Origin: Podarcis filfolensis
Lineage: Eukaryota
Direction: 5' to 3' (one strand)
NCBI GenBank assembly: GCA_964270895.1
Contig: OZ185439.1
Length of the DNA stretch: 64,000 bases
In this document: in pieces, positions 1 to 64,000 of the stretch
Numbering within the stretch: position 1 is the stretch's first letter
Layout of the letters: each line of letters opens with the position of its first letter
Made by a program: the position numbers and the translations under genes
The notes under the pieces: model-generated
What the model saw: only the letters and a program-made list of their open reading frames with translations
What the model was told of the DNA's origin: nothing
Database searches by the model: none

Positions 1-1562
1 CCAAAAAAATCTAATTCAAACTCTGCCTTTGTTTTCTGACTGACACTGAGTTGCTGGAGGGACACCCCACCCATTTGCCACCTGGTGCAAAGCCTTTGCT
101 TTGCTTTCTTAGTGGCTCATCACCTTTCCTTTGTTTTTTTAATGGTTCATCTCCCAGGCAATTATCTCATCAGGAAACTGGCCTAGATCATATTTTAACA
201 ATTGCTGAATCCAGGGGTTCAAGAATTTAGGGGAGACTGGCATGCACAAACTCATAGCTCTCTCTCTCTCTCTGTGCTCACTGCTCTATTACAAGAATTA
301 TACCAGTGACCTGAACCAAGCCATAGTGCCTATGACATTATAAGTGATGAGCAAAGCAATTGTTATTGCTGTTAGGGGAAGTCTACAGTTCAGTGTTAGA
401 ATACATGCTCTGTGTGCATTAGATCCCAGGTTCAATCCCTTGCAGTAGCAGACAGTGTAGTGGGTCACCACTGCTCTGGTCAGCAACATTGCTGCTGCTT
501 ACTGAGAGGTAGAGGGGGAGGGCTGAGTCTGCAAGGAAGTTGGCGTGGTGCAAATGCACCAGTGGGAGTGCTGGATTGGCTCTGCCAGTGTATTAGCACC
601 ACACCAACCCTGCTATCTCTTCATCCATTCCTCCCTACCTCCTGGTAAGCAACAGCAATGGGACCAACTGGCGGTCAAGTGTCATCCGCATCCCAGACTG
701 TCCACTACTGATCCATAGCATCTTCAGGTAGTGGCAAGAAAGATACATGTTCAAAACCCTAAAAAGCCACTGCTTGTTGAAATGCAGGCAAGACTGAGCT
801 AAACAGATCAATGGATTCAGTAAAACGCAACTTCCTATTATTGTAGTAGACCTTTAAAAGCAAAATGCATTCCCACTACATGAGTGTAACTCTACAAAAA
901 CTCAGAAGTACTACCCCTCTCCTTGTACGGCACGAAACTACCACTATTTTATAGATCTTTGGCTTTTTAAAAGAAAATGTATTAAATTCATTTAAAGTTA
1001 TGTGTTCTCCTGTTCTAGCACTAAAATATACATCTGCTTTCATTTTTTTAATATAAAAAGGAGCAGCCAGTATTTCAACAATTCTCGTTGCAGTATGACT
1101 AAACTCCGATACCCATCTGTTACATCTGAACAACATGGTATTGTGCCAGAAGTTTGAATCAAAGTTGTGAAACTACAGCTGGGGCACACTATAATTATCA
1201 GGAAAGAACCTGTGCTTCCTTTTGTGCTCAGATTACATTCCTGGTTTCAGTTTTTAGACACACACAATTTTCAGGTTACTTGTTGCAAGCAAGTCCTATG
1301 GAAAATGTTACTTTGCAAGTAGCTCTGCCATTGTCTGATGATTCCAAAAGGTGACATTTTCAATAAAATTATGAGTTGCTCATTTCAAGAACTGACAATC
1401 TCCAAGATGAAGGTAATTCTTATGAAAAATACATTTTTATACTGTAGAAATAGGGGAGGGGACAGCACTTCTTTGCAAACTCAATGAGATGTAATTAGAA
1501 TCTATAGTATGAAAGAACTGCAATCTCGTTATGCCACATCTACGTATTTTAGCACTAGGTAT

Positions 1563-1753
1563 GGTAAAAGGTAAAGGGCCCCTGGATGGTTAAGTCCAAT
1601 CAAAGGTGACTATGGGGCGCGGCACTCATCTCGCTTTTCAGGCTGAGGGAGCCGGCGTTTGTCCACAGACAGCTTTCCGGGTCATGTGGCCAGGATGACT
1701 AAATCGCCACTGATGCAAGTGACGAGTGCCAGAGAGCACAGAAACGCCGTTTA
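1563..1753 (-). mobile_element. Sauria SINE (Squam1), 5'-truncated
   Basis: Reverse-complement SINE tail ggtaaaaggtaaagggcccctgg followed by body motifs ctcatctcgct, gggagccggcg and ccgggtcatgtggccag, shared with the other copies in the window. Confidence 0.8.
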
Positions 1754-2902
1754 GCACCACATATATTACATAAGTGATGCAAAACCGTATTTGACAGCTA
1801 TGGTTGGATTGCTATTCTCTTCATTATGACAGATACACTGGCCCCTGTCTGCATGTAATGAGAAACCATGGTTTATTGTTAAGAGAATAAGATTCAGGCT
1901 TTGGTGCTCACCTATATCCTCCACAATGCCCATGAGTTCATTCCTAACCTTGCAGTCACCCTAAGCCACCTCAGCTCATCCAGTAACTGCAAAGATGTCA
2001 GTGTTGGGAAGGTGGCTCCACAGCTCCAACACACCACACTGGCAATTACTGGAAGATGGGAAACGTCGTGTTCCACAGTGAGACACAGCTTAGTGTTGTG
2101 TCAGAGCAGTAAATGGTGGGTAATCTTCACCATGGTTAAGAAATGCCTGTGGTGATGAAGCGATTTCCTTAGCACTACACAGAATTCCTCCCAATGTTTT
2201 TTTTTTTGTTTGTTTATCATTCAAGTCATTTCTGCATCACTTAAAATATAAAAAATGCCTCAAAGCAACAAATGGAAACATCAAGTGGAAACAGTGCAGC
2301 AAATGTTACAAAGCCCCACTGAATTCAAGAGGACTTACTTCTGAGACATGGCCAGCAAGCACACATGAAAACAGGAATGTGAGCCTAATTTTTTCTTTTT
2401 GTTGGCCAATCTGGGAAAGTTACAAGACATAAACAAACACCACATGTGCAGATATGTGATATTAATAACATTCACTAATCACCAAAGCTATTATTCATTT
2501 TTCTTCATTCCTTGGTATTTTTGGGATTTTCCTTTGTCCTGCTATTTCAACATTTACAATTAATCAACATTATTCCTACAGTAGTAAAACTAATTGTTCT
2601 GGGAATGACTCACTGGGAAATTCTGAGGGCAAGTGATTTTAGAAATGCCATAGAAGGCATCTTTTTATGTTTACATTTGATGGCTGGACCACGTTGTCAA
2701 ATCTGTGCAAAATGCAAAACTTTGTCTGCTTAACTTTCTCTCAGGTGTTCACCCACACTAAAACCTACTGTACACTAGAGCCTGCTGTACCTGCCGAGAC
2801 TATCACTTTGCAAAATCAGAACTGCAAGTGATGGGGAAGCTGTCCAAGATCTGGAATTAGTAAAATGCCCAAACGAGGGAGAAATGAATCTCAACAGAGA
2901 TA

Positions 2903-3117
2903 CAGTGGTACCTCGGGTTAAGAACTTAATTCATTCTGGAGGTCCGTTCTTAACCTGAAACTGTTCTTAACCTGAGGTACCACTTTAGCTAATGGGGCCT
3001 CCCGCTGCCGTCATGCAATTTCTGTTCTCATCCTGAAGTAAAGTTCTTAACCCAAGGTACTATTTCTGGGTTAGCGGAGTCTGTAACCTGAAGCGTCTGT
3101 AACCCAAAGTACCACTG
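2903..3117. mobile_element. Tc1/mariner (Tigger-like) MITE
   Basis: TIRs cagtggtacctc / aagtaccactg with TA flanks on both sides. Same family as 36334-36551 and 53073-53297, opposite orientation. Confidence 0.88.
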
Positions 3118-4243
3118 TATATGAAAGAATAAAGGAATTCCTGTGGGACCAAAACCCAAGATTCAACAGGCCTAGAAAAAACTGCATTGCACATTTGTGT
3201 GGGCAAGACCCATCATGATAGGTAGGCCATCAATATGGTGTTTGCAGGTATGCATCATGTACCCCCAAAGAATTTCCCTACCACCGACAAGGTCTCATTG
3301 TCCCATGCTTCTCACTTTGCTGAAATTAGGCTTTCTGTTGTAGCAAATAAAATCATTTTTTCAACCTTAATAGTGGTTTGCGGGGGGGTGGGGAATACAA
3401 GTGGGAAAGGGAGAGTTAATCACTGTATGCAGGGCATTTCTGGTTGTGTGGCTATGATGTATCACACATTCGTAACTGTGTTCACACACACACACACCGC
3501 AAGTTGGCAACCATGCCTTAATATTTTGCGATGAGCACCAAAATGCTGAAACACCAGGCCATATCATTGTTCAACATGATGTTTGTCCTTCTAAATTTAA
3601 ATCTGCAGAGGCCACTGTTAATGTCAGCGCATCCATCAGATCACAGAAAAGTAATGTGGGACGTCAGTTCCTCAAGTGACCACATTGCTTATGCTGTCTA
3701 TTCTTTCCCAGCGTCACTGTAGGCAGTTTTGTAAGGAAGGCGGGTTGCTTTTCCTAGAAAATTCCATACTGGCCAACCAACAACTCTTTTATAATTCAGC
3801 CCCCAGCCAAATCACTGTGTTGTGGAAGGTATGAGTTAAGAGTCTAATCTCTGCTTTCAGGATGACTGAAAATCAATGTGAGTGACAGTTTTGTATCCTT
3901 TTTTCACAGGTGATTATGTGTCTCTCCTCAACGAAGTTTGCAGAACTGGAAAAGCACGCTACACCCTGACAGTTCCTCTTTTCTTCTGTCTTTATTTTTT
4001 GAGTCACTGGAACTTCCTGAGCTAAAATACACACCAAATAACTGTGACCTAGATTCTTTTTCTCACCAAGGCTGGCATAACCCGTTAGGTCACCTGGGGA
4101 AGTGGAAGCACTGATATTAGCAAAAGGAAATAAGAAATGAAACCCACTTCTCTCTGAAGGTTAACATTCAGGAGCGACATTTCAAAATGAAGCACTGAAA
4201 GTTCAAAACACCAAATTTATAGAGAGAGAAGCATGTCATAGAG

Positions 4244-4748
4244 CAGTATCAGCCAATATGATGCCCTCCAGATGTTTAAGATGACCACTCCCATCGAGAT
4301 AAGGACAATAGAGATTTTAAGAAAGACTGGGAACCATTTATGTTATATCTACAGAAAAAATGTAAAGATCTGGACTCACTAGCAGGTTTTGACTAAACAC
4401 TTACAATCAACAAAATTCAATACAGGAATCATAAGGATGATGTGATATAAGAAGAGCATAATGATAATTAAGTTGAAGATTGTTAAATTAAGATATGTTA
4501 AAGTAAGCAGGAGAAGTGAAGATGCAAAATAATCCAGTAGAGGAAGTTGAGGGAAGTTGCGGGGGGCAGGGATTCAGGAATTGGGTTTTTATGTTTTGTG
4601 TGATTTGATATGTTATTTGTATGTTTAAAATGAAAAATGAAAAAAAAAGACTACCACTCCCATCAGCCCTGGCTACCATGGTCAATGGTCAGAGTTGATG
4701 GGAGTTGTAGGCCAGCAATATATGGAGGGCACCACATTGGAGAGAGCT
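4244..4748. mobile_element. Palindromic non-autonomous DNA transposon (hAT-like MITE) split by an L1 fragment
   Basis: Arms ccctccagatg...actcccatc and gatgggagttgtag...tggaggg are inverted. Same family motifs as 19849-19982. Ends are approximate. Confidence 0.6.
4296..4648 (+). mobile_element. L1 3' fragment (ORF2 tip, 3'UTR, polyA)
   Basis: Reads RDKDNRDFKKDWEPFMLYLQKKCKDLDSLAGFD*, then an AT/G-rich UTR and an A-run. TSD gatgaccactcccatc (4280-4295) / gactaccactcccatc (4649-4664). Confidence 0.75.
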
Positions 4749-5999
4749 CACTGCCAGTTTGGAACTGCTAATGATTAAAAAACAAACACCTCATGTTTAA
4801 ATTTTAAATTTATTATTTTAAATTAAACTAATTATAATTTAATTTGCTGAACTCTGCATCCTGTAATTCAGTAGTGGGGAACCTTTAGGGCCAGATGCAG
4901 AAGTGGGCGACTTTTACCATGCAAAAGCCAGAGATTTCTTTACCCCCACCCCACCATCCTCTTGGTCCTAGGCAAGAAAAAGGCACAATCATAGCTCAAA
5001 GAGAGATTTCAGCCAGCCAAAGCAGTCGAGGAGAGTGTGGTCTGTGGGAAGGGCTGTGGTCTGGGGAGAGTCTTGAAGGCCAGAGAGAGAGCATGGAGGG
5101 CCGCGTTTAATTCCCAGGCTTGAGTCCCACCCCCCACTCCATCCAGCTGTAATTACAGTTTTTAGCTCCTATCCTATATATTTATTATTAAGTCACCATA
5201 AATTACTGGACTTTGATCCCTGGACTCACAAGGACACTCCATTTTCTGCATTTCAAACACATGTGTGGTTTTCTACGTTTTGATGCTTGCTTTCAGCATC
5301 CCTGAGAGGAATAAGTTTGCTGCTGATTTGCCAGAATATCCTCTGGTTGTGCTGACTTGATATTTGCTCTCACTGAGCTCATTAAGCTAACAAGGATTAT
5401 TTAAGGAATACAAATTATCTGCATTTGTAGAGAGAGGGTAAACAGGCTTACCTAACTGGTGCATCTGACACGGGGTGCCTCCAGACTGTCACAATTTTGC
5501 AGGAGGGAGCCTAGAGTATGAGTTTGTGCAGTTAAAGTGGATCAAAGGGCTCTTCCGTCCTAGTGCAACAAATCCACATTAAAAAAAGAATCAGCCTTTT
5601 TGTGATTTGAAAAATGATGGGCACTAAAACTTCCCCACAAGCAAATCAGAATGAATGGTCACTAAAGACCAGATATAATATAAACGCCACATAAGCTTTG
5701 TGCAAGCAAATCAGGATGAATGCTGAGTAAACAGGTCTTCTGGGTGGTCTCATGGCCTCTTTAAAGAGACCTGCTGTTTACCAGAAGCCACCAAATCACT
5801 GCACCTCCAACTCACATCCAACAGAACTGGTCCAGCAAGTTACTGTGGTAGATAGCATCAAAAGCTGCTGAAAATTAAGGAAGAGCAACAGGGCTTCTGT
5901 TGCACCTTTTCAAATAAAGGTCATTAAGGACATTTTAGTTTGACATTTTAGTCAAACTAGGTTGGGACCCAAACTGAAATTGGTTTAGATAATCATTTC

Positions 6000-6135
6000 C
6001 AGTGTATTTTTTCTAAACAAATGTTTAGGGGTACTCTCATTTTCCTACTCATATTGAAATACTGCCCCTCAATGAGGCCAAACTTAGATTCACAAAATGT
6101 TTAGGGGTATGCGTACTCCCAGAAAGAAATCACTG
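6000..6135. mobile_element. hAT MITE
   Basis: cagtg...cactg termini with perfect 8-bp TSD atcatttc (5992-5999, 6136-6143). Internal agattcacaaaatgtttaggggta is shared with 41204-41377. Confidence 0.85.
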
Positions 6136-6850
6136 ATCATTTCCAACCAAAAGCATCTGAAGTTAGACAGCAGCCAACCACCCACTTGAAGCAAAGCTAG
6201 CAATCGTACAGTAGTTATCCCAGATGTCTGGGTCCAAGGTGGGTTTGGTAAGCAGCAAGTGCACCACAGTCTCTTTAATGCCCAGGGGCGTCCCTCCTGT
6301 CTATAAATATGTATATGGACACACCCAATAATTTCCCCTCATCTAGGCCATATAAATCAACAAGAACCAAAAGGGTGTGGCTGGCCTCAAACGTCTTATC
6401 CATGTCCTCAGGCTGCAATAGCTGAAAAACATCCCACAACTTCTAATGCGATGGTACTTTGGACGCCACTGCAGATGTGCTAGCCAGTGAATCAAATGCT
6501 GATTCAGTGGTTGGTCATGTACTTCCCCTGCATCCTTCAGTTCAAGAGCCCAATTATTTTCTCATTCAATTGAATGTTGGTTGGCCAGCTTGGTTTTCTT
6601 TTTTTTAAAAAGCACACAAGATAATACATCTTTAGAAACTTTAAGTTGCTCCAGGGAGGAATGGTGAGTTCATCACCCAGAGGCACAGACTAGTCATTGC
6701 ATACATGGCTGACTTTTGCTGGAAACAGGTAGAACTAGTTATCTTAAGCTTGAACCTGAAGAGGAGGTTGTTTGTGTGAACAAAATGCAGCGAGTGTGCA
6801 AACAGAGGAACACTTCTGCTCATTTTATATGCATTCTTATGCAGCCTAGT

Positions 6851-7554
6851 TGTCAGGGACTGGCTGGATACCAATGAGTGGGCAGCGGGGGAAGGGGGAC
6901 TGAACACTGACTTGGAAGAAGGGATCGGTGAACTGTGGGAGCCTGTAACAGACGGGACTTCATCGAAGGTCAGACAAAGGAGAAGCTGCAGGATTGGAGG
7001 GAGCGATTGGTCAGGTCCTGCTCCTTTGTCTCCCAAGACCAGAAGAGGATTGAAGCAGGAGGAACAGAAACAGGTTACACGCAGGCGGACTCTTTGCCCG
7101 CTTGCACACAGCTCAGATTGGGGAGATACATAAGCCAAGGTCAGGGGCGGAGCCTCTCTACTGCGCCAACTGCCTCATTGGTGCACACCTAGGAGTAACT
7201 GAGAGATGATCCTGGAAGGAAGAACAGCAAAAGAGGCTTGAGCCAAGGAGTCAGCCTCTTTTCTTTTGGCCTTAGGCCCACCCCCGGCCGGCCGTCCATT
7301 GTCCTCCCTGGCTGAGGGCGGGTCAAAGGCAGGCTCAAGCAGGTGGGTGGCACCCGCCCAGGTGAGCCCCGCTCAGTGTCGCAAACCCCACCCACCTGTG
7401 GGGAAGGGAGGGCGGATATTGGTGCACACCTAGGAGTAGCTGAGAGATGTAGGACTGGTGGACATGGATTCTCCTAACTTGTAAGTGTACTTTTGACAAT
7501 AAAGAATTGATTCCTCCCTCTGGACATTCCGTACTTGGCAGTACCACAGTGACA
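6851..7554 (+). mobile_element. Solo LTR (ERV/Gypsy-type)
   Basis: tgtca...tgaca termini, perfect 5-bp TSD ctagt (6846-6850, 7555-7559), TATA-like tacataag near 7126 and aataaa at 7498-7503. Homologous to the 53671-54871 copy. Confidence 0.85.
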
Positions 7555-7616
7555 CTAGTTTTTCCATCAGTGATAAGATAATCATTTTGTATCCTCAGAT
7601 CTACTAAAAGTTTGTA

Positions 7617-7834
7617 CAGTGGTATCTTGGTTACCATATGTTTTGGATTACAAACACGTCAAATCCGGAAGGGCGTGTCCCAGTTTGCAACCTTTCTTTG
7701 GATTACAACCCATTTTTTGGGATTACAAACAATTTTTGGGGGGAGGCCCCATTGGCGAAAGCGCGCTGTGGGTTACAACCTGCTTTGGTTTACAAACGGA
7801 CCTCCGGAATGGATTGTAAACCAAGGTACCACTG
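7617..7834. mobile_element. Tc1/mariner MITE (second family)
   Basis: TIRs cagtggtatcttggtt / aaccaaggtaccactg with TA TSD. Confidence 0.85.
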
Positions 7835-9369
7835 TAATTGGTTAGCACTATGCATAAGAGGTTGGTAGATGTTGTTTCTATATTAGCAGAACCCATAAGG
7901 CTTTGGATTCTGCTTTCCATAAAGCTCACACCCTTTTTGAAAAACCTGTGCACACATCTTTTCACAACACATTCAAAAAGCATAGCAAGAGTCAGTTCTG
8001 AAATACTTTTCTTACTGTCAGATTTTAGACCCACTAAGACTAAGACTATGCATTGTTCCATCTTGGGCGTGCTGCTGACCTCCGGAATGTCATGTATTCA
8101 ATTTGAGCCAAGGTCCTTATTGCAATCACCCTGCTTAGGAAGCACCTTCCAGCTCCTGCTTTCTGGGAATGCTCCCAGTGTGGCCCTGTGCGGGAGAAAT
8201 TTGGGTATCTCATCTGCCACAACTTCTTAAAAACAGAGATTAATAGCTTGCTACAAATCCTACCCTAGCGGCAGTATTAAATTTGGAACTGAAGAGCTTC
8301 TAAGCTTCACATTATTATCACACTCTGCCACTCAGTCTTTAGCATTAAAGACTCTGATAAAAGTTAATCGCTTATAGCGTAACATATCCACCCGAAAGCA
8401 AGATGATATCCTGATGAATCATCAGCATGCTTTGGTCACAGTGACCTGAAGAGGTTAATGGGTCCCCATGATCCAATCAATGCTTAGCCCCAACTTCCAG
8501 CCCTAATTCCAAATGGTATTCTATGTGAAATGGAAGCCTTCTCTGAGATAAGGCCCTTTAAAACACTTTAAAGGCTATATAATCTACTGGAAGTACTTAG
8601 TGGATAGAAGGCCTCATTATTATACTTCTCCAGGTAAAGCTAAGATGGGGAGTGGGAAGTATGATGATGCAGAGAGACATCACTCTCAAACAACCCTCTA
8701 GGTACAACATAGCACCTTATGGCAAAAAATACAATTTTTTTCCTATTAGCTGCTCTTCAATAAGAAACTATGTGGATGTGTAAACAGGCAAAACCTCCCC
8801 AAATTCAGACGTACAGGAAAGATTATTAGATCATGTGATTTTTCTAAGCTCTGCATAAATTTCCTTAGAGCCAAGTGCGATTTGGTGGACACTGGACTAA
8901 GGAAAGCTTTGTTCAGATTTTAGTTCAAATGGTGGACCCGCTAAAAAAGGAAAGAGGAGGCAAAGCATAAATTATCCAGGCTTGTACAAACCTATCAAGC
9001 ACAATTCCTGGTGTGCTTTGAGGAACTGCCAGGAGAAAACAGGAAGATTCATGTGATTGGTGCCCTTTAGGCAGTAACAACCAGCATGGCACGACTACAG
9101 AGCCAGGGTCACTACAGCTTACCTGCATGATCCTAGGGGTGGGACAGGGTGGCAGGGGTTTGGGGTTGCACAGACAGATCGGCAGGAGCACCAGGTTGGC
9201 TCAGTGCGTCGCTGACCTCATCAATACCTTGCCCCACCCCTTCACCATCCAGGTAAACTGGAGCAGTGTCAGGAGGTTGGCTTCACGCCATGACATCAGG
9301 CTGCCATTAGCTCATTTTAATTGCCTTTGTTTAAACTTGTGTCTCTGGCCTCCTGGTTTGTATTTGTAT

Positions 9370-9714
9370 GGCAGGTGGCACTGTGGGTTAAACCACAGAG
9401 CCTAGGGCTTGCCGATCAGAAGGTCAGCGGATCGAATCCCCGTGACAGGATGAGCTCCCTTTGCTCGGTCCCTTCTCCTGCCCACCTAGGAGTTCGAAAG
9501 CATGACGTGCAAGTAGATAAATAGGTACCGCTCCGGCGGGAAGGTAAACGGCATTTCCGTGCGCTGCTCTGGTTCGCCAGAAGCGGCTTAGTCATGCTGG
9601 CCACATGACCTGGAAGCTGTACGCCGGCTCCCTCGGCCAATAAAGCAAGATGAGCGCTGCAACCCCAGAGTCGGCCACGACTGGACCTAAGGGTCAGGGG
9701 TCCCTTTACCTTTA
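9370..9714 (+). mobile_element. Sauria SINE (Squam1), near full length
   Basis: tRNA-like head with A box (tggcactgtgg) and B box (ggatcgaatcc), conserved body, and tail ggtccctttaccttta. Confidence 0.92.
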
Positions 9715-10199
9715 TGGACATTTAAAGAGACACAAGGATAAATGCCCTTTAGCCACTTTGTTTTTCTATCTACTCTTTCTCATTCACTCACAGTTGTTCT
9801 GGGATTTCTATCAGCACCACTTCCTCCTCAAGTCCTTGGGATCTTAGTCTCTCTGATTATTATCATGCTTTGCCTTTCCTCAGTCAGCTGCCACACCCTG
9901 TTCCTTCCTTCTGTCTGTGCATAACTGTGGGGCTTCTTGTTCCTCAGATGTTACTTAAGGGTCATGCATCTCTCTGCCTCTTAAGTCCTACAGAACTTGC
10001 TATATGTTTTAGGACGCAGGCTGGATTCACCATTTGGAATGTTGCTAGGGTTTTTGCCTTTGGAATAATTTTTTCTTATCAGCTCCAGCAAATCTCACAA
10101 GTTCTTAAAATATCCAGGCCGGGGCAATAATTTTGCAGGAGCATCTACAAGCATGTTCTAGAATGCAAACTTTGTGATATATTTCTCTGCCTCACACGT

Positions 10200-10487
10200 G
10201 TAGGAAAATGTCTTCTGTATTAGTAGAAAGAGTGCATAAAAAATTCACACATCACTGAAAATAACATATAAATAAGGGCAATATATTAGAATAAATTACT
10301 TGCAAAAAATGTGCATATTCAACCAAATTGCATAGATAAATCGGAAAATGCACACTAAAATGCTAATGAATTTTTGTGAGGACTTTTGTTCTTTGAAAAA
10401 CCCAACAAACCATGTGGAAATGTGGTGAATTGCATTTAAGCTTGAAAAAAATGAGAAACTGAAATTGACTGATTTATCCATTGCTCT
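10200..10487. repeat. Degenerate AT-rich squamate interspersed repeat (probable non-autonomous DNA element)
   Basis: Motifs cactaaaatgct...aaaaatgagaaactgaaattgac recalled from lizard repeats. Boundaries and class are uncertain. Confidence 0.35.
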
Positions 10488-11224
10488 GCAAGTGAAAGAT
10501 GATAAACCAGGAAAATTTAAACAATGGGCAGTTGGGCTGCTTTGCAGGTGCACTAGCCATATTTTGTTTGTCTATGCAACCTCCTCTCCAGGATTAGGGA
10601 AGTGGTGGATTCCTCAAGAGTCAATAAATTCCTTCATAAATCCTCCATAATCCTGTGGCTTTTGCACTTTTAAAAAGATGCTATAAGAGGCAAGCACTAT
10701 GAGGCTAATTCTACGGCAAAAGAATTCAGGATATGGTGGTGATCAGGTGTGACGGAGATGGAGAGGGGCTCAGCTAAATTAACTACTTCTTTTGTTGGAC
10801 CAAATGCAGCTATCTGCCTGTCATTATATCTTACGTTTTTTGTGGATTTTACACATCAGGAATTTGGCTTCAGGACCATCCATTTGCTGAGCTGACTCAC
10901 AGCCAAGTCTGCAGTGTGTGAAAGTGTGCTCATTCTCTCTGCTGAGCAGATACTGACCCTTGTTGTAGGAGGGACAAAATTCAGCTGCATGACTCACTGT
11001 CTTAAAAAAAATAATACTGTTCTTATTTTGTTACATTCATTATCTTAGGTCTTATTCTGCTTGATTCTTTGTTGTTTATTATTATTATTGCAGCGGAAGG
11101 AAAGACAAAAAGGAATGTAATTTTAGCAGCTGTCCGTCCCAATTTTATAATGTTATCCATTTGCATGAGCATTTAAGAACCAAGGCCCGTATTGCAGATA
11201 TGCTTAAAATTATAAATGCTTGCA

Positions 11225-11690
11225 AATTTGGAGATGAAGACTGAGGAGGGCATGATAGCATTCTTCAAATATCTGAAGGGCGAAGACTTGTTCTACCTTC
11301 CACTGTCAGAGGCTTCATGCTTCTGAATACCAGCTGTTGGGATTCACAGGTGGGCATTGTGCTGTTGCGCTCATATCCAGCTTGCAGGCTTCCCACTGTC
11401 ATTTGGTTGGCCACTGTGAGAACCAGATGTTGGAATCAATGGGCCATTTGCCTGATCCAGCAAGACTCTTCTTATGTTGTTCTCTGCTGCCCCAGAGGGC
11501 AGGCCTAGTTCTAATGGACTTAAGTGACAGGAAGGGAGATTTTGGTTGAACATGAGGAGAAACTTGTAAATGGTAAGGGCAGTTCAACAATGGACCCTGT
11601 TACCTGGGGCGGAGGTGTCTTCCTTGCCAAAAGTCTTCAAGCAGAGGCAGGCCAGACCTTTCTTCTGGCTGTCTTGAGCAGGGTGTAGGC
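11225..11690 (+). mobile_element. CR1 LINE 3' remnants (two layered fragments)
   Basis: RLRGDMIAxFKYLKG-like segment near 11235-11280; CR1 tail ggttggccactgtgagaac...gcctgatccagcaag...cttatgtt at about 11400-11480; further ORF2-end-like sequence to about 11690. Confidence 0.6.
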
Positions 11691-14288
11691 TTAGACCTGT
11701 TTAGAATTCTCCCTCCAACTCTCTGAATCCTCCTCAGTGGACTGTTTAGGGGGAGGTAGGAGGAGATTTCTAGAAACATATTTCAGTAACTTTGAGGTTC
11801 TCCAGAGCATACAGATAACCACCACCTCTAGTTTCTCAGGGTTCCTCTTTTGACTTCTACCATGTTGGCACTCACTCCTTGTTTGCAATTATAGGGAATG
11901 ATAAGCAGATACTGGGTCAGTCTTGCTTGTTGTTAGCAATTGCATCCACAACAGGTACTGAATCAACGACCTGAGGAGTGGGTGGTTGGAACTTACCGGT
12001 AGCTTTGATGCTAGCCATACCTGCCAAGACAGCTTCCTGCTAGAGTCAGCTGTAAATCAGACTTGAAAAGGGCTTCCTTGATGATGTGAACAATAAACAG
12101 ACCTTCTTTTGCTCTTAACAATGTTGTGATTTTATCAGTGTCCCAAGAACCAAATTGGCATCTCTCTTCTTCCTTGCACAAACTTCAAGACGCAGATTAC
12201 TAATCACTTTTGAAATAGGGGGGGAAAAATCTTATTCCTTAATGCATTTATTAAGTCTACCAGCTACTCAAGCATTAGCAGTTTTCCTTCTCTCTGCCCC
12301 TTCCCACCCTGAGTTGCCAAATAACTGGGAAAAGTTGTCCTGACCTGCTCTTTCGCATTTACAGCAATGAGGCATCAAGATATGGAGGCGAGTGAGTTTA
12401 CTCTTGCAGTGCCTTGCAAACAATTCACGGTCTAAATCGCTATTCCCCAGAGTTGATGTTAACAGATACAAAAAAAGAGAGAAGAAAAAGTGCCACTGGG
12501 CAGCTACTTGAGAATGTGATCGAGGCAGAGAAATGGGCCTTTTTCACCACCCTCACTGCCACAAAGTTATTCCCACCCCCCCACTCATGTTCAGTTGGCT
12601 TCATGGCACGACTTTCACCCCTTGCCCTCTAGCCAATGTCCAACTTGTTTCATCGCCCTTTGTTCACTGATATACCAACGTGCAGAATGGGCTCCACAGC
12701 ACCAGAGAGAGAACTCAGGCCAGGAGTCCATAGGCTTCAGCCTGATCACCTGCTCTATCTACTGGAAAGGGTCACAAGCAGATAAACAACTGTTATATAG
12801 AAGGGCAGAATACAAATAAAACTGCAAGCTCCCTCAACAAGCCGTAATAAACTTCCACAAGGACAATTCCTGGGAGAACAAAATCAAGCCATAATTTAAT
12901 CAGCTGTTTCCTGATCCTCTTTGCCATGGACAAGAATTTTGCCACTGCGATCTGATTTCCTGGAGTTTTATCTCTCAACTCATGTAAAAACTTACTGACC
13001 TACCAGGTAAGGAGAACAGAAAAGGAGCAATGAGCTGGTTATTAATTCCAAAATAAATATTGCAAAAAAGGAGATGACTCACAGCTTCCATTTCATCATC
13101 ATTACATGGAAACACTCTCGAAGCCATTGAAAGGCCCACATCCTGCCCCAATAAAACCTGGGAAGGCAGGAGGGCTTTTAGGGTGGGATCCAGACTTATT
13201 CGTGGTTGGAGAAGGCCCACTGAAATCAGTGGGACATAAGCTCACAATGAGTAACTGAAATACCATTGATTTCAAGCTGCAAATATGAGAAAATCTGGAC
13301 CCAACTTTAATCCATCAAAATAAAATATTAAAACACAATAAATGCAAATAGACTAAAATGTTAAATAAATGCATTTAATATCAAAGGCCAGTGCTTGCAA
13401 GTTTTGTTTTTTAAAAAACCATTTAAGATCTGTATGAAATGTTTTGATTTGAAGATGTCAAAATCAATTAGTTACAAATCTTCATTTCTTTGCTGCCTGG
13501 TGTCTTAAAGGTACAGAGTAGATTTAAGACAAGCACTTATTACTTTCTTGTGTGGCGTCTATCAGTCTGCAGAGCCCTGGGATACTGGGAAGACATGATA
13601 TCCCAGTGATTCTCAGTGCACAGTGGTATAGGTGTAATTACCATCTCAATATATTTTTGACCATTAGGTTGCAATTAACATACCTCTAACTTCCTTCCCA
13701 TTTGATCGCTGCAGTTGAGAAACTGGGTCAGTAGCTGTGGATTGTTACACAAGCTAGAGCTGATTATTTTATGTTTAATAGTCACCTCAGGCTTTCTCTC
13801 TATGAAATATTCAGCGCATCCATGTGTGGCAATGATGTAATTAGATGGCCACAAAGGTAAGGGCAGAACACTTTGGGAAAGTAAAACATTACAGGAAGCA
13901 GCATCGCAGGATGAGTTCCAGGGAGGCCATCATCCAGGGAGGGTGTCACTTGTCCCCTGTTTTCCTAATGGGGCTCCCGTGCCTTTAAGCAGCTAAGCAA
14001 TGGGAAATTTAACTGTGCATTTCCATACTAGGAAAGCCACACCTGTTGAGTTTTTGCCAAACATGCAGCTGTTAAAGGTACAGGCTCTCTGCCAAGAAGA
14101 AGAAAGTTGACAATCCTAATGCAGAGAGGGGCTGATTCTGGATGCAGAGTTCATGTTTGGTTTTGAAGTGGGGGGGTGTATATTTTGGTGAAAGGTTACT
14201 CCACCTTTCAAGGCTGTCTGACAAGCAGTGCTTTCCATGATCTGCAGTGGCAGTGATGCGGAAAGCTTTGCCTGCTGCTACCTCTATT

Positions 14289-14974
14289 GGGACGCGGGTG
14301 GTGCTGTGGTCAAACTGTTGGTTTCTGTTTCCCTCACTGAGCAGCAGCTGGTAGTCACAAGACTATGTTTTCATTCCACAGTTCAGATACTGTTGGATTC
14401 TCACGGAAAAGGGAGACTGGATGTGACGTTCACTGGTTTCCTGTTTCGTTGTTCTGTCGTTCTTTGTTGGGAGTTGCTCTCTGCTCTCACAGAGGCAAGA
14501 TGTACATTTGTGTGTTCTCGGTATAGCTTACAAAAAAAGTTAGCAATGTAGCACTATACCTGCTTCATCCTTTCGTTTGCGGACTGGGATTAAACTCTGC
14601 TGGGCTCAGGTCAAGATGAGCCGTATCAGCTCAAGGGCCGGAGCTGAATAAACTAACATAAACCACTGAGTCTACGCCTTGCCGATCAGAAGGTTGGCGG
14701 TTCGAATCCCTGCAACGGGGTGAGCTCCCGTTGCTCGGTCCCTGCTCCTGCCAACCTAGCAGTTCGAAAGCATGTCAAAGTGCAAGTAGATAAACAGGTA
14801 CCGCTCTGGCGGGAAGGTAAATGGCGTTTCCGTGTGCTGCTCTGGTTCGCCAGAAGCGGCTTAGTCATGCTGGCCACATGACGCCGGCTCCCTCGGCCAA
14901 TAAAGCGAGATGAGCGCTGGAACTCCAGAGTCGTCTACGACTGGACCTAATGGTCAGGGGTCCCTTTACCTTTA
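14289..14974 (+). mobile_element. Sauria SINE interrupted by a solo LTR
   Basis: Head gggacgcgggtggtgctgtgg at 14289-14310. Body resumes at 14659 (taaaccactgag...) and runs to the tail ccctttaccttta. Confidence 0.88.
14316..14658 (+). mobile_element. Short solo LTR (343 bp)
   Basis: TG...CA termini with imperfect 9-bp inverted repeat (tgttggttt / aaactaaca), 5-bp TSD caaac/taaac, and aataaa at 14647-14652. Confidence 0.72.
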
Positions 14975-15524
14975 CTGGCAATACTGCGCAAAATGGACCA
15001 GTGGTCTGACTGAGCATGAGGCTGCTTCCTGTGTTCCCATGCCTCTGTTGAGAATCACAAGTGGGGAGAGCGCTGTTGCACTCATTTCCCGCTTGCTCAT
15101 TTTCCATAGGTATCTGGCTGGCACTGTGAGAACAGGATATTGGACCCCTGGCCTGACACAGCAGGGGTCTCTTTTGTCATGCAGCTGTTAAAGACACAGG
15201 AGACCAGCTTTGGAGCAGGGTGGGACACTGGACCCTATTTATTTTCAAAGTGGCAATTGGGTTATCTACATGCAGACATCAATGAGTGCCAAATGGGAGG
15301 GTGGACTCGGAGGAGGTTTTGGCAACAGGGACAAAACAATACCCTTGCCAAATAATATTGAAGGTTTAGAACCAATTACCTATGGGTGTTACGGGCTCCC
15401 CCTCACTGGAGATCTTTAAATAGAGGTTAGATGGGCATCTGTTGGGAATGCTCAAACTCAGGATTTGAGCAAGGGATTAGGCTACAAACCCCTCACCTCC
15501 CACCCCCCCAGCTCCACAAGGGTC

Positions 15525-15712
15525 ATCTGTGTGGTGTAATGGTTAGAATCATGAGTTATGATCTGGGAGTTCAAATCTCCACTCAGTCATGAAGCTCACT
15601 GGGTGACCTTGGGCCAGTCACAAGTTTCTCAGCCCAACCTACCTCACAGAGTTGTTGTGTGGATAAAATGGGAAGAACCATGTAAACCACCTTGAGGTGG
15701 TATATAAATGTA
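15525..15712 (+). mobile_element. CORE/MIR-like tRNA-derived SINE (Squam2-like)
   Basis: gtggtgtaatggttag head, then gggtgaccttgggccagtcac and ctcagcccaacctacctcacagagttgttgtg core motifs. Confidence 0.6.
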
Positions 15713-15906
15713 ATCAGAGAGTAAGCATACTGCCTTCACAAAGCTGGAGAATATTTCTGGAAGCAGAGATTAGCATGCAGATCAAATTTCTCAGCTAGCC
15801 TGGATGAGACTGAAGATAGGGATGGAAATCTAGCTGAAGAAGCAATTACCCACCCACCCGCTGAGGACAGGAGGAACCCAACACAATGGAGACTCTTCAT
15901 GGGCGA

Positions 15907-16072
15907 CATAGGAGCCAACTCCTAGGGGCTGAGGTCCCTTTGCCCCCTCATAAAATACTTGAGGGCTCCCTCAAAGTTGATAGGCATTGCCATTCAATTG
16001 GTGTGCATGCACAGCATCTTGTGATCGATTATGTGGGACAGGGTTTACCTGGTGCCCAAGCTGGCACTCCTG
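15907..16072. mobile_element. hAT MITE
   Basis: Imperfect TIRs cataggagccaact / agctggcactcctg. 8-bp TSD atgggcga / atgggcca (7/8 match). Confidence 0.7.
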
Positions 16073-17186
16073 ATGGGCCATCATTCAATGTGAAATTACC
16101 CAGGCCAAAAGGCACACTAAGCAAACATATGACAAAAAATCTTAAGTGTTCTGGAGCTTGTGATAGCCTTTTTACTGCATGCATGTTTGTGTATAAAATT
16201 GTTTCATTATTTTTTAAAACAAAAAAACCTGAAAGTTAATTTTCTAAACCTTTTGACAGTTTTCTGTAAGTAAAAGGTTAAAGGCTGAGGTCCCAAGAGA
16301 ATAGCTGTGTAGGCTGAGCCCACCCTTTGAAATAATTAGGAAGGTTGGACCCACCTAGACCCCTCCTGAATTCCACTCCTTGCAATTGCTGTCTTAAGCA
16401 GGGAGACAAGTCAACACAGGCCCAAATCCCCTTCAGTACAGCTAAGCCTTCCATAATACAGATGACCTCTCTGGCACACCCCATTGGGAAGAATGTATTC
16501 TGTTTCTGTATGTAATCCATTCCATTGCCCCCGCCTCAAAAATGGCGAAACCAACTGCCTACTAATCACTGTAACTGTATTATATGCGTCTGACATAGTT
16601 TTCTAAGGTGTCTCAAGTCAAGTTTTCCCGTCTGGCATAAATTCCATTTACCGTAGTGATGACATAACAGAGGAGCTCTCTTATTCCCAATCTTGAGGCA
16701 CACCCCGTAGCTAGAGAGAGAAGAATGCAGCCGGCTACGTTCGAATCACAGCCGCAGCATTCCTGAGGCACCTTTATGAGCTTCTGTCTCATGATGAAAC
16801 AGGAAGGATGAGTTTCAGCTAAAGCAGGCAATGACTGTGCAGTGATTATATGAAATGGAGACTATTGATCCATCTCCCATCGTGTGCAATTCTGGTTTTG
16901 CTGGGAGAAATGGAAGCATCTCCAGCTACAGGGTCATCTTCAAGGGGGGATGTTTGCTGCAGTCTAAACAGGAGTCCAGAGGGTGTGGGTGTGGGACTGG
17001 AGATGACAGCACATCCCCACAGATTTTTCAACAAGTAGGTGGTGGCTCCTGGCCAAGAGGATTCGGTGTAGGCCGTAGGAAAATGACATAACTTCTTGTA
17101 TGGCTTTGAGTTCCCATTGCATTTTCTCAAATTCCACAGCTGTGAAGAATTACAGTCATCCCCAGCCACAACCATTTGGATTAGGG

Positions 17187-17397
17187 CAGTGGTGTCCAAA
17201 CTTTTTTCAAAGAGGGCCAGATTTGATGAAGTGAAGGGCCGTGAGGGCCAACCAAAGTTGTTGACCTTTATTTAGGATTGAAGTTGTTTGAAGTTGTTGA
17301 GGTTTTTTTAGGGTTGGAGTTGTTGAGGGTTTTTTGGGATTTTACCCCAGGAAATAAACTGTCACAGGGGCTGGATTAAACCAACCAGCGGGGCCCC
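17187..17397. mobile_element. hAT/Charlie-like MITE remnant
   Basis: Starts cagtggtgtccaaacttttt and contains short internal gttgttga repeats. Right end and TSD not resolved. Confidence 0.45.
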
Positions 17398-17502
17398 CAT
17401 CTCTCACTCTTCTTCCATTTCAATGTGAAAAGCAGAGTCCTCAAGGATTTTTCTGACCACTGGAAAAGGTGCAGTTTGGTGCTAGGAGACCTCATGCCTG
17501 TG

Positions 17503-17664
17503 CATGCCCTCCAATACCCCACAGAGGAAAATCGGGACATGGTTTTTTTCAGAGCCATGCTCTCATGCAAGGCAAAATAGGACATCCCAGGATCCAGTCA
17601 GAAGCTGGGATGCCTTCCATAATTCTGGGATGTCCCGCTCAAAGCAGGACAGTCAACAGGTATG
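17503..17664. mobile_element. Short non-autonomous DNA-transposon-like repeat
   Basis: catgccctcc...ggtatg ends, internal gggaca motifs, and a 7-bp direct repeat gcctgtg on both sides. Related to 37649-37765. Confidence 0.5.
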
Positions 17665-19414
17665 GCCTGTGGCATTTTTACTTCTGTGTTGACAACAGCA
17701 GTGACACAGTACGAACCTAAGAGGAATCCCGCTGGCTCAGACCAAGGATTCACCAAGGATTCAGTCCAGCATCCTCTTTCCCACTGGGAAGCTCGAGCCA
17801 AATAGCCCTCTCAAAGTGCCACTCCCCAGCAACTGGTACTACAAATGTGCCACAACCACAAACATGTGTCCTCTAGCCATGCACATGCATGCACACCCAC
17901 TTCAATGCCTCCTCATCAGCATTTAGGCTTCAAAAAGGGGTTTTCACACTCTTCAGGCCTAATTATTGGGTGGGAGTGGGGAGTGAACTTTACGAAGAGT
18001 GCATCTGGGAAGCCTAATTTCAGCAGGAGATGGATGAGAGGGCATCAGGGTTTTGTGGACATATGTGCGCCGCCAGCAGATGCCACAAAGGTGACCCATG
18101 ACCAATTCTGTATTAAAACAGAAAGACCAGGTGCAATTCTCCTGTGTCCATTTTACTTAGAGATCTTTCGATAAACACTGTGGGGAAAATAACAGCCTTT
18201 CTGATTGCTCCTCTTTAGTAATTTCACTCTCTTGCTGGGAGATGGAGAATTTCCCTCTGCTTAGCTAGGGCACTTTGCTAGCTGTTCCCGCTGTGGGACC
18301 AAAGGGAGGGGGAATTGTCTTTCCTATCTGCACTCAGGAAAGGTACAAGCCAGCTGTGAACAGTGACACACATCACGGATGAAGTGAAGGCCTTGCACAG
18401 ACACAGCAGCAGGTTGCTTCTTGAGCTCCCCCACCCCCACCTCCTGCTTGCCTGCGTGAATGAGTCATCTCACTCTTCAATTGCTTCTGCACTACCTGCT
18501 TCTTTCAGAACTGGCACCGGAAACTTATTCTGCGCAAACCAGGTGATGTCACTTCCAAACCATTCCACGTTTGTGTGTTTTTCACATCCTTATCCCCTCC
18601 CCAACCCCAAATCATCATTTGTAGCATTAAGACAAATAAGAAATCTTTGCATGCAAATCTTTGCATGTTATTTCCCTGTCCCTGGTGCAGTGCAATACAG
18701 TAGTAGCCCTATCTCTGTGGTTGGGTGCCAATGGAGCGCCAGTAACTTTTGAAGAAGTGAATCACCTTGAACACGGAAGTCCACACAATCTGCCCATCTG
18801 AGACTGTTATTCAGCAGAATGGACAGCAATATGGGGTGGGAGGCAGCAACTTTCCCCAAATGGTTAGAGATGAATTGGACCGCATTTCAGCCTTGGAATG
18901 ACTCCATGCGATCTCAGCGAGTGATAGCCCTGAGCCTGAAGGGGGTTCAAAATGCAAATGTCAGCATGCCTCCCAGGCCCAAGCTCACATTAAACTGAGT
19001 GCATATCTTCCAGTGTTTGAGAATAATTAGACACGTCTCCATTTTGGCCCCCAGTATACTCATTTGCTCCTGAATCTGACACAAATATTTCATTTCAATT
19101 TTCTCCCACCTCCCCAATGCATACATTCCAGGAAAGTGAGAGCTCTAGAAGGTCAAGCATCTGCTCTAGTGGCAACAAAAAATGTCTCTCACATATAGTT
19201 CTCTACAGCCACAGCAGGCGCTGTAACTCTCCAACAGTTTGACACACACTTCCATTGCCTCCCAAGACAGATAGATGCCAACCAACATGTGCTAATAACA
19301 GAGCCTTATCAGTGGGTCCACCTCACCTCTTACTGCCCCAGATACACCTTTGGGTCTGGCTAACATACCATTTCTAATAAAACGCTAGCATTTATTAACC
19401 CCAAGCCTTTAGCA

Positions 19415-19700
19415 CCCACAGGGCAGGACTGGAATGGATAGGTAGAAATTACAAGGAAGCAGATTTTGCCTAAATAGGAGATGAAGTTTCCAAACAGTTA
19501 AGAACTGTTCAGCAGTACAACAGACTGCCTTGGGAGGTGGTGGGCTCTCCTTCCCTAGAGGTACTATTTGAGCAAAGGCTGGACAGTCATCTGTCAAGGA
19601 AGCCCTGCTCACATCCTGTACTATAGATCCTGCACTGCACAGGAAGTCTAGATAGCCTCTGCTGATTCATGATTCTTTATTTCACCCCTGCCTTCTTTAC
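19415..19700 (+). mobile_element. CR1 LINE 3' remnant
   Basis: aaattacaaggaagcagatttt...gactgccttgggaggtggtgggctctccttcc...aggctggacagtcatctg matches the CR1 ORF2 end and 3'UTR pattern. Confidence 0.65.
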
Positions 19701-19848
19701 TGCCCATGCAGGAGGCAACTGGAAAGACTGTATTTCTTTACCGGCTGTACAGAATGTCTAATGTGCATGACATGGGAAGCACAGCAAGGGGCTAAAACAA
19801 TGAGGGACACAAGGTCAAACCACCTCAGTCCACACGTACATACAAAAC

Positions 19849-19982
19849 CAGGCTTCCTCATACTCAGCCCTCCAGATGTTTTGAGACTACAGTTCCCATC
19901 ATCCCTGACCACTGGTCCTGCTAGCTAGGGATCATGGGAGTTGTACATCAGAAACATCTGAAGGGCCATTTGAGGAAGCCTG
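19849..19982. mobile_element. Palindromic hAT MITE
   Basis: TIRs caggcttcctca / tgaggaagcctg, perfect 8-bp TSD tacaaaac (19841-19848, 19983-19990), and an internal hairpin. Confidence 0.88.
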
Positions 19983-22054
19983 TACAAAACTAATAGCCAA
20001 GTAAGGTGTAAATCCAATTTCCCTCCACACTCCTATTGGAGCTTCAAGTGCACATTGGTGCTACAAATATACATGATTTTGAACTGGCCTGCCACATCAA
20101 CTAACAAAATATTAAACAAGTCACTGTTGAGTGTGCTTTACCAATAGCAATGCAACCGAAGAAATGGACAGGTAATGGAAATGGTTGCTAATATCAATCA
20201 AATATCCTTCCAAATATCAATGAGAGGTGGAGGGTGTTTCGGTTTCCAGCTGAGAGCTGCTGGAAGCATCTTGGTATGTGGCATTCTCTTAATATTTTCA
20301 TCAGAACAAGGATTTGGATTAATGTTTGAATCAACACTGAACATTTCCACAAGGCATGACTCACATCTAACCACGGGGTAGATGCAAGTTAAGCTGGGAA
20401 ACATTTTGAGGTGAGTCCAAGATTTTGCACTGTTGCCAGCTTGAGGGGTGGCTGAAATGTATAAAAAACACACACGTTGCCTTTAAAAACCAAGCAATTT
20501 CAAACATACCGAACCCCTTTTAATAAAAATGTAAGTTACTCCGGGAAGTACTTCAAGGAAATATTCATGATCTCCCACCCTCTTCGACCAGAAATATGAG
20601 AAATTGGATTTCTAAGCAGAGGTTCACATGGCTTATGACAGTCTGAATAAGACCCTCAGGAAATAGCACAACTCTGGCCTAAAGAAACAAAGGTCCAATT
20701 CTTATGACCAAGCAGTCACATGGAGGCCGATCTGTATGGAAAATCATTCATGTGCAGCCACAAACATCTTGTAAATGTGGGTGTGCGGTGGCATGGTGAA
20801 AATCGGAGAATCGGCATGATGAGTGGCTACACATGAATGGCTCACCCTACAAAAAAAGATAACAAAGAGGCCCTCTATACATTATAGCCGTGGTGGGAGA
20901 GAGGCTGCATCCCATGGTGCTGCTGTCATGCTTAAAGGGCCAACACCATATGGGTGGAGCCAGTCAGACAAGTTCTTCCCATGTAATCATCAACCCAACT
21001 GGGACTGGGTGGAAAGCACCCCCACACCATTGGTTCATTCAACAGTACACAGGCCTGGCACCAGCACACGGCATACTGGGGAAAATACTGGGTCACTGGC
21101 ACTGCTCCTAGGCTTTCGCTGCTACTGCAGCTGATGTGGCTCATCTGAGTGGTGGCAGGGATTGAGAGGATGGCAGTTGCAGTGTGTGTAATCTCACAGG
21201 AGACACCATCCCAGATACAGTGGCCCTGCTCCTGGCCCCACTCCCAACAAAGCTGCAGCAAGGGCTTGAGAGGGAGCACTGAGCAGGGCTTCTGGCCTAA
21301 TGTGAAGCTGGAGACCTTCCCAGAAAGCATATGCAATAGCAAGATTATGTTGTTATATCACTAGACGATTCTGATTGGCTACATGGGCTCTGCATATTAG
21401 AATGCCTAAGCAAACATGAATGGCTTTCTCATGCAAAGAGAGAGCCACAGTGCCAAATCGGCAATAACTCAGGAATATCTCTCTCTTTCCCCCCCCCCCT
21501 TTTTTTGAGTGTAATTGTGTCCATTTATTTCTTTATTGCTGTCTTGTCAGAAGGCTTTTTTAAAAAAGAGGAAGAAAGAGATGAAGTAACAAAAACAGCT
21601 GTGTGGTTAAAATTTCCACTCGTGGAACCCTCCAGATTCCCATTAGGCCAATCAGCTTTGTTTAAAATAAGAAAGAAAACCAGACAAAAGTTTCCTGTAG
21701 TGATGCTCTTTTTTATATCTATGTCTATATCCGTCTGAAGAGATAAGGGAACAAATTAGTTTAAAAGAATAAGCTGGCAGTGGGTTAAAGTAATGGCCCT
21801 GCAGTGTTGGTTAAGAAAGTACATGACCCTAAAATACACCCTGTCATCAATCAATCAAACCAACTTTCAGGCAGATACAACATAGAAGGTAGTTCAGTTG
21901 CTCCAGGGACAATGACAAGAGCCTGCCCGATGGTGAATACTCTTCTCCCATGCCACTCTTACACAAAAGCAGTTTAAAAATCCATGTTGTGATAACTAGG
22001 CCTCAGAGAGAAAGGGAGGAGGGGGAGACTGCAGAGGCCTTCCTTGGAATGGGC

Positions 22055-24621
22055 TCATGGGCCAACATCACCAAACGTATCTTGAGATGCGTAGGTAATG
22101 TAGAGGAAGCTGTCATCATCTTTGTTGGCTGCATGGACCTCTGAAACAGTCAGGCTCAGGCAGGGCAGGCTCTTCTTGTTGTTTTTTTAAATAATATTTA
22201 TTACTTTTAAAGATTACAAAAAAGGAAAAGAAAAGAAAAGAAGACAAGAGAGAAAAAAACAAAAGAGGGGAAAAAAACAATACAATATATAGACAATACA
22301 AAACACAACCTAAACACATTAAACTAAACACATTAAACTAAACTAAACAAAATCCTAACCCTAACCCTAAATAAAACAAAACAAAAACAATTTAAAAACA
22401 TACATCACACCTTTTCCATACTCTAGCTTTCATTCCCTTGTTTCCTCGACCTCCTCTCACCTCCCTTTTTGTATTCCACTTCTATTAATTGTTTCAGCAA
22501 ATCCTTTCCATCTTTCTCTATTTTCTATCATATTATAAATATCTTCACATATTTTTAACCTTATTTTCCATTGAGACTAAAATACTTGTATATGCTTAAC
22601 TCCTTATAACATTTCTGCTAAGGCCATAAAATTTCATTCCACCATTTTTCTATCACTCATTAATTTTACAGTATTTCTATATATAAACTTTAAATTTTCC
22701 AATCTTCTTCCACCATCTCCTCTCCCTGGTTTCGGATTCTGCCCGTCCTTTCCGTCAATTCCATATAGTCCATCAACCTGGAGATCTTATGTCCGAGGCT
22801 CTTAACTCTTTTCCAGGTCCCTTCTGCAGGTCTTCTTCATATTCTTTAATGCTAAAGAGCAGATCTCGGGAAGACTCCAACCTAACAATACTTTTATTCC
22901 TTCTGGACAGGTCAGCCAAATTTCCATAGTTGAAGCTAAGATCCATAAAGTGTTTCAGGACATGTTTCAAGATTCCTCCAAATCTAAAAGCCCCCAGAAC
23001 TTCAATCTTCTCCAGACCCAAGTCCATGTCCCAGAAGTCAGTTAATCCCTGCATAGAGGGATCTTTCCAACTTTCCTTCTTCAGTCCAAGCCGGGATCCG
23101 ATCCTCAGAATCTGACTTTTTCTAGGTTCAATCATAAAAGGCCTCAACTTGTAGTCCTCAATTTGCTTCTGTAAGACTGAGGATCCCGCTTGTATTACTT
23201 TAGGTTCAACAACAACAGCTTTCTCCTTCTCCTCCACAATTTGTCCTGCCAAAGTAGATTCCTGTACCAAGTCCTGAATTATTTCTGTGTTGGTACTCAC
23301 TTTTTGTCTCAAATTAATCACTTTTTGTCCCAAGTTGTCAATTTTAAAAGCCATGTCATCCTTCTTATGAAGCTGTTCCAGCGAATAGCTTATCTTGCAT
23401 AATACAGTCACTATGGCTTCTCCTGTCAACATTTTTAAATGTTCCAAGGTCAATCTCTGGTTCTCACAATTTCTTATCTTGCAGCTGGAGATTCCCCAGT
23501 TACACTCCTGTAACAGTTTCAAAAGCTCCCTCTAGAGTGAAACAGTCTCCACTTGTATCAATCCTTTCAAACACAACTCAAGCCATAAAGATAGTTTCAA
23601 TTTTCAGTTACTTTTCCTCCTTTTTAAACGCAGAAGAGGACAATGGAAACAGTATCTTTCTCTTATTTAACTGGCTGTCAAGTACGTTCTGTTTGCAGTC
23701 AATGAACTCTCCCAAAACGTCACTCTTTTTGGCAGCCCGTTTCCAGGTTCAGAGCAGTGGTAATTTGATTTTTCACTCTCTCCTGCAGGCTCGCTAGGTC
23801 CAAAATTTCCCCCCTCTTCTCCTGCTTCCAAGGGGTTTTTTGTAATTTTAACCGATGGGAATTTAATCCTTTGCCAAAGGCTTTCCGAGACTTTAACTTG
23901 TAACGTCTTTGCTTCAATCTATTTACAAAAGAGGAAGGCGGACTTCCTGTTTAAGACCTTCCCGTTTTGGTGCCAAATTAAGGTATTTAAAGATCCAATT
24001 TTCCGTTCTACTCACGGGTAGTTGTTTAAAGTCCAATTGTCCACAGGAAAAAGTCAGCGCTCTCAGGCAACAGCAATGCGGCTTCACTCCATGAAAGAAG
24101 CAGTCAATTCGAAGCACCGCGCCACTCACCCCACGTCGCTCCGGATCCCCAAAACAGGGTTTCCCCGTGACTAGGGGAGGTGCAAAAGGTGCCAGCCAAA
24201 TCCCAGGTTCACAAGCTTCTCCCGCTTGTGATTTCAATGGGTCTCCGCCTTCGCCGTGGCGGTCAGACCCTGCTTTCCACGGAGCAAGTTCTTCCCGATC
24301 GGAGGAGCTCCGCTATTGCTGGAGGCGCCAACCCGGAAGTTCCAGGGCAGGCTCTTGTTGTCCACCAGCAAGTAGAAGGCTTGAGTGGCTGTCAGGGACA
24401 GGCGGGCCCTCAGACTGTAGACAAACTGAGACATAGATAGATCCCCTGAAACCAGGAATTTGAACCGGCTCAACTGAGGGAGTGTCTTCTCCTTCTGGTA
24501 ACGCTCAAGCACCACCGGAATCTTGCTTGGATACTTTGTCCTGATATCCTGTTTCCTGCATCCGAGAGGCTAAACTTTTCCTCTGCTTGAATGGACGGTC
24601 GTCACTCTGGAACCTCAACAT
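22055..24621 (-). pseudogene. MAP1LC3C: Intronless Atg8/LC3-family gene (MAP1LC3C-like), disrupted by a frameshift and an L1 insertion
   Basis: 24621->24343 reads MLRFQSDDRPFKQRKSLASRMQE[frameshift ~24552]QDIRTKYPSKIPVVLERYQKEKTLPQLSRFKFLVSGDLSMSQFVYSLRARLSLTATQAFYLLVDNKSLP(C). 22160->22055 reads LSLTVSEVHAANKDDDSFLYITYASQDTFGDVGP*. Motifs RPFKQRKS, KIPVV.ERY, KFLV, AFYLLV.NKSL and Y.TYASQ.TFG match LC3C. The repaired frame is 128 aa. It may be an LC3C-like paralogue rather than the orthologue. Confidence 0.9.
22175..24342 (-). mobile_element. 5'-complete, internally deleted L1 (half-L1-like, non-autonomous)
   Basis: GC-rich 5' end gaacttccgggttggcgcc; degenerate coiled-coil/RRM-like ORF1 pieces (23917-23720 and 23522-22773); an ORF2 tip at about 22775-22655 homologous to the end of 51261-51965; 3'UTR with AATAAA and A7. 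Perfect 14-bp TSD cagggcaggctctt (22161-22174, 24343-24356). Confidence 0.85.
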
Positions 24622-27539
24622 CTTTCTTTAAAAACACAAAAGACCCTTTTCTCCCCCTCACCGGCCCTTTCCACTTCCACTCTACAGCACTAACTCCAGG
24701 CATATCTCTCTCTGTGCATGTTTTGCGTGACACAGAATCTCATACATAAATACAGAACTTCATAGTAAAGTGCTTTTTAAAATGTCCTTCAAATTTCTTG
24801 TAAGAAAAGTAAAATATTGAAAATTAAGCGGTTCTTCTGAGATTGCATTTGTGGGTTGGGGAAGAAGCAGATCAAGAGGGAATCCAGAGTTTAGCAGCGA
24901 GATTGCACCATCATTTATAATACAATCATCACTTTTGAGTTAACCTAGGCCTTTTTCTTTTCAATAGGCAGGCCAAACTGCAGAATTTGGAACCCAGCAT
25001 AATGAGACTTTAAGCAGAACCCTAAACTATATGACTATACTCAGTCCCAACAAAAAGCCTAGATTTGAAAGGGATCTGCTAGGGTTCTCACACAAAACCC
25101 TTTCAAGTCTGAATCTGTGGGGTTTGGGAATAGGTGACAAGAGGATGCCAGCTTTGTTTTCACAAGCGCATGCTTGTTCTGTGGCTTCATCCCTTGATGC
25201 AATCATGAGATTCGGTAACAGCAGGGGCATCAGGCCTGGTTTGAAGTCTGAGTAGATGAAGAGAAAGGTGCTGGGAAGAAAGAGCCCTAAAGCAAAATCA
25301 AACCAACTTGCAAGCTCTGATGTCCGCCAAAAGAAAGGAGCACATGCCCTGTGTCTCTTGTCTCTGCTCATAGCATGAGCTGCCTCCATGTAGGAGCATG
25401 TGATTTTGAGCGATCTGAAATTGCTCTGTGAAAAGCGTCTGCTATCAATTACTTATTCATGTTGTTTCCGACAGCTAAAAATAAACCAACTTTTGTATAC
25501 GTACTGTGATGCAGGAAGTATACTAAACAATGTGAGGGATTAAATTGAAATTTTCAGAGCAAAACTACCAATGCATAAAGACCAATCTGGAGAAGAAACT
25601 TGTGTGTGTGTTTGTGTGGCTGGAGTGTGGGTGCACATTTCATACTTTGTCTTCTGTTTGAGTATGGATGTGTGGCAACTTAGACCCACCTTTTTTCTGA
25701 ATAGATTTTCTTTCTTGATCATTATCCTCCCCACTCCCCACCCCCCAATACTAACTAAACTTCCCTATGCTACCTTCAGCCTTGCTAATCAGCCACAAGT
25801 TACACCACTCTCACCAATGGATCCCCTTCTCTCTTTATCTCTGTCAAGTTGGGTTATACTGGAGGAGTCCAACACATTTTTCAGTTGGAGCTGGACATCA
25901 GCATTATTCAAGCCTGTGGGTCTGCAGAAAAGGAAATTGCGAAACATGGACTATCCTTTTCAAATTGAGAGCACTGTGGCAAATTATCTCTGTGGGAACT
26001 GAGAGCACAATCTAGAAGCCCCTGGTATTGCCACATGCAGAGATGGACACATAGGGTGCTGGCCATGCTGGAAATAACAATGCAGCTTCATGCGCTTCTG
26101 GCATGGTAGGCACCCTCTAATTATAATTGTCACAGCAAATGCCACAGTATAAGTATGCACAGACAGAGATGCTGATTTCACCTTCTGAATGAAACCACTT
26201 TCAAACTTTTTCTTTAGATGATAGGAAGGCTCATGCAGGAAGGGATATTCGCTTGGACGCACTAGCCCCAAGTCACATGGAATTTTACATACACAAATGT
26301 AAGACACATCAGATGTAATTTTTAGGCATTACAGAGCAGCCCTTTGGGAAGGGATTTAGAGCCTATGCTTTGGATGTAAAAGCCTCAAGGGCAATCTGGG
26401 ACCTCTCTGGTAGCCTGATGGGGTAAGACCATTGCCTAAGGCCTCAGAGAGAGGTGGCTATACATATGCAGCAAGCACTCTTTGCTGTTAAATCATTTGC
26501 TCTCCCATCCCTAAGTGGACGTGTGCAAAGGAGGCAGGCTGTTAAATGAACGTTCATGAATTACTTATCCACTGCTGTGAATTTATCAAGCCCTGTACAA
26601 GCAAGGGGACCAGGCATGTTTATAGAAACCCATTCCACCTTGTCCTCCTGATTCACTTTCCATTCTGCCCCCAAGCCATTCAAAGCCTGGAATCAAGAGG
26701 AGCCGGAAAGGTTGTTCCAGGATTAAGTGAGTAGTCTGTGCCTAGTCATAACAGAAAAGCATTTAATTGAACAGTTGTTGGGCTGCATTAACAAAGACTA
26801 CTCAAGGCACATGAGTTATGCATCCTTTCTTCTTTTCACCTTTCTCTCCCCACTACCCAGTTACCCAATTACTTTTGTTGGGCTAAGCATGTGACAACAT
26901 CACAGCATCTACAAAGCACAGATGTTGTCATGGCAATGGCAATGGCACTAGCACATGACACAAACACACGGGTTGCTGCTTGAAATGCAAAGTCTTGTCT
27001 CATGCACACCCTGGGCTGATGGAAATTGCAGCCACTGGTTTGGATGCTCTTTGTCTGGGCTCAGCGATTGCTGGAGATTTGCAATAGGATTTTAGACATG
27101 TCTCTCTGCATGAAGTTACAGCTTCACCTTTCCAGGCAAAGAGAATAAAGAAGGGTTCTTTTTAAGGAGAGGAACATCAATGAAGAAATGAATGTACACT
27201 AATATGAAATAATTTTCACTAGTCTACTGAGGTGGGGTGGAGGAACATGACCTGGAAGCAACAGTTTCATTATCAAGACTGCCAAGAACTCACATGGAAA
27301 CCACTCTCTCTCAGCGTTTGGTTACCATTTGTAATATGTGGTATTAACATTGGTCTGCTTTACAGGAATGTTGGAAATAAATATTTGGGATCCACTGAGC
27401 AGTAAACATGATTGGATTGCCAAGTAATGGCAACATCTCCAGCCCATCTGGCTTCCAATGAAGCAAGGAGCTGAGGCCTTGGAACATACAAGGCAAGGTC
27501 GCTACAAACCCAAGTTTTAAGATCAGGAGAGGCAACCCT

Positions 27540-27850
27540 CTTGGAAGTTCCACCTCCCTCATAAATTTGAGGGATTGGCCCAGGAAATGACATTCTCTGT
27601 GGCACTCCCAAAGTTGTGGAATTCCCACCCTACAAAGGTGCATCTGATATCTTCACAGCTTTGCTGAAGGTGCACAACTTTCCCCCTGACCGTTGGCTTC
27701 CAAGTTGTATGTGCTTTCAATATCCATCATATTCCTGTAATTGCAATTTGTTTTTGTCGTTTCTATTTCTCAATTTTAAATTGTTTAAGGTGCTCTGGAA
27801 CCTGCTGGCGAAGAGCGGGATATATACCAGTTTCGCCTCCTGCTTATATC
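27540..27850 (+). mobile_element. L2 LINE 3' remnant, highly diverged
   Basis: gacattctctgtggcactcccaaagttgtggaattcc...aaattgtttaaggtgctctggaa...gggatatat resembles squamate L2 tails. Confidence 0.4.
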
Positions 27851-29192
27851 AGCTTTAAAATGTCATCTTATATCCTTTCATGATCCCTGTTCCTCACCCT
27901 TCACACAGATGCCCTGGGGACACAACTCTTACCAATGAGGTTTTAGACTTGGGAACTCTGGGCAAACCTTTCCTGAGGACTTGTGAGTGATTTCCTGTCA
28001 TTTAGGCTTAAAAACAAAAACAAAAGTCTTTTAAAGGGATCTGTGGCTTAATGGAGCTTAATTAAAGTCATTTCCTATAGAGTGCCCTGCTGCTTCTTTT
28101 AGTGCTGCTTGGAGAGGCTCCTTCTTCATGCTGATAAATGAAGCAGCACACGGCTGCTCTCTAGTTTGTTTTCTCTAGTTTGGCTAGGGAATGACAAGAG
28201 GTCAACTGACATGGGACAAGTCTGCAGGCCAGAAAGGAGACTTGGCAGACCTAGCCCCTCAAGGGGGCCAAATGAAGAGCAAAGCCATTCTTTCAGCTGC
28301 ACCTTCAAAGGAGGAAACGAACTGCAGACCTTCCAACGCTATCACTTTTTAGGGCAGCCTAGGCTATTACCATCTGATATATTTCCATCCACTTGGCAAT
28401 TCGAGACAAAAGGCTACATAGTGCATGTACCTCACTGAAGTTTGGATTTTGGGGGAATTTGGATAAGCACGATAAACATGGAAGGGCTGAGATGGTAGAT
28501 CAAACTGGATATGTTTTTAAGAGCTCCTCAGCAAATTCATTTAGATTAGCTTTGCAAGAGCTGGGAGGTGAATTAATTAAAAACAGAACTTTTAAGCAGC
28601 ATAGAGCAGGCAAGGGAACTACAGTTAATAAAAAGTATCTCAAGCTTATAAATTTAAACATAGGTTTAAGAAACCTAATTGGATAAAAATACATGGCTGG
28701 TGCAGGTGTCTATGAGTTCAGGCACATTATGAAAAAATGAAAGAAGGTAAAATGGTGCTATAGTGGGGTTGAACGGGGAAGAGTTCCATTTCCTATCACA
28801 GCATATTGGGGAAGGCAATAATTTCAAGAGCTTTCCTCAGCTTCACAAGAAGTCTGGATTGCCTCATTTGATAAAATATTTGATAAAAGCATGGCAGATT
28901 TTCAACATCAGGCCTGGAAGACTGTATTGCCTTATAACTCGCCTTTTATTTTCTAATGTTTTCGGCCTTTGGGGTAGAATCCTCTGTTCAGCTTTTGTGA
29001 CTTACCTAACAATATTAGGGATGAAAGGAAATGGGACATAGTCTATCTCTCTCAATTTGGGCAGTGGTTTCAGAGGACAACTGCAACCTCAATGGTAATA
29101 CGGGCATTTGAATTTGAATGGACCACAAGCTTTGCCTTGTGGAACAATTTTACATGATTGTTCAAACACGGTCATAACCTGCTGACTATAAA

Positions 29193-29373
29193 AGGAACAT
29201 AAGCTTCCCGGTATGAACTCGGACCATTGTCCATCTAGCTCAGCATTGGTGACACTGACTGGCTCTCCAGGATTTCAGGTAGGAATCTCTCCCAGCCCTA
29301 CCTGAAGATACTGGGGGCTGAACCTAGGACATTCAGCGTGTAACACAGATGCCTTGACACTGAGCTGTGGCCC
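29193..29373 (-). mobile_element. Squam3-type tRNA-derived SINE
   Basis: Reverse complement gives gggccacagctcagtgtcaaggcatctgtg...gtcctaggttcagccccc...agggctgggagagattcc...gagctagatggacaatggtcc...atgttcct. Confidence 0.75.
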
Positions 29374-32300
29374 AGAATGAATTAATAATCTAAAAGCATC
29401 ATTTGCTGTAGATGTGACTATTGCTTTAAGACAAGGAATAGAGGAAGAGAGATCTTTCCTAAAAAGCTTTACGAAAAGACAATGTTTTTAAAAAATCCAT
29501 CAAAACTGCACTTGCTATACTCCTGCATATCAAGCCACATTTGTACCAAGTCAACAATGAATAGTGGTGGGAAAGCAGAATGATGCAACCAACTCTGCCT
29601 AACCCCACAATAGGACCATTTAACCTGCTTTCATTGTTCATTTATGTAATGTGCAACACAACCATGAAGGGTTAAATGGCATTGTTGAGCAGCAAACAGC
29701 AGATAAGGTATGAACTAAGAAATCTTTGGTTCAGATCTTAGTGTAGCCGTGATTGACTGGGTGGCTTTAAGAAACCAACTGTCTTATCAGTATGCTGTCT
29801 TGCGTTGAGTGCTGGAATTAAGATGGTGAGTCCTGAATTCTTCCCTGCTCTTCCACAAAAGTTAGTTGGTGATGTTGGCCCCAGATACCTCTCTCTTTCA
29901 ACCAGCCAACATTATATGATAGTTGTGAAGATAAGGGGGTGAACCATGTATTACATGGAAAGCAGAATAACACCCCCCCCCAAATGAATACAGTCTCAGG
30001 TCTCCCAAAAAATGGCAATAAGAACATTGGTTTGTGCCCTAAGGCTGCTGTAAGGATTCGTGAGGCAAAACCATTTAATTTCACTGCTAGATTTTATAGC
30101 AAAGGAAAATGTAAAAGGACAGAAATGCCTACCCAGATATTTAGAAAGCTAGTATGTTTTAATTAATTTTAGTCTACTCTATTGAGATTTTACCTTTTTT
30201 GTATGCTTTAAATTATGCTTGTAATTTTCTTAGTGATAATTTTATTGTTTTATCTTATTTGTAAACCATTCTGAGATTTCTTCTACAATTCCAAAGGCTG
30301 TTGTGAAATGAGATGGCAGAAGTGTGTCAGCTGCTCTGAAGGATGGGATAAATATATCATAAATAGATTGCCATGTCTATGGAGGGTGTTCTGTTTATTC
30401 TTTCCTTTTCAAAATCCAGCTAGACATTGACACTTTCCCATCAGGGAACATAGCAAAATATATCCTGGGCTTTCTTGATGTCACCACCCCCTTTTCATTT
30501 CTAATCCCTTTTAATCCATTCCCCCCAACTAGAAAGTGAATTTGTTGGCTATTTGAGACTCCAGATGGGAATTGCTATTCAGAAAGAGAGCGCAGAAGAG
30601 CAGCGTGTATCTGCACCGTTTGTAACTCCTGGGAACATTTTGATTGTCATATTTCAGGAGCTGATAATAGACATGGCTAAATAGGATGTAATTAAAAAGC
30701 TGCATCTTCTGTCTTGAATTAATGTGGCACTTCTCCCCTAAGAACCGTAGAAATAATTAGCCTCTTCAAGGCTGCATGTTAATTATCTGCTACAAGCCCA
30801 CTTTCTCTTATATAATGGGGAAGAAGCACCAACTTGGCTAGCCCATAATAACTGACTGATGAAAGTGATAACTGTTTGGCATTCAGCTCTTTTGTCTCTA
30901 ATTACTTTCTTTATCCAAGGAGATGTACAAGGATTAGACTGTTTACCTGAAGTAAAGAGATCGCTTCCTCTCCCTCCCTCTCTCAGTCTTTTCTTTCCCA
31001 TTCTCTCCCATATTTCCAATACAGTATTAAGCAGGTGCTACAAACCTGAAAAGATTCCAAGTCCATATGCTCAAGAAAACAGGATTCATGCTACTATGTT
31101 GACCAAGGGTTTGATTCTTACTTCTTTTCTGAAACTTCAGGCTCTGCTGAAAGTTACATGTTGAGAGGAGCCTTCATTTTCCTACATACACACATGGCCA
31201 GGCATTAGCCATAACATCAGTACTTTTATTATCAGTTGGTTTGGAAGTTTTCGGTCTTTTAAGCCAATGTTCTGCTGAGTAAAGAGTCCTGAGTAGGCAG
31301 GGCTTTTTTCACCAGAACTCAGTTCTGGCACTTCTCAGGTGGGGGCCACTGCCATTATAAGAGAACAAGGGAGGTTTGCATGGTGAGTTCCGGTACCTCT
31401 TTTCCTAGAAAAGCAGCACTGTAGGCAGCAATGGAAGAAATGTGTTCTGAACATAATTTTTCACAATTTAAAGATATGGTGGAGTAGCTTCTGTCACTCC
31501 CACCCACCACCTATAAATTGTGCTCAGAAACGCACTTGCAGATCCATTGCAGACCCTTGGGTCCCAGCAACCACTCCCAGCCACCACTCTGGCAGCCGCA
31601 TTCTGGATTCATTGTGTTTTCATGAAAGGGATGCTTTTGCATTTCTCATCCAACACAGCTGAAATCGGGAGCCACACTTGTATTTGACAGAACAGATAAA
31701 TCTCATCTTACGGCCACAACACAAAGAGGTCTGGTTCAGGCATAAAGCTAAAGGATGATACCTCAATCTTTAACACAAGTGCTGAAGCTGAGTTTATTCA
31801 GTGGGTGAAGAACCCACTAAGAGTTCTCATGTAATGCTACATCTGTCACCACCCTAATGCACTTAAACTATGACTACTTCAGCTACTAAATGTACCCAAT
31901 ATAAGGCATGTTGGCCTGGTTACTGCACAAAGAACAGGTATTAATACAATCCCTGCCTAGGGGCAGATAAGATGGCTTTGAAGAAGCAGCCAGGGCCAGA
32001 CACATCAATACTGGGATCAAGAGCCAGTAGAGGAGGAGCCATGAAAACAAAACATCTTGTAAGATAAGGAGATTTTTTTTAAAGGAAAGGCTTGTTTTGT
32101 TTATTTCTTATCTAAAAGCATGAGTGTCTGTTGCCCTATACAGTACATTGCATAATTAGACCTGCTTTCCCCCATGTTGATAATGAGGATGATGAAACAA
32201 ACAAAAATCTTGCATGTAGCAATTATTGTATGTAGCACTTACAACACTATACCTCAAGTAACATAGGACTGAAACATTTTAATCTATTCTCTCACTGCAC

Positions 32301-32876
32301 AGGATGAAAAGAAATTGAGACTGTGCATCCTCTTCACACAGCCAACCCTGTCTCAGAGTGGGCACCCCCCACCCCACCTGACCTCTCCTCTTTTGCATCT
32401 TCCCTCTTCTCCTTGAAAAATTTCCTGTTATTTTTCTGCCTTCCTGCAACAGGATGTAACATTCATCACAACAACAGAGTAACCTTCTAGGCAGCAAGCT
32501 AGAAGGTTGTCTTTTGTTCTCCAAATTCCTTTGTGTAAACTGGCTATCAGAAGAGAGGTTAAAATCTGTGAAATGTGATCATCTCACTCTTTTTTCTTAG
32601 TACCATTATAGAATGTTCAAGTGATTAATCAGTTTAGTATCTGTATCCATAGTAGAGCAGTGAAAGGCATCTCTACACGTGGCACACTAATGTGTGTAGT
32701 AGTGCCCTAATACCGTTTTTTAAGCAGAACTGCTTTGGGAAGAAAGAGAAGAGAGGTAGCTGGGGAGGGAAAAGGTACTTTACCCTTTCCCCATCCACCA
32801 TTTCTCTCTTCCAGATTACCACTCCTGTGTGAAATTTCAAATTGTTTGTATCATTTTTATACCCCACCCTTCTCCC

Positions 32877-33592
32877 CAGGGCTGGATTTAGGTTTGATGA
32901 GGCCCTAAGCTACTGAAGGTAATGGGGCCCTTTATATGTCCAGCTGTCCTTTGTCAACCATAAATTGTCGCTGTTTTTTGTATTGAATATATACTATATG
33001 GTAGTTTATGGACCTAATAAGTATCTACACTGTAAAGCCATTTGCATATAACAAAATATGTATTTTATCAAAGTAATTGTTGAACTGAAATACAACTAAG
33101 AAGAAATGTATTAATAGTGAAATAATTATTAAGCTCTAACTTAAATTGATTTTTTATTCATAAGAAACTTAATGCAAACACATTGGCATTTGGCAATAGC
33201 AAAAGTTCCTTTAGAAACACAGTTGACAAAGACTCATAATCTAGTCTCTAGAAACTTGCTATTACATGAAATAATAATAGGTGTAAATATATGATGCAAA
33301 CTACAAATAATTATAAATAGCAGAATGTAGGCACCCTATATATAGAAATGATCAAACCAGTGATATTTTAGGGAGCAGGCTAGCAGGCGGGGCCCATTAC
33401 TTACATCATAGGCGCCTACACAGCACAAAACACTGTTGGTGTATATAGGTTTTATTTTTGTTTTGTTTTTTATCTTATATTTTGGAACTGTACATCCAGG
33501 TTTTTTTCCTTTCATTTTTTTTTGGGGGGGGGGGGCAAGAGAGTGGAGCCCTAAACTATAGTTTCTTTAGCTTATATGTAATTCCAGCACTG
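32877..33592. mobile_element. hAT non-autonomous element (716 bp)
   Basis: TIRs cagggctggattta / gtaattccagcactg, subterminal ggggccc repeats, and 8-bp TSD cttctccc / cttccccc (7/8 match). Confidence 0.82.
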
Positions 33593-33779
33593 CTTCCCCC
33601 TGAAGGCTTGTCCTCATATTTGAAATGCTGTGAGGGATCAGCCATGATGGTGAGGCAATTGGGAGTCAGAATACAGTAATGTATGTAGGGAATAGTTAAG
33701 CGGATAGTTTAATGTTCATGTGGATAGTTATATGCAGTTTAGAAATGTGTCTTTTGTGGGATAGTAAATGTTTAAAAGA

Positions 33780-34152
33780 GGGACATGGGTGGCACTGTGG
33801 GTTAAACCACAGAGCCTAGGGCTTGCCAATCAGAAGGTCGGTCGTTCAAATCCCCACGATGGAGTGAGCTCCCGTTGCTTGGTCCCAGCTCTTGCCAACC
33901 TAGCAGTTTGAAAGCCTGTCAAAGTGCAAGTAGATAAATAGGTACCGCTCTGGTGGGAAGGTAAATGGCATTTCTGTGCGCTGCTCTGGTTTCGCCAGAA
34001 GCAGCTTACGGTAGTTATGCTGGCCACATGACCCAGAAAAACTGTCTGAGTAAGGACAGACACTGGCTCCCTCAGCCTGTAAAGCGAGATCAGCGCCGCA
34101 ACCCCAGAGTCGTCTGCGACTGGACTTAATGGTCAGGGGTCCCCTTTACCCT
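33780..34152 (+). mobile_element. Sauria SINE (Squam1), full length
   Basis: Head gggacatgggtggcactgtgggttaaacc, B box gttcaaatcc, tail ggtcccctttacc. Confidence 0.92.
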
Positions 34153-36333
34153 TTTTAACCAAGTGCTGGGGGCAGGTTCAAAATAGAAGTGGCAGTTTAA
34201 CCCTTAGTGTAACCTATCTCTTTCTTTGCTTAGCTTCTTTGGTGGGTTTCTATCTGAAAAAAGAGCATACATTTGGTATGCAGAAGACAGCACCACCCCA
34301 GGAGGTGACATCATCTTCCCTGCTGTGTAATAATAAGTGCCAGTGCTTTGACCCTGACCCTCCCTGCTTGGCTACGCCACTGGTTACTGCCCTATTTGGA
34401 AGCTATTTTAAAACTTCCTGTTACTTTTGCTTTAATTTTCAGCCTGCAACTACTCTATTAAATTACAAGACCAAAGCAGCCAGTAAGACTAGCCACAGCA
34501 ATTATATAATGCCTGTATGCAGGAAACACCCCTTAAGAGCCTAATTTGATTGCCGTTTCAATATATCCTGGCTGGGTCTAATATGTAGGTTACTGGATTA
34601 GGTTATGTCACAGTTTGAGATGATCTGGTATCATAAATCTGCCACTTAAAACTAATTAAGTAATTGTGAGTATTGTTTTCAAAAGAGGATTGAGCTACTC
34701 ATCCTCTGTTCCCAGTGACACCAGCAAGACTAGTTAAAGCTAGTGTCAAAGAAGTGCCCATTTAACATGCCACTATGCGCAATTCATTTAAAAAATAAAT
34801 AAATCAAAACTTTATTCTAAGATCAAAATAACAGTCCAGTAAAAAAGAAAAGAAAAAAATAACCCAGCTTCAAAGTACATTATCAAGTAACTCACAATAA
34901 GTTAGATGTCAGAAAACAATAAATGACCTGATCCAAAGAGAATACAAAACAAATAAATACCAAATAAAGCCATATTTTATTAGGACTTGCCATCTCCGCG
35001 ACAGACTTTTCATATGAATAACAAGCAGCTGCCAAATAGAGGCAAAATCCATAGGTTTAGCTGCACCCTGAGATACTGCTAATTTATGAGTCAATTTTTC
35101 AGAAATAAGGATAAACATGACTTAAACCAAGTATCAAAAATTGATAAAAGACATTATTTGTGGTCTAAAGGCACTATTATTTCAGAAATTTCCTTCATTG
35201 TCTCTTCCCAAAATTTGTACACACGTTTACAAGACCACCACATGTGCCAATAGGTTCCATTGCATTGCATTCCATCCCCTCCAACACAAGGGGACCTACT
35301 CTAGTTTTATGGGCGAGACAGACTGGAATAAAAACAAAAACAAAAAACTTGATTCCAGGTTATTTTTAAGAGGTTTCATTTTCCAAGGCACCTACAGTGC
35401 ACTCCCAAACAAAGAAAATGAAATGAAAATAAACCCATCAAGATAAAGTCTTCGCTACCCCTTCACAGATATTAAAATTCCAATGCAATGAACCATAAAG
35501 CTATTGTCCAGATTGCTGCTAGGTGTGGGTCCAGAAACGGAAAGCCTTCCAGGAAAAAGCAGAGAGGGGTGGAACTAGAAGGAAGAGGAAAACATTACCT
35601 GGAGACAAGACATTCCATAAACAAAAGCTCCCAGACATGAATGTTATTCCTTTTTGCCTCCAAATAGGTGTGTCTTTGTTTAGGACCACAAATGACATTT
35701 TCCTACAGAGAGATAATATCAGAGCCAAACCATGGAAGATTTGTGACTGGCTCCCCTGACCTCAGGGCTTTATTTGAGAATATACTATATCACTCTCCCT
35801 AAAGCTACATCATGTCTTTTCAAGGGAAGTAACTGAGGCCTTTTCCCACACTTATCTTTTGCCTCACATTTTCCAGGCACAGGCCTGCACTTTAAAGCTC
35901 CATGTCGAAGTGCTCATTCCCCACCCCCTACGCTGGAGCTTTCCCCACAAAAATCCGCTCTTTAAAGCTGAAGCGCAACAAGCAGCAGTTCAGATTTTCC
36001 ACGGATTGCCATTTGCTCCAATTCAGTGGTAAAGTTTTCGCAGGGAAAGCTCCAGACTCAGAGCAAAAAAGTGCTTGGACACAGAGCTTTAAAGCACAGA
36101 CCATGCCTGGAAAGCATGGAGGAAAGGTAAGTGTGGATAAGCCCCAAGTCTGACCTGATTGGATACAAAGCCACCCCATTTTCTCTGCCCACTCCTGTCC
36201 AAGTTCTAGCATTGCCCGACATCTTTTTCCCCCTTAAAACTAGTCACAGGGGCACCAGTTTGGACTGTGTGGCACTGGAGGACCATTTCCTCAACTTAAA
36301 CCATCAGACACGCAAGCTGCTATTAGCTATATA

Positions 36334-36551
36334 CAGTAGTACCTTGGGTTACAGACGCTTCAGGTTACAGACTCTGCTAACCCAGAATTAGTACCTCGGG
36401 TTAAGAACTTTGCTTCAGGATGAGAACATAAATCGTGTGACAGCGGCAGCGGGAGGCCCCATTAACTAAAGTGGTACCTCAGGTTAAGAACAGTTTCAGG
36501 TTAAGAACGGACCTCCAGAACAAATTAAGTTCTTAACCCGAGATACCACTG
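36334..36551. mobile_element. Tc1/mariner MITE
   Basis: TIRs cagtagtacctt / agataccactg with TA TSD. Same family as 2903 and 53073. Confidence 0.88.
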
Positions 36552-37478
36552 TATTGGGGCCAGATGAGAAAAAGATCTACCCATATCATATTTATATTTT
36601 TTGCCCTCTGAAGCTCATAGTTGCTTTGAGAGGATGGAGTTTGATTGAGCAGATGGCCTAAGAAAAGGGTTTTTAAAAATCTATCCTCTCATTGCCCTAT
36701 CCCCCCATCCTCAGCTGCTACTTTTCATCAAAGGAAAAGACATCAGGAAATCAAATCATGGGCCTCTCATGTCACATGTAGTTTGACATTCAGTCTTTAA
36801 AAAATTGTGTGCAGTGGCAAGTGTTTACCGAAGTGCATATGTCATGAAGCCATTGCCAAGTAAATAAATCTTGCGTCATAAATGACAGTCTACACCAGGT
36901 GTGGAGAACCTTTGGTTCTCCAGATGTTCCTGAACTACAGTTCCCATCAGCCCCAGCAAGGGGGTGGTCAAAAGTTCCCCACACCTATCTACACAATTTT
37001 GTTTTGCCATATGGGAAAAACATTACAGCAGAACACTGTGGTGCAGACCAAAGGTCTTGGAGTTCTGCAGTAATCCTCCAATGCCTTCTTCTGGATATCT
37101 GTCCACCAGGACACAATATCCATCATTCCTGTTCTAGCAGGACATCATTTGATGCCATTAGTACCAACAGAAGCCACTGAGTGGTCCAGCACAAGCATCT
37201 AGGATGCAGTCCCCATGCCCAGTTCCCAGCCAAGGTCATCCCCCAACACAACCCTAACTGGGGGTCAGTTCCTCACTGGGTCAGAAACAACATGAATAGA
37301 ATATTCTAACTAAAGTTTGTTTAATAGTCAGAATGGCTCCTGGAAGGAGCAGAGAGAGAGGAAACTTATTGGTCTCTACAGGCACAGCAGGCACTGTAAC
37401 TCTTCAATGGTTTTGAAATGTAAAATTTGTTGTGAGCCTCCTAGAGTGGCTTGGGCAACCCAGTCAGATGGGTGGCTG

Positions 37479-37496
37479 CTTCTTCTTCTTCTTCTT

Positions 37497-37526
<30 letters not shown>
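37479..37526. repeat. (CTT)16 microsatellite between L2-like tail remnants
   Basis: Direct read. Explains the poly-Leu ORF 37317-37562. Confidence 0.95.
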
Positions 37527-37527
<1 letters not shown>

Positions 37528-37648
37528 TACCAACATATAACACATTAAAAATTAAACATTAAAAAAGTCTCAACAAAGGGCTGCCTTCAGGTGTCTTCTA
37601 AAGGTTGTTTAGTTACTTAACTCCTGGGGCTCAGGGGTTGCATAACTC

Positions 37649-37765
37649 CATACCCTCCAACATTCTCTGATGAAAATAGGGACATCCTAAGGAAAAGTGG
37701 GACATTCTAGAATGAATTCAGAAACTGGGATGACTTCTGTAAATCTGGGACACTTGGAAGCTCTG
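37649..37765. mobile_element. Short DNA-transposon-like repeat
   Basis: cataccctccaacatt...aaatagggacatcc...gggacacttggaagctctg. No TSD match found. Confidence 0.45.
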
Positions 37766-38487
37766 GGTTTTTGCATGCACACCCAGCGGGGTCCAATTTC
37801 TGAGGATCTCTTCCGTACATTGCCTGAATGATGTTTCCACACAATCATTTTTGTTTTTCCGTTCTCCACAGCTGATTGCATATTTTCAATCTGCACTACC
37901 TTCCCCCCAACACATATACCCTATGGATGAAAATAGGCTGGATTACTCCCAATTCCAGATCTGTGTGACTAATTCCAGTGTGTTTCTTCCTTTTAAAGAG
38001 GCAAGGCTATGGATTTGAGGGGAGTGATGATCAGTTCACTATTTCTCCAAACAGGGCAGGCACACTCTGCCATTCCCCTTTCTAGAAGCTGATCCATTCT
38101 TCACCTGAAAACAAACTGCACAGCTGTAATCATGGCCAGACAGTCACCCAGCCCAGCTATTATAGAAGTGCCCATTCAGCAACACTGACGCCAACACCTG
38201 CTCTTCCTCCTCCTCCTCCTTCCTCTGCAACCTCCACTGTCCTCATTTGTGTGGCTTCCTAATCTTAATTACCGCCTGCCTGCTGTTCTTTCTTCCTCAG
38301 CTCTCAATTGCTAATATCCAAGCACAAAATGAACTCCAGGCCCATAAAATACACTTTCAGCAAACACTGGGAAAGCAAAGCACTTAGTGATGAGAGGCAG
38401 GCAGCAGCAAGGTCCTTTTGTCAGAGGGGAATTTTGCAAAGAAGCAAAAATAAAGATTCTGTGCTTCTCTTTGTAGTTGTTTGTCTG

Positions 38488-38492
<5 letters not shown>

Positions 38493-38536
<44 letters not shown>
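38493..38536. repeat. (TC)22 microsatellite
   Basis: Direct read. Explains the poly-ER and poly-LS ORFs. Confidence 0.95.
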
Positions 38537-38538
<2 letters not shown>

Positions 38539-41203
38539 ACCCCCAACCTTTATTTTTTGTGCTCCAGCATACCACAGCCAGTGGCTGCATTGCAAACCAA
38601 ACAGGAGCTTTCCAGTCTGCCTTATCTGTGCTTTATTTTTAGGTGAAGTCACGTTGTTGTCTACCGGCTGAAATATCTTGCAGCGCGAAGCGGACGTTTG
38701 CTACAGGAGAACCCTGGGCTGCTGCGCTAGCACACTTGGAGAAGACGTCACCGGGCTGGCACCTAGTGCAAATCTTCAGATCTGGTCCGCTTGACGTAGC
38801 CGTGCATCTGTCACTGCTTAGGCAATGAGGCGGAAATGCTTTCCTTAGCCCTGGCTAAGATGCCTGTCTCCTGTCTTCTTCATTGAAAAAAAAAGTCGAC
38901 TCCAGCCAGCTTATCTGCTTTGCCCATTCATGACAACAAAGAACAGCCGCTGCTCTATGCTCATTGGGCAGAAACGGTGTTCCCTGGATTGCCTCTGACA
39001 ATAAAGGTTTAAGTAAAGGCTATTGCCTTGGATGCCTCTGGTGTACATAACTGGCCCTGTAATCCAGTATTAATTCCTGTGCCCTTGAACCTTTCTGGTG
39101 CCAAATACAAGCTGTGGCTTCTACTGATTCAGCTGAGGTCTTATGCCATCCATGTTCAACCCACACAGCACAGGAGGGAGGGGAGGGGTGAGGTCAGGGT
39201 GGCCTTTACCTAATGGTGAAACTAGTTTGTGTCAGTTCCAAAGGAACAGGTCACTTTTTTGCCCTGTTAACATGAAAGTGGGATTTTTAAAAATGTCATA
39301 TTGATCCTATATAGGGCACATACAGCTACCACAGTCATTCTGTCATCAAGTAGTTCCACAAACCACCCAAAGATTGTCCCTTCCACCTGCTGATGTTAAG
39401 CCTCTGTAGGCATGTCTGCCATACGTTTCCACCACATTCCCATTTCTGTTCTTCCCCAGGTTAACATGCAAACCATGATAAATTAAAACTATGCTAGGTG
39501 GGGAACATTCTTAAATTAATCAGAGATTACAGCTGCTAGAAAGGAAGACCTCCCATCCTGCTGGGTTCCCAGCAGGATATGAACCCAGACCTCATCCACT
39601 TCCTGTTCTGTTCCACAAGATAGGATTTGAATGGGGGACACCAATGACATTTGAAAGGGGGAGAAATGGTGTGCAGCTCATGCTTCTTACTTTGGGCCAC
39701 CTGTTTAACCTTTGCAACACAGTGATTTTTGCATTGCTACACTTGGGAAGACACAGCCCAGTAAAGTGTATGTTACTCCAGTTACAATGGTGAGAAAAGG
39801 AGGAGTATTTTATAAGGCTAGCTAATAGGAATTACATCTTGGGAGCATATCTGGGCTGGGGCTCGAAGGCTAAGCATTTGCTTCCACCTTTGCAGTGTGA
39901 AAGCCTTGTCACCCGATGGTGGAATCAGGGGCATGGTGCCATTTGATACATTGCTATTCAAGATTTACTGCGTATACAATGTAGTATTGTATACAATAAT
40001 GTATATAATTACTATGTATACAACAGATGCTAAAGAAGTGGAAAAGGACAAAGAAGGCAAAAGGGGTCCAGAATTATATGCAGTAGTTACGATCCACCCA
40101 CCTTTTCTACCCATGGAGAGAGTTTCCTCAAGACATTGATAGGAAAGTCCTAGACGGGGGACTCTGGGGGATGCTTTACAGTTCTCATATCTATTTCTCC
40201 AAGGAACGAACACCCAAGCGAGAAAGAGGAAAGATGCACTGCTTAAGTTTTTTCCCTTGATTAACCTGCCCCACCTTTTCTTTCACTTATTTCGCATACT
40301 AATTCACATTGCAGGCAGGCAAGATAGAATGGAAACTGGGAACCAGTCCATTCAATGAGCTTACATGATCTTCTAAAAAATATGCCCAAATGTTTTGCTT
40401 TCCAGACATTTAGCAGCAGTAATGGAGGCAGGCATGTTTTCCTTCCTGAGAGGCAGAGTCCTTCATTAGCCATGAGGCAGTTCCTGGGAGCACCTTCTCC
40501 AAGAGAACATCCTGGTCTGGCAGCAGTGGGACAACAATAATGTTTCCTGGATGTGTGATTGTCCTGGGAGATGCCCAGCAAGCAGGACTCCCTACTGCTT
40601 CTCTACCCACCCACCCCCACAGCCCTGAGCAGCATAAGGGTCCAGCCAACAAACAGGGCAGCTCCTTGAGATTGAAAAAAATGTGAGCACTGGGAAACAA
40701 AACACAACAAATGTCCCATGACTGAAACATTTGGTAGGCATCAGCCATACAGCTAATTAGTGAGGTACTGTATTTCCATACTGTACTTAATTTTTAAGGT
40801 TGCATAGGGAGAGTTCTCAATGAAGTGTAGTACCTGGCTTGGACTGCACCACTTCAGCTGGCAGATGAGTTCTCAGAGGATGGCATTAATGTGGGTGAAA
40901 ATCTTTGCAGATAGAAATCTTAACATGTCAGGGAGAAAACTAGGGTGCCACACTTTTCCTTGGCATCTAGTTTTCTATCTGCAAGGATTTCCCCCATTTT
41001 GTACGGAGGATCATCCAAATGACACATGCATGTATTTCTGTGATCCTTTAGGAACAATTTTTAAAACATGGTTTAATGACAGAGACTGCAATTTGAAACA
41101 GAAGACAGGCATGGAAGGAGCCAGACCTTCCCTCAAGGCATTTTTCAATAAACAAACCCTCCCCAGTTGCTTTTAGCCTTGCTGGGGAATTGATACATAT
41201 ACT

Positions 41204-41377
41204 CAGCGTTTTTTTCTTTAAAAAGGGTTAGCAGTACTCTCATTTTGACTCAAGAAAATCACCATTTTATAGTTCAAATCAGGAAAAATAAATACAGTAA
41301 ATGGACAAAAGTCAAAGATTCACAAAATGTTTAGGGGTAGGCGTACCCCCTGTGTACCCCCAGGAAAAAAAGAACTG
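41204..41377. mobile_element. hAT MITE
   Basis: cagcgtttttt...aaaaaaagaactg termini with perfect 8-bp TSD catatact (41196-41203, 41378-41385). Confidence 0.85.
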
Positions 41378-42357
41378 CATATACTTACGTCTTCCCTGTC
41401 CCCACCATCTGGATATTTTTTTTTGGGGGGGAAGCAATATTCAGTAGTGAAATGCCACAAGAGAAAACTGTTAAGAAGGTCTGTCTCCACCAACCCTTAA
41501 TGGTTTTCTACTCTAAATTTCAGCCTCCCCAGAAAGTACCACAGATCTATTCATAAAGTGCCCTTCCTGAGAAAGGAAGAGACTGATCAGAAGCAAGTTT
41601 TCGAAAGGAGGCAGGCATGAGAAGGTTGCTGAAGGGTGTTGTAGGTGGAGCAATAAAATTAAAATAAAAAATAAAGTGTCCTTCCATCCTTTAGAACTAG
41701 GCCAAAGTTTTCAAAAGAGTGTGTGTTGATGGAGGAAGATCTTTTGCACTTAGGGCTTTGAGGAGACTGCTGCGTTAATGCCTCTGACGCACATAAAACC
41801 ATTTTACTTCCTGAGCCATTTTACTGTGCAATTGCTTTTAACGAACTGCGAAAATTGCAGCATTAGTATCTTTTCCTAAGAAAGTCCCCTGCACCTTGTT
41901 TCTCCACCTTTTAATGTCAGATAAAATATACTGAAACTAGCAAATAAAATCAGCCCATTTGTATGACTTGGTTAGGTGCTAGGAATTAGCCGGCAGACTT
42001 TAATCCAGTGGCTCCTAGTTAACACTGCCTTTGCCTGGTAAGCTGATTATGATAAATAGGCATGCCATGTCTTAGAAGGCGGCTGGAATCAGATCAGCCA
42101 AATGCAGGTGGCCAGTCAAGCATTTAAACACACACGCACTTACTGAGGAGGAGGACTCTGAGTTAGCTTTGCTGATGGATCTCAGCAGGATTTCTCAAGA
42201 GTAATTCATGAACTGATGCCACTGACCATCTGAGTTTGAATGCCCCTAGTGAAGATGCTATGCAATTGTTAGGGTTCAAGTGAGCACTTGCTTGGTTGCT
42301 TCTGTTATTATTATCACCAACAACTGAAGCAAAGTGCTTCCCCTTGGGATGAAACAT

Positions 42358-42665
42358 ACTTCTTCATGCACACAGCTGAACTATAGAATTTGCTCCCACA
42401 CAAGGCCACCAACTTGCATGGCTTCAAAAGAAGATTAGACAAATTCATGGAAGGCAAGGATTTCAATGGCTATTAGGTACAATGCCTATGCTCTGCTTCC
42501 ACAGTCAGAGACAATAATGCTTCTACCAATTGCTGGAAACTGCCAGAGAGGAAGGTACTCTTGTGCCCAAGTCCTGCTGAGGCATCTGGTTGGCCACTGT
42601 GAGAACAGGATGCTGGACTAGATGGGCCATTGGCCTGATCCAGCAGAGCTCTTCTTATGTTCTTA
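42358..42665 (+). mobile_element. CR1 LINE 3' end
   Basis: ggccaccaacttgcatggcttcaaaagaagattagacaaattcatgga, then tail ggttggccactgtgagaacaggatgctggactagatgggccattggcctgatccagcag...cttatgttctta. Confidence 0.78.
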
Positions 42666-42964
42666 TATCAGCCATTAATTCTAAGGAGCCTCGGGCTATG
42701 AGCAAATAATTCTGAGGGTCCTAAATGGAAGAGAAGAATTAGCAGATGGACAGACTGGGATGAAGGGAGCATCAGAAGAGCACTGCTAAATCAGACCAAA
42801 GACCTATCCACTCCAATAATCTTTCCCACAGCCTCTGATCAGATGCCTATGGAAAGCCAACAAGCAGAACGTGAGGATCAAAGCCCAGTGGTGCCACTGA
42901 GGCTTGACTTTAAGGCAGAGGTGGGGAACTCCTTCCAGCCCAAAGGACACAGTTTAACAATGCA

Positions 42965-43090
42965 TTCTGGGAAGAAGAAATGTCTCTTGCCTGTCCTGAA
43001 TTTTCCACCATTGAGCTTCACTGTATCATCCTGAGTTTTGGTATTATACTGAGAGGGGAGGGACTTTCTCCACAGCATGCATGGACCTTA
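42965..43090 (-). mobile_element. CR1 ORF2 3' remnant
   Basis: Minus-strand LNGGKFRTGKRHFFFPECIVKL resembles the CR1 RT C-terminus (seen in ORF 42878-43078). Confidence 0.6.
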
Positions 43091-46000
43091 AATGCAGCTG
43101 TACACTGTATTTAAAATCTGTAACATTTCTACTTCTCTAAGAAGCACAGAACAGGGCACATGGGACTGCCAGACCCAGTCTCTCATCTAAGCAGTCTCCA
43201 AGTGTAGATATTCTTAGCTCCTAAAATAGAACAGCATCCCACACAATCTGACCATTTCCCATTTATTCATTACTTCCCAATTAGCTGAGTGTTCCTCCAC
43301 CCCTGTCTTCTTTACTAGACTAATCTCATCACTACAAAAAGAAAGTAAGTGAAGCCAAGATCATCCTAGATGTAGTGGGAAATCAGGTACCAGTTCACTA
43401 ACTAGAGCTGGGCATTCAAGTTTGATAATAAAGCTTTGATCTAATATTCTCATGCCCTCTTTCCAGTATGCAATCTCAGTGAAATGTGTTATCTGCATTT
43501 CCTGCCTGGTCCTTCAGATGTGGTTGATATGTGAGATAAGCACATCCCTCAGAGAGTTCATCTCCAAAGCAAAGGCTTTCAAGGTGTCACATAACCAAGC
43601 CATAACCAGATAAGTCATGTAGGAGGGAGTTAAGCCTGGCTTTGCTGGTTAGTTTGTGTCCTTTAGCTGCTGCTCTTTGACTGGGAAGCTCCCCCTTCTC
43701 TTGCTCTGCTATGTTGATTCAAAACAGGCCTGACACATACCGTAGGTGCAATCTGCATTAGAACTAGCCAAGGCTAAACTTAAATGAGTAGCGATACAAC
43801 TCGGCTTGTTGCTAAAAAAGCGATGCGGTTTTCCGCAGAAGCCTGCAAGTCACAGCATGGAATTTTGTCTTTGGCAAAGCTTACGTGGTTACTGGAATGT
43901 CATTGCATGCAATCTGTATTTATTAGGTTTTAATTAATTTACTGGAATTTCTGCAAGCCATTGTAAGCTTTGCACATCACAAACAGGAGAGGAGAGGAAG
44001 CACTTACGATGGTGTTTCCTGCAAAACGTCCTTGGGAGAAGATGTATGTCAAGACTCACCTTAGACATTATACACAGGAAGTGCCAAGAGAGAAAGCCAT
44101 GCCCTCTCTTCCTACTTCTGTGTGACTCACTAAGCCACTCTCAACAAACACTGTCAACCTAATCCAGCAAAGGAGATTCGTGTGCAGAAGTAGGCTTACG
44201 TGTGTGCAGCTGAGGTGGACGCACATCCACCTCCTTGTAACCTCAGAACCCACCTTTATCCTCAATAGTACTGATGCAAAGGCAGACTGATGCATCATCC
44301 TCTAACCCCTTCCTTACCATTGCTCACCCTTTCCCACTGCCCACTGAAGCTAAAGGGACTTTTCACTTTCAAAATATAAAATAAAATGAACTGATCTGGT
44401 CACAGCTGAGTATGTCCTTGGAACATCCAACCTAGATTGCTGTAACATGCTGAACATGGGGCTGCTGTCTCTGAAGAGTGTTTGGAGACTGGAAAATGGT
44501 CCAAAAATGCAGCTGTGAGAGTCTCCACTAGGATTCATCATATGGGAGCTCAAGCAAGTGCTCCAATATTACAACTTCGTTGGCTTCCATTCTGTTTCCA
44601 GCTCCACACGTTCAAACAGCTGGTGCTTAAGATACTGGAAGATACCTTAAGGCCCTTCTCCTCCAATACAAAACTACCCCTTCTCTCATGTCCTTCTTCT
44701 TCTGAGGCTCTGCTTTGTGTCACCATCAGAAGTAAAAGCAGGTAGCTGTGTGGGACATGGCCTTTTCAGTAATTGCGTCCCGGCTTGGGAACTCCATTCC
44801 CCAAGAAGGTCATTTGGCTCTATCACTCCTGCTTTTCACTGTATTGTGAAGACTCTGCTGTCGCAGGCAGCTTTTGACAGCTTGTTAAATTGAGTTTGCG
44901 CTGGTGCCAATTCTTTTGTCCTAGGAGGAAAGGTTACTGTGTTTTGAGCTTTTTAGTTTTGGGGGGGTGAGTAATGGAGGACAGGATAGAAGCCCTTGCT
45001 GCTTCCATGCATCAGTTCAGCATGCAAACACAGCTACATGTGGTCCAGATGGAATGGAGAGAGCTGTGAGCTGTTTGCATACTGATAACACCAAGCCCAA
45101 ACTCCCTGCACCTAGTGGCTTCAAACAGATATTCAATAGCTTTGCCAGGGAGTGGGATGAGGAAAGGAACACTGTCAGGCCACGTAGCACAATTGCCCTG
45201 GAGCTGATAGCTCTGAAATGAATGAATTAAATAAAACAGCTACCCCCACAGCAAGCAGAAAACTATTACAGAATAATTAACCAAAATGTAAACACTTGGC
45301 AGTTGCTCAACCCCCACCCCGCACCCTGAAATGTCTTCTTTTGATTTCAGTGTTTAACAATTCTGAAACCTTTGAGACTAATCATGAGAAGATGGTGCTT
45401 CTGTTGGAGTCACTGGAAGGAACAAAGCTGGGAAGAAGGGAAGACAAGATGAAGACAAGATTAATCTATATGAAAGAAGCAGCTCAAAGGTAAAGTTTCC
45501 TGTTGACCACAGGAAAATCCGATCAAGCTGTTTCCTTCCTCTGTGCCTTTGATGTAGAGTGGCAAATGTTTGAAGCATCTGTTTGTTCCCCTGGCAGCTT
45601 GGAGTATCCCTGAGCCAAGTAGGTAAACACACTGCAGAGAGCTTCCTCCTACACCTCTGATGTCACCCAGATTATACTGAGCACCTAAGACCATCACGTG
45701 TGCTTCTGACTAAGCCCTGTTTGCTTACTGTAACATTTTGCGGAGGGTGGCGGGGGGGGGGAGCAAGAAGCAAATCCGGGCAAAGCAAACCGGTTCAAAG
45801 ACGGTTACATCCAGGGTCTTGCCATCTCAACAGTGGGGAATGAAATAAAAAGAACTGTGATGTGGCAGCATACAACATATGTGCGCTTGTGGAACAGATA
45901 AACCCTGCATGCTCTGCTCACACGCAAGGTGTTCCAGCGACTTCAGGATAACCAACTGCAGGATTAAAGAAAGCACACTTTGATCCCCTTCTGTCATCTA

Positions 46001-48717
46001 TGACATTTGCCCAAGGAAAGCGATTGGGATGGAGCAACCTTGCCAGTGCTTTTTTATACAATTAAAAAGAAAAAAATCCTGTTGTGCTTCTTTTGCTGTT
46101 CTACTTGGCAAGCTAGACTAAGAAAAGCTTCACCTAGTTCACATAGCTGCAACATGCAGATTTGAGGTTCAACATACCGAAATAGAATTCCAGACTCTTG
46201 TTTCAACAAGGGAAATAATTAGAGTTTCCCAGCCTAGTTGCCATGGCTGCGATTCTCACCTCTTCCCTAGATTTGAACCTCAGACAGATGAAACAAAATA
46301 TAATGTTCTGAGCCTACTAGCACCTACATAAAAATTTGCAAAAGGCAAATAGCTGGTGACAATAAATGCTGGGGATGGAGGATGTGTGGGGATCTGGCAC
46401 CCCTATTATCCTCCTCAGTGCCCTAGAGCTGCCTGACAAGGTGTGAATGCATGCCTGTGTGATATTATTATTATTAGATAACTTTTATATTAAAACCATA
46501 ATCCTAGGTTTTGCACACCTGTGGTAGCTGGATGAACATTCAGTCTCTAAATCCAACGAGCGGTTCCGGCGGACAAATAAGCTAATTTAAATTGCAAAAG
46601 TGAAAAGATGCTTAGCCCACTCAGGTGAGGCACGGGTCCCAGGGTCAGTACTGCAGACGACAAACGAAAAATTGCTGGACTTAATTTTTTTGTTAATGAA
46701 TAAATGTTACACTTCCTCAGTATTAACTAAGCTTTAACACTTTCTCTATTAATTGTTTGCTTTCTGATTTGTCTGACTTGCAAGGGGGCAAACATCTACT
46801 ATTAAAAGCAGGCCAGACTGCTGCTGAAGTTAAATTGAGTTAGAAATATGCTGTAGTGTGGGTGATGCATGCTAGCACAGGTGGGAAGGAGCAGAGGGGG
46901 ACACTAGATTTCATTTATGGTGCTTTGTCAGTGCCTGTGCCAGCACCTTAGGCAGCTGCAAGAGGCCGTAACACCTGGGTCTGGGAGCTGCCTGCTGTTT
47001 TAATTGCTCACAGTGCCCCTGAGCAATGCTCACAGGTCATGGTGCAGATTGCAATTCTGCTGCTGCTTCCAGCAGGTATGCCCATCAGGGGAGAAAAGCA
47101 GGAGCAGCCCACCACAGGGCACTTCCTCAGCAGTGGGAGGGAGCTGGCCCTGTGCTTCATATTGTTGCACAGTTATTAAAAACTACAGAAGAAGCACCAT
47201 CTCCATCTGAAAACAGCATCCTGCTAATATCAGCATGGTTTTTAAAGCCCAGGTGTGCTGAATTTGCTTCATTCTGCCCCCCTCCCAGACCACAGCTACA
47301 CATGTGCAAGCTGCCTTAACACAGAAGTCTTGATCTGAACTTCCCCCACTGGTGCCAATAGCAAACAGCAGTTTCAGAGGAGCAATAATCATTCGGACCA
47401 CAGCAGGGAAAGAAAGGGTTACACTCTCCCCACCTGCTGCACAGCAGCTGCTACTGTATTTAAATGCAAACATGCAAAGATCAGTCTAGTTTTTTGCCCA
47501 AATACAGAATTGTCTTCCTTGCATATCACACTGCCCTGACACAGAAGCATTTCAAGCCATTAGTTTAAAGAGTTTCTTCAAACAACTAATAATTATTTAG
47601 CAATAGCTAGTAAATACTGATAAACTATTTTAACAAAACACATGGCACCTTACTTTTCACCAAAACATATGGCTTAAAAAGAACATTCTTTTAAATAATT
47701 TATTATTCTCTCTTACTTTTTTTTTAGTTCCTAGAAATTTACCCCCCACTCCCATGGCCATACATGAAGCCCTATTCTTCCTCCTCTGTTAGCAAGGTTT
47801 TTATTTGTTTATTAACATGTCCTAGAAGATTTTTTTAAAAAAACTATACACATACAAATTTTCATCACGACCACTGTCCTCTGTTCCCTCATCTGTTTAC
47901 TTTCACACAGTTGGCCTCCTGCTGTAGCATGGTCGAAGTGGTATCCATCCAGGGCTTATATCTTTAAAGCACATTTGAAGCACAGTCTCCCCCTCAAAGA
48001 ATTCTGGGTACTGTAATTTAAGGGTTGTTGGGAATTGCAAATCTGCAAGAAGTAAACTACACTGCCCAGAATTCTTTGAGGAGACAAACGTCCTTTGAAT
48101 GTGTTTTAAAGGTACAGTGTATATGCAACATAAATCTTATATGGCTCCAAAAACCCACCCCACATGCCCCCTCTCTCTTTTTTCCAGATTTCCTCACCTC
48201 ATGAATGTCACTTGCTCCAAGACTGATTGAGTTAGCATTTCCTAACCCATCTCTCATGATCTGGCAGGGACTTACATTTTCCTGAGAATCACATGTTTAG
48301 CAACAAGGAGTATCCTCAATAAAAATGTTGCCTGACTATATTCTATATGAATGCATACATGAAATATGGCACGGACCCCCTTAAATATATGATGGAGGAA
48401 TTGAGAATCAGGGTCATACTGCTTCAGATTTCAGCTCAAAATATGATGACTGCTGGACAAGCCCACATTATGTGCGTGAGCTGTGGCCCCAGTAATTGTC
48501 CATGGTTGTTATGCCTGGAGCATGAAAGGGAGTAGGAACCCCATACACTCTAAGCATCTATTTCTACTGCATAAGCTGCAGCCTCAGGTCTGTTGCCGAG
48601 GTCTTTATTACAGTCAGAACAACGTTCCATGATTAGGCTGATGTAATATTCACTTTGCCAGTGTGATGTTTTACACTCTTGCCCCAGTGACATAACTCCA
48701 GCATGCACACACATGAG

Positions 48718-48884
48718 CAGTGCTTTTTTTCTGGGGGTATGCAGGGATATGCACACCCCTAAAAATGTTGTGAATCTTTGTACTTTTGTCCGTTTACTGT
48801 ATTTATTTCCCCCAGTTTGAACTATAAAATGGTGAGTCATAATGAGAGTACCCCTAAACATTTTTTTAAAGAAAAAAAGCACTG
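48718..48884. mobile_element. hAT MITE (same family as 41204, inverted)
   Basis: TIRs cagtgcttttttt / aaaaaaagcactg. TSD cacatgag / cacatgac (7/8 match). Confidence 0.85.
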
Positions 48885-50337
48885 CACATGACCATACCCA
48901 TAAAGCTATGCTTCAGTGCAGCTGAATAACCATAGTATAAAGACACAACCATATGGTACTTTTGAGGAGCTATCAGGGTTGCGCAATAATGCTAAACCTT
49001 GCAAAGCTTTTGACAGGACAGCAGAGCAGTTGGCCAGGCACTGAAATTGATTTCTTCCTACTTGGAACCCAGCTAGATGGGCTGCATTGTTGGTGGTAAT
49101 AACTGGCAAGTTTCCCCCACCCCTCTCTCATTGATAGTCCATAAAAGGAACTTTTAAGTCCTTGAGATCCTACAGTATTCATAAGTGTTCAACAGATCTT
49201 AACAGACTCAAATGAAAGATCAACACTTATTGTACACATCCTCCAGGCCAGTTGAATTAGCATTCCTTGTTCTGCAGGTGCAACAGGATATGAATGCATC
49301 TGGTTCTGGAAAACCATGTCCATGGATATGTATGTGTATATGTATGTGTAAGTGTGCGCAAGCATCATTATGTGTCTGTCTGTATACAAAATGAAATCAT
49401 AGCTCCATCATCTTGATATCCGGGCACATCATTAATTTTAAAAGAGTGCGCTGTCAGCCACTGGCCTCAAGCCCAGCTATCTTTACCTCTGCTGACTAAT
49501 TTCCTTTTCCCACACCTCCAGCTGCCTGACTAAAAAGGAAAAAAGAGAGAGAGAATAGGCTACATTTAATACAACATGCATCACTGCTTGTTTTGAAAGT
49601 CTCTAGACTTGGCATGAGAAAAAGAAATTCAAAACATGGGGAGCCTTCAGCATGAACTCCCACATCCACAGCTCTCATAATGGCAGCCATGACTGGGCCT
49701 ATCATATGAAAACAGCAGCCAGCCTACAATTGTAAGTATGGCATAAACTTTAGATGAGGAAATGATGCTTTAATAAATCAATATCCCAGGATGTCGAGGG
49801 GTCATCATCAAGCCTTCCAGACAAAAATGTCTCTCCCATACACAATGACCCAGTTTGGATCCCGTAAAATATTTCACGTTAAGCATCTCTATGGGTACAA
49901 AGATTTTGTTTCCACCTTACAACCTCCCCCCAACTCTTGATCAGGAAACTGTCATCTGTGCATATGCAATGGCTATCTTGCTTAACTGCAAAGTAAATGT
50001 GACTTAAGTTTTCCTTTCGGGTTGATGCATTTCCCCCTCAAATCAGCTTCAAACAGCCATATTTCTCAAGAAACTGCAGGATAGCTCTGCATCATGGGTA
50101 ACGTCATGGGTACAGTAGCGGGAGTTCGGTGGAGCCAGAATAACTAGAACTGTGAAGACAGTCTGAATTTATGAATGGATATTGGCACTGTTCATTGATG
50201 CAATTTGTGAGTTGTGAAAATTGTGTAAAGCTGGATCCCTAGGCACCTAATGATATGCTGAAATAGAGGCATGTCTCAGCAGATCTCAGAGTGCCATAGA
50301 GCTAGCAAGTAAAATTCCACTTTAAAATATCCCTATA

Positions 50338-50578
50338 CAGTCAAACCTCGGTTGTCGAACGTAATCCATTCCAGAAGCCCATTTGGCTTCCGAAATATTT
50401 GACAACCAAGGCGCAGCTTCCAGTCGGCTGCAAGACCTTCCTGCACTTAAGCGGAAGCCACGTCGGATGTTCAGCTTCCAAAAAATGTTTTAAAATCAGA
50501 GCAATTACTTCCAGGTTTTTGGCATTCAGGAACCGAAATGTTCCAAAACGGAGGCGTTCAGGAACCAAGGTTTGACTG
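50338..50578. mobile_element. Tc1/mariner MITE
   Basis: TIRs cagtcaaacctcggtt / aaccaaggtttgactg with TA TSD. Confidence 0.85.
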
Positions 50579-51223
50579 TAGCCCTTGTGGAATGTATGTT
50601 GCTATAGGCTGCATAAGAAATAAAATATCAGTAAATTAGTGATTATGTATTTTTTAAAGTATGTTGTAAGCGGCCTTGGTCATGGTTTTAACTTTGGAAG
50701 GGCCGCATACAAATAAAATGATTGACTGAGAAAAAGGATCTGCATCACCTGTGGCTCTAATATACCAGACAACGGCTTAACAAAATATGCTTTAAAAACA
50801 GGCAGCATGACACAAATCCCAGCCAGGCATGTGCAGATATGGGACTCATAAAAGGTTCATTCAAATATGTAACAGCAGTCCAGAGTTGGAAGATGCTAAT
50901 GCTATGGATGTTATGTGGGTAAAACCTCAGCGCCTAGGACTTGCCGATCGCATGGTCGGCGGTTCGAATCCCCACGGCGGGGTGCGCTCCCGCCATTCGG
51001 TCCCAGCGCCTGCCAACCTAGCAGTTCGAAAGCACCCCCGGGTGCAAGTAGATAAATAGGGACCGCTTACCAGCGGGAAGGTAAACGGCGTTCCATGTGC
51101 TGCGCTGGCTCGCCAGATGCAGCTTGTCACGCTGGCCACGTGACCCGGAAGTGTCTGCGGACAGCGCTGGCTCCCGGCCTATAGAGTGAGATGAGCGCAC
51201 AACCCTAGAGTCTGGCAAGACTG

Positions 51224-52245
51224 TGAAGTTTTCAAACTGGACAGGAAAATTGGCTTCCAGGTGGAGAGGTCAAAATTAGAAACAGAGCTATTGGAACCCA
51301 ATACTAAGAATCTGTCAAGAATGTACAACTTGCTGTTGAAATGGAATACACAGGATGAGACGGTTAAATCAGCTATGATTAAATGGGCACAAGACATTGG
51401 TCATAACATTATGTTTGCTGACTGGGAACAGTTATGGACCACCGGTATAAAGTTCACGGCATGTAATGCCTTAAGAGAGAACATTATGAAAATGATATAT
51501 AGGTGGTACATGACCCCAGTCAAGCTTGCAAAAATTTATCATACGCCCAATAATAAATGTTGGAAATGTAAGGAAACTGAAGGTACTTTCTACCACCTTT
51601 GGTGGACGTGCCCAAGGATCAAGGTCTTCTGGGAAATGATTTATAATGAAATGAAAAAGGTGCTTAAATGCACATTCGTGAAGAAACCAGAAGCCTTCCT
51701 CCTGGGCATGGTAGGCCAATTGGTGTCAAGGAAAGATAGGACGTTTTTTATGTATGCTACAACAGCAGCAAGAGTACTTTTAGCAAAGTATTGGAAGACA
51801 CAAGAACTACCCACACTGGAAGAATGGCAGACCAAGGTGATCGACTACATGGGACTGGCGGAGATGACTGGCAGAATCCGTGACCAAGGGAAAGAGACGG
51901 TGGAAGAAGACTGGAAGAAATTTAAAGTTTATCTTAAGAATTGTTGTAAAATTAATGAATGTTAAAATGTCTTGGGTAATGCAAAATAGAATTGCAGTGA
52001 CAAACAATTGGATATGAGAAAAAAGATTTAAAGAAAGTGCTATAAGAAATTGAAATTAGGGGTTGCTGGAATGATTTAAAACAGGGATGCAGAAAGGGGA
52101 GGTATGGGGAAGTCGCTGAAAGAAGGTTTTAGGAAAGAAAGGTCAAGAAATTATACGTGTTTATATGTTTGTTTGTTTATGTATTGTGTTGTATTGTCTT
52201 TAATATGTGTTGAAAAACCAATAAAAAATTTATATATAAAAAAAA
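51224..52245 (+). mobile_element. 5'-truncated L1 (ORF2 C-terminal Cys-rich region, 3'UTR, polyA)
   Basis: Open frame 51261-51965 with CWKCKETEGTFYHLWWTCP (L1 CCHC-type motif) and AARVLLAKYWK; aataaa and an A-tail. Perfect 18-bp TSD tagagtctggcaagactg (51206-51223, 52246-52263). Confidence 0.93.
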
Positions 52246-52272
52246 TAGAGTCTGGCAAGACTGGCCCGTACG

Positions 52273-52397
52273 CAGTGGCGTAGCGTGGGTTGTCAGCACC
52301 CGGGGCAAGGCAAGTAATTTGCGCCCCCTAACCCTAACCCCCAGATGTTGCGCCCGGTGCGGCCGGTACCCCCTGCACCCCCCACGCTACGCCACTG
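52273..52397. mobile_element. hAT MITE (125 bp)
   Basis: Perfect 17-bp TIRs cagtggcgtagcgtggg / cccacgctacgccactg and perfect 8-bp TSD cccgtacg (52265-52272, 52398-52405). Confidence 0.93.
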
Positions 52398-53072
52398 CCC
52401 GTACGGGCAGGGGTACCTTTACCTTTACCTTAATGTTATGGATAGTGCCCAAGATGGCCTGTCAGAGATATGCACAAATATAACAGAAATCCTTCTCACC
52501 TGCACCTGGGACTTTATAGTATCATGTCTTGTTATAGAAGGTTATACTGATTAGATGTGTATGTGTTTATTTTGGAACATCATTTGTTTCTTATAATAAA
52601 CTTTTCCCCATTTTTTTTTAAAATACACCAGAGACTATTTGGCTGTGTGATGAGGCAGCAGCAGAGCTCCGACTATTCAGATATGAGCCGCACCTCTGCA
52701 TCCTGTGACTCAGTTTCCCAATGACATGCAGCAGGTCACATTTGTGCTTTGTGAATATGCAAGTATGCAATCCTTAACATGCTTTCCTGGGAACAAGTTG
52801 AATTGAACCTGTGGGACTTATCTTTGGGTAGACATGTATAGGATTTTGCTCTAAATATAGTAACAGCAGGCCCAGTGTTTGGGGAAGGCGTTGCAGCTCT
52901 CTGGGACCAAAGTTTGAAATCTGAGAGTCAGAGGTTGAAGTTAGAAATCATTTCAGAGACTTGCCTAGCAACATGAGTAAAGTCTAAAACAGAAAAATGG
53001 AAGCTTATAGCAGCCAAGGTAGACCCTGTATCTGTCCATTACAGCACACCCATTTCCTGCCAGAACCTTATA

Positions 53073-53297
53073 CAGTGGTACCTCAGGTTACATACGCTTC
53101 AGGTTACAGACTCCACTAACCCAGAAATATTACCTCAGGTTAAGAACTTTCCTTCAGGATGAGAACAGAAATTGTGCAGCGGTGGCGCAGCGGCAGCAGG
53201 AGGCCCCATTAGCTAAAGTGATGCTTCAGGTTAAGAACGGTTCAGGTTAAATACGGACCTCCAGAATGAATTAAGTACTTAACCCGAGGTACCACTG
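53073..53297. mobile_element. Tc1/mariner MITE
   Basis: TIRs cagtggtacctc / gaggtaccactg with TA TSD. Confidence 0.9.
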
Positions 53298-53378
53298 TAT
53301 AACTCAAGAGTCAAGAGAGAAGGCTCTACGTAGTCAGATAAGCAGAACGGATCCATTTTAAGCAATTTATTTAAGCAG

Positions 53379-53432
53379 TTTATTAATGCATAATGAAGAA
53401 TCTTGTTTATTAATGCATAATGAAGAATCTTG
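53379..53432. repeat. Perfect 27-bp tandem duplication
   Basis: tttattaatgcataatgaagaatcttg occurs twice head-to-tail. Confidence 0.95.
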
Positions 53433-53966
53433 TTTGGCATCTGCTCAGTTTCACAATTAAGAGCAGCAGTGGCCTGAAAGCAACATGTGAGGATGCTGGC
53501 TCCCCGCTCTACTTTTATGGATCAGCTTGCTTCTTTTGTGTTAGATTCAGGTGCACTGTGCTGCACTGACTGTGAGCATAAGGGCAAATGCATATCCATG
53601 CAAACCAGGACTAAGATTCAGGGCACGTACATAGGACATTCTAAAGTGCATTCTATGCGCTCCAAGACCTTGTCAAAGGCTTCCACACCTCCTCCTCCTG
53701 CCCCCACCTCTGCTGCACCACCATCTCCCAGGACCAGAAGAGGATTGAAGCTGAAGGAGCAGAAGGTTGCGCGCAGGTGGAGTCTTCACCTGCTTGCACA
53801 CACCTTGGAAGGGGGAGATACATAAGCCGAGGTGGGGAGGAACCTCTCTGTTGCAATGACTGCCTTATCAGGTGTACAGCTGAGAGTAGCTGAGAGACTT
53901 AGGACTGATGGACATGACTCCCCTTAACTTGTAAGTGTACTTTTGGCAATAAAGAGTCAGTTCCTC

Positions 53967-54818
53967 CTACTCTCAGCAGCCAAAAACATCATAGCCAGAC
54001 ACTGGAGAGACCTGTCAGGAGTAAGCATGGACCAATGGTATCAAATAGGATGGGAAACTGCCCTATTAGAAAAAGTAACCAATAAATAACTGACATGGGC
54101 ACAAATAGAAGAAGATGCCTTCATCCCAGTATGGCTCCACTTTGTCACATACATAGCCCAACAAGACAACAACAAGAATCCACCAACAACATAGGAATCA
54201 ATCTGGCTAACCTGATTAAAACACACACACACACAAAAGCAAATCTCACTACAGTGATACCTCTGGTTGCGAATGGGATCCATTCCGGAGGCCCGTTTGC
54301 AACATGAAAGGAACGCAACCCGCAGCGTCACATCTGCGTACGCGCGGGTTGCGATTCACCACTTCTGCGCATGCGTGTGACGTTATTTTGCACTTCTGCG
54401 CATGCACGAGTGGCAAAACCCGGAAGTAACCCTTTCCGGTACTTCCAGGTCGCTGCGGGACGCAACCTGAAAAAATGTAACATGAAGCAAATGTAACATG
54501 AGGTATGACTGTACAGCCAACCAACTACACCCTAAGCCACCCTCAACCTCTCTCACCACCAAGGAAATACAACAAGCTAATAGTAAGAGAACCCACACAA
54601 GTAATGCTGACACAAAACCCCACACATACACTAAATAGGAGAATAGAAGCATAACCACCCAACTCACCATTCCCCCTCCCCCTCTTCCCCCCCTAACACT
54701 GTATGTCTCACAGCAAATGAAACTGATCTGTAGAAAACACAACTTGAAAAAAGAGACAACACATGTATTTTTGTAAGATTTTGTAAGAAATCTTTAATAA
54801 AAATATATTTAAAACAAA
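53967..54818 (+). mobile_element. L1 3' fragment
   Basis: Reads LLSAAKNIIARHWRDLSGVSMDQWYQIGWETALLEKVTNK* from 53967, then an A-rich UTR and tail. TSD aataaagagtcagttcctc (53948-53966) / aataaagagttaattcctc (54819-54837). Confidence 0.78.
54252..54511. mobile_element. Tc1/mariner MITE nested in L1
   Basis: TIRs cagtgatacctc / gaggtatgactg with TA TSD. Confidence 0.85.
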
Positions 54819-57800
54819 AATAAAGAGTTAATTCCTCACACTGGACATTCTTGCATGACAGTGCAGTGACACTGAGTCTTCTTGCCAAGAAGAGCATCCC
54901 ATGTTCCTGCTCCGCTAAGGTGGAAGTGGGAACTCTGCAGGCCCCGAGTGTCAGTGTGGATGTGCCCCAAAGAGTTTCTCCTTGACTTCAGCAGCAGCAT
55001 TACTCACAAATAAGCAAGTCATTTGAATGCTCTACCATTTCCCCCTTCACTTCTGCCATGACTAAGAGAATAGAAACAAACACTTCCCACATGAGAATTT
55101 GTGTTGCTGGTGCTACTTCGCATGTTAATGCTGCTAGATGAGCCATGGCGGAGCAGCTTGCACTTAGCAGCAAATAAATATCTGTGCATAATCTCGGTTT
55201 GCTAATGGGCTTCCTATCCCATTGATCTTCTGTGGTCACTTAACTGTGATCCTGATAAGTGTCTCTGCCGCAACTAATTGCATCTCAGAATCCCTCATGT
55301 CTGTACTAAAAGTAGCTGGCAGATCTTTCTCTGAGATTTCACTGTTTGGAACAGGATTTATGAAGTGGCCAAATAAATTCATCATCCAGTTTGTGCCACT
55401 TTAAATAGGATATATTTCCTACAAAGTTAGCCCTTGAAGCAGGCATAGGTAGAGAATTATATCAGGAGAGACTTGTAACGCCTTGAAGAGCAACAAATTT
55501 ATTCTGGCATTCATTCATTATTTATTTATTTATTTATGTAGGATCCATAAACCACTCTACATTCTGAGACTTCCTAAGACACAATGCAGATAACAAAACA
55601 GCATTAAAACACAAAACCCAGAAAGAATGAAAAACTGCAGAGAAAAAATAAGCTTTTGTGGATTAGTCAGGAGTGATGAACCTGTGGCTCTCCAGATGTT
55701 GCCCTATAACTCCAATCCACCCCAGCATGACCCATGGTCAGGGATGGTGCGGATTGTACTTTGGCAATACCTGGAAGGCCACAGGTTCCTCAACCTTGGA
55801 CCCACCATTAGATGTCTCAAGAGTTGTTCTGGGCCAGGTATGAGCAGTGTTTCTTAAACTTGGGTCCCCAGCTGTTGTTGGACTACAACTCCCACCATCC
55901 CTAGCTAGCAGGACCAGTGGGATGATTGAATAAAAGATAGCTGAAGCACATACAATGGCTTCCACTAGGACATCAAGGCTTCCCCCTTTCCCCTCCATCC
56001 CAAAAGCAGCATGTGGGGGAAGGAGACAGGATATTTTTCACCAGGCAAGCAGAGATACTTGTGCTGATGGAGCAACTTCCTTAGTGCTACATTGAATTCC
56101 TCCCTCTGAGTTGCTGGTATATTATATATAAAAGGGTGTATGTGGTGAAATGTAAACAGTGACATTGGAGGGAAATGAATTAACAGTGACCATTCACAAT
56201 ACAGGGTTGGTGATAACAGAAACATCCTGGCACTGGTAATTAACAAATGTAGTGTGATTTAAAACAAAAACCATTGTCTGGATTCAGGCCACAGGGAGCC
56301 TCTCAATAAACTATGTCAGTAGCTTCACATTGCAGTCTCCCTTTTCAGAATAGATACCTTAAGGTCAACAGAAAAGCTTCCTGGAAGATTGAAATGTTCC
56401 ATCGTGGTTGCACAAATATCTATTTCACTGTGTGAAAACACAATGAGAAGCTGTGTTTGGTTGTGCTGTCACCATGTCTGCATCTAGTGTAATGGACAAT
56501 GGTGCTGTTGTCACATTTGATAATCTCTGTGTGGTTTGCCTGCTTTATTCTGTATGGGTGTTATGCTATCTGTATATGAAAATAATGATTGAAGTGACTC
56601 ATGAGACTGTGGGTGACACCTGCCTGCTTGCCCAGGATGATGGGATGATAACCATTAACTTAGATAGACTTCCATGAATTTATCCAAGGCTATCAATGGT
56701 TATCAACTATGAAAGCAGCATTAGGTCTCCATGTCCGGCTTCCACTGATAGACCTTGAGGTGATCCAGCGAGACAGTTCTTATGTTCATAAGTGACAGGC
56801 ATTCATCTGCAGCAGGAATTGGGTTTCTTGTCAGAGCAGCGTAGCAGCTCTGACAGGTGGACGAACCTTATGCCAATCTTCCAAATCCAGAGCTTCTTGG
56901 AAACCAGAGCTAATGAGATTCATCTATTAGAAATGACAAGCATACTAGATTCAAATGTGACAGTAGTCCCAGTTGATACCTTTTCATGATGAGAAAAAGC
57001 TGGACAAGTCCCCACACAGTCCATGTCTAATTCTAAAATATGGCTACTATAGAAGACATTCAGTACTCATAGGAGTAGCCTTCCTCAGTCAGGCTGAGGC
57101 CCAGAATATTGTTTCTGATGGTACTTGATGCTTCAGAATGGTATAAGAGCACGGGGCAATAATGGAGCAAGTCATCTCCCAGTTTTAATTGAAAGCTTCC
57201 AGCATCCTTAGGCTAAAAAGTATCTCAAGGAGGAGGATGTATGTCATCATCACCCTTGTTAATAGTCATTTGTATTGCTACCATTGGCAGTATTAGCCAT
57301 CACCACATTTTTGACAGAGAATTGCACACATCTATAGTGTGCTGAATAAGCTGCCCTTAGCCACAGCTTGTTGGAATCTAAGAGTACACCATTTATCCCA
57401 TATTTGCCCTGTGGCTCCTTCTACGTTTCCTGTAATAATCTGATTCTAGCTGCTGCAGGAGACAGGAAGCTGATCTTGATGCACCATCGGTCAGACTCAG
57501 TTATTATGGCATGCTGTATTACCTACTTCCTTTCTAAGGCTCTCAGCGTAGCATATCGTGCAATATCCTGCAGGCCCCGGTGTGGCACAAAGAAAAACAA
57601 TATATCACATATATGATGTTTGAATCCAGTTTGTTCAGAATGCTTTGGTAGATTATGGGCAAACAATGATAATAGGTGACATGCAACCATAGATAAAAGC
57701 TTATCAATAAACACTGATAAATATCTACATTTCAAATCTGGAGGGAATCCAAGCTGACCACTTTACCACAGTCTCACTGCTGTTTAATTGTCTGGATTTT

Positions 57801-60800
57801 TAATGTGTTGTTTTACATATTTGTTATGTTAGGCACCTAGAAAGTTTTGTACTGAGAGGCAGGATATAAACCTGAAGAGAAAAGAATAGAACGAAACCTG
57901 AAGAGGATCTTCTCTTTTTTAAAAAAAGTGTGTAGAGTGTACTATATTAAGCAACACAGTCAGGACAGCCAAGAACTGGGATTTCAAGTAATGCTTCATT
58001 TTCAAACATCCAGTTTGGCTACTCCCTCTTGATTATTTTCTCACACTTGGTGAAATGTGCTTTGCTTTATTCTGCAGGGTGAGATGTAGTTTCCTGCTTA
58101 AAGGTGCAGCACTAAGTAGCCTAAACTTGACAAGATGCTGGCTGCAAGAAATGATTCTCAGCTGATGGTAGTATTGCCTAATCAGAAGAAGAAGAAGAAG
58201 GGCAAATGCCAAAGTAATACAGTGCCTGTTCTGAGCCTTTCAGAGTGGTTAACTGCAGTGGTTTGACATACATTTTATTAATTTCATTCTATGAGGCTGT
58301 GATATTCTTGAGCAAGCAAGCAACAGGAAATTGGGACCCAAAACTAGGGACAATCATAGGTGACTCCAGGGCCAGACTGACTTACCAGTGTTTGGATTTC
58401 TTATTCCATGCATCTGAAGATGATTGAATCAAATGCTGTAAAAATTCTTCTGCATGTTCAAGAGCTGTGTTAGCACCAAATTTCAGGGGAAAGCCTATGC
58501 AGGTCTATGCTGCATGGTTGAAAGAAAACAAACTGGAATTCTAGGTACTCTTACTTACGAGTAAGCCCCACTGAACACAGCGAAATTTACTTCCATGTAA
58601 ACACACACAGAACTGGGCTATACATATCACAAGGCCAGTAAGTTCTCCAGGATCACCAGTGATTATGGCATTGTAGAAATTAAGTAGGTGTCAGTTAGAC
58701 TGGAAACTCCTGGGAGTCCCTATGTCAATCATTCTAAGCTATCTATAAGATATACTCTAATTGTTTATTTTTTTATTTTTTTAAAGGCTAGAGTAGCACA
58801 CTATTCTTATACTGGATACAAGTGGGACCTGTAACAAAATGTTACAGTGTGAAGTGTTGCTAATCAGAAATCTAGCCACTCCGCCTCATCCCTGCCCTGC
58901 TCCCCCATCTCCCCAACAGTCAACCAGGCCGCTGCCCATGAACAGGTCTCACTGGACTGTGAGTTTTTTTAGGGGGGAGGGGGCATCACCCTAACAACTT
59001 TTTGACTTCTGCCGACCTTAGGGTCCTCCCAAGCCTGCTGATATTTCCCACATTTTGCCTACCTAAGAAATGGCATATACAGCCTCAACATCGGAAACAG
59101 AACGGCGAAGTCATTTTGGTAGAAATGAATTGTACCAGAAGCCACTGCCCTTAACAGCCATAGTCTATGCTAGTGTGCACTGCAGGTAGACTAGATGTAA
59201 AACCACCATCTCTCCTCTGAGAACAAAGCTGGTACTCCCTTCAGAAGAAACCAGGATGTATTTCCAACATAACAAGGTGGGAAGTTGTAAGGTCAGGGCT
59301 AGGTCTCTGGGCTACCACAGTACGTATTGCATAAGAGATGACTGTGTGGCAGTCAGTGGCGGATAAATGGGACACAGTTGACAGTTCCTTACATGGCATG
59401 CTAAAAGCTGTTTGAGCCTTAGAACTGTCCATTTCCTTCTTACAGCACTAATCAGTCCGTCTGACAAGCAAGGTAGAGCTGGATAGCTGTTGGCCTTGCT
59501 TGCCAGATGCAGGATTTAGATCTGGATCCAGGAGTTACTTATTGTGCTGATGTAGCTCTTGATCAAGCTATTAGTCATCATGGCTGCCAGCAGTGAAAGA
59601 TTATCTTGAATGGAACAAGCAGCTCCCCCATCGGATGTATGCCTGTGCTGTATGTTCTTCATACAATTCAAAGGAATGTATTCTTTTTATACAGCTTGTT
59701 TCCTGCTATTCATTTTTGTCTAAATCCTGGGAAATCTGAATGGAAGGTTCCTGCAACCAACCAATTCCTCCCTCCGAAAAAAGCATTTAAGAACATTTTC
59801 CACCACTCCTACTATTTTCTGAACTCTCACCCCTACAGAATCCTCCTCCCACATAATGTTTTTTCAAGCAATCTAATGTAGATGAGCTCCAGGCTGTCAT
59901 TAGCGCTCTTAACTCTGGGGAAGTCCTATTAATATGTTAAAGAAAGAAACATTTCCCCTGGGAGGATTTTACATACGCACTCCTGAGCAAAGCATTGGCT
60001 AATTGAGTCTGCTAGATCAAACCTATCTGGCACTTCCTCTGCGAATAATTCCTTGAGCTAAACACACACTGCATCAGTCTCAGACTGGGAGGGCCACCCC
60101 ACATCCGAATACGCTCTCCCTGGGAAAGAGACTGGTAGATAACATTGTACCCTGTGATAAAGGATGACACAACCATTCTGGCTTCAGCTTTGAAGGGCTA
60201 CAAAGGATGTTGGCTTAAAATGGTTTGCGCAACTTGTTAAAATGAAATAAAAAATTGCTTGTGTGTTTCCTCAGCACCCCGGAATGTCAGAGTGACATTT
60301 GTGCCAGACAAGAGCTGTTTCAGGGGAGATCAGGCTTCTTGACAACAAAGTTTCCATTCCCTAATTCTCTCACCCCTCTGTTGTAATCTCCTATTTCCTT
60401 ACATAGGCTCTTACTCGAAAAGAGAGGGCGTTGATATTTGCTCCATACCAGGTCTGTAGGTCTACATGGGAACACAACATTCCTAGTATCCAGGCATATT
60501 CTTGGGCTGGTTTCCGAGAGAAAGTCGTGGGCTGCTGGAAAGGAAATCTACACACTTGCAGCTCACAAATCAGCAGGGATGTGAGAACAGAGGATTTAAC
60601 ATTTGCCATGGAAAATTTCTTCACATCTCCATCCCACACTGTATTTCTTGCACCCACCAGGCACCTTGATAACTTGAATTGCTTTAGTAGCATGATATAA
60701 GGGCTTTTTCCAATGATACATGGCAATCCAAATTATTAATTGCTTTCCACGATCTTGAGAGAGTCAGTTGAGAAAATGACATTTTAACTGGTGGGTGAAG

Positions 60801-61261
60801 AGTTACATTTCTATCCACAGTCAACACCAGCTTTTCTAAGCAGCTTCTCTGCTGCTTAGAATACTGCAATTCTTAACGCCGCCGCCCCCCCCGCAAACTG
60901 TTTTATTTTCATTAACTTCTTTTTTGTTCAATATATTTAAGAGACCCCCATACCAAACATTCATCTCACAATCACTTTTTTATTTTTTTAAGAACCAGCA
61001 CCTTCTGGAACTACCACATTTTCTTCTTTGGGCTGCCACAGAGAAAGGATTTGTTAGCCTTTTGAATTGAAACTCCAGTAGTGGTGCTAGTGAGTTTTAC
61101 AGGTGAGTCACTGTGAGGAGGGGATAGAAACAGACAAGCCAGGCCTCACTTTCATCCCTGTGTTACCAGGGAGTGACTTTGAGGTAGCTGTAACTCCCTA
61201 TGAGACTTATGCCATAGGATGGCAATGGGAGAGTGGTAATTGATTCTCCTTAAGGGAGGGC

Positions 61262-61775
61262 TGTCACCATCTGCAGTGATCATGGAGCCCAAGAAAGTAA
61301 AATCTCTCACTGCCTCCAATTCTTTCCCTTCTATTTGCCAGGAGGTCATGAAGAGCCGGATGAGGATGAGAAGAGTCATGAGGACGCGCGTGGCACTGTG
61401 GGTTAAACCACTGAGCCTAGGGCTTGTCGATCAGAAGGTCGGCAGTTCAAATCCCAGTAACGGGGTGAGGTCCCGTTGCTCAGTCCCTGCTCCTGCCAAC
61501 CTAGCAGTTTGAAAGCACGTCAAAGTGCAAGTAGATAAATAGGTACCACTCCAGCAGGAAGGTAAATAGCGTTTCTGTGCGCTGCTCTGGTTCGCCAGAA
61601 GCAGCTTAATCATGCTGGCCACATGACCCAGAAGCTGTACGCCGGCTCCCTCGGCCAGTAAAGTGAGATGAGCACCGCAACCCCAGAGTCGTCCGTGACT
61701 GGACCCAACGATCAGGGGTCCCTTTACCTTTACATGAAGAGTCGGACACAACTAAATGACTAAACACCAACAACA
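61262..61775 (+). mobile_element. BovB/RTE LINE short insertion with an inverted 5' segment
   Basis: 61262-61346 on the minus strand encodes TSWQIEGKELEAVRDFTFLGSMITADGD (BovB RT-like). Plus-strand tail catgaagagtcggacacaactaaatgactaaacaccaacaac. 10-bp TSD aagggagggc (61252-61261, 61776-61785). Confidence 0.78.
61382..61732 (+). mobile_element. Sauria SINE nested in the BovB tail
   Basis: Full head, body and tail (ggacgcgcgtggcactgtggg...ccctttaccttta), flanked by catga repeats (61377-61381, 61733-61737). Confidence 0.92.
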
Positions 61776-61852
61776 AAGGGAGGGCAAGTTGGTAATCCCT
61801 AACGCTGGGCGAAAGGGTAAAGAGCTCTGTTAGGTAATGTGGTTCAGTGCTC

Positions 61853-62095
61853 CAGGGGTCAGCAAACTTTTTCAGCAGGGGGGCTGTCCCTCAGACCTTG
61901 TGGGGGGCCGGACTATATTTTGGAAAAAAAGGAGAACGAATTCCTATGCCCCACAAATAACCCAGAGATGCGTTTTAAATAAAAGCACACATTCTACTCA
62001 TGTAAAAACATGCCAGTTCCTGGACCGTCCACGTGCCGGATTTAGAAGGCGATTGGGCCGGATCTGGCCCCTGGGCCTTAGTTTGCCTACCCATG
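61853..62095. mobile_element. hAT/Charlie-like MITE
   Basis: TIRs caggggtcagcaaac / gtttgcctacccatg. No matching TSD seen. Confidence 0.65.
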
Positions 62096-64000
62096 TTAGG
62101 ATTTGCATATACACTACTTTTCAGGGCCAACTGAACCTTCCACAGAAAAGACCGATTATATTTCTCTTCAGACAAGCATATCAGTGGCAGAGAAAATGTG
62201 GAAACCTGGCAGCACCTATCCACTGATGTTGCCTCACAGAACAGAAGGGACTGAGTTTTAGAGCACTGTTTGTCAACATTTGCTCCAAAAACATGCCCAT
62301 ATATTATTTTCGTGGTGGTCTTGGGAATGAATTGAAATTGCACTGAAGACCACAGTTTAAGAATAATTGTCACTGAGAAAATGTTCTCACTCTGGGAACG
62401 TTCTCACTTCTAAAATGCCTCATTTCCACATCCTTTAGCGAAAGAGTGAAAGAGGTAGCAATAAAGTGCAAATAAAATCACCATGAAAAATACTACAAGC
62501 TTCCAAAATGACACTGAGTTCCTGCTGATAAAGATGTTTACAGCAAGCTGTAGCTACAGGGAGAAACATTACAATTTGTGCTTTACAAACTTTAATGGGC
62601 AACATCAAAAATATTCAAAATACGAAAGCAATCTCCGGCTACCGGCTGATCTATGGAAGAGCTTTCGGTATTTGCCTTGAAATAACTGAGGAACAGTTTA
62701 CTAAATTGCAGTGCACTTTCCTTGGGTTAAAGCTTAAAGCTTAATTTTAAAATGAGGTTAATAGGTAGCTAAAGAAAGAAAAGAGGTTAATTAATATGTA
62801 AACAGTCTTTCAGGGTTTTGTTTCTTTTCACAAAACCTGAATGTTTGTGTAATCTCAAAAACAACTGGTTTTAAAATTTCAAACCATTTTTTGATTTGGA
62901 GAAGATCCCCAATGTATGAGGGATGTTTTTAAATGATAGGACAAATTTTCTAATAACCGTAATGTGATCCAGGATCAGCCCATCATAGCCTTTAGAGTGA
63001 TGAGCTGTGGTGACCCAGGACCTGCCTCTTATTGCCCATCATACAGTTATGAGATGCTGACAGGGAAGAAAAGGAATTTGGTCAAATATTCCAACACCCC
63101 CTTCCCTTCTGACACCTCCTGATTTCATAATTTGTGGCATTCGTAAACCCTCTCAACAGCAGATCTTTCTAATGGTAAATTCAGTACAAACTATCAACAC
63201 ATTATGGGAAAATCCATAAACCTGTCTTATTGAAAAATTGTGCTTAAGAGGTGATCTTCAGGTCAGCAAGTACTTTATTAATTCTTTTCTTTTTTTAAAA
63301 GAGGATTGGTTTCTCTGTGATTCATACCTGTGTGGGGCAATTAAACAAAGTGAGCTATTGTATTGGAATGCAAAGTATGCTTTTGGCACTATATTGGGCA
63401 AGGCCTATAAATTCTGAGGTTTTTGGCAATGAGTTATACAGCTACATTCATTTTGAGGAATTTATCGGGTTTTGATAGCTTGTACTTTGTGAATTATTAT
63501 GAACAAGGAGTTTGCTTGCCAAATTCTATTCTTATCATAGTATTATCATTCAATTCCCCTGCTTTTTTGGCAGTTCCTTCCAGAAGTGCCACCGCGCAAG
63601 ATATTTAAGTCCACTTCACACCTGTCTTTAGTGGCACCACACCCTTCTTCATTCAAGTCCTCCTATCCTCACATCCTCCTGGAAATACCTCCCCCCCCCC
63701 GCCTTTCTTCTTCACCCATGAATCACCCTTATGATATTGGCTCTATTTCCCCCTAAAACCTTGGGAATAGCAATTCCTTCCTTAACAGAAAGAATACATT
63801 TCTCTGCTGCCCAAACAACATAATGTTGTGGGCTTACTATCGTAAAATATAGCAGTGGCCAACTTGTACATCCTGAACTAGTCAGCTTTATCTTGCATCC
63901 CACGGTCTCTCTGCAGTGAACGGTTTGCCAGTCCGTCAATTCAAGCCCTATTCAGGTAATCAAAAGAACACATGAGGACACAAACTGGAGAGAGGCTATA

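Follow-up and report, generated by a model that had tools for sequence, protein, structure and literature searches.

A decaying MAP1LC3C-like retrocopy in Podarcis filfolensis, split by an L1-like insertion, is very probably a processed pseudogene

The described systems closest to the locus reported here are L1-mediated processed pseudogenes, vertebrate MAP1LC3C, and the lacertid gene annotated as "microtubule-associated proteins 1A/1B light chain 3C-like" (MAP1LC3C-like). Processed copies exist for mammalian Atg8 genes too. Vertebrate MAP1LC3C forms a clade apart from the turtle-plus-squamate LC3C-like genes (99/96 support); the latter have FLVS where LC3C has FLVP, mostly have LDR where LC3C has LDK, and are without the long LC3C C-terminal peptide. 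The lacertid MAP1LC3C-like gene (Lacerta agilis, XP_032998409.1; Podarcis, XP_028576821.1 and XP_053225323.1) has 128 codons in four coding exons separated by three GT-AG introns of about 370, 590, and 180 bp, and is located on a chromosome of 120 to 127 Mb, approximately 1 Mb short of its end. It is intact in L. agilis, P. muralis, P. raffonei, P. lilfordi, and Z. vivipara, that is, in every lacertid examined. Judging from sequence comparison, it is an old paralogue belonging to the turtle-plus-squamate LC3C-like clade separate from LC3C, and in lacertids it has changed beside the LIR-docking strand (LDK to LSR/LGR and FLVP to FLVS). Nothing specific on a reptile LC3C-like paralogue or on MAP1LC3 retrogenes was found in the literature, and this fast-evolving reptile gene seems to be unstudied.

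We analyzed a 64,000-nucleotide stretch of P. filfolensis DNA (contig OZ185439.1; here called the window). Translation of its minus strand gave a 128-codon Atg8/LC3 reading in three pieces, at 24621-24550, 24548-24345, and 22162-22058 (24 + 1 broken + 68 + 35 codons). Piece A (24550-24621, codons 1 to 24) translates to MLRFQSDDRPFKQRKSLASRMQET; piece B (24345-24548, codons 26 to 93, DIRTKYP...DNKSLP) continues after a change of frame as DIRTKYPSKIPVV...LLVDNKSLP; and piece C (22055-22162, codons 94 to 128) translates to CLSLTVSEVHAANKDDDSFLYITYASQDTFGDVGP, followed by a stop codon. The Pfam ATG8 profile (PF02991) matched piece B (E = 4.6e-19; 69 bits; profile positions 8 to 72) and piece C (E = 2.2e-6; 28.2 bits against a cutoff of 27; profile positions 76 to 104), so that the two pieces jointly fall within the Atg8/LC3 family. 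The PDB matches of the pieces included LC3C, LC3A, and LC3B structures, and the top match of piece B was human LC3C (E = 1e-19). The initial annotation had described a split, LC3C-type sequence of 128 codons without introns and of retroposed origin, and the translation, the PF02991 and PDB matches, the fused exon junctions, and the retrocopy hallmarks given below all bear this out.

The copy belongs to the same Atg8 ubiquitin-like fold family as vertebrate MAP1LC3C (human structures 3WAM, 5DPW, and 3VVW) and shares with it the RPFK(Q/L)RKS N terminus, but core identity with MAP1LC3C, including the turtle (P0016) and bird (P0015) proteins, is only about 64%. In contrast, piece B is 96% identical to the MAP1LC3C-like proteins of L. 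agilis and Podarcis, and the whole retrocopy differs from Podarcis parent mRNAs at 33 to 38 of 1,002 positions, the lowest value (33/1,002) corresponding to 3.3% divergence or 96.7% identity. The strong divergence from LC3C that had been noted for this sequence is therefore real, but it was inherited from the parent gene and is not a property of the copy. The same holds for the C-terminal glycine and its removable tail: YASQDTFG is followed by DVGP and a stop codon, as had been claimed, but G124 and the four-residue tail, like the RPFKQRKS N-terminal helix, are both parental features, the tail reading DVGP in the Lacerta and Zootoca parents and DIGP in those of Podarcis.

The P. filfolensis copy is colinear with the lacertid parent through the 5' UTR, all 128 codons, and the 3' UTR. 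All three parental introns are missing, and the copy is continuous across every former junction, one lying within piece A (24570|24569) and two within piece B (24516|24515 and 24409|24408). The retrocopied 5' UTR (24622-24696, minus strand; 75 nt) shows 0/75 differences from that of the P. raffonei parent. It is preceded at 24697 (minus strand) by a nontemplated, cap-derived G, where the parent genome has a T before GAGTTAGTG; this G may instead belong to the target site duplication (TSD), as its final base. A G stands at the same position in three independent retrocopies (that of P. filfolensis, a second P. raffonei retrocopy designated L006, and a Zootoca retrocopy designated L007), and all three start at the same parental base. 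Downstream, the retrocopied 3' UTR (21507-22054, minus strand) carries AATAAA signals near its end and differs from the P. raffonei parent at 22 of 542 positions. Parent homology stops exactly at a degenerate poly(A) remnant (A7 G11 AA; 21487-21506, minus strand); in P. raffonei, the orthologous position is occupied by (AAAAG)n. The whole is flanked by a 16-nt TSD on the minus strand: the 5' copy (agagagagatatGcct, 24698-24713), directly after which parent homology begins, recurs with one mismatch just after the poly(A) remnant (agagagagatatTcct, 21471-21486; 15/16 identical). Homology is thus confined to the mature mRNA, from its start to its poly(A) site with an A-rich tail; no homology to the parent introns, promoter, or flanks was found at the P. 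filfolensis locus. The parent also occupies a different locus, since the copy is orthologous to a site on P. raffonei CM049754.1 and the P. raffonei parent lies on another chromosome, CM049751.1.

BLAST identities of 98.6% for the 5' half and 92.5% for the 3' half had suggested gene conversion of the 5' half. This was ruled out by gapped alignment, in which the low 3' figure was traced to indels together with one small, scrambled patch resembling a microsatellite; substitutions relative to the P. raffonei parent numbered 11/385 in the coding sequence versus 22/542 in the 3' UTR.

The coding sequence is split between codons 93 and 94 by a 2,160-bp insert in minus orientation (22183-24342). One copy of its 19-nt TSD (cagggcaggctcttgttgt) lies upstream at 24343-24361, and the matching downstream copy, with a 3-nt slip, lies at 22161-22182. 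As the initial annotation had proposed, removal of 22161-24342 gives a clean join. The corresponding locus on P. raffonei CM049754.1 (L002) is uninterrupted, with a single 19-nt copy at positions 10329-10347 of that locus, and the insertion within the coding sequence is therefore lineage specific, as had been surmised. The insert comprises a 5' region, a 249-codon open reading frame (ORF) (23522-22773), and a 3' UTR with CCCTAA repeats that ends in an A7 tail (22189-22183). Its segment 22779-22647 is homologous to the end of an L1-type ORF2 and is 80% identical to the end of an ORF elsewhere in the window (51261-51965), which encodes a zf-RVT/LORF2-type C terminus. Only these last approximately 130 nt of ORF2 are recognizable, and endonuclease (EN) and reverse transcriptase (RT) are absent from the 2,160 bp, making the element nonautonomous. 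Pfam gave no match to the L1 ORF1 domain (Transposase_22) in the 249-residue product, and Atlas returned weak leads only (0.71 to 0.75); the reading of this frame as ORF1 is tentative at best. The label "L1-like" accordingly refers to just two properties, the ORF2-tail homology and the LINE-1-type insertion hallmarks (19-nt TSD, A7 tail, and empty site in P. raffonei). The insert looks young, with a near-perfect 19-nt TSD and a 249-codon frame that is still open.

The second frank lesion, which had been placed close to its actual position, was confirmed by alignment as a 2-nt deletion with one substitution in codon 25 (24548-24549, minus strand), where a lone G replaces ACT at 24549|24548 and the frame shifts. 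The P. filfolensis copy reads GGAAACAG--GATATC, versus GGAAACAACTGATATC in 8/8 other sequences (five parent mRNAs and three other retrocopies). Hence, unlike a functional Atg8 gene, the copy has no uninterrupted reading frame, although no premature stop has arisen by point mutation in its reading frames. Three residue changes are specific to the window, namely, V54F in piece B and Y103H and G111S in piece C. Neither Y103 nor G111 varies among 15 intact LC3C-like and LC3C proteins, and the copy does not retain the invariant core residues (the Y of E[VI]Y and the G of DGF). Compared with the parent, which has three introns and an intact ORF, the copy is thus intronless, frameshifted, split, and mutated at invariant residues.

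The same retrocopy was found in P. raffonei, at a locus on CM049754.1 that aligns colinearly with the window over 22 kb, with 2.7% mismatches. It is annotated there as an LC3C-like protein of 150 amino acids (XP_053243403.1). This syntenic orthologue shares with the P. filfolensis copy a 7-nt deletion in the 3' UTR and substitutions at codons 100 and 109, but neither the L1-like insert nor the 2-nt loss from codon 25 is present in it. It has instead its own 16-nt deletion, which removes the native start and codons 2 to 7, its own substitutions R20W, S52R, and V58D, and its own 365-bp SINE in the 3' UTR; R20 and V58 are again invariant in the same 15 intact family members. The 150-residue "protein" owes its annotation solely to the 16-nt deletion, which joined the frame to an ATG of what used to be the 5' UTR, and the annotation is probably a pseudogene artifact. 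This orthologue thus carries independent lesions.

Between the two orthologous retrocopies, 13 of 369 coding positions differ, versus 9.9 expected at the rate of the flanks. The parent coding sequence, in contrast, shows 0 to 1 differences in 387 positions among three Podarcis species, where 6 to 8 would be expected (P ≤ 0.005). Nonsynonymous (N) and synonymous (S) changes since the split number 7 to 8:5, against a neutral expectation of 70 to 77% N (P = 0.12 to 0.33), but with no more than 12 to 13 changes to count, weak constraint could have escaped notice. High N:S values are also seen between the lacertid parents (about 7:4 for Lacerta-Podarcis and 14:6 for Zootoca-Podarcis), and the ratio alone therefore discriminates poorly. 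Neither purifying selection nor an intact orthologous ORF, as would mark a functional retrogene, was found. In the maximum-likelihood tree, the P. filfolensis and P. raffonei retrocopies were paired with 68% support and branched from the Podarcis parent stem (83%), with tips of 0.021 to 0.023 and a shared stem of only 0.0025, which argues against any long constrained phase. Retroposition is placed after the split from Lacerta with no more than this 83% support.

We consider it very probable (roughly 93%) that the minus-strand segment between 24697 and approximately 21487 represents a processed pseudogene, derived from the lacertid MAP1LC3C-like gene, which has been decaying neutrally and was later split. 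A capped, polyadenylated, and fully spliced mRNA of the four-exon parent would have been reverse transcribed, and the cDNA would have been inserted by LINE machinery, presumably of the L1 type, in the Podarcis stem, probably shortly before P. filfolensis and P. raffonei separated. Retroposition of an mRNA accounts for the intronless copy, the cap-derived G, the tail remnant, and the 16-nt TSD. The copy then appears to have drifted neutrally, with no sign of selection keeping it. The P. filfolensis lineage subsequently acquired the 2-nt deletion in codon 25, Y103H, G111S, V54F, and the 2.16-kb insertion at codons 93/94, while the P. raffonei lineage independently lost the start codon through the 16-nt deletion and gained R20W, V58D, and the SINE in the 3' UTR. 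With its spliced full-length mRNA, extra 5' G, poly(A) remnant, 16-nt TSD, unlinked locus, and neutral decay, the copy differs in nothing substantive from L1-mediated processed pseudogenes, the only addition being the later nested L1-like insertion.

On at least three separate occasions, a full-length capped mRNA of the parent has been retrocopied, and some of the copies that are young and intact (P. raffonei L006, Zootoca L007, and two P. muralis proteins) could be functional retrogenes. A joint reading, in which a parent evolving unusually fast in lacertids gave rise to three or more full-length retrocopies, some of them functional and the P. filfolensis copy briefly so, seems unlikely.

The initial annotation favored a long-lived retrogene or single-exon paralogue under constraint, knocked out only recently by the frameshift and the L1 insertion, and hence a candidate lineage-specific loss of an autophagy paralogue. 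The two frank lesions, which are both lineage specific, the absence of point-mutation stops, the retained G124 and tail, and the P. raffonei protein annotation (XP_053243403.1) all speak for this idea, as does a post-split N:S of about 1.5:1, nominally below the neutral 2.4 to 3.4:1. However, we judge it very improbable. The copy is young, being only 3.3% from an intron-containing parent known from congeners and having a shared stem of 0.0025; its coding sequence has changed since the split at no less than the flank rate, whereas almost no change is seen in the parents; and family-invariant residues have been replaced in both species, the P. raffonei "protein" itself being a product of the start-deleting 16-nt deletion. 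Moreover, no paralogue was lost, since the parent is intact in all relatives; from three congeners and two other lacertids, an intact parent is presumably still present in the P. filfolensis genome. Both kinds of observation that the initial annotation had named as refuting its reading were thus made, namely, independent lesions in a relative and, with the parent seen in congeners, close similarity to a gene with introns combined with neutral change.

Still less probable is a partial artifact, in which the 2-nt deletion stems from an error of assembly or consensus, the insert is heterozygous or polymorphic, and an uninterrupted ORF exists in the population. The data come from one assembly, the deletion could in principle be such an error, and the near-perfect TSD and open frame of the insert suit a recent, possibly polymorphic arrival; nevertheless, the deletion lies outside any homopolymer run, and an uninterrupted allele would still carry Y103H, G111S, and V54F and would still evolve neutrally. 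A segmental (DNA-level) duplicate or an ancestral single-exon gene, for which the absence of introns and nothing more can be cited, is refuted to the point of negligible probability by homology whose limits coincide exactly with the mRNA 5' end and the poly(A) site, by the lack of homology to parent introns, promoter, and flanks, and by the tail remnant, TSD, and extra 5' G.

The biological weight of the P. filfolensis processed pseudogene is small, as it is a dead retrocopy that was hit by a further mobile element, with no autophagy paralogue lost. The nested insertions (the retrocopy, the L1-like element, and the P. raffonei SINE) provide clean presence/absence markers for Podarcis phylogeny and are likewise useful for following recent L1 activity. 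Finally, the repeated full-length capped retrocopies suggest that the parent, a fast-evolving LC3C-like gene of reptiles, is expressed in the germ line, perhaps strongly.

Translation of the minus strand yielded an LC3-like sequence in three pieces: piece A at 24621-24550 (MLRFQSDDRPFKQRKSLASRMQET), piece B at 24548-24345 (DIRTKYPSKIPVVLERYQKEKTLPQLSRFKFLVSGDLSMSQFVYSLRARLSLTATQAFYLLVDNKSLP), which resumes in the next frame one base beyond piece A, and piece C with the stop codon at 22162-22055 (CLSLTVSEVHAANKDDDSFLYITYASQDTFGDVGP). Together with one broken codon these amount to 128 codons, bearing out the LC3-like sequence of that length proposed in the initial annotation. Pieces B and C matched Pfam ATG8 (PF02991) at profile positions 8 to 72 and 76 to 104, respectively; the nearest solved structure was human LC3C for piece B, and for piece C it was LC3B, followed closely by LC3C. 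As a description of the sequence, the initial annotation was accurate.

In protein searches, intact 128-amino-acid "MAP1LC3C-like" proteins of Lacerta agilis and Zootoca vivipara matched piece B at 96% and 90%, respectively. Intact "MAP1LC3C-like" proteins of other squamates and of turtles matched at 73 to 84%, and true LC3C of turtles and birds at just 64%; the MAP1LC3C-like cluster also has members from Podarcis muralis, P. raffonei, and P. lilfordi. Strong divergence from LC3C had been attributed to the copy itself. In the protein tree, a turtle-plus-squamate LC3C-like clade stood apart from LC3C (99/96 support), and the stem leading to the lacertids was long (0.31 changes per site). The divergence is therefore inherited from the parent gene family, not gained by the window copy. 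The lacertid parent is fast evolving, the nonsynonymous-to-synonymous ratio against Podarcis being about 7:4 for Lacerta and 14:6 for Zootoca. Beside the LIR-docking strand, LDK or LDR has changed to LSR or LGR in the lacertid parent and FLVP to FLVS throughout the LC3C-like clade.

The parent gene has four exons and GT-AG introns of about 370, 570 to 740, and 165 to 185 bp. Its length is about 1.5 kb in the three Podarcis species (P. muralis, P. raffonei, and P. lilfordi) and in L. agilis. The Zootoca gene is annotated over about 4.3 kb, of which the four homologous exons span about 2.3 kb. The spliced product was intact in all five species. In the window, the three parental exon junctions were unbroken (24570|24569, 24516|24515, and 24409|24408), and homology to the parent ran exactly from the mRNA 5' end to the poly(A) site. 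An extra G precedes the first mRNA base, where the parent genome has T; two independent retrocopies, L006 of P. raffonei and L007 of Zootoca, begin at this position and likewise have the additional G. A cap-derived G is known in full-length L1-mediated retrocopies, and we take the extra base in all three copies to be of this kind. On the minus strand, a degenerate tail (A7 G11 AA, 21506-21487) lies downstream of AATAAA signals, and a 16-nt duplication, 15/16 identical, brackets the whole (24713-24698 and 21486-21471). The anatomy of a processed retrocopy is thus complete, and the earlier proposal of a retrogene was correct insofar as the copy is intronless and retro-derived; the long constraint joined to it was unsupported.

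A P. raffonei locus (L002, on CM049754.1) aligned colinearly with the window over 22 kb at 2.7% mismatches, comparable to the 1.6 to 2.0% observed at the parent locus between Podarcis species. The same flanks enclose the same retrocopy there, with the P. raffonei parent lying on CM049751.1; retroposition is therefore older than the split of the window species and P. raffonei. The poly(A) tail has decayed differently at the two loci: in the window (21487-21506) it has become A7 and then G11, and at L002:11382-11410 an (AAAAG)n microsatellite that passes into (AG)n. In a maximum-likelihood tree of the 1-kb mRNA-equivalent, the two copies paired (68% support), and, once Lacerta had diverged, the pair split from the stem leading to the Podarcis parents (83% support). 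Their shared stem was very short (0.0025) and their tips long (0.023 and 0.021). The window copy differed from Podarcis parent mRNAs at 33 to 38 of 1,002 sites and kept the ancestral states S100 and V126, both of which the Podarcis parent changed later. This leaves no room for a long existence of the retrocopy under constraint; the short shared stem and the neutral rate of coding change argue against the long constraint originally proposed.

Both copies changed at about the neutral rate. The window lineage has a 2-nt deletion in codon 25, the L1-like insert, V54F, Y103H, G111S, and two synonymous changes. Neither the insert (a single empty site remains at L002 10329-10347) nor the 2-nt deletion is present at L002, which carries independent lesions: a 16-nt deletion removing codons 2 to 7, R20W, S52R, V58D, A104T, three synonymous changes, and, in the 3' untranslated region, a P. 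raffonei-specific SINE-like insertion of about 365 bp (L002:10694-11058) whose head resembles a tRNA and whose target duplication is 14 nt long; the window lacks it, with the join at 21808-21821. Fifteen intact family members all share Y103, G111, R20, and V58. Window and L002 differed at 13 of 369 coding sites, with 9.9 expected from the flank rate, whereas parent coding sequences at the same species depth differed at 0 to 1 of 387 sites, with 6 to 8 expected (P ≤ 0.005). Post-split nonsynonymous and synonymous changes numbered 7 to 8 and 5, the neutral expectation being 70 to 77% nonsynonymous (P = 0.12 to 0.33), a test that is weak alone because changes are few and the lacertid parents themselves have high ratios. 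The contrast in rates pointed the same way as the independent lesions and the changes at invariant residues. The RefSeq protein XP_053243403.1 (150 amino acids, "LC3C-like") is the orthologous retrocopy at L002:10001-10453 on CM049754.1, annotated as a protein because the 16-nt deletion removes the native start and joins the frame to an ATG of the former 5' untranslated region; the gene annotation probably describes a pseudogene.

The interrupting element (22183-24342, minus strand, as the pseudogene) places 2,160 bp between pieces B and C. Its 19-nt direct repeat occupies 24343-24361 and 22161-22182, the lower copy with a 3-nt slip, and a short A tail adjoining the duplication ends the insert. 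An open 249-codon ORF leads straight into an L1-related stretch of about 130 nt, 80% identical to the end of a 234-codon plus-strand ORF at window 51261-51965 that forms a C-terminal part of LINE ORF2 and was grouped by the Atlas with zf-RVT/LORF2-type C termini of chordate LINE ORF2. An ORF1 identity for the 249-codon ORF had no Pfam support and was weakly supported by the Atlas. Neither endonuclease nor reverse transcriptase was found in the insert, which is therefore non-autonomous. Within its 3' untranslated region, window positions 22330-22375 have CCCTAA repeats that resemble telomeric sequence, along with short tandem 'aaacacattaaactaaac' repeats. The insertion is specific to the window's lineage and is probably recent.

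Further copies of the parent were also observed. L006 (9925-10958, P. raffonei CM049757.1) is a second retrocopy of this parent, full-length and very young: over 1,019 nt it matches the spliced parent mRNA at 100% identity. Its ORF is intact, its 5' end has the extra G, and it carries an A9 tail and a 14-nt duplication (AGATGACTTTGTAC). It sits within an intron of a peptidylarginine deiminase (PAD) gene, on the opposite strand. L007 (2925-3943, Zootoca vivipara OY735907.1) is an independent full-length retrocopy with an intact 128-amino-acid ORF, differing from the Zootoca parent at 11 of 1,015 positions and located in an intron of a G-alpha gene. Two further LC3C-like products of P. muralis (P0026/P0028 and P0027) are 1 to 2 residues off the parent, show its derived Podarcis states A100 and I126, and are presumably more young copies.

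Together, the near-identity to an intron-containing parent known from related lizards, the neutral change (on small substitution counts), and the independent lesions in P. raffonei indicate that the window sequence is best read as an ordinary processed pseudogene, derived from a reptile LC3C-like gene and later interrupted by a nested LINE-type element. The suggestion that an autophagy paralogue was recently lost is unsupported, and the insertion struck DNA that was already nonfunctional.
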